From contig JAXMOL010000040.1 in the NCBI GenBank assembly GCA_034669905.1, forward strand, positions 14,411 to 78,410: a DNA stretch of 64,000 bases. The letters run 5' to 3'. Each line of letters opens with the position of its first letter. Positions within the stretch are counted from its first letter, which is position 1. This document shows positions 1 through 64,000 of the stretch, one piece after another. Both the position numbers and the translations under genes were made by a program. The stretch comes from Candidatus Hydrogenedentota bacterium. Its GTDB lineage: Bacteria; Hydrogenedentota; Hydrogenedentia; Hydrogenedentales; JAEUWI01. The notes under the pieces are model-generated. The model searched no databases. It saw only the letters and a program-made list of their open reading frames with translations, and was not told where the DNA came from.

Positions 1-56
1 CCGAAGCCGTCGCACGCAAGTTGGTGGGTGTAGCTCCGCAAAACGAGGCCTGAGCC

Positions 57-1094
57 ATGTTAAACCGCAGGCAGTTTCTGCACCGCTCCACCTTGGGCCT
101 GGGCCTGGCTTCCCTCATGGGCGCCCATCCTTCGCACCCCCCCTGTGCCCCTGTGATCTCAGGAAACCTCTGGTGGTATCACCCTGATTCCTACTCCCTC
201 GACCAATGGGCGACGATGCTGTCCGACCAGCGTGCCCTGGGCTTCGACCTGCTCTGGCTCAGCAATGTCACGTCTGCCCTCGACAGCGACGAGCACCGCG
301 CCCACCTGGTCGGATTGATGGACCGGGCCCACGCCCAGGGATTTCAGGTGCTGCTGGATACGGGCTCTACACCTAATTGGTATGGCCACCGGGATCTCGA
401 CCGCGAACTGGCCTATTGCGGGAACACCCTCGATGCTGTGGCTAAACTGGTGGGGTCACACCCGGCCTTCTACGGCTGGTATATCCCCCATGAAATCTAC
501 ATGAGCTGGGGCGACTTCGCCGCCTATATCGACCGCCTCTACCCCGCACTCGTCCAACGCGCGAAAGCCGCAGTGGATAAACCGGTCACCCTCTCCCCGT
601 TCTTTATCCTGGACCGCGACCAGATATTCGGCACCTTTCAATACAACGAGCCCGACGCCTATGCGGCCTACTGGACCGGGCTCCTCCGCCGCAGCGCCAT
701 CGACATCGTCATGCTGCAAGACAGCGGCGAGCACTTCTCCTACGTGACCAACGCCATGCGGCGCCCCTTCTTCCAGGCCATGCACACCGCGTGTAAGGCC
801 TCCGGTGCCACGCTCTGGGGCAATGTGGAGTGTGCGGAGTTCTTCTGCGAAAGCCCAGAGGCCTACGTGGAAAAATACGGCAAGGTACACCACGCCACCG
901 TGAAAGATGCCCCGTGGCGCATCGTCCCCATGGATCGAATGAAAGAGAAACTGGATTTGGCAGCGGCGTATTCCGAGCGCATCGTCACCTGGGGTTACCA
1001 GCAATTTGGTCGGCCCGCACTCGGCGAGGAAGCCCAGGCCTGGGGAAAGGCCTATCAGGACTATCAGCAGCAGGTGAAGCTGCGCAGCTCATAG
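57..1094 (+). CDS. Tat-exported DUF4434-like glycoside-hydrolase-fold protein
   Basis: Twin-arginine signal MLNRRQFL; motifs FYGWYIPHE, IVMLQDSG and LWGNVE resemble the DUF4434 TIM-barrel family. Confidence 0.65.
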   Translation: MLNRRQFLHRSTLGLGLASLMGAHPSHPPCAPVISGNLWWYHPDSYSLDQWATMLSDQRALGFDLLWLSNVTSALDSDEHRAHLVGLMDRAHAQGFQVLLDTGSTPNWYGHRDLDRELAYCGNTLDAVAKLVGSHPAFYGWYIPHEIYMSWGDFAAYIDRLYPALVQRAKAAVDKPVTLSPFFILDRDQIFGTFQYNEPDAYAAYWTGLLRRSAIDIVMLQDSGEHFSYVTNAMRRPFFQAMHTACKASGATLWGNVECAEFFCESPEAYVEKYGKVHHATVKDAPWRIVPMDRMKEKLDLAAAYSERIVTWGYQQFGRPALGEEAQAWGKAYQDYQQQVKLRSS

Positions 1095-1103
1095 GCCCCT
1101 GAC

Positions 1104-1142
1104 AAAAAAAAGCCCGGCCACCAGAATATTTCCAGTGGCCGG
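1104..1142 (-). terminator. Rho-independent terminator of the PEP-CTERM gene (between convergent genes)
   Basis: Minus strand CCGGCCACTGGA-AATA-TTCTGGTGGCCGG followed by GC and a T8 run. Confidence 0.75.
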
Positions 1143-1180
1143 ACGAGACGCTTTCTAACAGATTCTTGCAGGTCAGTCTA

Positions 1181-1882
1181 TCAGGCGCCCCGGTTCATAC
1201 GACGACGGATCGCCATTCCCGCAACACCCAGACCCAGCAGGGTCATGGTAGCCGGTTCCGGAACAGGAGCCGAGCTACCACTGGCAAAGGCACCGAAGGT
1301 AAAGTCGGGACCAACACCAAGATGATTCCGTACGGATACGGTATTGATTACGTCACCCACGGAAAAGCCGAGTGTCGTCAAATCAAAGACGATCTCGCCG
1401 TGGCTGGGTGCGTAATCTTGAAACAGGGACACACTGGATGCAAATACTCCTGCATCGTACCAGGTCCCTCCATTGAACTGAATGTCCCAACCGGTTCGAC
1501 CGGAATCTGGCGCCCCTGGAAGGCGTCCACTGGATTCATAGAGCACGAACAAGGAACCATCGCCCGCCCCCAACGTCACACCGGTTCCGTAGGTGAGCGT
1601 AAACCAATCAAGTGGGTGCTGATCACCCAGGCTGATATGATCGCCGGGGTCAACGTTGTTGAATTGACCCGCCGCCAATTCACCGAGGGTGAAAAGATCC
1701 ACCCCCGCCGCGTTGTCCCAAAGGTTACCGTGAATGTGTATTTCATTCGTAATACTGGTCGTTACTGCTGCACCAGTAAATTGCCCGAGATCAAACTCGA
1801 AGCCGTTGATATTGACTGCCTGGGCCGCTCCGGAAAGGAGTAACAACCCACACCCCAGACACAGTCGTTGATAGTTCTTCAT
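1181..1882 (-). CDS. PEP-CTERM sorting domain protein
   Basis: Signal peptide MKNYQRLCLGCGLLLLSGAAQA; C-terminus VPEPATMTLLGLGVAGMAIRRRMNRGA; start moved to ATG at 1882. Confidence 0.9.
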   Translation of the reverse strand: MKNYQRLCLGCGLLLLSGAAQAVNINGFEFDLGQFTGAAVTTSITNEIHIHGNLWDNAAGVDLFTLGELAAGQFNNVDPGDHISLGDQHPLDWFTLTYGTGVTLGAGDGSLFVLYESSGRLPGAPDSGRTGWDIQFNGGTWYDAGVFASSVSLFQDYAPSHGEIVFDLTTLGFSVGDVINTVSVRNHLGVGPDFTFGAFASGSSAPVPEPATMTLLGLGVAGMAIRRRMNRGA

Positions 1883-2221
1883 TAATTCAACCCTTTCGCA
1901 TACGCACACTTCATGCGTTGACAAATCTGGCTGTTAATGGTCAGCCCCGTACCCCCGCCCCATGCAGCACCTAGTCGGTGTGGTCTACGTGCTTCCTCTG
2001 CACCCTGCAATGCAGTCGCCTCGCCGCAAACGTCACCCAAGCCCAGCCGTAGTATAGCGAACTGACAGATTTCTGTCAATATAATTCACATCGATTTTCC
2101 GGTTAGGCTATCCGCCGTCCCGGCGAATACCTATTGCACTTTCGCCACCGGGTGTATTAAGGTCTAGCGAGGCCCCGCGGTGGCTCCAAACAACCCCAAA
2201 CGACTGGAGATACTATTAAAA

Positions 2222-3082
2222 ATGAGAAAAATCACCCCGTTATTCGCCCTCCTCTTTGTCCTGACTGCCACCAGCTGCAGCGCCTCCGACTTTGATTCCC
2301 CAGTCGTCAAACGATGGACCAAGATGGAGAAGAACGACCAGGGCGAAATGAAAGAAGTGAAGTACATGACCATCGATGGGATTATGGTCCATGAAGAAGA
2401 TCCCGCGATTCAGCCCCAGCCCCCGGTTGTGACACCCGGGCCCGCGCCGGAAGGCGACGTCATCACCGCCGCCCCCTCCGATGCCATCGTACTTTTTGAT
2501 GGCACCAATCTCCACCAGTGGACCGCAACCGACGGCACGCCCACCAAATGGATACTGAAAGACGGGGCCATGCAGCCCACGGCTGACTCGGGCTACATCC
2601 AGACCAAGGCCGAGTTTGGCTCCTGCCAGCTTCACGTCGAGTTTGCCACGCCCGCCAACGTCGAAGGCGATGGCCAGGGCCGGGGGAACAGCGGTGTCTT
2701 CCTTATGGGGGAATATGAGGTTCAGGTGCTGGACAACTACAACAACACGACCTACCCCGACGGTCAATGTGCGGCCCTCTATGGCCGTATGAAGCCCATG
2801 GTCAACGCCTGCCGCAAGCCCGGCGAGTGGCAGAGCTACGACATCGTCTTTCACCGCCCCCACTTCAAGGACGGTAAAGTTACCAAGCGGGCGACCTTTA
2901 CCGTATTTCACAACGGCATTCTGGTTCACGACAAGGTCGAATTGACCGGCGGCACCGGCTGGGAAGGTGGCAGTTCCATCAGCGAATACGTCGCCCACGG
3001 AGACAAGGGTCCCCTCAAGTTCCAGGACCACGGCAATCCTGTTTCCTTCCGTAATGTTTGGATTCGTGAACTCGAAGACTGA
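2222..3082 (+). CDS. DUF1080 / 3-keto-disaccharide hydrolase family protein, secreted
   Basis: Signal peptide; LFDG, GNSGVF, YEVQVLD, GEWQSYDI and QDHGNPVSFRNVWIREL motifs. Confidence 0.9.
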   Translation: MRKITPLFALLFVLTATSCSASDFDSPVVKRWTKMEKNDQGEMKEVKYMTIDGIMVHEEDPAIQPQPPVVTPGPAPEGDVITAAPSDAIVLFDGTNLHQWTATDGTPTKWILKDGAMQPTADSGYIQTKAEFGSCQLHVEFATPANVEGDGQGRGNSGVFLMGEYEVQVLDNYNNTTYPDGQCAALYGRMKPMVNACRKPGEWQSYDIVFHRPHFKDGKVTKRATFTVFHNGILVHDKVELTGGTGWEGGSSISEYVAHGDKGPLKFQDHGNPVSFRNVWIRELED

Positions 3083-3107
3083 GCAAGCCAAGTTGACATA
3101 ATTCACC

Positions 3108-3144
3108 ACCCGGTAAGCGGCATGCTGCTTACCGGGTATCTTTT
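3108..3144 (+). terminator. Terminator-like hairpin after the DUF1080 gene
   Basis: Near-perfect palindrome ACCCGGTAAGCGGCATGCTGCTTACCGGGT followed by ATCTTTT. Confidence 0.6.
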
Positions 3145-3179
3145 AGACTCCACGACCTACACGACACAAAGGAATTGAT

Positions 3180-4031
3180 ATGACGGGCGCGCAGATGAGA
3201 GAAAAACTTCAATCCGGGGAACGGGTCTACGGCACCCATATCGTGAGCCTGATGAACCCCCTGGCAGCCGCGATCGCCACTGGTCTGGAACTCGACTTCG
3301 CTTTTTTCTGCACCGAGCACATGCCTATCGATCGGACCGAGACCGCCATGCTCTGCCAGTTTTACAAGGCCCACGGCATCTCCCCCATCGTCCGCGTGCC
3401 CGACCCCAACCCCACGGCCATCTGCATGGCCACCGATGCGGGTGCGGAAGGCATCGTCGTGCCCTATGTGGAAACCCTTGAGGAAGTACAGCGCATCGTG
3501 GCGGCGGTCAAGCATCGCCCCATAAAGGGCAAGCTACGTGATGACGTCCTTGCCGGAAAGGCCAGCTATACGCCCAAGCTGGAGCGTTTTCTGGAAGACT
3601 TCAACAAAGATCAGTACGTCATCATCGGCGTGGAAAGTGTGGCGGCCATCGAGAACCTCGATGCCCTCATCACAAATACCGGGGTGGATGGCGTCTTCCT
3701 CGGACCCCATGATATTACGACGTCCATGGGTATCCCGGAGGAGTACGACAACCCACGCTTCGTCGACGCTATTCTGGATGTAATCCGCCGCTGCCGTGCC
3801 CAGCAGATCGGCGTGGGCCTGCACTTCAAACTGCTCCAGCTGCAAGATGACATCTTGCAGCGCCTACTCGACGCCGGAATGAATTGGATTCTCAACGGGT
3901 CGGACGTTACGATCCTGCGGGACACCATGAACGCCCAATTGGGTCAGATTCGCGGCATGGCAGGCGATGCCCCCTATGGTACCGAAAAGACGACGGCAGC
4001 AGAACGGAGTGACAAAACCTGCATCGAATAG
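3180..4031 (+). CDS. HpcH/HpaI aldolase family protein
   Basis: CTEH, VRVP, DAGAEGIVVPYVET, VES and DGVFLGPHDI motifs. Confidence 0.85.
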   Translation: MTGAQMREKLQSGERVYGTHIVSLMNPLAAAIATGLELDFAFFCTEHMPIDRTETAMLCQFYKAHGISPIVRVPDPNPTAICMATDAGAEGIVVPYVETLEEVQRIVAAVKHRPIKGKLRDDVLAGKASYTPKLERFLEDFNKDQYVIIGVESVAAIENLDALITNTGVDGVFLGPHDITTSMGIPEEYDNPRFVDAILDVIRRCRAQQIGVGLHFKLLQLQDDILQRLLDAGMNWILNGSDVTILRDTMNAQLGQIRGMAGDAPYGTEKTTAAERSDKTCIE

Positions 4032-4044
4032 GGCGGAACGATAC

Positions 4045-5124
4045 TCAGAGCCACCGTCGTTTTCGGAAGTAGAGCACCATCCCGATGGTCATCGTCATCA
4101 TCAAGCCCCAGACGCCAAGATAGCTCCACCGCCAATGCAGTTCCGGCATGTGCTCAAAATTCATGCCGTAGACTCCCACCACAAAGGTGAGCGGAATGAA
4201 GATAGTCGCGATGATGGTGAGTACCTTCATGACCTCATTCATGCGGTTGCTCACACTCGACAGGTAGATATCGTGCATGCTGCTGAGGATGTCGCGGAAG
4301 GTCTCTACCATGTCGACCACCCGGATGGTGTGGTCATAGACATCGCGCAGGTAAACCCGGGTCTCCGATTGGATGAGCGGAGACTCGGTCTTGAGAATCG
4401 CCGATATCTCTTCGCGCAGTGGCCACACCGACTTCCGCAGGAACAGGATCTCCCGCTTCAACCGGTGAATTTCCTGCATATGCTCCGGCTCCGGACGAAG
4501 TACGATTTCGTCTTCCACCTGCTCGATATAATCTCCGATGCCCTCCAGCGCCACAAAGTAGGCATCGACGATGGCGTCCATCAAGGCGTAGGCCAGATAG
4601 TCCGCCCCCATTCGCCGGACGCGCCCCTTTGCCGTGCGGATGCGATCCCGAATCGGATCGAAGGCATCGCCATCCCGCTCCTGGAAGGAGATGACGAAGC
4701 CGGCACCGAAGACCATACTCACCGTTTCAATATTAATCTCGTGGCTGTCTTCGTGATAGGTGATCATCTTCAATACCACGAAAAAGTAGTCGTCGAATTC
4801 CTCCGCCTTGGGACGCTGGGAGGTATTCACGATATCTTCCAGCGTCAGGGGGTGGATACCGAATCGCCGCCCCAGATCTCCGATGAGCTCCACGTCGTGA
4901 ATGCCAAACACATTAACCCACGTGACCCCGTCTTTTACCGGCACGCAGTCTTGAAGCGCCGCCCCATTGATCACGTTGACATAATCGTTGGCGAACTTGA
5001 CGACTTCGATCTGGGTTTCCTGTTGTTTCCGCTCACCGATGAATACCGGCGTGCCCGGAGAAAGCCCCGCTTTGTCACTGAAGAGGGACTCGCCCCGGTG
5101 CTTTCTATGTCGACGACGCTTCAT
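4045..5124 (-). CDS. corA: Magnesium/cobalt transporter CorA
   Basis: HPLTLEDI, QRPK, MNEVMKVLT and YGMNFEHMPEL signature; start taken at MKRRRH (5124). Confidence 0.95.
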   Translation of the reverse strand: MKRRRHRKHRGESLFSDKAGLSPGTPVFIGERKQQETQIEVVKFANDYVNVINGAALQDCVPVKDGVTWVNVFGIHDVELIGDLGRRFGIHPLTLEDIVNTSQRPKAEEFDDYFFVVLKMITYHEDSHEINIETVSMVFGAGFVISFQERDGDAFDPIRDRIRTAKGRVRRMGADYLAYALMDAIVDAYFVALEGIGDYIEQVEDEIVLRPEPEHMQEIHRLKREILFLRKSVWPLREEISAILKTESPLIQSETRVYLRDVYDHTIRVVDMVETFRDILSSMHDIYLSSVSNRMNEVMKVLTIIATIFIPLTFVVGVYGMNFEHMPELHWRWSYLGVWGLMMTMTIGMVLYFRKRRWL

Positions 5125-5158
5125 AGCGGTTCTTTCTTCCGGTTCGCCAAATCGCTTG

Positions 5159-6682
5159 CTATTCCAGCGCCTTAAGCACCTCGGCCGCTTTACGCTCATA
5201 GAGATCCTGCCAGGCGGGATCCAGCAGGCATTCCGTGACTTCATAGCCGCCCATCGCATATTCCGAGGCCGGTGGGCCGTAGTGAATGTAGCCGTTGGAA
5301 TAGGCCGCCACAAAGGTGTGCTCAAAGGGGGACGCGTTCTTCACATTCATCCCGACGGTAGAGAGCATCTCGGTCGGTGACGAGACCAGGACAAAGTCAC
5401 CGATGCGAATTCCCTGCACCTCGGTGTCCACCGTTTCCTCGCCCGAATCGTCATTAATCTTCTGATGCCGACGGAGCGTTGCGATTTTGTCCTGTATCCG
5501 CGCGAGCTTCTCCATGGACTGGATATTGCGCACATACTTGGCCAGGTGGGAGCGGTTCTGGTTGTCGATATTCGTGAACTCATCTTCGCCGATAGATTCC
5601 GACTGGAGATAGCGGTATTTGTAGTCCAGGGGATGCTCGGGATCCATCAGGTGGCGGACATAGAGGGGTACGAAGGTCTTCAGATTCAGGCTCGTTCCCC
5701 GCAGGGATTTCAGGAGACTCGCCTGCTCGGCTTCCAGTTCGGCCACCCGTTCATCAAAGTCGGCCTTACGGGGCAGGGGCAGCGCCTGATTGACAACGCG
5801 CAGTCCCGCGGGCTTGGTCTCAATGGCCCGAACCGCCTTCAGCGTCGTCAACCCCAGGATACGCCCCTCAGGTGCTGAGTCCCGAGCGCGATTGACGTCT
5901 TTGTAAAGAATGGGCGTAATGTCTCCACCCGCGCCTTGTAAGAAGATCGCCATGGCCCCCGGCAGATTTTCCTCGATGGCCTGGGACGCGAAGCCGGGAA
6001 AGTCAGCGGTCACCCCGCCTTCCGGCACCGTCACGTAGGGATGGCAGGCAAAGTTATAGACCACCGCCAGGGGCGAGCCATCTTCCTTATCCAAACGAAG
6101 AATACCAATTTCCGTGTCCACCGGCCCCACACTCTCTACCACATTGTCCGGAGGCGACGGATTGCTGTGCCGAATGGTCCAGCCCGTGCCATCACTCAGG
6201 CGCAGGGTGCGGTTCATGGAGATTCGCGCTTCATCGCCCGAGCCCGCTCCCGCCGTAACAGGCACCATCCCTTCCCGGGCACGTTTGACCGCATCAAAGG
6301 TGCGGGCTACTTGCTCTTCATGGGAACATAGGAAATTGAGCGGGGGGTGATTGTGGGAGGCATTGACCAATACGTGCTTTCCGGGAATCCCCAGCTCGCC
6401 TTCAATTCGTGCGCGAAGCTCGGGCAAGAAAGCATCGGTCACTTCGCCGATTCCACCGATAGCGGTCACGTCCATGCCGATAATTACCGCCTGGGTGCTG
6501 CCATCGTCCAACACGAGGACCTTCGAATAAACGGGATCATTGATGCGTAGCCCTTCTTCGACCCGGGAGATGTCACTCTTGGCCACCCCCGCACGCAAGG
6601 TATCTGCCCATACGGTCGAGACGGACACCACTAAAAACGTCAGGCACGTAGCGACGTGCAACACCCGAAAAAGCATGTTCAT
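5159..6682 (-). CDS. Neutral/alkaline ceramidase-like secreted amidohydrolase
   Basis: Signal peptide; LRAGVAKSDI, NASHNH, NFACHP, FLQGAGGDI and YSNGYIHY motifs; GGAGGA RBS before ATG 6682. Confidence 0.7.
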   Translation of the reverse strand: MNMLFRVLHVATCLTFLVVSVSTVWADTLRAGVAKSDISRVEEGLRINDPVYSKVLVLDDGSTQAVIIGMDVTAIGGIGEVTDAFLPELRARIEGELGIPGKHVLVNASHNHPPLNFLCSHEEQVARTFDAVKRAREGMVPVTAGAGSGDEARISMNRTLRLSDGTGWTIRHSNPSPPDNVVESVGPVDTEIGILRLDKEDGSPLAVVYNFACHPYVTVPEGGVTADFPGFASQAIEENLPGAMAIFLQGAGGDITPILYKDVNRARDSAPEGRILGLTTLKAVRAIETKPAGLRVVNQALPLPRKADFDERVAELEAEQASLLKSLRGTSLNLKTFVPLYVRHLMDPEHPLDYKYRYLQSESIGEDEFTNIDNQNRSHLAKYVRNIQSMEKLARIQDKIATLRRHQKINDDSGEETVDTEVQGIRIGDFVLVSSPTEMLSTVGMNVKNASPFEHTFVAAYSNGYIHYGPPASEYAMGGYEVTECLLDPAWQDLYERKAAEVLKALE

Positions 6683-6862
6683 TAATCCTCCTGGTAAGAC
6701 GGAAAGCCATTCTCCCTGCGAGGGGCCAGTGTACGGGCAGGAAGACAACCGGTTCAACTGGCAGGCAGGGCCTTTCGCTCGAACTCCTCGGCACGCGCGC
6801 CTTGAAGAATTCATGCATTGGTTCTAGAATGAATACCAGTAATTAATAGAAGGATTCCCCCC

Positions 6863-8002
6863 ATGAAATTCACGCTGATTACCTTCATCCTTATCCTAGC
6901 GGGAGCCACCGCCGTGCACGCCCAACCCCAGACACTGAGTCATTTATTTCAACTTCGAGACGCAAAGACCCGATCGATCAGTCCGGAAAACCTCACGGGC
7001 GCCAAGGGCCAGGGTGGGAAGACCCCGGTCGAAGAAGGCACCGCCCACCGTGCCGCCCGGGAGCTCGGAACCGGTTGGAAGGTCAACCCCTACATCCATA
7101 TCGAACCGGGAACAACCTTCACCTTGGGTGAAATTACCGGGTCCGGCATAATTAACCACATCTGGCTCACACCGGTAGGCACCTATCGCGACTTGATCCT
7201 TCGTTTTTACTGGGACGATGAGACAGAAGCCTCGGTAGAAGTTCCCGTGGGCGATTTTTTTGCCTCGGGCTGGGGCATGGGGAACGAACCGCGCATCAGT
7301 TCCCTCGCTGTCTGTGTAAATCCCCGCAGTGGCTTTAATTCCTATTGGCAGATGCCCTTTAGAAAAGGCGCCCGGGTCACGATGGAAAACCGCGCCGATA
7401 AAAAAGCCACCATCTACTACCAGATTGACTATTCCTTAGAGGCGGTACCGGAGAACACGCCCTACTTCCATGCCCAGTTTCGCCGCACCAACCCTCTTCC
7501 CTCCAAGGAAGTCTTTACCATTGTAGATGGCATTCAGGGGCGGGGGAACTATGTGGGCACGTCCCTGTCCCATGGTGCCAATAGCCCTGGCTGGTGGGGT
7601 GAAGGGGAAATCAAGTTCTACCTGGACGGGGATGACGCCTATCCGACCATTTGTGGCACGGGTGAGGAAGACTACTTCTGCGGTTCCTATGGCTACGGCG
7701 AGCATACGGTCGACGGAAAAGACGTCTATGAGGACTTCACCACGCCCTATGGCGGTTTCTATCATGTGGCCAACTATGAAGGTGCCCAGCGTCGTTTCGG
7801 GCAGTACCGCTGGCACATCACCGACCCCATCCGCTTTGAGAAAGACCTGCGAATTACCATTCAAAGCCTCGGCTGGCAGAGCGAGGGCCGCTATCTTCCG
7901 CTGGAAGACGACCTGGCATCCGTCGCCTATTGGTATCAACTGGAACCCCATGCCCCCTTCCCCAACCTGCCCGACCGGGAAGCACTCCGCATTACAGACT
8001 AA
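6863..8002 (+). CDS. Glycoside hydrolase family 172 (DUF2961) protein
   Basis: RSISPENLTG, VPVGDFF, NSYWQMPF, WWGEGE, GTGEEDYF and YRWHITDPIRF motifs; signal peptide. Confidence 0.9.
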   Translation: MKFTLITFILILAGATAVHAQPQTLSHLFQLRDAKTRSISPENLTGAKGQGGKTPVEEGTAHRAARELGTGWKVNPYIHIEPGTTFTLGEITGSGIINHIWLTPVGTYRDLILRFYWDDETEASVEVPVGDFFASGWGMGNEPRISSLAVCVNPRSGFNSYWQMPFRKGARVTMENRADKKATIYYQIDYSLEAVPENTPYFHAQFRRTNPLPSKEVFTIVDGIQGRGNYVGTSLSHGANSPGWWGEGEIKFYLDGDDAYPTICGTGEEDYFCGSYGYGEHTVDGKDVYEDFTTPYGGFYHVANYEGAQRRFGQYRWHITDPIRFEKDLRITIQSLGWQSEGRYLPLEDDLASVAYWYQLEPHAPFPNLPDREALRITD

Positions 8003-8104
8003 ACCGGAAGGAGCCCCTTCCCATGGACCTTGAGACGGGTCCTATGGAAATGGGCGCGTGCGACACACGGCCGCACGCGCCCACCAATTTCTGCTGCAAT
8101 TGGG

Positions 8105-8449
8105 TCAGACCACGCCAACCACCTGTTTTTTATCAAGCAAGAGTTGAATCACGTTTTTCTTGTAACGCACTTCCACCTTTATCTTCTTGGCATACTTCGG
8201 TGCCTGCTTTTTCACGTCCGCCAGCGATGTTATTTTCTTATCTTCCAGTATCTCCGCGACACGATCCTCAAAGGCCCCTATCGCAAGCGGTGCACTCTTC
8301 CCCGACTGCGTCCTTTTCTTCTTATCGAGCTCATTGAAGAAACGCTGAATCTTTTCTACGTCAGCCCCTTCCTTCTGCAGCATCTTCGAAACCTTCGACC
8401 GTTTGCTGCCATAAAGCCACTTGTACCCGGTGCCGCTGATTTTCGCCAT
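8105..8449 (-). CDS. Small Lys-rich hypothetical protein
   Basis: 114-aa ORF filling the gap, with a purine-rich RBS (GGAAAGGA) before ATG 8449; AT-richer than neighbours; no family recognised. Confidence 0.55.
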   Translation of the reverse strand: MAKISGTGYKWLYGSKRSKVSKMLQKEGADVEKIQRFFNELDKKKRTQSGKSAPLAIGAFEDRVAEILEDKKITSLADVKKQAPKYAKKIKVEVRYKKNVIQLLLDKKQVVGVV

Positions 8450-8662
8450 TCGATTTCCTTTCCTGCAAAACACTATTCCGTATTATACCGCTGATAGTCT
8501 TAGTATACTTTCTATTTTGCCATACAAATCCGGCATGGTCCAATTCCGCCCTCCACAATACCCGCCGCTCCCATGGCGAACGACTCGCACAAGACGGGGG
8601 CCCACGTGTTAGAATCAACGAAACTGGACGAACCCCACATCCCCAAGGGACGAGGTATCAAC

Positions 8663-9064
8663 ATGGCCGAGAAAATCACCAAGACCGATGCAGAATGGCA
8701 GGAATCCCTGACCCCGGAGCAATTCCATGTCACCCGCGAAAAGGGCACCGAACGGGCCTTCACCGGCGCGTATCACGATGAAAAGCGCCCCGGAACCTAT
8801 CATTGTGTGGCCTGTGGACAGCCCCTCTTCGACGCCGCACACAAGTTCGATTCCGGCACAGGATGGCCCAGCTACTACCAGCCAATTGCCCCGGAAAACG
8901 TGGAGACCGAGGACGATACCAAGTTCGGCATGAGCCGTACGGAGGTGCATTGCAGCCGTTGTGACAGCCATCTGGGCCATGTCTTTCCCGATGGTCCGGC
9001 CCCTACCGGTCAGCGCTACTGCATCAACTCCGCCTCCCTGAAACTGGAAGCGCGAAACGAATAG
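8663..9064 (+). CDS. msrB: Peptide-methionine (R)-S-oxide reductase MsrB
   Basis: [31 protein letters not shown] and RYCINS motifs; GAGG RBS before ATG 8663. Confidence 0.97.
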
Positions 9065-9177
9065 ACGGCAGGAAATATGCCCGACCTGTTAACCAATCGG
9101 GACGACTTATCGTTTCCCTTACGTAGTCCCATGTTTTATCTCTTCACACGAAGACAGCATTTTTGAAAGTCCGTCTC

Positions 9178-9573
9178 ATGAAGTCAAACAGTGGATTCAC
9201 CCTCATTGAGCTCATTCTCGTTACGGTTATCATCGGTATACTGGCGGGCATGGTGGTCGTTACCTTCGGCGGGCGCGTCCAGGAATCCCAGTTCCGCGCG
9301 GCCAAAGGCGACATCGCAAGCCTCTCTGGCGCCATCGACCTCTATGCCCTGGACCACAATGATGTCTATCCACCTGGATTGGAGGCGCTGACGGCCGCCG
9401 TAAATGGCAAGCGCAACTATGTCAAAGAGCTTCGCAATGACCCCTGGGGCAACCCCTATCTCTACAAACCCGCGACCAGTGCACTCAAAGCGGACTATCA
9501 GGTCTGGTCATCGGGGCCCGATGGTATCCCCGGCAATGAAGATGACGTGACGAGTGCGTCCAAACTGGAGTAG
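9178..9573 (+). CDS. gspG: Type II secretion major pseudopilin GspG
   Basis: Prepilin motif GFTLIEL; DPWGNPY and SSGPDG..GNEDD C-terminal motifs. Confidence 0.9.
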   Translation: MKSNSGFTLIELILVTVIIGILAGMVVVTFGGRVQESQFRAAKGDIASLSGAIDLYALDHNDVYPPGLEALTAAVNGKRNYVKELRNDPWGNPYLYKPATSALKADYQVWSSGPDGIPGNEDDVTSASKLE

Positions 9574-9577
9574 GCGT

Positions 9578-10090
9578 ATGACCCACGCATCCGGCGGACA
9601 CCGGGGCTTTAGCTTCCTCGAGTTGCTGGTCGTGGTGAGTATTCTGGCCGTACTTACGGCCGCCATCGTACCCCTTTACGGCATCTCCGTCCGCTCCCTT
9701 CAACAGCGCAGCGTCCGCGGAGACTTCGTCGCCACCCTCTATTTCCTTCAGGAACTGTCCATACAGCAATCCCGGGAATTGCGCCTGTTTATTGACCCCG
9801 AAGAAAACACATGGTCGGCCCACGGCTGGATCTCGGGCATGGGGGAAGACAAAGTTTTTGCCCCCCTGACGGTCAATGCCCTGGGGGAAAAGCACTATTT
9901 TCCAGACACCCTTCCGGTCCAGCGTCTCCGAGGTCAGACCGCCCGTGGTCAGAAAACGCCCTACATCACCTTCTATCCGAACGGAGCATGTGACAACGCG
10001 GAACTCCGGTTTGGCCCCACGAACAGCAATCGCCCTCTGATGACCATCGAAACGACGGGCACCCTCGGCGGGGTGGTGGTATCACCATGA
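9578..10090 (+). CDS. Minor pseudopilin, GspH-like
   Basis: Prepilin motif GFSFLELL; ITFYPNG motif; follows gspG. Confidence 0.75.
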   Translation: MTHASGGHRGFSFLELLVVVSILAVLTAAIVPLYGISVRSLQQRSVRGDFVATLYFLQELSIQQSRELRLFIDPEENTWSAHGWISGMGEDKVFAPLTVNALGEKHYFPDTLPVQRLRGQTARGQKTPYITFYPNGACDNAELRFGPTNSNRPLMTIETTGTLGGVVVSP

Positions 10091-10554
10091 GAACGCGGCG
10101 CCGGGGCTATATACTCGTAGAAACCATTACGGCCATGGCCATCCTCAGTGTAACGGCGATCACCGTGCAGCGGGCCCTCCACGTCGCCGTTGAAGCCCGC
10201 GGCCTGGCCCGGGACTACAGCACGGCCCAATTTCTCCTTGACAATCTGGTCGCTGAAAAGCGCCTTCAACCCCGCCTGCGCGCGGGGGATGGCGATTCCG
10301 GCACCTTCCCTCCCCCCAACGAACGATTCCAGTACCGTTGGCGTCTGGAAGAAGTCTCCCTGCCCCTTCCCGAGTTTCCGGCCCACTACACGGCAGAGCA
10401 GATTACGGCGACCCAGGCGTCCTTCCTGGGGCATATGGGACGCCTGGAGGTAACGATCACCTGGACGCGGGCGGGCGAACCCAACCAGATTGTGGCCGAA
10501 ACCCTCTTGAGCCCCGATCAGGTCTGGCGTGAAGTCGATGGGGGGACGCCATGA
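10087..10554 (+). CDS. Minor pseudopilin, GspI-like
   Basis: Prepilin-like GYILVET; F.Y.W and V.I.W beta motifs; ATGA overlap with previous gene. Confidence 0.7.
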   Translation: MRTRRRGYILVETITAMAILSVTAITVQRALHVAVEARGLARDYSTAQFLLDNLVAEKRLQPRLRAGDGDSGTFPPPNERFQYRWRLEEVSLPLPEFPAHYTAEQITATQASFLGHMGRLEVTITWTRAGEPNQIVAETLLSPDQVWREVDGGTP

Positions 10555-11273
10555 AGAAACGTGCCCGATCAGGCTTCACCCTCGTTGAGCTGCTGGTGGC
10601 TACACTCCTGCTGACCCTCGTCATGACCGCGGTGTATACCCTCTTTTCCACCGTGATTCAGTCCTGGCGCTCCATGGAAGACGATGGGAACCTGCACCGT
10701 AAAGCCCGACACGCCCAGTCCCTGCTGCAGCGGGACTACGCCAACCTGTTTGGTGCGGCAGCGCACCTCATGGAGGGCAACAGCGACGGGTTGACCTTTT
10801 ATATCGTCGCAGCCCCCTTGGCCCCTGAAGCAGGAACGTCGCCCCAGCTCTTGCAGCTACGCTATCGCTTCGACGAGGCTACCGGCAAACTCTATCGGGA
10901 AGAGGCCCTGGTGTCTGCCCCCCTTCCTACGCCCGGGCAGGTGGAAGCCGGTGGCCCTATTGCACCGGAGGATCTTGAGACGTACCCCCCGCAGGTAATC
11001 GCCCGAAACGTCCGTCGTGTTTCCTTCGCCTATGTCTGGATGCCCCAACCCGAGGGAGCCTGGTGGCGCAGTTCACCCGAGACCATCACCCCCCTGATCG
11101 CCCGCTACCATCGGCCCTTGTGGGGGCTTCCCCAGGCGCTCGATGTGCACCTGGAGTTTGCCCCGGTCGAAGGAGAGCTCCCCCATCAGACCACGCTGCG
11201 ACTCCTTACCCGTGCCCCCAACCAGCGGCGCGAGCGGTACCAATTGGAAAATATCCTGGGAGACGCGTTATGA
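10551..11273 (+). CDS. Minor pseudopilin, GspJ-like
   Basis: Prepilin motif GFTLVELL; C-terminal GLPQAL motif; operon order. Confidence 0.75.
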   Translation: MKKRARSGFTLVELLVATLLLTLVMTAVYTLFSTVIQSWRSMEDDGNLHRKARHAQSLLQRDYANLFGAAAHLMEGNSDGLTFYIVAAPLAPEAGTSPQLLQLRYRFDEATGKLYREEALVSAPLPTPGQVEAGGPIAPEDLETYPPQVIARNVRRVSFAYVWMPQPEGAWWRSSPETITPLIARYHRPLWGLPQALDVHLEFAPVEGELPHQTTLRLLTRAPNQRRERYQLENILGDAL

Positions 11274-12235
11274 AACACCGCCCCCATGGATTTGTTCTGG
11301 TAACGGTACTGTGGGTCGTCGCTTTATTGGCCGTCATTACTATTTCCTATCATCACCGCGCCCGCCTCGAGTTGCGCGCCGCCCGATACAGCCTCGACAG
11401 CGCACAGGCCCGTATGACTGCACGGGCTGCCCTCGAACGGGGATTGGTCGCCCTGCGCAACAAAACCATGCTGGAGCACATGGCACGACCCGCCAACCCG
11501 GCGAACGTGAGCCCCCACACCCACCACGGGCAAGCCTGGGCACAGCCCCAGGACCTCTATTCCGCGGTCGGCCAATTGAAGCCCGGCGAAGGCTTTGAGC
11601 AAGACGTGGCAGAATACCGGATAACCGATTTGGAGAGCCGTTTCAATATCAACGAGTTGCCAGAAGATATCCTCGCCGCCTTGCCCGGCATGTCCCGCCC
11701 GATTGCCCGTCGCATCCACTACCGGCGCGAGGGCGACTCCGACGCCGGGGCTCCTCCCCAACTCTTCCAACACGTCTCGGAATTGCGGCAGATTCGGGGC
11801 GTCGATGACGAGGCCTGGCGGGGTGCGCAGGATGAGCCCGGTCTCCGGGATGTCCTCACCACCTACGGAGACGCCCTGGTCAACATAAACACCGCACCAG
11901 CATCCGTTCTGGAAGCCCTCCCCGAGGTGGATCAGGGTGCCGTCGCAGACCTCATTCAAGTCCGCAATGGACCGGATGGGGTCCCCCACACCGCCGATGA
12001 TCGCGGTTTCGCGGATTGGGAATCCTTCCGCACCGCGACCCAAATCGACGGACGCAGCCTTGCAGCCTTCCAGCGATTTTGCAAGTTCAATTCCAACTAC
12101 TTTAAGATTAGCGCTATGGCGACACGACGTGGCGGCATGATTCGTTCTCAATGTAGTGCCATCGTTTATGTACCCGACGGTTCCAACGTGGCCAGTCTAC
12201 TCTCGTGGTCGGAGGAATCTCTTGGCTCTCCCTGA
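11270..12235 (+). CDS. gspK: Type II secretion pseudopilin GspK
   Basis: GFVLVTVLW (no Glu5, as in GspK); DLESRFNIN, SELRQIRG and VNINTAP motifs. Confidence 0.85.
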   Translation: MKHRPHGFVLVTVLWVVALLAVITISYHHRARLELRAARYSLDSAQARMTARAALERGLVALRNKTMLEHMARPANPANVSPHTHHGQAWAQPQDLYSAVGQLKPGEGFEQDVAEYRITDLESRFNINELPEDILAALPGMSRPIARRIHYRREGDSDAGAPPQLFQHVSELRQIRGVDDEAWRGAQDEPGLRDVLTTYGDALVNINTAPASVLEALPEVDQGAVADLIQVRNGPDGVPHTADDRGFADWESFRTATQIDGRSLAAFQRFCKFNSNYFKISAMATRRGGMIRSQCSAIVYVPDGSNVASLLSWSEESLGSP

Positions 12236-13649
12236 TGCCGCAATAACCCTGGTGCAGTTGGATGGGACTGCGACAACATCGCTCCGGATTGTTCCCGGGG
12301 CTCCGTTCCCTGCCCAGATCCACTATTCGCCCGAGGGCACTTTACCCCTCCCGCAAGACCCATCCCACGACGCCCTCACTCCGTGCATCATCCTGCTGCC
12401 ACGACACGAAGTAACCCTCCGTATTTTGACGCTGCCCAGCCAGGACCCGGCTGAAATCGCGGCGATGGTGCAATTCGATGCCGCCGACTCGGTCCCCTAC
12501 CCCATTGATGAGATGGAAATTCGCCATGAGCTCCTCGCGCCCCTTCCCGGTGGCGAGTCACGCGTGCTGGTGGTCTTGCTCCAGCGCGCGAAAATGAACG
12601 AAGACATCGCGGCCCTTCAGCGCGCCGGCGGGGAAGCCATTGACGTGGTGCTCAGTAGCATGTGCCTCGTCGCGGCGGCGGGTGAAGCAACGGCGTCCAC
12701 AGGCGATGTGGCCATCCTGCATGTCGACCGTTCCTCCCTGGAATTGGTCGTAGTTCGACAAGGGATCTTATCCTTCAGTCGCGCCATTACCCAGGCCGCG
12801 CCATGGAACCTGGAGGATCCCCACAGCCGGGAATCCCTGACCTATGAGGCCCGTGAGCTTCTGGGAGCCTACCGACGGGAAAGTGCCGATGGCTTGGGCG
12901 TCGAAGAAGTCCATATCAGCGCCACCGGTCTGCCCGCCGAAAGCATCGCCACCCTCCTGGAGGACGCCCTGGGAAAACCGTGTCCCCTGGCCGAATTTCT
13001 CCCCGAGTTCAACACTACGACGGGACCCGGTCCCGCAACCTTTGCGGGGGCCTACCGCCTCTATCAGGCAGAAGGCCCCATGCCCTTGTCCCTCGCACCA
13101 CCCGGTTTGGCACGCCAACGTACCCTGCGGCGTGCGCAAGCAGGTATTCGACAGGCCACGTTACTCGTCGGTGTTGTGCTGCTCGCCGCGCTCCTCTGTT
13201 TCGCACAGGCCTGGTGGCAACGACACCAGCTCATCGTAGAACTGGAACGGGAACGGGACATCATTGCCCCCCGTGCGGAAGGTATCGCGGCCAAGCAACA
13301 GGGACTCCGTATCATCTCCCGGCAGGTCGAGCAGGGCGCCTCGTTTCTCGAGATACTCGCGGGCCTCGCCGAAGCGGCCCCCCCATCCGACCTTAACATC
13401 ACGCGCATCCAATATGATCGCGCATCCGGACTTGACGTCTGGGGTCGGGCCACGTCCAAAGACCGGATTCTGAAAGACTTCCTCGGCGGCATCCGCCGGG
13501 AGGCATCAAAGAACCTGGCGCTCTTTTCCCAGGCCCACAGCCTCTACGAGACGGTGGGTACCGAGCGCGATCAGCCCATTGTGAATTATCAGATCACCAT
13601 TCCACTCAGCGAGGAGGACGTCGATGGCACTGCGCCCCCAACTCGCTGA
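12222..13649 (+). CDS. GspL / PilM-PilN-like assembly platform protein
   Basis: Actin-like N-terminal region (LTLPSQDPAEIAAMV..VPY), one TM, PilN-like C-terminus; probable TTG start after GGAGG. Confidence 0.65.
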   Translation: MALPDAAITLVQLDGTATTSLRIVPGAPFPAQIHYSPEGTLPLPQDPSHDALTPCIILLPRHEVTLRILTLPSQDPAEIAAMVQFDAADSVPYPIDEMEIRHELLAPLPGGESRVLVVLLQRAKMNEDIAALQRAGGEAIDVVLSSMCLVAAAGEATASTGDVAILHVDRSSLELVVVRQGILSFSRAITQAAPWNLEDPHSRESLTYEARELLGAYRRESADGLGVEEVHISATGLPAESIATLLEDALGKPCPLAEFLPEFNTTTGPGPATFAGAYRLYQAEGPMPLSLAPPGLARQRTLRRAQAGIRQATLLVGVVLLAALLCFAQAWWQRHQLIVELERERDIIAPRAEGIAAKQQGLRIISRQVEQGASFLEILAGLAEAAPPSDLNITRIQYDRASGLDVWGRATSKDRILKDFLGGIRREASKNLALFSQAHSLYETVGTERDQPIVNYQITIPLSEEDVDGTAPPTR

Positions 13650-14682
13650 ACTCTGGCAACGCCGCAGCCCCCGGGAACAGGTACTCGCCTTCACGGTGCT
13701 GGGACTACTCGCCCTCTTTCTGTCCTTCGCGACCTTGGGCCTCGCCATGCGCACACTGGGGCGTATGGATCGTGATATAGAGCGTCTTTCGACCGACATC
13801 ATCAACTACCACTATCAGATCGCCCGAAGGGACAGCATCGACGCCCGCTTCGCCCAGGTCGCCACCCAACACTCCAGCGCCTGGACAGAATCACAGATCC
13901 GTGACCGTCTCCGATTGGAAATCTATCGCCTGGCCAATCGTGTCCCCCCGGGCCTCGACTCCGATGGCATTCCTTTGAGCACCAATGGCGAAGGTGGGGA
14001 GCTTGTTTCTATCCCCCAGCTGGGCCAAGGTCGCCTGGAAGAAGGGGGCGATGGGTACCGCGAGTACCAGATCTCGGTGCAGATACCACCCGCGCCCGTG
14101 AACGATTTGCTGGCCTACCTGGAACGCCTGCAAAGCAGTCCCCAATCACTTCGGCTCGATCGCGTGGACCTTCGGCGCGATCCCGCCCAGTCCATGCTGC
14201 GCGCCTCCCTCGATATCACACGCATCGTGGTCGACACGCCATTCTTCGATGCTGAGACAGCGTCGACTTCCAGGACGTCACCACCCGACGAAATTCTTCT
14301 CGCCCCCGATGACTGGCAACAGGAAGGCTGTGATGTACAACGGGACACCGACGGGACCTTCACCGTGGTGGCGCTGAATAACCACGGAGAGGCCGCCCTG
14401 CGGCGCACCTTGCCGTCGGGAGCAACCTATGATCTTCAGATGACCGTGGCAACCGAGGGCGCGGCGCAAATCCTCGTGGCTACCGATACGGAAAACTTTT
14501 CGGGAGAAACACGCGGCCCTGTGGATACCGAAGGAAAATGGATGGTCCTTCGCACGCGATTCACCGTACCTGAGAGTCCCCTCGGAGAGGTTGAGCTCCA
14601 CGTCCCTGCCCTTGTCTTCGAGAAAGATGGCGCCCGTCTCCACATTCGTCGAATGACGCTCATAGAGGTACAACCCGCATGA
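13624..14682 (+). CDS. GspM / PilO-like protein with extra C-terminal beta domain
   Basis: N-terminal WQRRSPREQ plus TM typical of GspM; LLAYLERLQSSP ferredoxin-like segment. Confidence 0.6.
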   Translation: MALRPQLAELWQRRSPREQVLAFTVLGLLALFLSFATLGLAMRTLGRMDRDIERLSTDIINYHYQIARRDSIDARFAQVATQHSSAWTESQIRDRLRLEIYRLANRVPPGLDSDGIPLSTNGEGGELVSIPQLGQGRLEEGGDGYREYQISVQIPPAPVNDLLAYLERLQSSPQSLRLDRVDLRRDPAQSMLRASLDITRIVVDTPFFDAETASTSRTSPPDEILLAPDDWQQEGCDVQRDTDGTFTVVALNNHGEAALRRTLPSGATYDLQMTVATEGAAQILVATDTENFSGETRGPVDTEGKWMVLRTRFTVPESPLGEVELHVPALVFEKDGARLHIRRMTLIEVQPA

Positions 14683-15179
14683 CCTTCCGCCACTTCAAAC
14701 AGGGCGCCATCGCGCTCACGGCCCTGTTGCTCCTGCTCACCCTTTATCGGGGCGCCCTTAACCCGATGAATCAGGAGCGGGACGCGCTCAAGCGAGCCCT
14801 CGCGGAAATCCCTGCGCAGGCCCCCCTGGACGATCATCCGGGACAAGACTATGCCCGATTGATGCAACGTATTGACCGTGCCCCCCACCTCTGGCAAGCA
14901 CTGGTGGCACCGCCCCCGGCGCCCGCCGTGGCACCGCCCCCCAAAGCCAGTGCCCCCGATTTGGACGCCATGCTCGCCGATATTCGCGTAAGTAAGGCGC
15001 AAATCGGCACGACAAAGATTAAGATTTTCACCCCCGAATCGCCCCGGGGCGAGTGGATCCGTCTGGGTACCGTCATCAACGGCTGCACCCTGGAATCCTT
15101 TACCGGGGATGAGGCCATCTTCAGCTATTATTGGAAGGCAGGTGACGAAACCTTGCGATTGGCCATACCCCGCGAGTAG
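14679..15179 (+). CDS. GspC/PilP-like membrane-anchored accessory protein
   Basis: N-terminal TM, Pro-rich linker, small beta domain (WIRLGTVINGCTLESF); lies before the secretin. Confidence 0.45.
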   Translation: MTFRHFKQGAIALTALLLLLTLYRGALNPMNQERDALKRALAEIPAQAPLDDHPGQDYARLMQRIDRAPHLWQALVAPPPAPAVAPPPKASAPDLDAMLADIRVSKAQIGTTKIKIFTPESPRGEWIRLGTVINGCTLESFTGDEAIFSYYWKAGDETLRLAIPRE

Positions 15180-15292
15180 ACCAAAACGGGGCAGGGCTGC
15201 GTGGAAGCCGGTAGTATGGTAGAATCGCTCTCTATCGAAGGGTTGAGTGGAGTAATGGGCACGCGTGATGCTTTCGTGCTCGGGACAGGTGT

Positions 15293-18055
15293 GTGGTTAT
15301 GACTGGAATTCTGCGACATAGGCGTTGGGCCTTGCTGGCCATGGTGGCCTTATTGGCTAGTGCATGGGCCATTGCCCAAGGGCAATCTCCCACGTCGCCC
15401 CGACCCCGACCCGACATCCCGGACAATAGCACCGACCCCGTTGATGGCGCATCGGGCGCGCCCACGAACAGTCGCTTTGGCGAAGGCGGACCCCGCTTTG
15501 GCCCAGACACCACCTCCGATGAGGGTGTGAAGAACCCACCCATTCGGCGGGCAACACGCCGAGAATCCCGTGACTCGGGCAGCACCCCGATACGCGCCGT
15601 CACCGGCGGTAAAGTACACAACGCCCCGCCCGCCACGGGCCTCATCATGGGTAACGGTGCAGCTATCCCGCCCGCCAACGCGACCAACCCACCCGCAGGA
15701 CAGGAGCTCAATGTGGTGGGGAACGATAATGCAGCGCGATTCCTGCGCAATACCAACCGCTTCGATGCGATCCTCCAGCGGGAAGTCACCTACGCGCCCC
15801 TCCCGGAGGGCGGTGAGGCCATCATGGAGGTCATTGGCCCCATGAGTGTCTCGGAGTTCATGCAGGACATCCGTATCGCAACGATGTGGAATGTGCTCAT
15901 TTCCGACGCGGTGAAAGATAAGATCCTCGATTTCGCCATTACGAAGGCTACGCCCCAGCAGGCCATGGAAATTCTGAAGTTCCATGACCTCTATTATGAG
16001 TACGACCCGGCCACCGAATACCTCTACGTCATGTCCATCGAGGAATGGCAGGAGCGGGAATTCGGCGACTTGACCCAGCACACCTTCGCGCTGGAGCACA
16101 CCGATGGAGAATATCTCCAGACCCTCTTACTCCCCCTTCTTTCCAGCCGGGGACGAATCATTCTGGACAGCCGTACCCGGCGCATCCACGTGTGGGATTC
16201 GGTCGATAACATTGAACTCATGGAAGCCACGGTCGCCGAAGCCGACGTACCCATGGGAAAACGGGAGTTCAAGGTCGATTTTGCCGATTTTGCCGATATC
16301 CAGGCCGCCATGATATCCATGCTCAGTGCCAACGGCAGCCTCCTTCCCGACAGCCGCACCAGCACGATCATCGTCTGGGACCAACCCGACGTGCTCACCC
16401 GCATGGAAGAGGCCCTCGGCACCATTGATGTGCCCGTCGCTTCCCGTACCTTCTACCTCCAACATGTGCACGCGGAAGACATGCTGGATCACCTGGAAGT
16501 CATGATCTCGGAGCGGGGCGTCATCCAGATCGATCCGCGCTACAATGCCATCATCGTTTCCGACCTGCCCGGCAAACTCGACCGCATTGAAGAGGTGCTT
16601 CAGGCTCTCGATCAGGAACTCGAATCCCGTACCTGGGTCATCGATTATGCCGACCTCGATTTCATTGCAGAACAGATCGAATCTCGCATCCCCCCGGAAA
16701 TGGGCGAGATCATTGTCCACGAAGAAGTCCATCAGATTACGGTAAAAGGCATCCCGTCGCGCCTCGACGAGATTGAGGCCCTCATCAAGGTCTGGGACAT
16801 ACAACGGAAGCAGGTTCAGATCGAGGCCTTCATCGTGGAAGTTGGCAGCGATGTGGAGCGTGAGTTCAATATCAACTGGTCCTACTTCGGCTCGTCAGAC
16901 GGGCGCCCCATCTTCGCCGACGGGGGCACGGGCTTTCAACCGGACGGCGGCAATCTCAATGTCGGCCAGCTTCCCTACACGGTGCCCCTTTACGGTGCCC
17001 TGGAGCTGGATGGTGCGGGCCAGATCGTACGGCCTCTCGTAACCAATACCGCCGGGGAAAATGTCGTCTCCCGGGTAGCGGGCAACAACCTCGCCGTCAC
17101 CCTCGATTATCTGGACCAGAAAAATAAGGCCACCGTACTTTCCTCCCCCCGGGTCGCCGTACAAGATGGCGAGGAAGCTTCCTTCGACCATGCGACCGAG
17201 GTGCCCTTCATCTCCTCCACCACCTTCTTTTCCAATGGCGGCCTGAATAACTTTGGCAACACCAACAACACCAACCGGGTTGAGTTCATTAACGTGGGAA
17301 CGATTCTGCGGGTCCTGCCCAGAATCACCACAAAAGACAATATCCTGCTGGACATCAGCGCCGAAGACAGCACCTTCGTCGAAGTCCGGGTCCTCGCCAG
17401 TGACCAGCAATCCACCATCCCCCAGAAAACGGTCCGTCGCGCCGAAACCCAGCTGCGCATCCAATCGGGCGACACCGTCGTGCTCGGCGGTCTGCGCAGG
17501 GACCGTTCCGGCCAGACCGAGAACCGAACGCCCCTCTTGGGAGATCTTCCCGGCATAGGCCGCCTCTTCCGCTATCCCAATCGCCAATCGGAAAAAAACA
17601 CCCTGCTCATTTTCATCACCCCCACCATCGTGGATGAATTCACCGACCCGGCCGCCGAAATTCTCGCCCGTGCCGAGGAGACCATCGCGGAATCCCACCG
17701 CCACAATCAGAAGAGCTTGTGGGGACGCCTGGCCGCCTCCGTCTCAAGACAGAAAAACGAACTGAGCATCGCCGTCGGGCAGAGTGGTGATATTCATGCC
17801 GAAGGTGAGCGCGCCACCCTCCCCGAACTGGAGACCCTTTTTGCCGAAGCCCCCGCCCAGGTAGGGGTCGTGCTCCGCGCCCACCCCCGGGCACCCGACC
17901 GGATCGTCGCCGCGATTACCGAGCTGGCCCTCGATGCCGACCGCAAGCTGGAATTGGACAAGGATCTCATTCCCCTGATTCCCCGCTACCGCCCGTCCCC
18001 GGCGGAGAGCCCGGAACCCACAACCATTGAGGCATCAACGCCCCTCGAACCATAG
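15293..18055 (+). CDS. gspD: Type II secretion secretin GspD-like
   Basis: Signal peptide, N-domain repeats, QVQIEAFIVEV, VLSSPRV, VGTILRVLPRI, TVVLGGL, PLLGDLPGIGRLF and LLIFITPTIV motifs. Confidence 0.9.
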   Translation: MVMTGILRHRRWALLAMVALLASAWAIAQGQSPTSPRPRPDIPDNSTDPVDGASGAPTNSRFGEGGPRFGPDTTSDEGVKNPPIRRATRRESRDSGSTPIRAVTGGKVHNAPPATGLIMGNGAAIPPANATNPPAGQELNVVGNDNAARFLRNTNRFDAILQREVTYAPLPEGGEAIMEVIGPMSVSEFMQDIRIATMWNVLISDAVKDKILDFAITKATPQQAMEILKFHDLYYEYDPATEYLYVMSIEEWQEREFGDLTQHTFALEHTDGEYLQTLLLPLLSSRGRIILDSRTRRIHVWDSVDNIELMEATVAEADVPMGKREFKVDFADFADIQAAMISMLSANGSLLPDSRTSTIIVWDQPDVLTRMEEALGTIDVPVASRTFYLQHVHAEDMLDHLEVMISERGVIQIDPRYNAIIVSDLPGKLDRIEEVLQALDQELESRTWVIDYADLDFIAEQIESRIPPEMGEIIVHEEVHQITVKGIPSRLDEIEALIKVWDIQRKQVQIEAFIVEVGSDVEREFNINWSYFGSSDGRPIFADGGTGFQPDGGNLNVGQLPYTVPLYGALELDGAGQIVRPLVTNTAGENVVSRVAGNNLAVTLDYLDQKNKATVLSSPRVAVQDGEEASFDHATEVPFISSTTFFSNGGLNNFGNTNNTNRVEFINVGTILRVLPRITTKDNILLDISAEDSTFVEVRVLASDQQSTIPQKTVRRAETQLRIQSGDTVVLGGLRRDRSGQTENRTPLLGDLPGIGRLFRYPNRQSEKNTLLIFITPTIVDEFTDPAAEILARAEETIAESHRHNQKSLWGRLAASVSRQKNELSIAVGQSGDIHAEGERATLPELETLFAEAPAQVGVVLRAHPRAPDRIVAAITELALDADRKLELDKDLIPLIPRYRPSPAESPEPTTIEASTPLEP

Positions 18056-18174
18056 ACACGAAGGCAGAAACACATGGTATACTTGGGGTATACTATGGGC
18101 CTTCGGGGGCGTCGGGCTACGTCGTACCCTTTCCCATCCAAACGAAAACCTTTTACATAATACGGTACCTATCA

Positions 18175-18429
18175 TTGCAATCAGAAAACGACAAAAAGAA
18201 CGCCTCTCCACTCCGCAAAGGTGACCGCGCCTACTACGACAGCCTTTCCGATGAGCAGCTGGACGAACACTGGGCCCAACGGGCGACACTGGGACTCACC
18301 GAAGCCGAGGAAGGCTTCCTGCGTAACCTCGTGCGTAACCGCAAGGGATTCAAACCCGTAGAAGTCCACGTCTCCATCTGTCAGCGGTGTAATCTGCCGG
18401 CCAACAATTGTGCCTGCCTGAACACCTGA
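18175..18429 (+). CDS. Small hypothetical protein with C-terminal Cys cluster
   Basis: Ends CQRCNLPANNCACLNT; TTG start uncertain. Confidence 0.45.
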   Translation: MQSENDKKNASPLRKGDRAYYDSLSDEQLDEHWAQRATLGLTEAEEGFLRNLVRNRKGFKPVEVHVSICQRCNLPANNCACLNT

Positions 18430-18540
18430 GCAAGGCACCCGGGTGGCACGCTCGCTCCCCCTGTGTTATGCTGACGACCGTATCGGCTCCTGTAGAATAT
18501 GAATTCGGCGAGCTCACCCCGTAGCAAGAGGAAATCCATC

Positions 18541-18918
18541 ATGGCTGGCGCAAAAAATGTACTCGGAACTGACCTTCAAAGTTGCTCTCACGACCCCCTC
18601 ACCGGGTTCTACCGCGACGGCTGCTGCAACACAGGGGCTGAAGATCTGGGGCTCCACATCGTGTGCATCCGCGCAACGGAAGAATTCCTGAGCTTCTCAC
18701 GCCAGCAAGGAAACGATCTCAGCACACCCCGTCCCGAGATGAACTTCGCGGGCGTCCAGCCTGGTGATCAGTGGTGTCTTTGCGCCATGCGCTGGAAGGA
18801 AGCGCTCGACGCGGGTATGGCCCCTCCCGTGGTGTTGGAAGCCACCCATATTTCTACGTTGGAATTCGTGAACCTGTCTGATCTACGTGATCACGCGGTG
18901 GACGCCGAGACCACCTGA
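18541..18918 (+). CDS. DUF2237 family protein
   Basis: NVLG..L..CS.DPLTGFYRDGCC, GNDLSTP and GDQWCLCA.RW motifs. Confidence 0.9.
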   Translation: MAGAKNVLGTDLQSCSHDPLTGFYRDGCCNTGAEDLGLHIVCIRATEEFLSFSRQQGNDLSTPRPEMNFAGVQPGDQWCLCAMRWKEALDAGMAPPVVLEATHISTLEFVNLSDLRDHAVDAETT

Positions 18919-19246
18919 GTCCCATTACTCCCCCGCCTTGCCGTCTTTTTTCTACGGAACACCGTCCATGAGCAGGGCCTCGTGGTCCGATGCCCTCCGC
19001 GCCGGGTTCAATTGGGCCGCCCCCATGCCCCGTCCACTCCCCTTTGGTATTGCAACATACCCGATGAGGAAGTCACGAGAACATAGACCGTCGTGATTCT
19101 ACCGCAATTTGCCCCTTCCCGCTCCGTCTAAAGGGGCCGTTCGAATCCATTGGCCTCTCAAAAAACTTCAAGCCCTCCCGGGTTTGCTCCCTACCCGTCT
19201 GCCGACTTCGCCACGTTGGGTACTCATCAATTCGTAACAGAGTTGC

Positions 19247-21706
19247 ATGCCGCCTATGGCGCCGAATACACTCTTTCAAGCACTGATTTCCTTCGAAAGA
19301 GCGGGGTGGGAAGGGGCATTCGCCCGCCGCGTTATTGGTTCAACGCCCAGCGAGGTTTACGTTATCAAGCGCCTGCCACTTATACCCATCCTTTTGGCCC
19401 CATTCCTTTTTGCGACGACCGGCGATGCCCTTACCGATGAAGAACTCCTCCCTATCCGGGACGGTTTCGAGGGACGCCGTGACACCTATCTGAAGGACTA
19501 CCTCGCCGCCCCCATTTATGAATTCGACGAAGGCATCGTGGCCAGTGGCACCCACATCAGCGACGCCCGTTGGATATGGTATCCGGGCGAAATGGCCGAC
19601 CGTAGCGCCCCCATTGGCGCCCGACATTTTCAACGAAGCGTCGTGATTCCTGAGGGTCGTGTCCTCCAAAAGGCCTATTGCGCATTTGCCGCCGACAATT
19701 ACGGCGATATCTTGATTAACGGAGAACGCGTGGGCCGCTCCAGTGGCTTTCAAAAAGCCACCGTGCTGGACATCACGAGACGACTCACCGAGACCGAAAA
19801 CCACATCGAAGTTTCCGCCCACAATGCCGGCGACGCCCCCAACCCCGCGGGTATCGCCGGTGTAATTCACCTGGAGTATAGCGATGGCCCTCCCCAGCTG
19901 ATCTACACCGATGCGGACTGGGCCGTACGCAAAGAGACCGAAACCGCCTGGAGCCCGGCCGAAGTATTGGGGACGACCGGAATGGCTCCCTGGGGGCCCG
20001 TGGGCCTCGAAGTGGAGGGCTATGTAAACCGCTACGTATTCACGCGATTAACCTATGCGCTCGCCGCCCTCTACTTAAACGAGGACCTTTCCCAGGCGAA
20101 CGCCTACATTATTGAATCCGTGGACCAAATCCGCAGACAGCACCAGTCGGTGGGTGAGTTCGGCCTCCACTGGATGGGAGGAGCCTTCTACCGGATCTAT
20201 GGGCTCTTCGGTCCCAGTGGAACCCGCGGTGAGCTACTTAATCCGGAGGCCTCCCAAAAGGTCTGGCAGCTCTTCGCCGACTGGGCCGTAGAAGAGTGTG
20301 ATATCGCCAACGTCAATCCCGAGTACACCTGGCGGCTCTGGGGCAGCGAGAATCACAGTGCCCAACGAGACGCCACCACCTGGGCCGCTGCACGTATGAT
20401 CGCCCTGGAAGCACGGGGGCGCAACCTGGTATATGCCGACGGCCATAGTCCAGAGGCCCACCTGGAGGCCTCCCGGGCCTTCATGAAACGCTACTTTCGA
20501 GAACGTATCAAGCGCGGTATGTTGGTGGAGATATCCCCCTCCGGGTATGGCTCCCGCACGCTTCAGGGGTGGCACAACATCTACGACTTCAGCACCGACC
20601 CCGAGCTGAAGCAGCTGGCCATATCGGCCCTCGATCTCTGGTGGGCCGAGTGGGCTCAGGAACAGCTGGGGCAAATGCGTGGCGGTGGGAAGACGCGGCT
20701 CTACCCCGGTGCCTGGGCCCTGTCTGGCCACGACCGCAACCGTGCTATGAGCTGGTTTTACCTCGGCGAAGGGCACCCGGCCCATCAGCACGAAACCCTC
20801 CCCGTCATTGCGACGACCGAATACCGCCTTCCCCTGGTCGTCATGGACATTGCCCTCGATCCCGAAGGGCGCGGTGTCTATGAGTGTCGTTCCCGAAAAC
20901 TCGGCCGCCATCTGAGTTATGAGTCCTCCCTCAAGCTCTCAAAACCCAATGAACCCGTCTACGATGTCGATCCGGAATATGGTGGCATTGTGCGCTATTC
21001 TTATTGCACGCCTGACTTCATCATGGGAACCTTGCTTCTCGAAAACCGCCCCAAAGAATATTGGACGGCGATCAGCCAGCAGAACCGTTGGCACGGCATC
21101 ATCTTCTCCGGCGACCGGGACTCCACCCTCTACCCCCGCTGCGCCACCAGCCGGAGCACCTACAATGGTCAGTGGGCGATTCAGCACAAAGGCACATTAA
21201 TTACGCAGAAACTGCGCGATTCCGATCAGGCCGGTGCCATGCGGGTATGTGCCTCCGAGGATCTCAAACGCGAGGAAGAGAATGGATGGCTCTTTTTGGA
21301 AGCCACCGGCGCCTATGCGGCCGTAAAGATTGTCCACGGCGGCAGCACCTGGGAAAACAAACGGTGGTTGCGTTGTGAGGATGAATTCACGCCCATCATA
21401 TTTGAAGTGGTTCGAAAGCAGGACTTCAACCACGACTACAATGCCTTTAAAGACGCCATCGCGAAACAGCACATTACCCTGGAGCAGGGAGTGCTGGAAT
21501 ATAAAGGTCTGCAGGACTCGGGCGAGTTCACCTTCTACACCGAAAGTGACCGCGCCCCTGAACTCAATGGCGAACCCATCGCGCTGGCACCGGACTATGG
21601 CATCCAGAGTCCGTTCATCGTTTCCCGGTGGGCAGAAGGGGTGGTAAAAATACAGAAAGACACGCGCGTACTCACCATCGATGTACGCCACAACGACGCG
21701 ACGTGA
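19247..21706 (+). CDS. Large secreted protein with N-terminal jelly-roll (rhamnosidase-N-like) domain; true start probably near 19364
   Basis: ARWIWYP, FAADN..ING, NPAG, TDADW and PWG motifs; signal-peptide-like segment begins about 19364. Confidence 0.6.
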   Translation: MPPMAPNTLFQALISFERAGWEGAFARRVIGSTPSEVYVIKRLPLIPILLAPFLFATTGDALTDEELLPIRDGFEGRRDTYLKDYLAAPIYEFDEGIVASGTHISDARWIWYPGEMADRSAPIGARHFQRSVVIPEGRVLQKAYCAFAADNYGDILINGERVGRSSGFQKATVLDITRRLTETENHIEVSAHNAGDAPNPAGIAGVIHLEYSDGPPQLIYTDADWAVRKETETAWSPAEVLGTTGMAPWGPVGLEVEGYVNRYVFTRLTYALAALYLNEDLSQANAYIIESVDQIRRQHQSVGEFGLHWMGGAFYRIYGLFGPSGTRGELLNPEASQKVWQLFADWAVEECDIANVNPEYTWRLWGSENHSAQRDATTWAAARMIALEARGRNLVYADGHSPEAHLEASRAFMKRYFRERIKRGMLVEISPSGYGSRTLQGWHNIYDFSTDPELKQLAISALDLWWAEWAQEQLGQMRGGGKTRLYPGAWALSGHDRNRAMSWFYLGEGHPAHQHETLPVIATTEYRLPLVVMDIALDPEGRGVYECRSRKLGRHLSYESSLKLSKPNEPVYDVDPEYGGIVRYSYCTPDFIMGTLLLENRPKEYWTAISQQNRWHGIIFSGDRDSTLYPRCATSRSTYNGQWAIQHKGTLITQKLRDSDQAGAMRVCASEDLKREEENGWLFLEATGAYAAVKIVHGGSTWENKRWLRCEDEFTPIIFEVVRKQDFNHDYNAFKDAIAKQHITLEQGVLEYKGLQDSGEFTFYTESDRAPELNGEPIALAPDYGIQSPFIVSRWAEGVVKIQKDTRVLTIDVRHNDAT

Positions 21707-21709
21707 GCC

Positions 21710-22867
21710 CTAGTCCCCCATCTCATCGTGAATCGCGATAAACCTCGCTTCTACGGCGACAAAGGCGTCGATGAGCTGGGGGTCGAAATGCTCGCCCCGC
21801 TCCGCCAAGAGGATGCTCCGTGCCTTTTCGTGGGAAAAGGGCTCCTTGTAGCAGCGCCGACTGCGCAGGGCGTCATATACATCACCCACCGCCATGATGC
21901 GCGCCGCGAGGGGGATAGCGTTTCCACGAAGCCCTTGGGGGTAGCCCTTGCCATTCCATTTCTCATGATGGCTCTGCGCGATCTCAATTCCCACCTGAAT
22001 AAAGCTATTGTTCGGATGTTGCTGAAACACCGCCCGCAAATTATTCGCCCCGATTTCCGCGTGGGTCTTCATGGTGTCAAACTCTTCCGCCGTCAGCCTC
22101 CCCGGCTTATTGAGAATCGCATCGGGAATCGCCACCTTGCCAATGTCATGCAAGGGGCTCGCATGGGCCACGTTTTTCGCAAACTCCTCGTCCACTTCTG
22201 TATGCCCCGGAAGTCCCTTTAGATACGCGGTAATCGCTGTGCAGTAAAGCTGGGTACGCTCAATGTGCTTGCCCGTATCATCATCGCGCGCCTCCGCGAT
22301 CTTACACATGGCCATAATGGTGGCCAGTTGGGCCTGTGAAACCTCCTCCTTTGCCGTGATGACCTCCCGCGTACGCTGCTCCACGAGTTCGCTGAGATCG
22401 TCATTGTGCTGCTTCAGGGCGATACGAAGCTGACGAAGTTTGATGTGCGTGTCGATGCGGGCCTGAACCTCCTCAAAGTTGAAGGGCTTGGTAATATAGT
22501 CCAGCCCCCCTTTTCGGAACGCCTCTAACTTGTCATTCGTATCGCTCAGCGCACTAATAAAAATCACCGGGATATCTGCGGTCTTCTCGTCCCCTTTCAG
22601 CCGTTCGCAGACTTCATAGCCATCCATATCGGGCATGTTGATATCCAGGAGAATCAAGTCCGGAGGAGCGCTCGCTGCGGCACGGAGTGCCATGGCGCCG
22701 TTGGGACAGGGCCGGGCATCATAACCCGAACGGCGCAGCATGTCCTGCAAAAGCCTTAAGTTTGCCACCGTATCGTCCACAATGAGGACGGTAGGTCTAT
22801 CGCTGGAACCTGTCATTGACTGCCTTTCGTATTCAAGTCCATCCAACTCATTTCCGCTTCTCATCAT
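21710..22867 (-). CDS. Response regulator with HD-GYP c-di-GMP phosphodiesterase domain (RpfG-like)
   Basis: REC (LIVDD, LLDINMP, DYITKPF); HDIGK, HHEKWNGKGYP and DVYDALRS.R.YK motifs. Confidence 0.92.
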   Translation of the reverse strand: MMRSGNELDGLEYERQSMTGSSDRPTVLIVDDTVANLRLLQDMLRRSGYDARPCPNGAMALRAAASAPPDLILLDINMPDMDGYEVCERLKGDEKTADIPVIFISALSDTNDKLEAFRKGGLDYITKPFNFEEVQARIDTHIKLRQLRIALKQHNDDLSELVEQRTREVITAKEEVSQAQLATIMAMCKIAEARDDDTGKHIERTQLYCTAITAYLKGLPGHTEVDEEFAKNVAHASPLHDIGKVAIPDAILNKPGRLTAEEFDTMKTHAEIGANNLRAVFQQHPNNSFIQVGIEIAQSHHEKWNGKGYPQGLRGNAIPLAARIMAVGDVYDALRSRRCYKEPFSHEKARSILLAERGEHFDPQLIDAFVAVEARFIAIHDEMGD

Positions 22868-25800
22868 GACTTCGTTGTTGATTCGACCTCATCCAGCAGG
22901 CGCAGTATTTCGTCGTATTCAAACTGGTCCGCGAAACCTTGCAGCAACGCCCCCAACCCCGCGTGCTCGTCCTCCAGTTGTGCGAGGATTGCGGCGATAC
23001 GTTCTCCATGACAACTGACCGCAGCATCTCGCAACTCCTCCCGCACCGAATCCGGCAGTGCAGAGAACTGTCCGGAAACTGGCTCGCTCGAATCCTTGCC
23101 AGGGGGCTCCTCGTCACTATAGCGATACGAGACAAACAGATTCTCCCGTATGGCCTCAAGAATAGACGGAATCGAATAGGGTTTTCGCACAAAGCCATCG
23201 GCCCCCGCGCGCAGGACCTTTTCTTTCTCTTCCTCAAACACGGTGGCCGTTGCCACCACGATGGGCAAGGTCTGAAGTTCTTTCTTTGCTCTTATTTCTG
23301 CGATGGTCTCATAGCCATCCATACCGGGCATCGCGATATCCAGAAATACCAGATCCGGTGTCCGCTCAAAAACTGTCTTCACGGCACTGGCCCCATCCTT
23401 GCAAGACCGTACCGCGAAGCCAACCCGCTCAAGGATTGCACGGAGGAGTTCCAGGTTACTGACCATGTCATCGACGATCAGGATCTCCGGAGCGGGGCCG
23501 CCGCCCGCGAGGCCGATCACATGGCGCTCCCGACTCCCCACCACCAGGCCATCATTCACGGCCCCAATCGTTACCGGTAGTTCCAATCGGAAAACACTAC
23601 CTTGACCTTCCTCGCTCTCCACCGTAAGGTCACCGTCCATCAGCCGCGCATACTGACGGCTGATCGGAAGTCCTAAGCCCGTCCCTGACGAAGCCCCTCT
23701 CCCGGAAGCCGTCTGAACAAACGCCTCGAACACCTGATCCATTTCTGCGGCGGAAATACCCGGTCCCGTATCGTGCACTTCCACCGTCAATCGGCATACT
23801 CCCGGTCGCAGTAACGGGGCCTGAGCCCAGAGGCGAATGCCTCCCTCCTCCGTAAATTTTGCCGCGTTTCCCAACAGGTTATACAGGATCTGGCGAATCT
23901 TTCCCTGGTCCCCATGAATTATCCGGGGCGTACCACGCTCACACTGCACCTCAAAGCTCAGTGCTTTTTTGTTCGTCTTCAATCGAAACGTTTGCTCCAA
24001 TTCCCGAAGCAACCCGTAAAAATCAAACTCGGTTGGATTCAGGGTGGCACTCCCGGATTCAATCTTGGACATGTCCAGGATATCATTGATGACCGCCAAG
24101 AGGTGCTCACCACTTCGATTGATGGTTTGCACGTGGGTGAGCTGTTCCCCACTGAGCTCTCCGGACTCTTCCAGCAACTGTGAGAATCCCAGGATCGCGT
24201 TCATGGGGGTTCGTATCTCATGCGACATGTTGGCCAGGAATGCGCTCTTCGCCGTGCTGGCGATCTCTGCTTCCTGCTTCGCCCGCACCGACTCCAGCTC
24301 GGCCTGCTTGCGGCGCGTGATGTCCTCAAAAGCAACCACCACATGGGTCTGCTCCTGAATCAGAAATCGATTCCCTCGAATCGTATAGTGACTGCAGCAG
24401 TCGGCCGGCCCATAGCTGAGATCCAATTCGAAGGCGGCGCAATCCCCGTTGATTACATTGTGGAGTAAGCGAACAGCCCGAAGACACGCGGTATCTCCCT
24501 GCTTCCCCATCTCCTCCAGGCGCCGGATCAAGCTGTCGGAAAGGTCCAGCGAATTCTCCCCCCCCTGGGCAAACATCCCCAAATCGCGCCACGCCTTGTT
24601 GACAAACAAAATCATTCCGGAATCATCCACCACACAAACATGGTTCGTCAGTGAATCCAGGGTGTACTCCACGAATCGCCGCGTAGCCGCCACCTCACGT
24701 GTTCGGGCATTGACCCGTTCCTCCAGGGTCGCATTGAGCTCTCGAATCCGCTCCTGCTGTTTTTTTTGTTCCGTGATGTCCCGATTAATACTGAAAAACT
24801 TTACAAATTCCCCGTCCCGATTGAAAATCGGTTGAATGTGCAGTTCGATCCAGTACGAAGCACCGGACTTGGTGTAGTTCAAGATCTCCTCGCGAATCGC
24901 CTGCCGCTCGCGCAGTGCCGCACCAATACGTGTTACGGTCGCCTGGTCCGTGTCAGGCCCCTGAAGGAACCTACCCGGCTTCTTGCCCAACACTTCATCC
25001 AGTGAATACCCCGTGAGGCGTGTAAAGCCCGGGTTCGTCCATTCGATGTGGCCCTCCTTGTCCGTCATGATGACCGTGTTATCCGTTTCACTGGCGATAA
25101 GGGCCAGCTTGCGCAACTCCGCTTTGTCACGGGCACGCCCGGTCACATCAACGCCCGTCACGACCACATGGCTCGGTGCCCCCAAGCTGTCCGTAGCCAG
25201 CACGCTGCTCCATTCCACCAGGCGCAGTTCTTCCCCGGGGCCCGTCCAGTAGCTTCGGTGGGTGTTGGGAAAGGCCGCCCCCGAGAAGCGCTCAAAAAGC
25301 ACCTCCATCTCCTGGCGCTTTTCCGGCAGCACCATCAAGGCACTGAACGGCGTTCCCAGCACGTGCTCCTTGCTACGCCCCGTCACCAACTCGAAGGCCC
25401 GGTTTATTCGTCGAATACGGCCCGTAAGGTCAAGGACGAGAATGAGCGCTTCCACATGGTTCAGCACGACCGACATGAAATTTCGCTCAGACCGCAACTG
25501 CCCTTCCAGGCGCTTCCCCCGGAGGCTGTAACGGATGGCACGGTCCAGCAATGCGGCGGAAAGGGACTCCTTGACCAGATAATCCATGGCCCCCGCAGAC
25601 ATGGCTTCTACATCCATTTCGTAGTTGCTCTGCCCCGTCAGCATAATAAAGGATACCGACGGATGCCTCGGCACACCATTGCGTATAAATGTCAGACCAT
25701 CGGTGCTGCCGAGGCGGGAATCGACCAACGCCACGTCAAAGCGAGACTCCATCAGCAGTCGCTCACCCGTTTCTGCGGTCGCCGCCCAGACCGTTTCGTA

Positions 25801-25908
25801 ATGCCCATCCACCGCCTGGCTAAGCAAGTCGCGGGCGACAATATAGTCATCTTGATCCTCGTCAATGACGAGGACCCGTACACCGCGCTCTCCCGATTCT
25901 TCCGACAT
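22864..25908 (-). CDS. Hybrid sensor histidine kinase (REC-PAS-PAS-PAS-HisKA-HATPase-REC)
   Basis: FLANMSHEIRTPMN, NLLGNAAKFT, DTGPGI and GTGLGL boxes; N- and C-terminal receiver domains. Confidence 0.92.
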   Translation of the reverse strand: MSEESGERGVRVLVIDEDQDDYIVARDLLSQAVDGHYETVWAATAETGERLLMESRFDVALVDSRLGSTDGLTFIRNGVPRHPSVSFIMLTGQSNYEMDVEAMSAGAMDYLVKESLSAALLDRAIRYSLRGKRLEGQLRSERNFMSVVLNHVEALILVLDLTGRIRRINRAFELVTGRSKEHVLGTPFSALMVLPEKRQEMEVLFERFSGAAFPNTHRSYWTGPGEELRLVEWSSVLATDSLGAPSHVVVTGVDVTGRARDKAELRKLALIASETDNTVIMTDKEGHIEWTNPGFTRLTGYSLDEVLGKKPGRFLQGPDTDQATVTRIGAALRERQAIREEILNYTKSGASYWIELHIQPIFNRDGEFVKFFSINRDITEQKKQQERIRELNATLEERVNARTREVAATRRFVEYTLDSLTNHVCVVDDSGMILFVNKAWRDLGMFAQGGENSLDLSDSLIRRLEEMGKQGDTACLRAVRLLHNVINGDCAAFELDLSYGPADCCSHYTIRGNRFLIQEQTHVVVAFEDITRRKQAELESVRAKQEAEIASTAKSAFLANMSHEIRTPMNAILGFSQLLEESGELSGEQLTHVQTINRSGEHLLAVINDILDMSKIESGSATLNPTEFDFYGLLRELEQTFRLKTNKKALSFEVQCERGTPRIIHGDQGKIRQILYNLLGNAAKFTEEGGIRLWAQAPLLRPGVCRLTVEVHDTGPGISAAEMDQVFEAFVQTASGRGASSGTGLGLPISRQYARLMDGDLTVESEEGQGSVFRLELPVTIGAVNDGLVVGSRERHVIGLAGGGPAPEILIVDDMVSNLELLRAILERVGFAVRSCKDGASAVKTVFERTPDLVFLDIAMPGMDGYETIAEIRAKKELQTLPIVVATATVFEEEKEKVLRAGADGFVRKPYSIPSILEAIRENLFVSYRYSDEEPPGKDSSEPVSGQFSALPDSVREELRDAAVSCHGERIAAILAQLEDEHAGLGALLQGFADQFEYDEILRLLDEVESTTKS

Positions 25909-25917
25909 AGCCCCTCG

Positions 25918-26376
25918 TTACCCGGCTTCAGAGGTGTTGGCGGGCAGCTTCACCATCTTGAACCAGTAATGGTCTATAGACTCCAGTATATGCACCAGCC
26001 CCTGGAAGGAGACGGGTTTGGTAAAAAAACCTGCGGCTCCCAATTCATAGCACCGAAGCACATCCTCCTCGGCTTTGGAAGTTGTCAAGACCACAACGGG
26101 TATAGGACAGAGACGCTCGTTCCCCTTCAGGTACTCCAATACCTGTCGCCCGTTCAGCCGGGGGAGATTCAGATCGAGCACAATCAAGTCCGGTACGAGC
26201 GTTGCCCCGCTCTCCCCGCCTTTGCCAAGATAATCGACGAGTTCCTGACCGTCATTGACAGTGATAAGGGTGTGCGGAAGCTTCGTCGCTTCCAACGCCT
26301 CCCGCGCGAGGAGCTGATCATCGGGATCGTCCTCGGCCAACAACATGACAAACTGCTCTTTCGCGTCCATGCTCAA
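25918..26376 (-). CDS. Stand-alone receiver, Rcp1-like (phytochrome-kinase-associated type)
   Basis: LLAEDDPDD, PDLIVLDLNLP, PVVVLTTS, KPV and C-terminal YWF..VKLP motifs. Confidence 0.9.
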   Translation of the reverse strand: MSMDAKEQFVMLLAEDDPDDQLLAREALEATKLPHTLITVNDGQELVDYLGKGGESGATLVPDLIVLDLNLPRLNGRQVLEYLKGNERLCPIPVVVLTTSKAEEDVLRCYELGAAGFFTKPVSFQGLVHILESIDHYWFKMVKLPANTSEAG

Positions 26377-27656
26377 ATCATCCCTTCCGAACGGTCACTA
26401 TCCGACGAGGACACCGTCGACATCTCGGGCAATACGATAACGAAGGTCGTGCCTTCACCGAGGGTACCCTCTACCGAGATACTCCCTCCATGACGCTCGA
26501 CAATCTTCCTGCAAATGCTTAAGCCAATCCCGCTACCTTCATAGGCCATACGGGGATTCAGCCGAGTGAATGGTTGAAACAGGCGACTCGCGTGGGAGGG
26601 GTCGAGCCCAATCCCCTTATCGGCCACAGTAATTTTTACCCGCTGATCGGGCAACGGTTCCGACGCGACCGTGATATGGGCCGGTCGCTCGGCTTCCCGA
26701 AACTTCAGTGCGTTACCAATCAGGTTCTGGAAGAGTTGATTCATTTGAACCCCGTCCGCGGCAACCGTTGGAAGCGGGTGGCGTACGATCTCGGCCCCTT
26801 CCTGGACGATCCGCGCATCAAAGGTCTCCAGAACATCGTCCAGTACCGTATCCAGATTCACCGGTCCGAATACCCGACGTTGAGAAGACACGCGGGAGTA
26901 ATCCAACAGGCCGTCGATCATCGTTTGCATGCGGGTCGCAGAACCTATGATCCGACGCAAATCATCTTCTGCCCGCGCGTTCAAGGTGCCATCGGAAGAC
27001 GTCTGCAGACGCCCGCCAAAGGTTCGAATCTTCCGCAAGGGCTCCTGCAAATCATGGGAGGCGATATGGGCAAAATCCTGCAGTGCCTGATTACTCTTCT
27101 CCAGATCTTGCTGCGCCCGCTTACTCTCCCGGACTTCGGCTTCCAGGGCCAGGTTGGCCATGCGAAGTTCCTGGGTTTGCGCGTCGACCTTTTCCTGCAA
27201 CACCTCGCGATGCTGCCGCAATTCCCTCTCCACCGCGGTGCGTCGCTCGATTTCGCGTTGCAATTCGTTGTTGAGTGAAGCCAGACCAGGCAATTCCATG
27301 GCGCCCGGCAGAATGCGGATCAACGCCAGCACGGTCAGCCACGATACCGACGCCGTAATGACTTTCATCGTTCCCGCGACCCGGTACGCAGGCCACCAGA
27401 AAATCCCCGCTTCCACCAGATGACTGATCCCGCAGGCGAGGATAAAGGTACAGAAGAGCCAGCCGATCGCTGGGAAGGAGAGGTCGCCCTTTTTCAAGAG
27501 AAAGTAGGCGATTACGATGGGAATGGCCGTATACGCGCCAAAAATAGCCACATCCGCTATCACATGGACCCAGCCGTGGAACGTGGTCCAATTCCCGCAA
27601 TACCATCGTGCCGGGAAGTCGGTGGTGTCTATCAGCGTACCCACAAGTCCGTTCAA
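26373..27656 (-). CDS. Membrane histidine kinase with ETR1-like ethylene-binding 3-TM domain
   Basis: ADVAIFGAYTAIP, FILACGISHL and KVITASVS segments; Cph1-type ASHDLQEPLRKI, NLIGNALKF and GSGIGL; TTG start after GGAGGAAGG. Confidence 0.85.
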   Translation of the reverse strand: MNGLVGTLIDTTDFPARWYCGNWTTFHGWVHVIADVAIFGAYTAIPIVIAYFLLKKGDLSFPAIGWLFCTFILACGISHLVEAGIFWWPAYRVAGTMKVITASVSWLTVLALIRILPGAMELPGLASLNNELQREIERRTAVERELRQHREVLQEKVDAQTQELRMANLALEAEVRESKRAQQDLEKSNQALQDFAHIASHDLQEPLRKIRTFGGRLQTSSDGTLNARAEDDLRRIIGSATRMQTMIDGLLDYSRVSSQRRVFGPVNLDTVLDDVLETFDARIVQEGAEIVRHPLPTVAADGVQMNQLFQNLIGNALKFREAERPAHITVASEPLPDQRVKITVADKGIGLDPSHASRLFQPFTRLNPRMAYEGSGIGLSICRKIVERHGGSISVEGTLGEGTTFVIVLPEMSTVSSSDSDRSEGMI

Positions 27657-27855
27657 CGTACCTTCCTCCAGCCTACCGTATTAGCCCCCCCGGTTCCGAG
27701 TGTCCATTATCATGCAATCTCCCGTTATATTCAAGATGAACCGCAAAATAGCACGGGAAATAATCGCTTTATCTCGCCGTGATATCGGGACTTATGGGCA
27801 TCAAGGCGATGCCCGCGCCCCCCCCGGCGTTTGCGCAGGTGCCCCGCGCGAACAC

Positions 27856-27889
27856 AAAAAAACCGACGGGCAGATGCTCGTCGGTTTGG
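27856..27889 (-). terminator. Rho-independent terminator downstream of tRNA-Cys
   Basis: Minus strand AAACCGACGAGC-ATCT-GCCCGTCGGTTT continuing into a T run. Confidence 0.8.
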
Positions 27890-27899
27890 ATTAATAAAC

Positions 27900-27973
27900 T
27901 GGAGGCGGCACTCGGAATCGAACCGAGGATAAGGGCTTTGCAGGCCCCTGCCTTACCACTTGGCCATGCCGCC
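27900..27973 (-). tRNA. tRNA-Cys(GCA)
   Basis: Minus strand GGCGGCATGGCCAAGTGGTAAGGCAGGGGCCTGCAAAGCCCTTATCCTCGGTTCGATTCCGAGTGCCGCCTCCA; cloverleaf, GCA anticodon, encoded CCA. Confidence 0.97.
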
Positions 27974-28024
27974 TCAAGAAGGGAAGCGAATTATAGTCAA
28001 CGAAACCCGATCATGTCAAACCCA

Positions 28025-29047
28025 TCAGGCAAAAAAACGAAAGTCTATGCACTCCACGTACCCCGCCGACCGAAACCATGCTCGAATCAAATCCCGGGCG
28101 CCCGGTGTGCCCACCATGACCACCACAAAGCAGTTTCCCGGACCCGGCAGGGCCTCCGCCTCAATAACCGGGACGCAATGAATCTGCTGCCCGATTTTGC
28201 CAGGGCGAATGTCCACGACCGCAGTGACTTCCCCCGCGCCCCACTCTCGCAGCCACCGTTTTCCCACTTCGCCCGCGCCCCATTGGTACAGCGGTCGGTG
28301 GTCATCTGCCCGCAGCCTTTGGAGCCACGCCCGTTTCAACGCCCGGAAGGCATAGGCGTCATACCGGGGTGAATTCATGGAGAGCCGTCCTTTGGACTCC
28401 TTCCAGGTCAGGTACGGCCCCGGTACATTGCCCACTTCATAGCCGCCGTGCCAGAAGCGAAAAACCAGATCGTAGTCCTCTGGCCCCTCGAAATCACGGT
28501 AGCCGCCCACCGCCTCATAGGCCGCGCGCCTCATCATAAAGCTTGGATGGGCCACTGGACACTCCACGAAGAGCTCCCGCTCTACCGTGTCATGGGTCTG
28601 AATGGCGTTCAACCACGCCTCGTAACGACGACGGCCGATGCCAAGTTCCGACCCTGCCATGATGACGCCCGTTCCACACAGCGCCCCGTGGGGATGGGAT
28701 TCGAACCAACGACGCTGTGCCGCCAGGCGTGGGGGCGCAGCAAGGTCATCGGCGTCCATCCTGGCCAGGAAGTCTCCACGGGCATGGGAGATCCCGGTGT
28801 GAAGGGCGGAAACGATTCCCCCGTGGGAGGACGGGATGGGCCGGATACGGTCGTCTCCCGCTGCCAGGGCCGCGACCCGCGGGTACGTGTCATCCGTCGA
28901 GCCGTCGTCCACGATGAGCAGTTCCCAATTCGGGTCTGTCTGTTGCTGGATCGACACAATCGCGCGCTCAATGGTGGAGGCCCCGTTGTAGACAGGCAGC
29001 ACCACCGATATCAGCGCCCCGCCATCGTCTCGCGGTGTTGTCGCCAT
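28025..29047 (-). CDS. Glycosyltransferase family 2
   Basis: ISVVLPVYN, VDDGSTD, ARMDADD, HPS and EDYDL motifs; C-terminal Rossmann-like WGAGEVG. Confidence 0.9.
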   Translation of the reverse strand: MATTPRDDGGALISVVLPVYNGASTIERAIVSIQQQTDPNWELLIVDDGSTDDTYPRVAALAAGDDRIRPIPSSHGGIVSALHTGISHARGDFLARMDADDLAAPPRLAAQRRWFESHPHGALCGTGVIMAGSELGIGRRRYEAWLNAIQTHDTVERELFVECPVAHPSFMMRRAAYEAVGGYRDFEGPEDYDLVFRFWHGGYEVGNVPGPYLTWKESKGRLSMNSPRYDAYAFRALKRAWLQRLRADDHRPLYQWGAGEVGKRWLREWGAGEVTAVVDIRPGKIGQQIHCVPVIEAEALPGPGNCFVVVMVGTPGARDLIRAWFRSAGYVECIDFRFFA

Positions 29048-29072
29048 GGCGCTCCCTTACGAAGTGCTCCCC

Positions 29073-30503
29073 TTAGCCCTGTCCCAGCATGATACTGTAA
29101 GAGGCAAACGCGTGGGGCGGCAAGGTGTCGTGAAAGGTATTCCCATCCGCGGTGAGTTCGATGCGCTCCGGACTCACCCGTTTCGGCGATTCAAAGCTAT
29201 TCTCTGCCGAGGCAGAATCCGCATGAAGCAAACGGCCCGAAAGAGAGGCGATGTCCCCTTCACGTATCTCGACCTGGAGCGGTATCGTTTCGGTGTAGCT
29301 TCGATTCACGACGGTAATACACAGTCGTTTTCCCTGCCGGGAAGCGCTTACCTGTAACGCGGGTATACGACCCGCCTTTCCGCCCGCCTTTTCGTGGGCC
29401 AGCTGTGGCGACTCCAGACGATGGGTCAGAAGACGGGAACCGCGGTGGCAACGCATCATGTCCAAGACGTGATAGGTCGGTGTCAGAAACATGGCCGGAC
29501 CTTCCGTCTTGGCCAGGCATTGCAGCGCATTGATCGCTTGTGCCATCGCCGCCATCGAAACATGGCCGGCATGTTGATTCAACACCTGATAGACCGAGGC
29601 CGCCAACAGCGCATCACGCAAGGTATTGGGCTGCTCCAATCCATTCTCCGCATCCGCCTCGTCGTGCCAGACCCCCCAGGAGCCCAGGGCAATGGCAGGC
29701 GCCTGTTCCCCATAGTAACGGTAGAGTTCGGCGATCAGTCGTTTCAGTTTCCGCTCAAACCCCTGCAAGGCCCCCCAGGTCTGGTAATACCCCTCTTTCC
29801 CAAAGGTCGCGCCTGAACCAAGACGAAAATAGTGGCTGACCGACAGTCCGGCGATGCCCAGGCCCTGCGCATGATATCGCTTCACCGGATAGACGCGTTC
29901 TGGTTCCCAGGCCTCATTGAGCGGGACAATCAGATCAATTTCAGGATTGAGTGCGGGCAGGCCTTCCAGATTCCAATCCGTACAACGGCTCATTCCCCAT
30001 AGCGGGAGATCGAAGGGCTCTGGACTGCCGTTGTGGCACCGTGCTGCCGTACGCTCGGTATCTCCCCCGAAGGTGCCGTATTCCACCCAGGACAATGCTT
30101 CATCCAAGGTACCCGTAAGCCCGTTGGTATTGACCCAGGGCCGACACTCGAGCTTATCGCACAACCCCGCGAATTCATGGGTACCAAAGGTATTCGGCTC
30201 AATCTGCTGCCAGGGCACGTTAATACGGTGGGGTCGATTGCCTCCCGTCCCCACGCCGTCGCCCCAATGATAGTAGTCGGCGAAATGATCCCCGGGCCAC
30301 TTGAGCACCGGCACGCGCAGATGTTTGAAAAGGGCCAGCACATCCAGCCGCAATCCGTCTTCGTTGGCGTTCCCCGAACTGCGGCCCGCCCAGATTCCGT
30401 CGTAGACACTACGCCCCACCATCTCCATCTGATAGCCATAGATCTCCGGGGATATGGTGGGGCCGCCAAGGGCAGGCCAGACCCGTAACTGTGCGTGTTT
30501 CAT
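29073..30503 (-). CDS. GH51 alpha-L-arabinofuranosidase homologue, catalytic Glu residues apparently absent
   Basis: ISPEIYG, YDGIW, KWPG.HFADYYHW.DGVG, EPNTFGTHEF, EQPNTLRDAL, AQAINALQ and LTPTYHV motifs. Confidence 0.8.
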   Translation of the reverse strand: MKHAQLRVWPALGGPTISPEIYGYQMEMVGRSVYDGIWAGRSSGNANEDGLRLDVLALFKHLRVPVLKWPGDHFADYYHWGDGVGTGGNRPHRINVPWQQIEPNTFGTHEFAGLCDKLECRPWVNTNGLTGTLDEALSWVEYGTFGGDTERTAARCHNGSPEPFDLPLWGMSRCTDWNLEGLPALNPEIDLIVPLNEAWEPERVYPVKRYHAQGLGIAGLSVSHYFRLGSGATFGKEGYYQTWGALQGFERKLKRLIAELYRYYGEQAPAIALGSWGVWHDEADAENGLEQPNTLRDALLAASVYQVLNQHAGHVSMAAMAQAINALQCLAKTEGPAMFLTPTYHVLDMMRCHRGSRLLTHRLESPQLAHEKAGGKAGRIPALQVSASRQGKRLCITVVNRSYTETIPLQVEIREGDIASLSGRLLHADSASAENSFESPKRVSPERIELTADGNTFHDTLPPHAFASYSIMLGQG

Positions 30504-31201
30504 TCCCCGTCGCCCACGGGGTGATCATATTGATCAAGGTAGGGAAACACACGGTCGGTGATAAAGCTCCGCACCCCGCGCACGTGGTCGGAGATAACCT
30601 CCAGCGCACCACTATCCACTTTCTGGTGGGCAAATATCCCTTTGACCTCCACATAGACTTCTGAGCGAGACTGGCGGAACGATTCGATGTTTACTTGCAG
30701 ATTGCCGGGGTATTCGTCGGTTTCTGGCAGGGTAAAGCGAAGGCCACCCACCGCGATGGGCCGCTGAAAATGAGGACCAATCCGGTTTGCCTGCTGGCAC
30801 ACCTGCTCGAGTAGAAATACCCGTGCGTCATCGAAATGACTCAGTGCAAAGGTAGACCGGATGGTGGCCGTGTGGGCAAGAAAAGAATCAAATTCCTCGA
30901 ATTCCAGGAGCTTTCCGGCCATCGCCTCGACCCGCTCCAGAAAAGCGCTCATGGGGATATCGGCCCACTCCTCGATCATGAGGACGCGGTCGGGCAGGAA
31001 TAGCGCGACCGACTGGGAGCGCTTGCCCTGTTTGGAGTAAAAGCGCGGCTGAACCATGCGGGTGAAATCGGTGCTGTCATACCCGGCATTGCGGATTTGT
31101 GACAACTCGAAATAGAGCTTTTGTAAGGCTTCTTTTTTGTGTTTAATCGGTTTGTGTACGAGCTCGACACCGAAATGGATTACACGGTCTTCCGATTGCA
31201 T
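30500..31201 (-). CDS. Hypothetical protein
   Basis: 233-aa ORF with RBS, ATGA-coupled to the GH51-like gene; no family recognised with confidence. Confidence 0.7.
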   Translation of the reverse strand: MQSEDRVIHFGVELVHKPIKHKKEALQKLYFELSQIRNAGYDSTDFTRMVQPRFYSKQGKRSQSVALFLPDRVLMIEEWADIPMSAFLERVEAMAGKLLEFEEFDSFLAHTATIRSTFALSHFDDARVFLLEQVCQQANRIGPHFQRPIAVGGLRFTLPETDEYPGNLQVNIESFRQSRSEVYVEVKGIFAHQKVDSGALEVISDHVRGVRSFITDRVFPYLDQYDHPVGDGE

Positions 31202-31423
31202 AGCACCCCTTCATGAATGTTTGTATTGGTATGTGTTTCGGCGCGCTGTTTTTCGGAATGCGAATGACACCAGGAAAACCACACCGCCAGAATGGATGTA
31301 CTGTAGCAGAGGGCGGTCGCCTTGTGAAAGCACGGTCCATCTACCCGTCGGCTGCGTGGAAGGGTACGTAAATAGTCCCGGAACGGCGTGCAGGCTTCGG
31401 GGTGGCAGGCTCCTGCGGCCGGT

Positions 31424-32014
31424 CTATTTCTTCTCCGCAATGAAGACGACGCAAGGAGGGATATTCTTCCAGATATGCTCGGAGCGACTTACATTACCAA
31501 AGCGTTCTACCAACTTTTCCCGAAAAAACTTCTTCCCTGAGGGCACGTAGGGACTCATGGCGTAGGCAAAGGTAACGAAACGGCCACCCGGTTCTAACAC
31601 ATCGTAGGTCGCTTCCAGGATCTCGTCCTGGAGTGCGTCATCGAAGCGGGTCCAAGGCAACCCGGAGACGATGGTGTCACAGCCAGAGAACCCGGCCTTT
31701 TCGAGATAGGACCGGGTATTCTGTGCGCAGTCATGATAGACGTTGACGCCGGGGCAGCGGCGCTGCGTCGCGCGCACAAATTCCTCGTTGACTTCCAGGG
31801 CAATAAAGTAGGCATCATCTCGTTTCTTAGAAAGAATGGCTTCGGTAAACACGCCGGTTCCGGGACCATATTCTACGATCACCTTTGACTCGGACACGTG
31901 GGCCATATCGGTCACCGTATCCGCCAGCTGACGCCCACTGGGAGCGATGGCACCCGTACTTCTGTTGGCCCGAAATACTTCTTTAAAGAAACTCAAGGTA
32001 CTCAATGCGTACAT
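31424..32014 (-). CDS. SAM-dependent methyltransferase, phospholipid N-methyltransferase (PmtA)-like
   Basis: GAIAPSG..LA, VEYGPGTGVFT, IVSGLP, GGRFVTFAY and NIPP motifs. Confidence 0.75.
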   Translation of the reverse strand: MYALSTLSFFKEVFRANRSTGAIAPSGRQLADTVTDMAHVSESKVIVEYGPGTGVFTEAILSKKRDDAYFIALEVNEEFVRATQRRCPGVNVYHDCAQNTRSYLEKAGFSGCDTIVSGLPWTRFDDALQDEILEATYDVLEPGGRFVTFAYAMSPYVPSGKKFFREKLVERFGNVSRSEHIWKNIPPCVVFIAEKK

Positions 32015-32407
32015 TCCTCAGTCAGCGTGCGGCCATCAGGTGACCGGCAGGTTCGATTCAACAGGGAGCGATTGGTTGTGGGAAAGCCCAGCGGACCCGG
32101 GTTCCCAGATGGTATACCCGACAGTCGCGCAGGTAGGTCTCTTGACAGGGACAACCACACGATTTCATTTTGCTGCCCAACATTCTGCCATAGTGCCATA
32201 GAGCATCACAAACGCTTGGGATGCCAAAATGCGGCAAACGACCGGTACGCACCCACCGCAATGAACCCGACGCTTGCCAAAATACCACGTCATCCGCTAT
32301 GCTCCGCACGTCCTGGCGGGCTCCCCTGGATGCCTACTCCTCAGGTTATCGGGGGCCACGCCGATCTGTTTAAGGCCATACCGTTCCCCCTGAATAAGGA
32401 GATTATC

Positions 32408-32851
32408 ATGAGTGCAGAAGACAAGGCCCGCGAGCTGGGTATTACGTTTCCCGAAGTTCCCAAGGGCTATCTCAACCTTTGTATCAAGACCGGAAACCTG
32501 CTGATGACCTCGGGACACACGAGCGATATCAAAGGCACTCTCGGCAAAGAACTGACCGTGGAAGAAGGCTATGCCGCCGCCCGGGAATGCGCCGTTAAGA
32601 TTCTCCAGTCCGTCCACGCCGTCCACGGCACCCTCGATGGACTCCGGGTCATTAAGCTCTTTGGCTGTGTAAACAGCACCCAGGACTTTACGGACCACCA
32701 CCTCGTCATTAACGGTTGCTCCGACCTCTACCACGAAGTCTTTGGCAAAGAAGACGACGGCTGGCATGCCCGGAGCGCCCTGGGATTCTCCTCCCTCCCC
32801 ACGGGCGTCGGCGTGGAAATTGAAGCCATCTTCGAAATTAAAGGCTCCTGA
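32408..32851 (+). CDS. RidA/YjgF family protein
   Basis: SGH, VINGCSDL..EVFG, HARSALG..SLP and VEIEAIFEI motifs; AAGGAG RBS. Confidence 0.85.
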   Translation: MSAEDKARELGITFPEVPKGYLNLCIKTGNLLMTSGHTSDIKGTLGKELTVEEGYAAARECAVKILQSVHAVHGTLDGLRVIKLFGCVNSTQDFTDHHLVINGCSDLYHEVFGKEDDGWHARSALGFSSLPTGVGVEIEAIFEIKGS

Positions 32852-32904
32852 CATCTGAATCTGCCCGCGCTAGGGATGACCCGATTCATCAGGGAAAGAG
32901 ACCA

Positions 32905-33426
32905 ATGGCTGTTCAAGACGAAAGACCCTACACCGACCTCTGGGAACGGGTCATCCGGGAGCGCAATGCAGACTACCACGGCATCCACGGCCCCCAACAC
33001 TGGGCGCGGGTGGAGCGCAATGGCCTGTACCTCGCGAAGGATTCCGGGGCCGATGTGCGCGTCGTCTCGCTTTTTGCCCTCTTCCATGATTCCTGTCGAT
33101 TCAACGATGGCATTGATCCCGAGCACGGCAGCCGAGGCGCCGAATATGCCCGCCAATCCCGCGCACTCTTGGAATTTCTGGACGACACCGCCTTCGAGCA
33201 GTTGCTCTTCGCCTGCACCTGGCACACCGACCGGGTGCACCACGATGATCCCACGATCCATACCTGTTTCGACGCCGACCGACTCGATTTGGGTCGGGTC
33301 GGCATCACGCCCCATGCGGACTACCTGAATACCCCTGCCGCCCGAAAGCTTGCCACGGGGAAACAACTTTTCCTGTTGGATGAGGTGCCCGTACGGAATA
33401 CGAAACGGGCCCCCCATCCTTCCTGA
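32905..33426 (+). CDS. HD-domain protein
   Basis: HG..HW.RV, FHD, HG and DADRLDL motifs. Confidence 0.8.
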   Translation: MAVQDERPYTDLWERVIRERNADYHGIHGPQHWARVERNGLYLAKDSGADVRVVSLFALFHDSCRFNDGIDPEHGSRGAEYARQSRALLEFLDDTAFEQLLFACTWHTDRVHHDDPTIHTCFDADRLDLGRVGITPHADYLNTPAARKLATGKQLFLLDEVPVRNTKRAPHPS

Positions 33427-33436
33427 TTCCGGCCCC

Positions 33437-36157
33437 TCAGTCCGCCGCGATGTGCACGTCGTCCACATAAACCGCGACCGCTTCGGTGCTATTCGACACG
33501 AAGCCGAACCAGTCAAGGCTCCGAAAGTCCGACGAGCCACAGGATAAACCGACGCGCTCCACCGGTTCTTTTCCGGGAAGGGTCACGGTCAGGTCATAGG
33601 TGCCGTTGGCATCTTTACCCAGCCGACACACCAACGTGATGGTCACCCATGTATCGGCCGGTACCTCCATCACTTCATTCCCATTGGCCGTGAGCTTTCC
33701 AGCGCGATACCAGATGCTGGGGCCCGTCTGGTAGGGATTCCGATTGTCCCGCCATTCATGATAGAACTCCGCCCCCTCGCCAAATCGAACGGTAAAGGAA
33801 CCCCGCGCTGTACCGTATCGAAGACTGGGCACGTAATACATATGGGGGTTGTAAGATACCTTGAGTCCGGGCGCATCGCTGAATTTCAGACTTTGCTTGC
33901 CCGATGACGCCACCGCGTCACTCACACGCACCGTTCCGGCGCCCTCTTCATTGGTCTGGGCTCCCGGTGCCACCGCATCCAAAGGCAGGCCTTCGAAGTC
34001 TTCGGCAATACGACGGGGCTCCGGTACAGGCGGAGGGCTGAAAGCGGGACGGGCGATCTTGCGGGGCTTCTGAACCCATTCGGCATCGCCATAAAGACCG
34101 GCCTGGGTATAGTCAAAGGGTTTGAAGCCCAGGCGGAATGCCGGCGAATCGGCCTTCAGGCGAAAATCACCCCTCTCGGCATTTTCGAAGAGGGGATCAG
34201 CCACAATCGAAAAACGGTCGTGACCTTCTGCCTGCCATTCGGAAAAACTGCGACCGGAAAAATCCAACACCCCCGATTCTGTAACTTCCCGGGCCGTGCT
34301 CCAATACACGTTGCTGTCGAGATTAAAGTTCCCGTTCTTCCAGGTGCTGCCCAGCAAGTGATTGTTGTTGAAATAAACGATATTCCGGTGCACGAAAAAG
34401 GAGTTGTGCTCTTCCTCTCGGGAGCGAACCAGCTGGCCATTGTGGGAAAAGGCGAGGATGTTGTTAATGACCCGATTGTCTTTCCCATAGTGCTGATGGA
34501 GCGAACCGGTCCGTGTGTTGTAGACCAGGTTGTTTTCCGCTAGGATTCCGGTGCTGCCTTCGTCGAAATAGATACCCCAACCGCCCGAGACCCGTGCATT
34601 GGAAATGACGTCGTGGAACACGTTATTCCGAATAACCGTGCCCGGCGAATCGCCCAGACAGTAGATACCCCCCGTGTCGCTCAACTGCCCCAGGGCGATA
34701 TGGTGCACCCGGTTGTATTCAATGATGTTGTGGTGGGCCGTCGTGTCGGCATAGCCCCACGACCACCCCACGGAAATCCCCGTATAGCGGAAATCGCAAA
34801 TCTCATTGTGGGAAAGTCGATTGTAGGAGCTGCGGCCAATCCAGACGCCGACGCCGCCTCGAAAGACCCGACCACCGTCGTGGATGAAAGAATTCTCCAC
34901 CACGTTGCCTTCCACGGCTTCTGCCGGGCTGGCGGGACTTCCCCCTTCGCCGATGCGCACACCGCCCGCGCCCAGATCATGAATCTCGCTACGCAGGAGT
35001 TGGTTATCCTGGCTGCCTGTGCGAAACCAGAGTCCATAACCACCCACGTGGCCCACTTCGCAGTCTTCGAAGACCACGTGTCGCGCGCCCACGGCTTCCA
35101 CCGCCGCCGGCACACTGTGGGCCGCCTGGGAATCGCTGTGTCCCTCGGCCTTCACGGTGAATTCGGTGTAATAAAACTTCAGCCCTTCAAAGCGCAGGTG
35201 CTCCACGAAGGCTCCCGCTTTGGGGTCCCCTTCGATACGTAGCAACTGCTTCGCCTCCGGCGCCACAACGTTGGCCTTCGTCATGTCTTCCCCTTCACGG
35301 GGCAGGTAATAGAGACGACCTTCCTGGCGATTCAGAAACCACTCGCCGGGCTGGTCCAGCCCTTCAAAGAGATGTTCAATATGGTAGCGCTGGTCCGCAC
35401 GCCACCGACCAAAGCCCCAATTGGTATTGCCCGTAAAACTGATGGTGTTCTTTTCAGTGTCGATGGACTGGGGGCGCATCAGCGCCGTCTCCCAGGAGTG
35501 GTAGACCACGACAATGGCCTCTTCGAGACTATCCCAATCCTGAAGGTCCCCTTCCCGATAGCGAAACGCCGTCCCACTCCGGGTCGCTTCTTCTCCATCG
35601 ACTTTCTTTTCCATCACCGGACCGGCCGCATAAAACAGCTCATCCCCTTCCGGAAAATCGCCGGCACCGTTCTTGCCATTGGGTGTCCGGGCAGGCGTGC
35701 ACCGCACCCCATTCACCCACAGCTGGCTGAAACGCCAGTCGCCCGATGCCACCTCGGGAATATCTGCCACCCAGAATTTCCCCTCGGCCCGCCATCCGTC
35801 GATACGACGTCCCCCATGGACGACAACTTCGGCACCGTCGGCCGCCGCGTAGGTCACCGGAGCTCCTCCGCTGCCACCGTCCTCCGGGGCGAATACCAGC
35901 GCTTCCGGAATGAAGTATTCCCCACCCTGAATAAGCACCCGGGCACCCTGCTTCGCCGCTCCCAATACGCGGAGGGCATCTCGCGCCCCCGTCAGACTCG
36001 CCTTGGGACCATCCGTTTTACTGACATTGGGCGCCGCGATGCTACCCGACCACCCGTCGTTTCCTTCGGGAGACACATGGATGGTGGTAACGGCCGCAGC
36101 CACCGAAAGGCTGCAGCAAAAGACGGCCACAAAAAAACCATAGCGATAGTACTTCAT
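33437..36157 (-). CDS. Secreted right-handed parallel beta-helix protein (GH141/pectin-lyase-like fold)
   Basis: Signal peptide from MKYYRY; HVSPEGND.WSG, LDQPGEW, SDTGGIY and WGIYFDEGS motifs; Asn-ladder repeats. Confidence 0.8.
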   Translation of the reverse strand: MKYYRYGFFVAVFCCSLSVAAAVTTIHVSPEGNDGWSGSIAAPNVSKTDGPKASLTGARDALRVLGAAKQGARVLIQGGEYFIPEALVFAPEDGGSGGAPVTYAAADGAEVVVHGGRRIDGWRAEGKFWVADIPEVASGDWRFSQLWVNGVRCTPARTPNGKNGAGDFPEGDELFYAAGPVMEKKVDGEEATRSGTAFRYREGDLQDWDSLEEAIVVVYHSWETALMRPQSIDTEKNTISFTGNTNWGFGRWRADQRYHIEHLFEGLDQPGEWFLNRQEGRLYYLPREGEDMTKANVVAPEAKQLLRIEGDPKAGAFVEHLRFEGLKFYYTEFTVKAEGHSDSQAAHSVPAAVEAVGARHVVFEDCEVGHVGGYGLWFRTGSQDNQLLRSEIHDLGAGGVRIGEGGSPASPAEAVEGNVVENSFIHDGGRVFRGGVGVWIGRSSYNRLSHNEICDFRYTGISVGWSWGYADTTAHHNIIEYNRVHHIALGQLSDTGGIYCLGDSPGTVIRNNVFHDVISNARVSGGWGIYFDEGSTGILAENNLVYNTRTGSLHQHYGKDNRVINNILAFSHNGQLVRSREEEHNSFFVHRNIVYFNNNHLLGSTWKNGNFNLDSNVYWSTAREVTESGVLDFSGRSFSEWQAEGHDRFSIVADPLFENAERGDFRLKADSPAFRLGFKPFDYTQAGLYGDAEWVQKPRKIARPAFSPPPVPEPRRIAEDFEGLPLDAVAPGAQTNEEGAGTVRVSDAVASSGKQSLKFSDAPGLKVSYNPHMYYVPSLRYGTARGSFTVRFGEGAEFYHEWRDNRNPYQTGPSIWYRAGKLTANGNEVMEVPADTWVTITLVCRLGKDANGTYDLTVTLPGKEPVERVGLSCGSSDFRSLDWFGFVSNSTEAVAVYVDDVHIAAD

Positions 36158-36349
36158 AGATCGTTCCTTTAAGCAGTTTACCCCGCGCAGCACCCCCGCT
36201 CTGATTAGAGCATATGCTACGGCCCAACAACCAGCAGGATCGACCACGTCGCTGCATCTCCCCAGGAAGACAGGTCTTCGTCGTTGTCCACGGCCTATCC
36301 CCCGTGCTACCGTTTTCGGATGATAAGTCCTACACACAGTCCACGTTCC

Positions 36350-37591
36350 ATGTCCCTGCTCCACCGAGGGCTGCCCCTCCTGTGCCTGCTCATCCTCAGC
36401 ACGGCCCACGCCCAGCCGGCCAAGGGATTCAATGACCTCGGCACCGTCTATTTCCAAGAGGGGCGTTATGCAGATGCCCTGGAGCGTTTCAAACAGGCCC
36501 TGAAGCTGGCACCCGAGGTGCCGGCCATTCGCCGCAACATGGCCCTCTGCCACCAGGCGTTGGCGAACGAAGCCATGGAGAAAGACGACCTTGCACAGGC
36601 CATGGTCCATCTCGATCGTGCCATCGAGCTGGATCCCCGCTTTCCCGCACCCCATGCCCAGGCGGGCGCGTACCTGTTCACCGCAGAGCGCCTCGAGGAA
36701 GCACGGCCCTATTTGGAGCAGGCCCTGAAACTCGACAACGAGCAACTCGACGCCCGCGCCATGCTGGGCGAGATTTTCTACCGTGCCAACGATCACGCCA
36801 AAGCCGAGACCCACTGGAAAATCGTGTTGGAAGCCAAACCCGACTGGCCCGGGCTGGCACAGCGACTCGAAAAGTTGCGTCGGGAAGCCCACATCGAAGG
36901 CGACTTCAAGCGCTATCCTTCGGCCCACTTTGAAATCAGTTTTGGCGAAGTCCTTTCTGAAGCTACCCTCTCTCGCGTCTTCTACATCCTCGAGACGGCC
37001 TACCAGGAAATTGGCACAGAGCTCGGCGGCATATTCCCCTCGGAAACCGTGGAAGTCGTGTTATACGACGGCACCCAATTCGCCGATGCCACCCAATCGG
37101 ATCCCCACGTGGGCGCCTTGTTCGATGGAAAAATCCGCGCCCCCATCACCAACAAGGAAGGGCGCTTCCTCCAGAACGCCACCCTTAAGAGCCGTTTGCG
37201 CCATGAATACGTGCACGTGGTCCTGCGCCATCGTCTAGGCTCCAAGGTACCGTGGTGGTTTAATGAAGGCCTGGCCGAAACCCTGTCCCGCAAGATGGAC
37301 CAAAGCCGCCTGCGCCTGGTCCGCAGCGCTTACCGGGGCAACGAGACCTTCCCCTTCGCCGACCTCGAGAACAACCCACGGGGACAGTATTCGCCCCAAC
37401 AGGTCTCGCTGGCCTACGCCCAGTCCCACGTCGCCGTCGCCCAACTCTGGAAAGAAGGCGAATCTAAATTCCCCGCCCTGCTCGAAGCCTTCGAAAAATC
37501 CCCCCGCTACGAAGACGCGCTAAAATCGGTACTCAACACCGACTACGCCACCCTGGAAAAACTGACTGAGGCCGCCAGTGGCGAAGAATAG
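36350..37591 (+). CDS. TPR-repeat protein with peptidase MA-like domain
   Basis: Signal peptide; several TPRs; HEYVH, PWWFNEGLAE and LAYAQS motifs. Confidence 0.85.
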   Translation: MSLLHRGLPLLCLLILSTAHAQPAKGFNDLGTVYFQEGRYADALERFKQALKLAPEVPAIRRNMALCHQALANEAMEKDDLAQAMVHLDRAIELDPRFPAPHAQAGAYLFTAERLEEARPYLEQALKLDNEQLDARAMLGEIFYRANDHAKAETHWKIVLEAKPDWPGLAQRLEKLRREAHIEGDFKRYPSAHFEISFGEVLSEATLSRVFYILETAYQEIGTELGGIFPSETVEVVLYDGTQFADATQSDPHVGALFDGKIRAPITNKEGRFLQNATLKSRLRHEYVHVVLRHRLGSKVPWWFNEGLAETLSRKMDQSRLRLVRSAYRGNETFPFADLENNPRGQYSPQQVSLAYAQSHVAVAQLWKEGESKFPALLEAFEKSPRYEDALKSVLNTDYATLEKLTEAASGEE

Positions 37592-37597
37592 GCCGTA

Positions 37598-38104
37598 GTG
37601 AGTTAGACGTCCCGTCCGACACATCACCTGTCCCGCATAACAACCTAAAGGGTGCCCCCCTCAAGCAGAGGAGCGAAGCGGGGGCGCTTGTGGGTATAAA
37701 TCACCGCTTCAATCCAATCACCCGCAATCCCTCTCGGCAAACCCGCACCCCCAACGTCACCGGTCCTACATCACGCTCTCCTGAGTCTAACGCCCCCCAT
37801 TTCAGCCGGGACGGCTAAGCCACTGCCCCCCAACCGTGGGTTAGACGTCCCGTCTGACACATCACCTGTCCCGCATAACAACCTAAAGGGTGCCACCCTC
37901 AAGCAGAGGAGCGAAGCGGGGGCGCTTGTGGGTGTAAATCTCCGCTTCAATCCAAACACCCGCAATACCTCTCGGCAAACCCGCACCCCCAACGTCACCG
38001 GTCCTACATCACGCTCTATCAGAACCAACCTCTCCCCATCTCAGCCGGGACGGCTAAGCCACTGCCCCCCCAACCGTGGGTTAGACGTCCCGTCTGACAC
38101 GTGG
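37598..38104. repeat. Tandem ~238-240 bp REP-containing composite repeat (two units plus start of a third)
   Basis: GTTAGACGTCCCGTC(C/T)GACAC recurs at 37602, 37840 and 38080 with near-identical intervening sequence. Confidence 0.9.
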
Positions 38105-38159
38105 AGTCTCTACGACATCAAATAGTCCATGTACTTGGACAAGGGATTTCGATTCTAAA

Positions 38160-38243
38160 TTCACCCTTCACCCTTCACCCTTCACCTTTCACCCTTCACC
38201 CTTCACCCTTCACCCTTCACCCTTCACCCTTCACCGTTCACCC
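38160..38243. repeat. Heptamer tandem repeat (TTCACCC)x12
   Basis: Directly visible, two variant units; abuts the stop codon of the Sel1 gene. Confidence 0.95.
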
Positions 38244-38244
38244 T

Positions 38245-39255
38245 TCACTCCGCCTTCGCCGCACGCTTCAACCAATAATCGGCCTTCTTCGTATCCCGGG
38301 GACATCCCGCTGCCCCGCCGTAGAGCTCCCCCAGTTGGTGCATGGACTTTACATGCCCCTTCGCCGCCCCCTTCTTAAACCAACGAATCGCCCGCCTCCA
38401 ACGCTGGGGCACCCCCTCGCCATACTTGTACATGAGCCCGATGTTTCCCATGGCACGCTCGTTTCCCCGACGCGCCGCCTTGCGATACCAGCGCAAGGCC
38501 TTATCCCAATCTTTCTTCACGCCCTTGCTGTAAAAGTAGCAGTAACCCACGGTCACCTGTGCGTCGGCATCTCCCTGCACGGCGGCCTTCTCATACAAGG
38601 CGAAACCCTTCCGGCGATTCTTCTTGACACTTCGTCCCTTCCAATAGAAATCCCCCAATCGGCACAGGGCATCCATGTCCCCCTGCTTGGCGGCTTTGCC
38701 ATACCATTCCCGCGCTTTCTTGTAGTTCCGCGCCACGCCACGGCCCCCTTCGTAGCATGAAGCCAGATTATACTGGGCCAGCGCATCTCCCTGTTTCGCC
38801 GCCTTTCGATACCAATACACCGCCTTCTTTCGGTCCCGTGCAACCCCCTTCCCCTTACTCAGCAAGTAGGCCAAGTTAAACTGGGCATCCACATCACCCT
38901 GCTTCGCCGCCTGCTCATACCATCGGGCGGCTTCGGCTCGATCCCGTTTACAGCCCTCTCCGCGATTCCGCGCATGCCCCATAGAACACTGGGCACCAGC
39001 ACATCCCCGCTCTGCCGCCGCACGATACCACCGGACGGCCTTCTTTTTGTTTTTACCTACCCCCTCCCCACACATAAACGCGTAGGCTAGCGCACACTGG
39101 GCATCCCCATATCCCGCCTTCGCTGCCTTACGAAACCACGTCACCGCCGCGTTCTTGTCGATCGGGGTTTTATCCCAATAGTGAAGCCCCAGATTATACT
39201 GGTCGGCAGGGTCACCTGATTCGGCCTTTGCCAGAAGTCGCTGACGTTTCTTCAT
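38245..39255 (-). CDS. Sel1-like repeat protein (about 9 repeats)
   Basis: 36-aa units G...AQ..LG..Y..G.GV.....A..WY.KAA; no signal peptide. Confidence 0.9.
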   Translation of the reverse strand: MKKRQRLLAKAESGDPADQYNLGLHYWDKTPIDKNAAVTWFRKAAKAGYGDAQCALAYAFMCGEGVGKNKKKAVRWYRAAAERGCAGAQCSMGHARNRGEGCKRDRAEAARWYEQAAKQGDVDAQFNLAYLLSKGKGVARDRKKAVYWYRKAAKQGDALAQYNLASCYEGGRGVARNYKKAREWYGKAAKQGDMDALCRLGDFYWKGRSVKKNRRKGFALYEKAAVQGDADAQVTVGYCYFYSKGVKKDWDKALRWYRKAARRGNERAMGNIGLMYKYGEGVPQRWRRAIRWFKKGAAKGHVKSMHQLGELYGGAAGCPRDTKKADYWLKRAAKAE

Positions 39256-41099
39256 GATTTGCTGCCTTTCTGACCATCGAGGTCGCGCAGCGCCTTGACC
39301 GCATCCTCGTCGCCGTGCTCCAACGCCTTCCGAAACCAGAAACGCGCTCGGCGTTTACTTGCCTCCGCACCGTCTCCGTCACGATAGGCCTCCCCCAACG
39401 AGTACATGGACGCTTCGCAGCCTTGGGCAGCGGCCTTGTGGTACCACTTCAGCGATTCCACAGAGTCCTGCTCCACGCCCAGACCGCGATGGAACGCATA
39501 GCCCACGTTGCATTGCGCGGCTGCTTTTCCTTGCTCAGCTGCCTTTTTGTACCAGAGGAAGGATTTTCGTCTATTTTTTGGAACGCCCTCACCATTGAAG
39601 TATGAGTATCCCATCTCATACTGGGCCGACGCGTTTCCCCCCTCGGCGGCCTTGCGCCACCACCGGATTCCCTCGGGGCGGTTTTGTCGTCCGGCTTTCC
39701 CGTAGTACAACGAATAGCCCAGACTGTATTGGGCATAGGCATCCCCCTGCGCGGCCGCCTTCCGAAACCAGTAGGTGGCCTCCTTCCAATCCGCCCGGCA
39801 CCCTTTACCCCCGCCAAGGGCGTCGCCCAACAAGGCCTGTGCATCCGCATAGCCTTGCTTGGCCGCCTTGCGCCACCAGGCTACCGCGAGACGATAGTTC
39901 TTCTTGCCCTCCGGTCCTACACGATACCGGAGTCCGAGATGGAACTGATGATAGGGATCGCCCTGCCGCGCCGCCCTTAGAAACCATTGCTTGGCCTCCT
40001 TAATATCTCGCGCACATCCTTTCCCATCCTCCAGGGCAATCCCCAGCTTGTGCTGGGCATCCGCATCGGCCTGCTCCGCCGCCTTGCGGTACCAATAAAC
40101 CGCCTTGACCCGATTGCGTCGGAGCCCCCGACCATACTCGTAGCACTCGGCCATAGAATACTGGGCCTCCGGCAACTCCTGCTCGGCGGCCCGCCGAAGC
40201 CAGCGAACCGACTCCTTCAGGTTCACCACACAGCCCTCACCCCGTTTCAGGCATATCGCAAGATTGAACTGAGCGTCACCATCCCCCTGCGCGGCCGCCT
40301 TCCCGTACCAGAAGAATGCCCGGCGATGGTTCTTGCGTACTCCGCGCCCCTCGTCATAACAGCACGCCAAACCGAACTGGGCATCCGCATCGCCCTGCCG
40401 CGCAGCACGACGATACCAACGCACCGCCTCAGCGTCATCGGCCTTGCACCCCTCGCCCCGATATAACGCGTTCGCGAGGCAGAGTTGCCCGACCGCATCG
40501 CCCAATTCCGCAGCCGTCCTGAACCATCGCACCGCTTCCTTCAAGCGTTTCCGGGTGCCGTCGCCATCACGGTAGGTTATACCCAGATTGGTCATCGCAT
40601 CTCTATCCCCCTGCTTCGCCGCCTTACGGTACCAGTAACGGGCCTCCTTCTTGTCCACGTCACAGCCCTCGCCAAAATCCAGGGCATAGGCCAGAAAGGA
40701 CTGCGCGTCGGCGTCTCCCTGCCGGGCGGCCGTTCGGTACCAGTGGACCGCTTCCACCAAATCTACCGCGCATCCTTCCCCATGCTGCAAGGCCCACGCC
40801 AGATTGTATTGGGCATCCACATGCCCCTGTGCAGCCGCCTTCCGGTACCACTCCACAGACGCCGCAAGGTTCTTCCTAACGCCCTCGCCACGGGCGTATC
40901 GACACCCCAGACAGAATTGCGCCGCCCCATGTCCCTGCGCGGCCGCCTTGCGAAACCAGATTACTGCCATACGTTTGTTAATAGGTTTTTTGCAGCAGAA
41001 GTGTCGTCCCAGCGCATGCTGCGCCTCCGGATCGCCAGACTTCGCCTGAAGTAGAAGCCGTTTACGTTTGGGCGCGGTTGAAGTGTGGGTAGATTTCAT
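39252..41099 (-). CDS. Sel1-like repeat protein (about 16 repeats)
   Basis: Regular 36-aa Sel1 units; start at MKSTHT (41099) preferred; ATGA overlap with the next Sel1 gene. Confidence 0.9.
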   Translation of the reverse strand: MKSTHTSTAPKRKRLLLQAKSGDPEAQHALGRHFCCKKPINKRMAVIWFRKAAAQGHGAAQFCLGCRYARGEGVRKNLAASVEWYRKAAAQGHVDAQYNLAWALQHGEGCAVDLVEAVHWYRTAARQGDADAQSFLAYALDFGEGCDVDKKEARYWYRKAAKQGDRDAMTNLGITYRDGDGTRKRLKEAVRWFRTAAELGDAVGQLCLANALYRGEGCKADDAEAVRWYRRAARQGDADAQFGLACCYDEGRGVRKNHRRAFFWYGKAAAQGDGDAQFNLAICLKRGEGCVVNLKESVRWLRRAAEQELPEAQYSMAECYEYGRGLRRNRVKAVYWYRKAAEQADADAQHKLGIALEDGKGCARDIKEAKQWFLRAARQGDPYHQFHLGLRYRVGPEGKKNYRLAVAWWRKAAKQGYADAQALLGDALGGGKGCRADWKEATYWFRKAAAQGDAYAQYSLGYSLYYGKAGRQNRPEGIRWWRKAAEGGNASAQYEMGYSYFNGEGVPKNRRKSFLWYKKAAEQGKAAAQCNVGYAFHRGLGVEQDSVESLKWYHKAAAQGCEASMYSLGEAYRDGDGAEASKRRARFWFRKALEHGDEDAVKALRDLDGQKGSKS

Positions 41100-41670
41100 C
41101 GAATCAATTCCTGAATTCGTCAAGACATAGTCCAAGTTAGCGGGAATGCTGTCGGGGGACGGTGGGAAGCAACGGGTCTGTGGGGCATTCACATCTACGT
41201 ATAGATGCACGTCACCCATCGGCTGGCGGACGCATTCGCCCGAAACGGTGCTTGTCCCCGAGGAGGAAGGACTATGACTGCTGGAATTGATTCATGATAG
41301 GTCGTCTTCCTTAAACTGGCGAGGGAGTCGCCGACTGTCGTAATAGTACGACAGATTATGATGACTTGCAAGCGTTTCATTTATCATGACAAAAAGATCC
41401 GGGAGCCACCGGACTACGGCGCGCCGGAGCCCCTCCGACAGAGGAGCGAAGCAGGGGCGCTTGTGGGTGTAGACGATAACCCAGCGCAGCCGATCCCCGC
41501 ATCACCGCCCAAAGGGGTGCCACCCTTACGCGGGGGAGCGAAGCGGAGGAGCTTACGGGTGTAGATCTCCGCGTCGACTCAAGCGTCTTCGATGCTCCCT
41601 GGATAGCCGCACCCGTAAGGCCGTTCGTACCTCACGTCCGTAAGGGTCAGCGACGCGCCGTAGGCGGGTG

Positions 41671-41869
41671 GCACCCCCAACGTCACCGGTCCTACATCAC
41701 GCTCTATCAGAACCAACCTCTCCCCATCTCAGCCGGGACGGCTAAGCCACTGCCCCCCCAACCGTGGGTTAGACGTCCCGTCTGACACGTGGTATCGCTA
41801 CGACATCAAAAAGACCATGTACTTGGCCAAGCGATTCACCCTTCACCCTTCACCCTTCACCCTTCACCC
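41671..41869. repeat. Second copy of the REP-containing block plus (TTCACCC)x5
   Basis: 41671-41792 identical to 37983-38104; diverged continuation then heptamer array 41835-41869. Confidence 0.9.
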
Positions 41870-41965
41870 TTTAAACTTCAAACTTCCCATTGCTCCGCCA
41901 CGAATCAACGCGATACAATGCCGCCTCAACATTCTCACCCCCAATCGACTTGAAGGAAATTCCCC

Positions 41966-43069
41966 ATGGGTGTACTCGCTGACCGTATGAGCCGTATTGA
42001 TGCCAGTGGCATCCGCAAAGTTTTCGCCATGGCCGCCACCATGAAGAACCCTGTCAATCTCAGTATCGGACAGCCCGATTATGATGTGGACGCCCTGGTC
42101 AAGGACGAGGCCATCGCCCAGATTCAAGCGGGATTCAATGGCTACACCCAGACCTGGGGCATCGAGGAATTGCGTGAGGGCGTGGCGGAGTATTATGACA
42201 CCCGCTTCGGCGCCAGGGCCGAAAATGTGATGATCACCAGTGGCGTCTCAGGCGGTCTGTTCCTGACCCTCATGGCGACCATTAACCCGGGCGACGAAGT
42301 CATTTTCGCCGATCCCTATTTCGTCATGTACCCCCACCTGGTCAGCCTCCTCGGCGGTAAGCCCGTGCCGGTTTCCACCTACCCCGATTTCAAACTCACC
42401 CCCGAGCGGGTCGAGGCGGCCATCACCGACAAGACGAAAATGCTCATCGTGAACTCTCCCGGTAACCCCACGGGCGTCACCCTGAACAAGGCGGAAATGG
42501 AAGCCCTGGCGGCCGTCGCAAAGAAACATAATCTCCTCGTGATTACCGACGAGATCTATGAGGCCCTCCAATACGACGAAGACGCGGCGACCATGGTCGG
42601 CATGTATGAAAACACCATCCTCCTCAACGGCCTGAGCAAATCCGCCGGCATGACGGGTTGGCGTCTGGGCTGGGCGGCGGGACCGAGCGAAATCATCCAG
42701 GCGATGAATACGCTCCAACAGTACACCTTCGTATGTGCCCCTTCTGTATTCCAGAAAGCCGCCGCCGTGGCCCTCAAGGCAGACATGTCGTCCAAAATCG
42801 CTGCCTATCGCGAAAAACGCGACATCATCTACACGGGCCTGAAAGACCATTTCGAGGTCACCAAACCCGGTGGCGCCTTCTATATATTCCCCGAGGCTCC
42901 GGGCAAGGACGGAGATGCCTTCGTGGCCAAGGCCATCGAAAACAACCTGCTGATCATCCCCGGCTCGGTGTTCAGCGCCGCCAAGACCCACTTCCGAATC
43001 TCCTTCGCCGCCACCAACGACACCCTCCATCAGGGCCTGGAAATCCTTCACCGCATCGCCAAACCATAG
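41966..43069 (+). CDS. PLP-dependent aminotransferase class I/II (aspartate aminotransferase-like)
   Basis: NLSIGQPD, NSPGNPTG, DEIY, SKSAGMTGWRLG and GGAFY motifs. Confidence 0.92.
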   Translation: MGVLADRMSRIDASGIRKVFAMAATMKNPVNLSIGQPDYDVDALVKDEAIAQIQAGFNGYTQTWGIEELREGVAEYYDTRFGARAENVMITSGVSGGLFLTLMATINPGDEVIFADPYFVMYPHLVSLLGGKPVPVSTYPDFKLTPERVEAAITDKTKMLIVNSPGNPTGVTLNKAEMEALAAVAKKHNLLVITDEIYEALQYDEDAATMVGMYENTILLNGLSKSAGMTGWRLGWAAGPSEIIQAMNTLQQYTFVCAPSVFQKAAAVALKADMSSKIAAYREKRDIIYTGLKDHFEVTKPGGAFYIFPEAPGKDGDAFVAKAIENNLLIIPGSVFSAAKTHFRISFAATNDTLHQGLEILHRIAKP

Positions 43070-43229
43070 ACTTCACAGTACTTAGCCCCCCATAAAGTGC
43101 CGCGCATCTTGGCCATGGACGGCCCTTTTGCCGGCCCACCCTTCTTTTCATTTTGCCCTGTGTGATTCTCCGTATATACTTACTACGGAACGGCAATCAC
43201 CGAATAGTACGCAATTGTGAAGGAATATC

Positions 43230-46200
43230 ATGGGCACGTCTTCAGGCACTTCGTCGCTTTGGCGCGTAATTACTACACTCACGCTGGCATTATTAGGAGT
43301 TAATTCGGCGCAAGGAGCCACTTTTCAGGTGACCAGTGCTTCTGATTCCGGCCCGGGAAGCCTGCGGGACGCGATTGACCAGAGCAACAGCAACGGCGAA
43401 GCGGACACGATTACCTTTAACTTTGGTACATCCACGACCATCGAATTGACAGGCCCCCTTCCCCCACTCACCGAAGGCGGTACCGTCATCGATGGCGGCA
43501 ACACGATAATCCTTGACGGGAGCCTCGTCACGGACCGAGGTATCGGTTTCGCCATCACGTCAGCCAATAACGCAATAGAAAACATGATCATCGTCAATTT
43601 CCCGGGGGACGGTATCTCCATCGTCGGTGATGGGGCCACCAGCAATCGGGTTCAGGGTTGTCGTATTGGAACCGATGGCACCGAAGCCCGTCCCAACAGG
43701 CGGGACGGCATCCGTCTGGGCTTCGGCGCCAGCAGCAATCTGATAGGCGGTGTCAACACCGCCAATCGCAATATCATTTCCGGAAACGGGCGCAACGGCA
43801 TCACGGTCAGCCGTGATAACCTTATCAACGGCCCCACGGAAAACAACATCATCCAAGGCAACTATATTGGCACCAATGCCGAGGGGGACGGGGCCATTCC
43901 CAACGGCTCACACGGCGTGCAGCTTTACAAGCAGGCCGCTAACAACTTCGTCGGCGGTGTGGCAGCAGGCGCAGGCAACCTCATTTCGGGCAACCGGGAA
44001 AATGGGATCACCCTGGAAGACGGCGGCACCTCCAACAATTTCGTACAGGGCAATTCCATCGGTACGGATGCAAGCGGGACCGATGTGTTGGCAAACCGCT
44101 TCAGTGGCGTGTACATCAGCAAAGGCGCTTCCAGCAACAACATTGGCGGCAACGCGGCAGGTGCGGGAAATCTAATCTCTGGCAACGATCACGATGGCGT
44201 CGTAATCCGCGATGGCGGCTCGACCGACAACTACGTCCAGGGGAACCTCATTGGAACGGACCGGGATGGTCTCGGCGACGTTCCCAATGGTGGTCGGGGT
44301 GTGGATATCAGTTTTGGCGCACGCCTGAATGTTATCGGCGGTGCTTCCAGCGGAGACGGCAACGTCATCAGTGGTAACCGAAACGAAGGCGTCCGTATCC
44401 AGGGCAGCGCGACGGCCGGAAATATTGTGCAAGGCAACCTCATCGGCGTTGACATCAATGGCGACAGGATGCCCGGTAACTCCATCGGAGTCGTGGTTCG
44501 CGAAGGCGCTTCTGGAAACCGTATTGGTGGCACCCAGACCGGGGAAGGCAACACCATCGCCGACAATGGCGGTTTCGGCGTCTTAATTGAAGGGGCCAAC
44601 AGTACCAGCAACGCTATCCGGCAGAACAGCATTACCGGAAACCGTAACGACGGCATCAAGCTGGCGCGAGAAGGCAACGCGAATATCGCGGCCCCGGTCA
44701 TCACCGGCCTCGACCCCGTCGCCGGAACGGCCCCCCTGGGGACGGAGGTCGAACTCTTTGCCGATGGCAACGGGGAAGGCGCCGTCTATATCATGACGCT
44801 CTCTGCCACCAATGGAAGCTTTTCCGCCGCGATCGACTTGAGCGCCTACCAGGGGCTTTCGCTTACGGCCACGGCCACCGGGATCGCGGGCAACACCTCG
44901 GCGTTCAGTGAGGCCATGGCCATCGCCGATACGACCGAACCTGGAATTACCCTCCTCGGTGGCGACGACATCACCCAGGAATGCGGCGTCCCCTTTACGG
45001 AACCGGGCTTTACCGCCAGCGACAATGTGGGCGGAGACCTGACGGAATTGGTGGAGCGCACCGGGAATGTGGCGGTCGGCACGCCGGGCAGCTACACCCT
45101 GACTTACACCGTCGTGGACCAGAGTGGCAATACGACGATGGCCACCCGAACGGTCACGGTGCAGGATAGCACGGCACCGACGCTGGCCCTTAACGGCTCC
45201 CCGGAAATGTCGATTACCCTCGGCGATACCTTCAATGACCCGGGCGCCTCCGCAGAAGACGGCTGCGAAGGGGATCTCACCGGCAGCATTGTGGTGGGCG
45301 GCGATATGGTAAATACCAACGCAGCGGGCGACTACACCGTCACCTACGCGGCCACCGACGGATCGGGAAACACGGGCCTCATATCTCGCCTGGTGCGCGT
45401 ATTGGAAGGCACCCCGCCCGTCATTACCCTGAACGGGCCCTCGGTGATGGTGCTCGAATGCAACGGACCTGCCTACGAAGAACCGAATGCGGTCGCGGAA
45501 GATGGCAACACCGGCGACCCGATCGGTGGATTGGTCATCGGGGGTGATACGGTGGACACCACGACCGTAGGCACCTATGTCGTGACCTACGATGTGACCG
45601 ACACCAGCGGTTCCACCGACCTGCCCGCTACCCGGAAGATTCGAACGGTCCACGTCGTCGATGCGACCGCACCGACAATCACCTTGAACGGCCCCGATAC
45701 CGTCACCGTGGAGTGTGGCACGCCCCTGAATGACCCCGGCGCCGTCGCCATGGACGCCTGTGAAGGGGAACTCCCCGTCGAATCCAACATCACGGCGGAC
45801 AACGGAAAGGGAAGCGCCAAGCTGGTCATTCCCGGCACCTATACCATCACTTATCGCGCAACAGACAGCAACGGCAATGTGGGTATGGCCACACGAACGG
45901 TCAACGTAGAGGACACCCAGCCACCACGCCTTGAACTGGTTGGCCCGGCCCGGATCACCTTGCTCACGGGCATGAGCATCAACGATTTTGGTGCCACCGC
46001 GCTGGACGCCTGCGCCGGTGACATCACGGGTGACATCGTCATTGATGGGGATGCCGTCGACCTCGAAACGGCCGGTGTCTACGAAGTGACCTTCAACGTC
46101 TCCGACCCCCTCGGCAATGTCTCCCCCACCCTTACCCGGGAAGTGGTGGTACTCGATGAATTGCGGGTCGATGTGGCCATGATCAATGCCGTCGATCCAC

Positions 46201-48077
46201 AAGGCACCGGCAGTCGCCCCTTCGGCCGCATCCGCGATGCCCTCCTCATGGCCCAGGATCTCTTTGAAGAAGACCGCGCCATCGGCATTCGTCTGGAAGC
46301 AGGTACCTACCAGGAGCAGGTGGAGTTTATCCCCAACGCCGTGCTCATGGGCGCCGACCCCACCGACCCGTCGGCCACCGTTATCGAACCGGATGCCGGC
46401 CTGCTCGACGATTCCGACTCCGTATTGCTGGAAACGGCCAGCGACATTCAGATTTCCGATTTGACGATTCGCATGCCCGAAAGTGACGGGCTTTCCGATA
46501 CGACCTTGCTCCGCATCGACGATGACGCGGTCAGCCTGGAAAACGTGGTGCTCGACGGCAGCACCCCCGGCGGAAACGTGGGCCTGCACATCTCCGGCGC
46601 CACCTCCTCCGATTCGGTCCTGATGAACTGCACCCTCGAGAATCTCGATTGCGCCATCCTGACCCAAGACTCCAACGTTACCATTACCCGAAATACCTTC
46701 CGCAGCATTATGGGCGAATCCCTCCGTATCCTCGCCCCCACCCTCAAACAGGAAGATGAATCGTCGGTCCCTAATCTGGGCGACGTGGATGACCTCGACA
46801 ATACGGGCAACAATACCTTCGAGGAATCAGACGCGGCCTACATCGTCAATGAAAGTGACGAATCGGTTTCCGCAGAGGGCAACTACTGGGGGACGGATGA
46901 CTACGATACCATCGAGGCGGGCATGGAAGGCGAGGTAGACTTCACGCCCTACTTCCTCAGTGCCGAACTCAATATCCTTACCGTGACCATCGCCATTTCG
47001 GTGGAAGACGATAGCACCTCCGATCCGGTTACCACCGCCTCGGTAAGTATTGACCCCAGCGTCTTCGCCGATATTACCGACAACAACAACGGCGTCTATG
47101 TCTTTCCTGCCCTGCCGCCGTCCACCTACACCTTCACCGCCACCGCGACCAACTTTGCATCGGGTATGACCACCGTAAGCGACCCTGACCTCATTGATGA
47201 AGGCCTCATCCGCTTAAGAGCCCTCGACACGACGGCCCCCGTCATCACGGTTCGAAACAACACCGCTGAATTCAACACGGTGGACTGTAACTCCGGCACC
47301 TACGCCGATCCCGGGGCCTCCGCCTTGGACGACACCGACGGTGCCGTTGATGTCAGCACGTCAGGAAATGTGGACACGACCACCCCCGGTCAATACGTGA
47401 TCACCTATACGGCAGTGGACAGCGCCGCCAATACGGCAATGGAAACCCGCACTGTAACCGTTCTCGACAACTGTGGTGGTGAAGGTGAAGGTGAAGGTGA
47501 AGGTGAAGGTGAAGGTGAAGGTGAAGGTGAAGGTGAAGGTGAAGGTGAAGGTGAAGGGGAAGGGGAAGGGGAAGGGGAAGGCGAAGGCGAAGGCGAAGGC
47601 GAAGGCGAAGGCGAAGGCGAAGGCGAAGGCGAAGGCGAAGGTGAAGGCGAAGGTGAAGGTGAAGGTGAAGGTGAAGGCGAAGGCGAAGGCGAAGGCGAAG
47701 GCGAAGGCGAAGGTGAGGGTGAGGGTGAAGGTGAAGGTGAAGGTGAAACGCCCCCCATCACGGACATTGCAGAGAGCCTGCTCGCCGGTTTTGGGAGCGC
47801 CGACGTGGACGCCGATGGCGTCCTATCTCTCACGGAAGCCCAGGCCGCATTCAGTGGACTGACTACTTCCCAATTCAATGAGCTCGATACCAACAATGAT
47901 GGCGGACTGAGCCGCGCGGAACTCTCCCAAACAATCAACGGCGATACCGGCGGCTGTGTCTTTTCCAAGGGACAAACGATCGCTCAGCTGATCCAACACC
48001 GCTTGGGCGACCTGCTGATGTTGGGCCTGGCAACCCTCGTCCTGTTGGGATGGCGGCGACCCGAAACCCACCACTAA
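43230..48077 (+). CDS. Large cell-surface protein: beta-helix region, DUF5011/Ig-like repeats, (GE)45 tract, EF-hand-like motifs, C-terminal TM anchor
   Basis: Signal peptide; [11 protein letters not shown]; repeated GNLISGN/QGNLIG; repeated DTTAP.ITL.G and [18 protein letters not shown] and [12 protein letters not shown]. Confidence 0.9.
47478..47747 (+). repeat. Coding hexamer repeat GGNGAR x45 encoding (Gly-Glu)45
   Basis: 270 bp counted directly; codon-homogeneous blocks. Confidence 0.95.
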
Positions 48078-48248
48078 ACAGGCGAGGATTCATCTCGGAT
48101 ATTTTCCAGGTCATTCGATTGCCATCATAAAGACTTGGGGCTTGGGAGCACAGGCGGCCAGGCCAAACGTCCGTTGGCCTTTAGCAGGCGCTTGCGTACC
48201 CTCTCGTAACGAACGATTGGGATTTGCTCGAGGTCTACCTTCGCTCAT

Positions 48249-49169
48249 TTAGTTTCCTGCGGAACGTTCCTCCACATTCTGGATAGCCGCAACAAGTGCT
48301 TCGGGCACTTCTTCCTGGAGGAAGTGCCCGGCCTGGGTTTCCGTCACCGGTGCATCGGGGAACAGCTTCCGTACCCGCTTCAGGGAACGGCCCAGAATGG
48401 GATCGCGAATCCCCCAAACCAGCGAAACCGGACCGGCAAACGACTTGGCCCACGCTTCACACTCAGCCAGCCCCGCGATAGAAGGGTGTTCCGCACCGAT
48501 GGGTACCATGCGGGCCAGGGCCAACGGCGCCGCGCGGTTCCCCCACCCGGAAAGAGGGTAGCGATAGGCACGCATTTCGTCCGCTCCCAGACTCGCCGGA
48601 TCCCCCTGAACCTTGGGCAACATGGGCAGGGGAAAATTGAGCCCCCGAAACGCTACCGTGCTGATAAACGGGCGGTTCGCAAAACGGTGAAATTTTGTCG
48701 CCTTCATACGGCGATCCGGCGGCTGGATAGACGTATTCGCGAATACGGCGCCCGTCACCCGTTCCGGGCACCGCGCCGCCATACCCGCCACCTGGGGGCC
48801 ACCCCAATCCTGACCGACTACAATGATATCCTCCAGTTCCAGGAGCTGTACCAGGGTCACCAGATTCTCCACATGAAAGGCCATGGAATGGGCATCGATT
48901 CGATGAGGCTTTTCACTCAGCCCCAGTCCAATCATGTCGGGTGCCACGACCCGAAAACCCGCCTCCACCAACGGAGGGATCACCTTGCGCCAGAGATAGG
49001 ACCAGGTCGGGTTTCCATGCATCAACAAAACACAGCGCCCCACGCCCTCATCCACCAGATTCATTCGTCTGCCGTTAATGTCGATTTCCCGACGATTGAA
49101 GGGATAGTCCGCCACCAGCCACGGGGGTAAATCAGTGGAACTACACGGATACTCTTTCATCACGTCCAT
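48249..49169 (-). CDS. Alpha/beta hydrolase, haloalkane dehalogenase-like
   Basis: HGNPTWSYLWRK, APDMIG.G.S.KP, nucleophile QDWGG and GHFLQE motifs. Confidence 0.8.
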   Translation of the reverse strand: MDVMKEYPCSSTDLPPWLVADYPFNRREIDINGRRMNLVDEGVGRCVLLMHGNPTWSYLWRKVIPPLVEAGFRVVAPDMIGLGLSEKPHRIDAHSMAFHVENLVTLVQLLELEDIIVVGQDWGGPQVAGMAARCPERVTGAVFANTSIQPPDRRMKATKFHRFANRPFISTVAFRGLNFPLPMLPKVQGDPASLGADEMRAYRYPLSGWGNRAAPLALARMVPIGAEHPSIAGLAECEAWAKSFAGPVSLVWGIRDPILGRSLKRVRKLFPDAPVTETQAGHFLQEEVPEALVAAIQNVEERSAGN

Positions 49170-49428
49170 CCTTCTGGATTCTGCGCGTTGTCAAACGATA
49201 TAGTGCACGTCAACCCACGGGGTCATGGAAGTAACCATAGCAGATCGGTATCAGCGGGTCCGAATTGTGAGAAAACTTCGCCATGTGCGCCACCAAAGGT
49301 CGGAAGACCAACAAATCGTTCCGCCCATGTCCTCTTCCGCCCCTTCCGACACGTTTACTTCACGGGACCGGTTGGACGGTACAACCTTTAAGCACCTCAT
49401 CGCGATCAAACGGGGAAACACGACGACA

Positions 49429-52400
49429 ATGCATGTTCTACGCTACCTGGCACTCCTCGCGGCAGTGATATGCCATACCGTTGCCTGGGGGCAGTCCTCC
49501 CTGAGCACGACGGACTTTCATAGTCTCGCGGAGGGCTCACTGCGTCATGTCGTGGCCTGGAACAACCCCTCCGCCTCCGGTCCGCTCCGTATACTCGCCA
49601 TCGCGCCCCATGCCACCTTGGGCGATCTGGCACAACTCCGTGAACATCTGGAGATGGACCTCGAGACCGTGGCCCTCTGGAACCGCGAATTCCTCGGCTT
49701 CGACCCCCGCTTTCCTCAACCCGATCTGCCCGAGGCCAGCCGGGAGGAAGTCCTGGAACGACTCGAACGGGGACTCCGTCGAAAGAAACTGGACCTCATA
49801 CTCCTGGTTCAGTGCGACCCGGCGATCCTGCCCCAGTCCATTCAGGAGCAGCTCATTGCGCGGGTCAACGATGGAGTCGGCCTGCTCCTGACCAACTATG
49901 GATTGGAACCCGGAGCGCCCCTCGCGGACTGGCTCCAGGAAGCCCCGCGTCCTGAAACGCCCCCCGCTCTGCTGAATGGCATCGGAAGTCTGGGCATTGA
50001 CCGCAACTTCGAATCCGCCATGCTGAACACCTATACCCCGGGGGAAGGCCGGGTCGCCCACCTCGTCTTTCACCACGCCCCGACCACGCACCACGGCCTG
50101 CTCCCCCTGCCGGTAAGCCCCTACAACATGCGCCCCGAGCTCGCGGACAACGCCTTTTCGCTCCTCGCAAAAATCGCCCAGTGGACGACCCGCCAGACCT
50201 CCGCAGTGCACATTACGGAAGTCGTCGATGTCTCCCCCAAAGGGCCCGACGACGAAGAAATCCCCCCCGGCTACCCACCCGAGTTTATCGAAGCCATCCG
50301 CAAGAACGCCTTCACCCAGCCGCTCCGGCCCTACGCCGTGCAACTCAGCCAGCCGGCAGAAGAAACTATGGAGGTGTGGTATCGCCTGCGCCCCCGTGGC
50401 GTTTCTGCCCCCGACTACCTGCGTACCTCGGACATTCAGTTCCGCAAGGGTGCCCAATTCTATCCCCTCGATGTCGTGGCCGCGCCGGGGAATTACTTTC
50501 TGGATGTCTGGCTGAAAAACCGCAAGGGGATTGTCGCCTGGCATACCGAAGAAATACACGTCCCCGGTTGGCCGACTCTCTCCAACGTCCAGGTCAGTCG
50601 CGAAGGCCAACCCGCCGTCTGGATTCAACCCAACGATCGCATTACGGTACACGCGGAAGTTGATCAGAGCGTCCTCTCTACAAAACGTGTACGGGGTACG
50701 GTCTTTGCCCGTGTCGTCGACAGTTTCGGTCGGCAGGTGGCCAGCAACACGACCACGGTCGGCGGAGAAGGCGGTACCATTTCCTTACCCCTCGTCGTCG
50801 CCGATCTCCTGGCCCCCATGGTCGCCGTGGAAGTGTTCTCCATCCCCGACCAACTCGCAGACGAGAGCTCCTTCATTGAGCAGGCCGCCCGAGAACGTTT
50901 CTATCTGCCCGTGCGCCTCGCTCCGCCCCCATTGGATAGCGCCGTTATCGTAACGACGGGCCAGCGCCCCGACCATGCCGCCTATGAACACCTTCGCATC
51001 TTCCGTGAAAAAATCGGTGCCGGAGTGCTCCACGCGCCCCTGACGACCGATATGCTTCTGGCGGCTGGCCGACTCGGCCTCAGTCGCCTCAGTCAACTCT
51101 TGCCGGCAGCGTTCAATGCGCCCGGCACCGACGTCGTGCGCAGCCCCTGCCTGTCCAGCCAGGAATACCAGCGTGACCGTCAACGCCATATTGAATCTGC
51201 CATCCTCCAGGCCTACGCGGGAGGGCCAGCCGTCTATTCCCTCGGTGCCGGTAATACCCTGACCCCGACGGAAGCCGAAGTGTGCCAAAGCCCCAGCTGC
51301 CTGGCCCATTTTCGGCAGCACCTGACGGAGCGCTATGGCACGCTGGATGCACTGGGCACGGCCTGGGGACAAACACTGCTGGCCTGGGAAGACGCCCTTC
51401 CCCAATCGCCCGAGCGGGCGCTGGAAGCGGGCAACCCGCTACCGTGGCTCGATTTTCGCCTCAGTATGAATGAGGTTTTCGCCGAGAACTTTCAACAGGC
51501 ACGCACCCAGGCACACCGGCTCGATCCACAGGCGCAGGTCGGTTTTCAGCCCGGCCCCGGGCTCTCGCTCCCCCAGGCAGGGCACCAATGGGATTTGCTT
51601 TGCGCCCACCTGGACTACGTCGCGGTCCCCCTCGAGCCCAGCGCCATTCGCCGACTCCAGAGCTTTCAGGGCATTCGTCCCTGGAATGGCGTTGTCGTCG
51701 ACAGCGCCTATTTCGAAGACACGCCCACTTCGGCCACGTGGCTGGCCTGGCACACCGCCCTCGAGCAACTCCCCGCCATCTGGCTCGACCAACCTTTTGA
51801 GGATACCGCGATGCGCCTCATGGGACCCACCGGTGTCTTAAATCCCTCACTAACCGCATTCGCAGAAGTGCGTGATACGCTCGACCACGGTTTGGGTGCC
51901 CTCCTGCTTCGGGCGACTCCCTACCGAAACGGGATAGCCATATTGGACACGCCGGAAGACGCCCTCTTTTCCACCCTGCCCGGATGGCAAGAAGATACCG
52001 CGGCGGCCTACACGGAAAACTGGTTTGCCGATACGCTGAACACCTACGGCTTCGCCCCCTACATTCATTCCCTGTTGCCGGCCCTTGGTCAGACACTTGA
52101 AGAGGTCAACACCCTGATCCTGGCCGATACCCATACCCTGAATGGGGCAGAGATCGACGCCGCCACGGCGTTTCACAAGCAGGGCGGCCTCATTATTGCC
52201 AGCCGCCTTCCCCGCGTTCGAGAAACCATCGGAGAAGCTACCGGCCGCTATGCACTGCCCTTCCTGCACCCCGTCAATCCAGAATCCACGCTTCCGAAAC
52301 TCTGGTGCAACCGCCCCGTATGGAGCAGTAAAATCGCCCCGGACGCCACGCCCGCCGAACAACTCGAAGGGCTGCTCACGGAAGCTGGCAATCGTCCCAT

Positions 52401-52947
52401 GCCCGCCATTCGACTGGCCGATAACCAGCGCCCCTCTCTCGCCCAATACTACTACGCCTTCGGCGACGCACTCATCCAGGCCTATCTCCCCCGCCGCGAC
52501 GTAGCACGAACGCTGAAGCGGGCGGGCTTTTCCGTGCCCGACGACAGTTACACCTACGACCTGCGGTCGACAGAGGCCCTCTCGACCAGCACCCGCGTAC
52601 AGTGGAGCCCCACGCCCGGCGAAGCGGCCATCTATGTCACCCTGCCCTATCGGGTAAAGGGTATCGAACTCGTCGCCACCGGGGCCGCGCCGCCCGGGGA
52701 ACGCTTCCCGGTGACCATACGGCTGGACACGGGTGACCACCCCCCCACGACCCATTTGATCGGGCTGCAGGTTCTTGGCGTAGACGACAAGGAGCTTGTC
52801 CACTACCGTCAGATTCTCACCATGACCGATGGCGAAGTGGAAACCTTTGTGCCCCTCGCGGAAAATGAGGGCCCCATCCGTCTTACCCTGATTGTGACCG
52901 ATCTCCTCACCGGCACCCGCACCGAGTGCTATGTCACTGCGGCGTGA
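49429..52947 (+). CDS. Large secreted protein with GH42 beta-galactosidase-like domain
   Basis: Signal peptide from MHVLRY; C..P.C..F..HL.ERYGTLDALGTAWG and PWLDF motifs typical of GH42-like folds. Confidence 0.6.
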   Translation: MHVLRYLALLAAVICHTVAWGQSSLSTTDFHSLAEGSLRHVVAWNNPSASGPLRILAIAPHATLGDLAQLREHLEMDLETVALWNREFLGFDPRFPQPDLPEASREEVLERLERGLRRKKLDLILLVQCDPAILPQSIQEQLIARVNDGVGLLLTNYGLEPGAPLADWLQEAPRPETPPALLNGIGSLGIDRNFESAMLNTYTPGEGRVAHLVFHHAPTTHHGLLPLPVSPYNMRPELADNAFSLLAKIAQWTTRQTSAVHITEVVDVSPKGPDDEEIPPGYPPEFIEAIRKNAFTQPLRPYAVQLSQPAEETMEVWYRLRPRGVSAPDYLRTSDIQFRKGAQFYPLDVVAAPGNYFLDVWLKNRKGIVAWHTEEIHVPGWPTLSNVQVSREGQPAVWIQPNDRITVHAEVDQSVLSTKRVRGTVFARVVDSFGRQVASNTTTVGGEGGTISLPLVVADLLAPMVAVEVFSIPDQLADESSFIEQAARERFYLPVRLAPPPLDSAVIVTTGQRPDHAAYEHLRIFREKIGAGVLHAPLTTDMLLAAGRLGLSRLSQLLPAAFNAPGTDVVRSPCLSSQEYQRDRQRHIESAILQAYAGGPAVYSLGAGNTLTPTEAEVCQSPSCLAHFRQHLTERYGTLDALGTAWGQTLLAWEDALPQSPERALEAGNPLPWLDFRLSMNEVFAENFQQARTQAHRLDPQAQVGFQPGPGLSLPQAGHQWDLLCAHLDYVAVPLEPSAIRRLQSFQGIRPWNGVVVDSAYFEDTPTSATWLAWHTALEQLPAIWLDQPFEDTAMRLMGPTGVLNPSLTAFAEVRDTLDHGLGALLLRATPYRNGIAILDTPEDALFSTLPGWQEDTAAAYTENWFADTLNTYGFAPYIHSLLPALGQTLEEVNTLILADTHTLNGAEIDAATAFHKQGGLIIASRLPRVRETIGEATGRYALPFLHPVNPESTLPKLWCNRPVWSSKIAPDATPAEQLEGLLTEAGNRPMPAIRLADNQRPSLAQYYYAFGDALIQAYLPRRDVARTLKRAGFSVPDDSYTYDLRSTEALSTSTRVQWSPTPGEAAIYVTLPYRVKGIELVATGAAPPGERFPVTIRLDTGDHPPTTHLIGLQVLGVDDKELVHYRQILTMTDGEVETFVPLAENEGPIRLTLIVTDLLTGTRTECYVTAA

Positions 52948-52990
52948 GGGCACCCCGCACTCCAGGGACGCAAACCCCGCAATAGCCGTA

Positions 52991-53019
52991 TAGACAAATC
53001 ATTTGAGGGGGGCTATAAT
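52991..53019 (+). promoter_or_regulatory. Sigma70-type promoter upstream of the cheD cassette
   Basis: TAGACA-N17-TATAAT. Confidence 0.65.
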
Positions 53020-53317
53020 GCTTTTGTAGTCCCGGCAGGTATCGTAGTCGGGTTACCGCGCTGTCAGGGTGACAGGGGCAGGGTCATGGTGCGGCACCCT
53101 GTTCGGCGTTGTGTTCTTAGCTCTCAGTTCAGAACATGGGAAGGGTCGCAATGGCAGCATCGGATACAGACGAAGCGGTCCAGGGGCGTAAGGGAGACCG
53201 CATCCAACGGGGATTTTCCTCCTTCGTCAGCCCCCCCACCTCGCTGCAAAGCCCCCTGAGTGGGCATGCTCGCCGGCTCCTGAAACCCGACTTTCAAAGA
53301 GGGAACCCTTGCGTAGC

Positions 53318-53794
53318 GTGAAACTCACCGTCGGCATATCGGATATGAAAGTTTCTTCCGAAAAGAACGACGTCATTGTCACCTATTCGCTTGGCTCCTG
53401 TATTGGGCTCTCCCTCTACGATCCAGTCGTGCAGGTTGGCGGCATCGTCCATTGCATGCTTCCCCTTTCCAAAATAGACCCCGCCCGGGCTGCGGCAATG
53501 CCCCTGATGTTTACCGATACCGGTTCATCCCGACTGATTGAGGCCATTCTCCAACAGGGTGCACGCACACCGCGATTGATCGCCAAGGTCGCCGGGGCCG
53601 CGAAACTGCTCGACAATGGGACGACCTTTAATATCGGCGCGCGCAACCAGGTCGTGCTGCGCAAGGTACTCTGGAAAAACAAGATATTGATCGCGAAGGA
53701 GGAAACAGGCGGAACCAGGGCGCGCACCATGTCGCTGTATCTGGATACCGGAAGAACCATACTGCGCTCCGGAGGGCAGGAATATGAACTCTAA
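53318..53794 (+). CDS. cheD: Chemoreceptor glutamine deamidase CheD
   Basis: VGISD, TYSLGSCIG, GGIVHCMLP, AKVAG, IGARN and TGG..AR motifs. Confidence 0.9.
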   Translation: MKLTVGISDMKVSSEKNDVIVTYSLGSCIGLSLYDPVVQVGGIVHCMLPLSKIDPARAAAMPLMFTDTGSSRLIEAILQQGARTPRLIAKVAGAAKLLDNGTTFNIGARNQVVLRKVLWKNKILIAKEETGGTRARTMSLYLDTGRTILRSGGQEYEL

Positions 53795-53845
53795 CCATCC
53801 CATTGCGGCCCCTCTACCGTGCCATCCAAACCCGATTAGCGTCCC

Positions 53846-54739
53846 ATGGAAGAAAGGCCCCTCCCGGTGACTACCCGCGCCGATGTGCTTCGAAAGCTCG
53901 ACGAGATCCCTGCCCTTCCCATGGCCGCCACTGCGGTTCTCCGTCTGGCCGAAGACCCGAGAACCGGCATCGGGGAAATCATGAAGGCCATCGAATATGA
54001 CCCCGGCCTGACCTCCGACATTCTGCGACTGGCCAATACAGCCTATTTCGCGGGCCCTCGGAAAATCGCGTCCCTGCGGGATGCGGGGGTACTCTTCGGC
54101 ACACAACGCATTGTAGAGCTCGTGCTGGCATCCTCCATCTTCCCCATCACCCAAAAGCCCCTGGTGGGCTACGACCTACCCGCCGGTGAGCTTACCCGCC
54201 ATGCCATGGCCCTGGCCATCGGCGCGGAGTGTATCGCCGAAATGCTGGACCGCCCTGCGCCGACCCATACCTTCACTTCAGCCCTTCTGGCTGATATCGG
54301 AAAGGTTATCCTGGGGACTTTCCTGGCTGTCGATGCCGCGCCCATTCTTTCGCTCGCGCTGGAGCGCAACCTCTCCTTCGAAGTCGCCGAACGGGAGATT
54401 CTGGGCATCGACCATGCCGAAGCGGGGGCGGCTCTCCTGGACCAATGGAATTTACCATCGGGTATCATCGAAGTCGTTCGCTGGCATCACAACCCCGAGG
54501 AGTTGACCGGTGATCGCTATGTCGTCGATCTCGTCAATGTGGCGATGCACCTCACCGTCGGCTGTGGAATCGGCGTGGGGATAGACGGTCTGAACTATCG
54601 GCCCTGCCAAAGCTCCGTCGACCGCCTGGGCCTGGACCAGCTCCAGCTGGAGCAGGCGACCTGCGACATGCTCGTTGCGTTCCGTGATATCGAGCTCCAA
54701 CTCCCCGGCCACCGGGACGGTGCTGACGATGGCGTATAG
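53846..54739 (+). CDS. HDOD domain protein
   Basis: IPALP, DPGLTSDILRLAN.AYF, LLADIGK and DHAEAG..L..WNLP..I....WHH motifs. Confidence 0.9.
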   Translation: MEERPLPVTTRADVLRKLDEIPALPMAATAVLRLAEDPRTGIGEIMKAIEYDPGLTSDILRLANTAYFAGPRKIASLRDAGVLFGTQRIVELVLASSIFPITQKPLVGYDLPAGELTRHAMALAIGAECIAEMLDRPAPTHTFTSALLADIGKVILGTFLAVDAAPILSLALERNLSFEVAEREILGIDHAEAGAALLDQWNLPSGIIEVVRWHHNPEELTGDRYVVDLVNVAMHLTVGCGIGVGIDGLNYRPCQSSVDRLGLDQLQLEQATCDMLVAFRDIELQLPGHRDGADDGV

Positions 54740-55121
54740 TATTCTCGTTGTCGACGACTCGGAAACCGCGCGGGCCGTCATCGCACGCACCCTCGAAATG
54801 GCGCCCCTGCCCATTCGCACCATGCATGTGGCCAGTAACGGAGCGGAAGCCTTGCGTATCATGCATCGGGAGTGGATCGATCTCCTTTTTACCGACCTCA
54901 GCATGCCGGTTATGACGGGCGTTGAATTGATTTCCCGGATGCAAGAAGATGCACTCCTGTCCACCATACCCGTGGTTGTGGTCTCCACCGACGGCAGCAA
55001 AACCCGTATGGATGCGCTCATGAGCAAGGGCGTTCAAGCCTACCTCCGAAAACCCTTTACCCCCGAACAAGTCAAAGAGACCATCGACGCGCTCTTGAAG
55101 GGAAATGACCATGACGAATGA
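54729..55121 (+). CDS. CheY-like response regulator
   Basis: ILVVDDS, DLSMPVMTG, VVVST and YLRKPF motifs. Confidence 0.9.
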   Translation: MAYSILVVDDSETARAVIARTLEMAPLPIRTMHVASNGAEALRIMHREWIDLLFTDLSMPVMTGVELISRMQEDALLSTIPVVVVSTDGSKTRMDALMSKGVQAYLRKPFTPEQVKETIDALLKGNDHDE

Positions 55122-55578
55122 GCATCGCGCCCTCCTGAATCAGACGTTCAGCACCGTCCTCGAGCAGCTCGCATTCATGTTTGTGGAGGTGAGCACAGAG
55201 GCCTCGCCAACGGTCGACAACGCCGGCTTCGTGCGGACTCGCATGAGCTTTCAAGGGCCTGTCTGCGGAGACATGGAGTTAATCGTCCCTCGAAACATGT
55301 GCGAAGAATTGGCCGCCAACATAATGGGCACGGAACCCGATGACGAAGCCGTCCTCCGTGCGCCATTCGACGCCCTTAAGGAACTCTTAAACGTGACTTG
55401 TGGGCATGTCTTGACCGCGCTGGCTGGACAAGAGCCTGTCTTCGAGCGCTCGATTCCCACCGTGGAGCAGTGTGACCCCGGGGAATGGGCAACTTTCCGG
55501 AACCGAGACGATACCCTCTTCGTCCTGGTCGACGAATACCCCGTGCTGCTCTATCTGAACTATGGCCCCCGGAAATGA
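55105..55578 (+). CDS. CheX/CheC-like phosphatase
   Basis: DALKELLNVTCG (ExxN motif); SIP; start 55105 or 55111. Confidence 0.75.
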   Translation: MTMTNEHRALLNQTFSTVLEQLAFMFVEVSTEASPTVDNAGFVRTRMSFQGPVCGDMELIVPRNMCEELAANIMGTEPDDEAVLRAPFDALKELLNVTCGHVLTALAGQEPVFERSIPTVEQCDPGEWATFRNRDDTLFVLVDEYPVLLYLNYGPRK

Positions 55579-55692
55579 CCGGTCCCGCAGGCCGGGCAGC
55601 CTGTTTTTGATGCTCAGACTACGAGATTCCTGCAGCGCAGGCAGAACGCAGCGGTGCCACAGGGACGATGCACCGGGTATGCTCGCTGTGAG

Positions 55693-56088
55693 CTAATCAC
55701 ACAGTCCGTGTCGCTTGAGCTCAGCCGTCACCGTGGCCTTATCGTAGGGCTTCACGACGTAGCCGTCACATTGGGAGCGAAAGGCTTCCATGACATTCTC
55801 CGAATCGTGAAGGGCGCTGGTGATCACAATTTTGGCCCCCTGCCCAATCGAAATTCCCCGGGCCGCTTCCAGGGTGCGAATCTCTTTCAGCGCCATCTGC
55901 CCATCCATCTTGGGCATCATGATATCCAGACAGATCAGATCGTAATGGGTTCCCGAGGCCAGGGCCAGCCGCACCGCCTCCACCGCTTCTTCCCCATCTA
56001 TGGCCACGTCACAATGGCCGTAGGGCTGCAGTATCCGACTCAGAACGCGGCGGCTGGTGAAATCGTCTTCAACTACCAGGATGTGCAT
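55693..56088 (-). CDS. CheY-like response regulator
   Basis: ILVVEDD, LDIMMPKMDG, ITSA and YVVKP motifs. Confidence 0.88.
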   Translation of the reverse strand: MHILVVEDDFTSRRVLSRILQPYGHCDVAIDGEEAVEAVRLALASGTHYDLICLDIMMPKMDGQMALKEIRTLEAARGISIGQGAKIVITSALHDSENVMEAFRSQCDGYVVKPYDKATVTAELKRHGLCD

Positions 56089-56415
56089 GGCACGGATGCT
56101 CCTCATTCTGAGTCGTGTACACGACACCAACTCCACCCCGACCATCTCCCCGGCGGGAAAAGGGTATTTAGAATACAACTACTCTTGGAGTGTAACGGAG
56201 TCCTGCACGCAGACACAAAAAAACCCCAACGAAAGGACAAGCATTGAATAAAGCGAATGAATGGTAGAGCCCGGAAGGCCCGAGTATGTATGAGATAATT
56301 CTCTCGCTTGTCCCATCCGTTGAGGATGGCCGCTGTGTTACCACCGCGACTGGATCAAGGATGCCACATCCGCCCCCACCTGTCAACACGGAAAATTTAT
56401 TCAGTTGTATGCCTG

Positions 56416-56751
56416 TCAACCGCTACATGCCGCCGCGATGGCCGGGGCCGTGATCCCGCCATGGGATGCCTGCCATTGCACGGCCCCCTGGGACACCAGA
56501 AAAGCCTGGGGAGACTCGTGGCGGATGCCCAAACGGCTGGCGATCGCGTTGGAAATATCGCGGTTCTCGACCACATAGTTGATATAGGCGGCGGGCACGT
56601 CCCCCTCCCGTTCCTCCAGGAAATCGCGCACTTCACGGAGCGCGCCAGACGAAATAGGGCAACGAGTACTATGCTTCAAGATCAACACCGGATTGGCCTC
56701 GCTCGCGGCGAAACAGGTTTCCAGTGCGGCTTCAGAATCCAAGGTAATCAT
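56416..56751 (-). CDS. YtxJ/BrxC family monothiol redoxin
   Basis: KHSTRCPIS, R.ISN.IA, HESPQ and ASH motifs. Confidence 0.85.
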   Translation of the reverse strand: MITLDSEAALETCFAASEANPVLILKHSTRCPISSGALREVRDFLEEREGDVPAAYINYVVENRDISNAIASRLGIRHESPQAFLVSQGAVQWQASHGGITAPAIAAACSG

Positions 56752-56844
56752 GTGCTTCTCCTGGGGCGGGGTGCCAACGGATGCGAGGGCACGTAATGCA
56801 TAACTGATGAATCGAAACATCGTGGATTTCCTCGCAGGGGCCTT

Positions 56845-56874
56845 TTGACCCGTTTGGCGACAGGGTGCTATACT
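56845..56874 (+). promoter_or_regulatory. Sigma70-type promoter for miaB
   Basis: TTGACC-N18-TATACT with extended -10 TG. Confidence 0.55.
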
Positions 56875-56946
56875 ATGCAACGGTTCTCCGGGATATCAAA
56901 TCCCATCTAACACCTTTCCCAACAACATTTTAGCCCGAGACATACC

Positions 56947-58293
56947 ATGGCAAAAAGAGCGTACATTAAAACCTTCGGCTGTCAGATGAATGAACACGAC
57001 AGCTTTCAGATGCAGGCCGTCCTCGAACGGGAAGGATACGAGATTACCGATGATCAGGATTCGGCCAATCTCATCCTCGTCAATACCTGCTCTGTGCGCC
57101 ACAATCCCGAAAACAAGGTCTACAGTCTCGTCGGCACCCTCAAGGAACGCAAGAAGGCCGACCCCGACCTCATCGTCGGCGTGGCCGGCTGCGTCGCCCA
57201 GCAGGAAGGCAAGAAAATCCTCAAGCGGGACAAGTCGGTCGATATGGTCTTTGGGCCCGACAACTTCTTCAAGCTCCCCGAGATGATTGCCGCCGTGAAA
57301 AACGGCGAACGGGTCTGCAATACCAAGTGGCTCCCGAGGGACCACAAGATTCAGAATTTCATCCCCGAGGAGTGGGTTGAACGGGGCCATGTGGAGGGCA
57401 TCAAGGCCTACATCGCCATCACGAAGGGGTGCAACAACATGTGCACCTACTGCATCGTGCCCTTTACCCGGGGCCGCGAAGTCTCCCGTGAGCACGACAA
57501 CATCCTCGTGGAAGCCAAGGCCCTCGTCCGCAAGGGCGCCAAGGAAATCTGGTTGCTCGGGCAGAACGTCAACTCCTATCGCGCTTCCAAGGACTACCGG
57601 TTCTATCAGTTGCTCGACGACGTCTCGAAAATCAAGGGATTGGAGCGCATCCGTTTTACCTCGCCCCACCCCAAAGACTGGAACAACGATCTCTCGGACC
57701 TCATGGCGAGTCGCAAACGTATCGCCAACCAGCTCCACCTCCCCTTCCAGGCCGGCAGCGACCGTATCCTTCATGCCATGCGCCGAAACCACACGCTGGA
57801 CGAATACCTTGCCAAGGTGAAATACCTCCAGCAGGTAAACCCCGACGTGGAACTCAGCACCGACCTCATCGTGGGCTTCCCCGGTGAGACGGAAGAAGAT
57901 TTCGAGTGCACCATGGCCTGCCTGGAAGAAGTCCGCTTCGGTCAGGTCTTCGCCTTCAAGTACTCCCCCCGCCCCGGCACCGAAGCCGAAGGCCTGGAAG
58001 ACGACGTGCCCCGTGAAGTCAAAGAAGAACGCCTCGCCCGGGTCCTCACCCGCCAGCAGGAAATCAACAACGAACAGCTCGCCGCCTACCAGGGCAAGGT
58101 CCAGGAAGTCCTCATCGACGCGGCCCACCCCCGCCGCCAGGGCTTCATGAACGGCCGCACCAACAACTACCGCCCCATCACCTGCCACGCCCCCGACCTC
58201 GAAATCGGCGACGTGGTCAACGTCCGGGTAAGCGCCTACAGCGGCCACTGGCTCGAAGGCGACGTGGTGGAAACGACGGCGGCGTTGGCTTAA
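56947..58293 (+). CDS. miaB: tRNA-2-methylthio-N6-dimethylallyladenosine synthase MiaB
   Basis: TFGCQMNEHDS, NTCSVR, CNNMCTYCIVP, LLGQNVNSY, RFTSPHP and IVGFPGET motifs; TRAM domain. Confidence 0.95.
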   Translation: MAKRAYIKTFGCQMNEHDSFQMQAVLEREGYEITDDQDSANLILVNTCSVRHNPENKVYSLVGTLKERKKADPDLIVGVAGCVAQQEGKKILKRDKSVDMVFGPDNFFKLPEMIAAVKNGERVCNTKWLPRDHKIQNFIPEEWVERGHVEGIKAYIAITKGCNNMCTYCIVPFTRGREVSREHDNILVEAKALVRKGAKEIWLLGQNVNSYRASKDYRFYQLLDDVSKIKGLERIRFTSPHPKDWNNDLSDLMASRKRIANQLHLPFQAGSDRILHAMRRNHTLDEYLAKVKYLQQVNPDVELSTDLIVGFPGETEEDFECTMACLEEVRFGQVFAFKYSPRPGTEAEGLEDDVPREVKEERLARVLTRQQEINNEQLAAYQGKVQEVLIDAAHPRRQGFMNGRTNNYRPITCHAPDLEIGDVVNVRVSAYSGHWLEGDVVETTAALA

Positions 58294-58389
58294 ATAACCG
58301 GTATCACAACTAGCGACAGTGAGTCCGCTCCCCCAAGACCTTATTGGCACATGAACAGCACAACGGATGCTTGATTCAGGAGAACTGCC

Positions 58390-59136
58390 GTGGTTAAGAA
58401 GCTGTATCTCCTGTGCTTCGCCTCGATAGCCACGTTTTTCATCGCGATACTCATCGCCACCTTTGCCATCCCCTCCGCATTCCGCCCATTCAACAAGAAC
58501 ATACACGGCAATATCGAGCGACTCCTACGTCCAATGGAGTACGAGCTGGGAAAAGCGGATACCCGGAAAGAGTTGACGGAGGCCGAAATCAACGCAATGC
58601 GGCGGGAACTTGCCCGTTACCGCGCTGCCCCGAAGGATTATGTTTCGGAAGTCACCCAACCCGCCCCGGAGATCAGTGAAATACCCGACGCCATATACCC
58701 GGTTTCGCGAGGCTCTGATCAAATCGTGCTCCGCACCCCGAAGGATGTCCAACACATCGTCCAGCACGGCTACCAATTGTCCATGTCCCTGTATATTGCT
58801 GATCTGCGCATACTGACGGGTTCGAATGCCGTCGTCGCCGTGCTTGGCCTGGTCATAGTGCTTTTGGTCCGAGGGCGCGCAAGAACGATTACGTACCTGC
58901 TCCTGATTTTCGTTGGCCCATGTATCTTTGCAAGTACCTATGTCTTTTACGATTGGGCCGGTGATTCGTTTCTGCGGATTGGCCCCTACTATCCCCTCGT
59001 CCTGGGCGTCGAAATCGTGCTTGTAGTTGGATTTGTTTCGATCGAATTCTATTCGGAGTGGCTCCTGCACAAGAGTATGGACGACTGCGATACTGCTATC
59101 GAAAACGAATCCGAAGCCGGAGTTTCTCAGGAATAG
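58390..59136 (+). CDS. Hypothetical membrane protein
   Basis: N-terminal TM plus about three C-terminal TMs; AGGAG RBS before GTG. Confidence 0.6.
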   Translation: MVKKLYLLCFASIATFFIAILIATFAIPSAFRPFNKNIHGNIERLLRPMEYELGKADTRKELTEAEINAMRRELARYRAAPKDYVSEVTQPAPEISEIPDAIYPVSRGSDQIVLRTPKDVQHIVQHGYQLSMSLYIADLRILTGSNAVVAVLGLVIVLLVRGRARTITYLLLIFVGPCIFASTYVFYDWAGDSFLRIGPYYPLVLGVEIVLVVGFVSIEFYSEWLLHKSMDDCDTAIENESEAGVSQE

Positions 59137-59217
59137 GCCTCTTCATTTCACCTGACTGGAATGGGCCACATCGCTTTTATCAATGCAGATGAAATATGAA
59201 AAGTTAACGGGTGTAAA

Positions 59218-59574
59218 ATGGCGAGACTAACCGCGTTAGTATTGGCCTATCTTTTTCTGGCGCTGGCCATCATTGGATTGTTCCTGCCCGTAGTGCCCAC
59301 CGTGCCTTTTTTGCTGCTAGCCGCCTGGTTTTCCGCCAAAGGCTCGGAACGTCTCCATCGCTGGTTATACGCGCACCCCCACTTCGGCAAGATGCTCATC
59401 GATTGGGAAGAACATGGAGCGATCTCACGAAAGGGCAAAGTGGCGACCGTGATAACCCTGAGCGCCAGCTGGATCTTCCTCTACGTTCAGCTGGAAAGCA
59501 CCTGGGGGTTGGCGGCAATGGCCATCCTGTTCCTTGTGATTACGTCCTTCGTGCTAACCCGGCCCAATGCTTGA
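59218..59574 (+). CDS. YbaN (DUF454) family membrane protein
   Basis: G..LPV.PT.PF.LLAAW...S.RLH.WL..HP.FG..W motif. Confidence 0.9.
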   Translation: MARLTALVLAYLFLALAIIGLFLPVVPTVPFLLLAAWFSAKGSERLHRWLYAHPHFGKMLIDWEEHGAISRKGKVATVITLSASWIFLYVQLESTWGLAAMAILFLVITSFVLTRPNA

Positions 59575-59611
59575 TTCGGCTTCGTGGCGATAATAAAAGA
59601 GGGGGACTCCC

Positions 59612-59930
59612 GGGGACTGCCTCGACGTCGTTCACGAAGCGTACCAAGATGAGCGTCGTGGCGGAACAAGAAAAACACAACCCACTCTGGGAAGCGGGAT
59701 AGTCGGGGCCGTCCCCCTCTTCACAAGTCGTGACCATTGCCCAAACCAAAACGGACGTACCCGCAGCACCCAGACGATTTCCTCTTACGGCAAACACTTC
59801 TTGGACAAGTGAGACAGCAGGAAGAGGGGGACAGCCCCGACGTCTGGTCGCACGTCGATAAAGGGCGGCATCCTGTCGGCCAAGACGCGGCGGTGACGTA
59901 ACCGGGGTGAATGTCGTCGAGGCAGTCCCC
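59612..59930. repeat. Nested inverted repeats in a gene-free interval
   Basis: 59612-59627 pairs perfectly with 59915-59930; 59702-59722 pairs with 59821-59841 with one mismatch. Confidence 0.85.
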
Positions 59931-60252
59931 TACGCCCGACCGCCCGCTGAAAACTATGGAGCGCCAGCGGCCCGCTGGCATCATGCACCGCCGGTGCATC
60001 ACGTCACCAACGACCGCGCGCGGCCTTCCGTCTCGAAGTGTCTTGTGTCGCGGACAGGTCGAAAACACGCCGTGGCGGGAATGTCCGCGATCCTTTGATG
60101 GCCCATCCCACGTAATATTGCCCCTCCTCCCTGCAGACGCGTAAAATAGGGCTTCTGCATCCCCTGTGATGCAGCAAACACGACAACACACCAGTTATCA
60201 CCGAACGGGAGCAGATGCCTGCCCCCGCGCGGCCTTATAAAAAGGACCTTTC

Positions 60253-61749
60253 ATGAACGTAGAAGTAATCGCCAGCAACGCGTGCAATGTCGTCGAAGAA
60301 GAATCCTGCCTCGTTATCCCCCTGTTTGAAAAGGCCTTCCCCCTGGACAGCAGCCTGCTCAGCGAGACCGACGAACTCCTCCTCCAGACCCTGGCGGACA
60401 AGGGAATTTTTCAGGGCAAGGCCCAATCGTGTTACTACGTGGCCACGCCCAAGAGCACCTATCAGGGCGTGCTGGTGGTGGGCCTGGGTGCGCGGGATGA
60501 CTATGACGACGAAACACTCCGTCGCGGTGGCGGCAAGGCGGCCGAGCTCCTCCAGCAACACCGTGTGAGCCATGTCTATTTCGACATCTCCCGCCATGAC
60601 AACGTGCCCCCCCTCCCCTTCCTCGAAGGGCTGGTCTTGGGCCAATATGCCTTTGACGTTTACAAGAAGGCCCCCGACGCCGAGGACCTCCCGGTGAAGG
60701 TGCAGACGGCCACCGTCATCATCGACAATGGTGTCGAAGTCACGCCCCTCCTCTCGAGCCTCCAGGTGGGCGTACTCACCTGCCTCAGTGCCAACGGTGC
60801 ACGCCACCTGGCCAACACGGCCCCCAACGAAATGACACCCCGCGCCCTCGCCGAGTTCGCCCGGGGCATTTCCGACGAATCGGGATGCAAATGCACGGTT
60901 CTCGAGCCCAAGCAGATGGAGAGCCTCGGCATGAACGCCCTCCTCGGGGTCGCACGGGGCAGCGCCGAGCCGCCGCGCCTCATCGTGTTGGAGCACCACC
61001 ACAGCGACACCGCCAAGACCGTCGCCCTCGTGGGTAAGGGCGTCACCTTCGACACGGGCGGTATCAGTATCAAGCCCGCCGCCCAGATGCACGAGATGAA
61101 ATACGACATGTGTGGCGCCGCCGCTGTGCTCTGTGCCTTCATGACCCTCGCCGAACTCAAACCTGCCATCAACATCGTGGCCGTGGTCCCCGCCGCCGAA
61201 AACATGACCGGCGATGCGGCCCAGCGCCCCGGCGACATTGTGAAGGCCTACAACGGCAAGACCGTCGAAGTCCACAACACCGACGCCGAAGGCCGTCTCA
61301 TCCTCGCGGACGCCATGGCCTACACGGTGGATAAATATAAGCCCGACGCCATGGTCGATGCGGCCACCCTCACCGGGGCGTGCCTCATTGCCCTGGGCCA
61401 TTTCGCCGCCGGGGTCTTCACCAACAACCAGGAGGTGGCCGACTCCCTCGTGGCGGCAGGCAACGCCACGGGCGAACGTCTCTGGCAGATGCCGCTGTGG
61501 AAAGACTATGAGAAGCAGGTGGAAGGCAACCACGCCGACCTCTGCAACATCGGACCCCGGGAAGGGGGTGCCATTACGGCCGCGGCCTTCCTGAAGAACT
61601 TCGTCGGCGACACCCCCTGGGCCCACGTCGACATCGCAGGCACGGCCTGGGGCGTCAAGGGCGTGCCCTACTGGAACCCCGACCACGCCACCGGCTACGG
61701 CGTGCGCCTGTTGACCCGCTGGGTGCTGGATCAGGTAGAGGAAAACTAA
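60253..61749 (+). CDS. pepA: Leucyl aminopeptidase (M17)
   Basis: VGKGVTFDTGG, MKYDMCG, NTDAEGRL, ATLTG and WAHVDIAG motifs. Confidence 0.95.
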   Translation: MNVEVIASNACNVVEEESCLVIPLFEKAFPLDSSLLSETDELLLQTLADKGIFQGKAQSCYYVATPKSTYQGVLVVGLGARDDYDDETLRRGGGKAAELLQQHRVSHVYFDISRHDNVPPLPFLEGLVLGQYAFDVYKKAPDAEDLPVKVQTATVIIDNGVEVTPLLSSLQVGVLTCLSANGARHLANTAPNEMTPRALAEFARGISDESGCKCTVLEPKQMESLGMNALLGVARGSAEPPRLIVLEHHHSDTAKTVALVGKGVTFDTGGISIKPAAQMHEMKYDMCGAAAVLCAFMTLAELKPAINIVAVVPAAENMTGDAAQRPGDIVKAYNGKTVEVHNTDAEGRLILADAMAYTVDKYKPDAMVDAATLTGACLIALGHFAAGVFTNNQEVADSLVAAGNATGERLWQMPLWKDYEKQVEGNHADLCNIGPREGGAITAAAFLKNFVGDTPWAHVDIAGTAWGVKGVPYWNPDHATGYGVRLLTRWVLDQVEEN

Positions 61750-61926
61750 GGGGACGCCCCTCGAGGTCATTATAGCGCCTCCATTTTCTATAGGACCTAT
61801 GGGACGTATGGGGCCTATTAGCCCGATGAAAAATACACTATGCGCCACCCACGACTCCCCTCCTCGGAGGGGTCGGGGGTGGGTAGAATCTCAAGAGGTG
61901 GTTCTAACCCAACCCAGCATACGGTG

Positions 61927-61975
61927 AGGGTGCCACCTTCAAAGAGCCGAGTAACACGAGCCGCTTTGTGGGTGC
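61927..61975. repeat. 49-bp palindromic REP-like element (copy upstream of sulfatase)
   Basis: AGGGTGCCACCTTCAAAGAGCCGAGTAACACGAGCCGCTTTGTGGGTGC; 48/49 identical to 63575-63623. Confidence 0.85.
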
Positions 61976-62031
61976 TTTCCCGATGCCAACGATCCCCCAC
62001 ACCGCCATCAAATTACCGACAGGATAAACTC

Positions 62032-63486
62032 ATGTTCCACTTCCTGAAACGCTATCTCGCCGCCCTTGTGTTCGTGGCCTCTTTCGCCGGGGCTACGGCC
62101 TACGGAGCGGATTCGCCCTCAGAGCGCTATAACGTCCTCTTCATCATCTCCGACGACCTGACGGCCAATGCCCTGTCGTGCTACGGAAACCCAGTAGTCA
62201 AGACGCCAAACATCGATCGTCTTGCCGATGAGGGGGTGCGCTTTACCCGGGCCTTTTGCCAGGCAACCTACTGTGGGCCATCGCGGGCTTCATTTCTGTC
62301 CGGCTATTATCCCCATGCGACCGGAGTGCTGAATTACAAGAGTCCCCGACCGCAGATTGGCGATCGGGCGACCTGGCCCCAGCACTTCAAAAACAACGGC
62401 TACTATACGGCACGAGTCAGCAAGATCTACCACATGGGCGTTCCTGGAGGCATCGAAGAGGGCTCGGACGGCGCCGATGATCCGGCCTCGTGGACGGAAC
62501 GTTTCAACAGCCCCGGACCGGAGTGGAAAGCCCCCGGGGTCGGTGAAACGCTAGAGGACAACGCCGACGGAAAGAAGCCGGCCGTAGGCGGGAACACCTT
62601 TGTCGTTGTCGAGGCAGAGGGTGATGACATGGTCCACTCCGACGGGAAGACGGCGGCCAAGGCGGTCGAATTGATTCGCCAACACAAGGCGGAGCCCTTC
62701 TTCCTCGCCGTGGGCTTCGTCCGCCCCCACGTGCCCTTCGTGGCACCGAGCTCCTACTATCCCCCCTATCTGCCCTACGACAGCATGACCCTGCCGGAGA
62801 AAGTGCCCGGGGACTGGGATGATATTCCCGAGGCGGGCATCAACTACAAGACCAGCGAAAACATGAAGATGGACATCCGCCGGCAAAAGAAGGCCGTGGG
62901 CGGTTATTATGCCTCCGTCGCCTTTCTGGATGCCCAGGTGGGCAAGGTGCTGAAGGCCCTGCGGGACGAAGGGCTGGAGGACAACACGATCGTGATTTTC
63001 ACCAGCGACCACGGCTACCATCTCGGCGAGCATGACTTCTGGGCGAAAGTCAGTTTGCGCGACGAATCCGCCGGGGTACCGCTGATCATCCGCGTACCGG
63101 GCAAGGCCCCGGCCGTGTGTAACTCCCTCACAGAGCTGCTGGACCTCTATCCCACGGTGGCGGACCTCTGCGGCCTGGACGTGCCCGAGCGCCTGCAGGG
63201 CAAGAACATCGCCCCCATGCTCGACAACCCCGCCTACACCGTGCGGGACGCGGCCTTCAGCGTGGCCCCCATGCGCAAGGGCTTTCTCTTGCGCGAAGAC
63301 AATTGGGCCTACATCCAATACAAGGAAGACGCCTCAGCGGGCATCGAACTCTTTGACCTGGTCAACGACCCCAAGCAGTATACCAACCTGGCGGAAAACC
63401 CCGCCTATGCCGCCGTCGTGGAATCCTTCAAGGGCAAGCTCGCCGGCAAGTTGCAGGAACTGCGGGACAATGACCTGGGTTCATAG
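62032..63486 (+). CDS. Sulfatase (iduronate-2-sulfatase-like), secreted
   Basis: Signal peptide; NVLFIISDDL, TPNID.LA, CGPSR (CxPxR), RPHVPF and SDHGYHLGEH..W.K motifs. Confidence 0.92.
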   Translation: MFHFLKRYLAALVFVASFAGATAYGADSPSERYNVLFIISDDLTANALSCYGNPVVKTPNIDRLADEGVRFTRAFCQATYCGPSRASFLSGYYPHATGVLNYKSPRPQIGDRATWPQHFKNNGYYTARVSKIYHMGVPGGIEEGSDGADDPASWTERFNSPGPEWKAPGVGETLEDNADGKKPAVGGNTFVVVEAEGDDMVHSDGKTAAKAVELIRQHKAEPFFLAVGFVRPHVPFVAPSSYYPPYLPYDSMTLPEKVPGDWDDIPEAGINYKTSENMKMDIRRQKKAVGGYYASVAFLDAQVGKVLKALRDEGLEDNTIVIFTSDHGYHLGEHDFWAKVSLRDESAGVPLIIRVPGKAPAVCNSLTELLDLYPTVADLCGLDVPERLQGKNIAPMLDNPAYTVRDAAFSVAPMRKGFLLREDNWAYIQYKEDASAGIELFDLVNDPKQYTNLAENPAYAAVVESFKGKLAGKLQELRDNDLGS

Positions 63487-63574
63487 CAGCGCCAGGAATG
63501 CATAGGCAGTCCCCGCTGAAAATCACCATAAAAAATTCACTATTCAACATTCTAAATTCACCATTCGAAACTTC

Positions 63575-63623
63575 AGGGTGCCACCTTCAAAGCGCCGAGT
63601 AACACGAGCCGCTTTGTGGGTGC
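63575..63623. repeat. 49-bp palindromic REP-like element (copy downstream of sulfatase)
   Basis: Direct repeat of 61927-61975. Confidence 0.85.
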
Positions 63624-63740
63624 CGGGCCCTACAAGCCCAATTGTCCACTGAGTCCATTAGGCCCCTCCACTCTGCTATAATATCCACAACCCGCCCCGG
63701 CGGCCATCAACTTTCAACCATCAACTATCAACTGTCCACT

Positions 63741-64000
63741 ATGAAAAAAGCCACCGTTCACACCCTCGGCTATCCTGGGACTGTCATCTCTTTCGCCCAA
63801 AACGAAAAAGGGACTGTACCGGCAGTGCTGGTGATCCCAACTTCGCACGAATACACCACCGCCAACCAGCACGACCCCCACCCCGGCTATCAACTGTCAA
63901 CGGTCAACTGCCCATTATGAAAAAAGCAACGGTTCACACCCTCGGCTATCGTGGGACTGTCATCTCTTTCGCCCAAAGCGAAAAAGGGACTGTACCGGCA
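63741..64000 (+). repeat. Tandem ~176-bp duplication, each unit starting with a methylthiotransferase-like N-terminal stub (MKKATVHTLG)
   Basis: 63741-63824 is near-identical to 63917-64000; second unit runs off the window. Confidence 0.8.

Follow-up and report, generated by a model that had tools for sequence, protein, structure and literature searches.

A phytochrome-type histidine kinase with an ETR1-type membrane domain and a coiled-coil linker heads a four-gene operon in a Candidatus Hydrogenedentota bacterium

In the Arabidopsis receptor ETR1, copper is reported to be bound through Cys65 and His69 together with Asp25, which also bridges to Lys91 (PMC10266040), and Ile35, Pro36 and Ile62 are described as essential (PMC6586836). 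Putative ethylene receptors with varied outputs have been described in many bacteria (PMC7700396; PMC6682694). For one of them, AzoEtr1 of Azospirillum brasilense Sp7, it is reported that all seven residues for ethylene binding are present, that Asp35, Cys75, His79 and Lys98 are the equivalents of ETR1 Asp25, Cys65, His69 and Lys91, that residues 1–130 bind labelled ethylene saturably, that D35A and C75A variants fail to complement, and that ethylene decreases biofilm formation; ethylene is reported to lower the activity of ETR1 and predicted to do so for AzoEtr1 (PMC11819568). Our plasmid search returned 19 records, seven of them from Azospirillum, and an A. brasilense Sp7 gene (L004:3501-5078, 525 aa) fits AzoEtr1 by the description in that paper.

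The locus described here lies in a window of 64,000 nucleotides from a Candidatus Hydrogenedentota bacterium (assembly GCA_034669905.1, contig JAXMOL010000040.1, positions 14,411 to 78,410); all coordinates below are those of the window unless a locus handle is given. On the reverse strand, 26373..27656 encodes a sensor histidine kinase of 427 residues in which the open reading frame and Pfam together delineate an ETR1-type three-helix membrane domain, a coiled coil, HisKA and HATPase_c. The start codon is TTG, where two orthologues (L020, L021) have ATG, and a Shine-Dalgarno-like GGAGG (27665..27669, reverse strand) is placed 8 nt 5' of it. A contig of a separate study (run X4) spans 27344–27955 with two differences, both upstream of the kinase frame; the kinase region is therefore no assembly artefact. 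The closest titled locus over the membrane domain (L022, 94% identical) also belongs to Candidatus Hydrogenedentota; a search of the assembly for 16S motifs gave none.

Profile searches place the membrane region in ETR1_N (PF25487) itself, and not in some unrelated family, at 104.9 bits against a cut-off of 27 (E 2.7e-30), with 95 of 97 profile positions covered; Atlas clusters of the same family scored 0.93–0.95. The domain occupies residues 27–121 (27294..27578, reverse strand) and, as judged from PF25487, the AzoEtr1 alignment and a structural model, carries D35, Y42, I45, P46, I72, C75, H79, K98, T101, S105 and P117. Its alignment to AzoEtr1 is gapless, with 47 of 125 positions identical and D35, Y42, I45, P46, I72, C75, H79 and K98 shared, and it was through this alignment and Pfam, not through a plant sequence, that residues were mapped onto ETR1. 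The complete set of seven ethylene-binding residues (D35, Y42, I45, P46, I72, C75 and H79) that the first-pass annotation had read from the letters is thereby confirmed, Tyr42 being the counterpart of ETR1 Tyr32, which we take to be the seventh residue needed for ethylene binding. The constant offset of +10 to ETR1 that had been proposed alongside holds for helices 1 and 2 and fails in helix 3, where the offset is +7 (K98 corresponds to ETR1 K91).

An AlphaFold model of the 125-residue domain, built from a 39-row alignment, consists of helices at 25–55, 62–84 and 91–119 (pLDDT 92), and the hydropathy peaks agree with these three N-terminal helices, as befits three transmembrane segments. Sequence and profile searches of the PDB with the membrane domain gave no relative, Foldseek with the model gave nothing at E 0.001, and a wide structural search brought up nothing but generic helical bundles, the best with Z 9.3 and an rmsd of 4.5 across 105 residues, matches that speak neither for nor against any family; no solved structure of an ETR1-type domain turned up in the PDB by either sequence or fold.

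Set beside Arabidopsis ETR1 and ERS1, the window kinase shares the equivalents of D25, C65, H69, K91, T94, S98 and P110 as well as the Pfam family, a comparison drawn through AzoEtr1 and Pfam; the plant receptors, as described, differ by possessing GAF and a pair of N-terminal disulfide cysteines and by signalling mainly via CTR1 (PMC10266040, PMC6586836). Where the plant proteins have GAF, the window kinase has a coiled coil of 75 residues. SynEtr1 (Slr1212) of Synechocystis and GeiEtr1/2 of Geitlerinema, likewise compared by description, are similar in their ETR1-type domain, seven residues, single N-terminal Cys and His-kinase output; they differ by their GAF (and PAS) domains and phototroph hosts, and SynEtr1 is also light-sensing (PMC6682694, PMC7700396).

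The linker just mentioned comprises residues 126–200 (27057..27281, reverse strand), matches no domain and contains neither Pro nor Gly; its heptad periodicity is evident from a hydrophobic period of 3.5 residues that only 9 of 2000 shuffled sequences equalled. It leads into HisKA (Pfam match at 192–258; 26883..27083, reverse strand), whose H-box S-H-D-L-Q-E-P-L supplies the phospho-acceptor H201, and then into HATPase_c (301–411; 26424..26756, reverse strand), whose N, G1, F and G2 boxes are intact. Pfam matched neither GAF nor PAS in the whole protein or in the linker alone. Among PDB entries, the kinase core is closest to one titled only 'histidine kinase', followed by bacteriophytochromes, and motifs, Pfam and these matches together identify a phytochrome-type core. 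The next gene (25918..26370, reverse strand), whose ATG lies 2 nt past the kinase stop codon, encodes a single-domain response regulator of the Rcp1/RcpA type (150 aa, acceptor D66) by Pfam and by its matches to Rcp1/RcpA structures in the PDB (1JLK, 1K68, 5IC5). Intact phytochrome-type HisKA/HATPase boxes with an adjoining Rcp1-like regulator are the marks of a Cph1/Rcp1-type pair, and so the reading of the first-pass annotation, a Cph1-type kinase joined through a coiled coil without GAF or PAS, is upheld. Known Cph1/Rcp1 phytochrome modules (bacteriophytochrome kinases 8UPH, 9YS3) share the kinase core and single-domain regulator and differ in having a photosensory module where the window kinase has an ETR1-type membrane domain.

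Two more genes on the same strand complete an operon that the kinase heads. One (22864..25908) encodes, by Pfam, a 1014-residue hybrid kinase with a receiver, PAS domains, HisKA, HATPase_c and a second receiver; the other (21710..22867), which overlaps the hybrid-kinase stop by 4 nt, encodes a REC-HD-GYP protein of 385 residues, a predicted c-di-GMP phosphodiesterase by Pfam in which the HD and GYP motifs are present. We take the operon to resemble branched phytochrome pathways that include a receiver-first hybrid kinase. AzoEtr1 and its partner AzoRR-Etr1 are alike in the three-helix N-terminal domain, the D35/C75/H79/K98 numbering, the absence of GAF and a single-domain regulator directly after the kinase. 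The differences are that AzoEtr1 has a PAS domain, a P-H-G-x-C outer motif (the HG subfamily defined below) and a plant-associated host, whereas the window kinase proceeds by coiled coil to a phytochrome-type kinase and is followed by the hybrid kinase and HD-GYP genes. An 819-residue frame converges on the operon (19247–21706, forward strand), with a weak sugar-binding or rhamnosidase-like match at residues 101–253 and no family for the rest. The window also encodes a 920-residue secretin (15293–18055, forward strand) whose four Secretin_N repeats are accompanied by long extensions at both termini, and a 233-residue frame without a Pfam match (30500–31201, reverse strand) that overlaps the start of an alpha-L-arabinofuranosidase-like gene (29073–30503).

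The four-gene operon is common to three of the nine genomes of the genus, and its gene order is kept in L023/G069 and, as far as the contig end, in L022/G065; a hybrid-kinase orthologue at E 1e-150 was found in 3 of 15 family genomes. Directly upstream is tRNA-Cys (27900..27973, reverse strand), as in both orthologous loci, and the operon begins 244 nt beyond its 3' end. Among the other genomes of the family in which this tRNA was found, the kinase was absent from the tRNA-Cys flank in 11 of 11 (flank of at most 1.5 kb, shorter at contig ends). In one genome of the genus (G064) the two upstream genes and the tRNA are the same, but the 905 nt left before the contig end hold no kinase; in five others a different gene, presumably rimK, occupies the site. 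The kinase is preceded at 50 nt by a promoter-like site with 9 of 12 consensus matches (27706..27734, reverse strand), which is no more than a match to the consensus, as seven such sites were found where 3.0 would be expected by chance; the tRNA-Cys has its own sigma-70 consensus promoter (12/12 at 28019–27990). The GC content of the operon (0.55–0.57) is below that of the four flanking genes (0.585–0.63), which with the position behind tRNA-Cys is suggestive of recent horizontal acquisition. That explanation is countered by the occupation of the same site in three genomes whose proteins are 59–82% identical; for this reason any insertion would be old.

The first-pass annotation had also implied that a domain of this kind is a rarity in this lineage and that its layout is minimal. 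Neither idea survives the surveys. Counting the own genome, 11 of 135 host-phylum genomes, 9 of 15 in the family and 7 of 9 in the genus have a PF25487 match above the cut-off. So do 29 of 251 genomes of Planctomycetota and 15 of 251 of Bacteroidota, counts that take in the seed genome; none of 14 control genomes does. Against 1.84 billion representatives clustered at 50% identity, the domain profile found 9,596 at E 0.001, 7,398 at 1e-10 and 1,847 at 1e-30. All seven residues are kept in 95 of 98 length-limited homologues (query included), 23 of which consist only of ETR1_N, HisKA and HATPase_c. Where the H-box could be located (144 of 243 proteins), the linker was at most 100 residues long in 44 and at most 50 in 12; linkers of about 30 residues exist in G071 and G061, and a Novosphingobium protein has only 384 residues. 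Thus neither the lineage nor the short sensor-kinase layout is rare, and the window kinase is an ordinary member of a known family, from an apparently unassayed branch. Across this family, a wide variety of outputs is fused to the domain.

A second ETR1_N kinase is encoded in the same genome (L003:7875-10621, G000:C26); it contains a single PAS domain, and genes for an Rcp1-like regulator and a receiver protein come after it. Its type (ETR1_N plus PAS) is present in more genomes of the genus than is that of the window kinase, and the His and G-x-G-R pattern of the PAS domain is, we presume, reminiscent of haem-binding FixL PAS domains. One relative has two ETR1_N-PAS-kinase genes about 2 kb apart (L008 and L019, G063:C29). 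Planctomycetota provide an ETR1_N–HDOD fusion (L034:5776-7326) and a 214-residue frame with ETR1_N alone (L041:5938-6579).

A further observation concerns the segment that precedes helix 1. Residues 14–23 (27588..27617, reverse strand) read F-P-A-R-W-Y-C-G-N-W and include a conserved C20; the segment is predicted to be periplasmic, given three helices and a cytoplasmic kinase. Alignments and trees make it the marker of what we name the RW subfamily. In a set of 417 distinct domains of at least 100 residues, a set biased by the queries used, positions 17–18 are R-W in 288, H-G in 127 and neither in two. The outer motif is P-x-R-W-x-C-G in the RW subfamily versus P-H-G-x-C (P-H-G-x-C-x-x-W) in AzoEtr1 and most cyanobacterial copies. 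The window protein, with P-A-R-W-Y-C-G-N-W, falls on the RW side of a branch that separates the RW and HG rows with an SH-aLRT of 100 in both of two quick, midpoint-rooted trees (83 rows and 51 rows; six fragment or broken rows were dropped from the former). These trees are without plant rows because a cyanobacterial query for plant ETR1 gave no plant-named protein among the best 120 of 2,208 matches.

AzoEtr1 is H-G and the cyanobacterial rows are nearly all H-G. One Brasilonema assembly (G138; L059/L079, L077) has R-W copies, one of them broken by TGA, in addition to a typical H-G copy; the R-W copies may reflect either transfer or a contaminated assembly. When the best match per genome was taken from evenly drawn samples and seeds were left out, the Planctomycetota sample (n=28) comprised 18 R-W, six H-G and four that were neither, and the Bacteroidota sample (n=14) two R-W, 11 H-G and one that was neither. 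Among the host-phylum matches examined, only L013:1426-3291 (G084) is H-G; the equivalents of P46 and I72 are Ser in this copy, which sits on a long branch. Our literature search found no experiment on the RW branch, and nothing on point by title or abstract about ethylene receptors in Planctomycetota, Bacteroidota or Hydrogenedentota; surveys outside that search may already list RW-type entries or such receptors.

All seven residues are kept in 270 of 288 RW and 124 of 127 HG domains, which points to strong constraint on the pocket residues. Fixed differences between the subfamilies are found at positions 15, 17, 18, 21, 28, 44, 83, 85, 86, 92 and 109 (R17/W18/G21/G28/A83/F86/R92 in RW versus H17/G18/Y21/V28/I83/L86/W92 in HG), and they cluster in the N-terminal loop and the helix 2–3 turn, that is, on the predicted periplasmic face. 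Judging by these alignments, the window kinase comes from a large, well-separated branch with a conserved inner pocket and a differing outer face. At position 98 about 7% of R-W rows carry Arg and about 3% Glu, with D35 kept, and 99% of H-G rows carry Lys; the R-W rows with Arg or Glu can be regarded as natural variants of the Asp–Lys bridge.

The same counts bear on the notion that the membrane domain is a mere anchor or dimerisation module without a ligand. The patchiness of the operon within the genus would suit a module of this sort. On the other hand, buried Asp, Cys and His are kept in 284 of 288 RW domains, and Lys in 254, for which an anchor would have no need, and orthologues are 84–94% identical in the membrane domain versus 70–82% across the whole protein. 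We regard a ligand-free role as highly improbable.

Propylene, acetylene, CO and isocyanide act at plant ethylene receptors, and the Cu(I) site might be real while the natural ligand is one of these or another small unsaturated or pi-acid molecule, with ethylene weak or incidental. A distinct subfamily with a remodelled outer face (positions 17, 18, 21, 28, 83, 86 and 92) would be in keeping with a changed ligand, as would its dominance in Planctomycetota (18/28), a group not known for a link with plants; propylene, too, is reportedly emitted by plastics (PMC6070199). However, the ethylene-binding residues, and T101, S105 and P117 with them, are as conserved as in the assayed subfamily, and most of the differences lie at helix ends, distant from the predicted copper site. 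We consider a different natural ligand rather unlikely.

C20, retained in 287 of 288 RW and 127 of 127 HG domains, raises the further alternative of a sensor of copper availability or periplasmic redox state, in which Cu(I) occupancy of C75/H79 or an inter-subunit C20 disulfide would set kinase activity without a gas. The single N-terminal Cys of cyanobacterial receptors, it has been suggested, may stand in for the plant disulfides (PMC6682694), and ethylene perception has been linked by hypothesis to ancient copper handling, although that hypothesis gained no further support (PMC10452086). Against such a sensor, AzoEtr1 has the same C20 yet binds ethylene, and I45, P46 and I72, non-ligand residues on which ethylene binding by ETR1 depends, are kept at 97–100%. 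Furthermore, neither the four-gene operon nor the scanned neighbours include a copper-handling gene, and a literature search for redox sensing by the domain gave nothing on point. We think it quite improbable that copper or redox state is the signal.

Ethylene sensing through Cu(I) is accordingly retained as the best inference for the window kinase. The anatomy is established: the identity of the domain, its conserved residues, the kinase and receiver motifs, and a four-gene operon in three genomes. As to function, we favour with moderate confidence a Cu(I)-dependent ethylene receptor that would signal through the three downstream genes to change c-di-GMP. By analogy with ETR1 and AzoEtr1, a homodimer would hold Cu(I) at C75/H79, where H79 is positioned by D35. 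Ethylene bound to the copper would act through the D35–K98 bridge to move helix 3, which may extend by way of the coiled coil into the H201 helix; autophosphorylation would probably be lowered. Gene order suggests that phosphate might then pass to two acceptors, the Rcp1-type regulator and the hybrid kinase's N-terminal receiver; the hybrid kinase may in turn control the HD-GYP phosphodiesterase and, through it, probably the choice between attachment and motility. Since the operon occurs in 3 of 9 genus genomes and the domain is fused to many outputs elsewhere, an output through c-di-GMP would be a local one.

The host genome (7.44 Mb, 95.7% complete) encodes two haem-copper oxidase subunit I genes, indicative of aerobic respiration, and four P1B ATPases; three of these were tested, and two scored better as copper than as Zn/Cd type. 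With these oxidases and ATPases the host can handle copper. A search for the photosynthetic reaction centre (PF00124) found none in the host genome while its control was positive, in agreement with the earlier view of a non-photosynthetic lineage; nitrogenase-like genes of the anaerobic ethylene pathway were not found either, again with a positive control. Searches with PF02332 and PF02461 for soluble di-iron and copper membrane monooxygenases gave 0 matches, and their positive controls were silent too.

With regard to habitat, three further studies yielded contigs nearly identical to that of the host, from sediment, marine and estuary runs (of the 14 runs listed, 4 were compared; X2, X6–X8 and X9–X14, the last with small shares, were left out of this reading), and there is no RNA dataset among the listed runs with such contigs. 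The best-matching run (X1) is a plastic metagenome that may be the source sample and hence is not independent support; a link between the genes and plastics was considered and dropped, there being nothing beyond the label of one study. Reported sources of ethylene include sunlight acting on dissolved organics (PMC11819568) and plastics, which are also named as a source of propylene (PMC6070199).

Bearing in mind that bacterial ETR1-type kinases are already catalogued and constitute a Pfam family, with an assayed non-photosynthetic member that has the same residue numbering, a single further gene adds little. Its value is that of a test case for a large RW branch on which our literature search found no experiment: the short sensor–coiled coil–kinase layout suits biochemistry or cryo-EM, and the operon suggests a direct c-di-GMP read-out. 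We tentatively raise one broader, and doubtful, proposition, that the RW subfamily, common in Planctomycetota and Hydrogenedentota, could form a functional class of its own, the second among ETR1-type Cu(I) gas sensors, in which the periplasmic lid has been rebuilt (one Trp occupies position 18 here and position 92 in the other class). On this view, aquatic bacteria not associated with plants might use it to detect ethylene or a related gas of algal, photochemical or plastic origin and, in the present case, to switch c-di-GMP-dependent attachment. If this were true, ethylene-type sensing would become a general trait of microbes, and the 427-residue protein with its canonical kinase would be a convenient model for the control of a kinase by a copper site. 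Cultured Planctomycetota, for example Blastopirellula or Rhodopirellula (loci L028, L054), carry the RW subfamily, and the signal that the domain detects in aquatic bacteria can therefore be tested directly.
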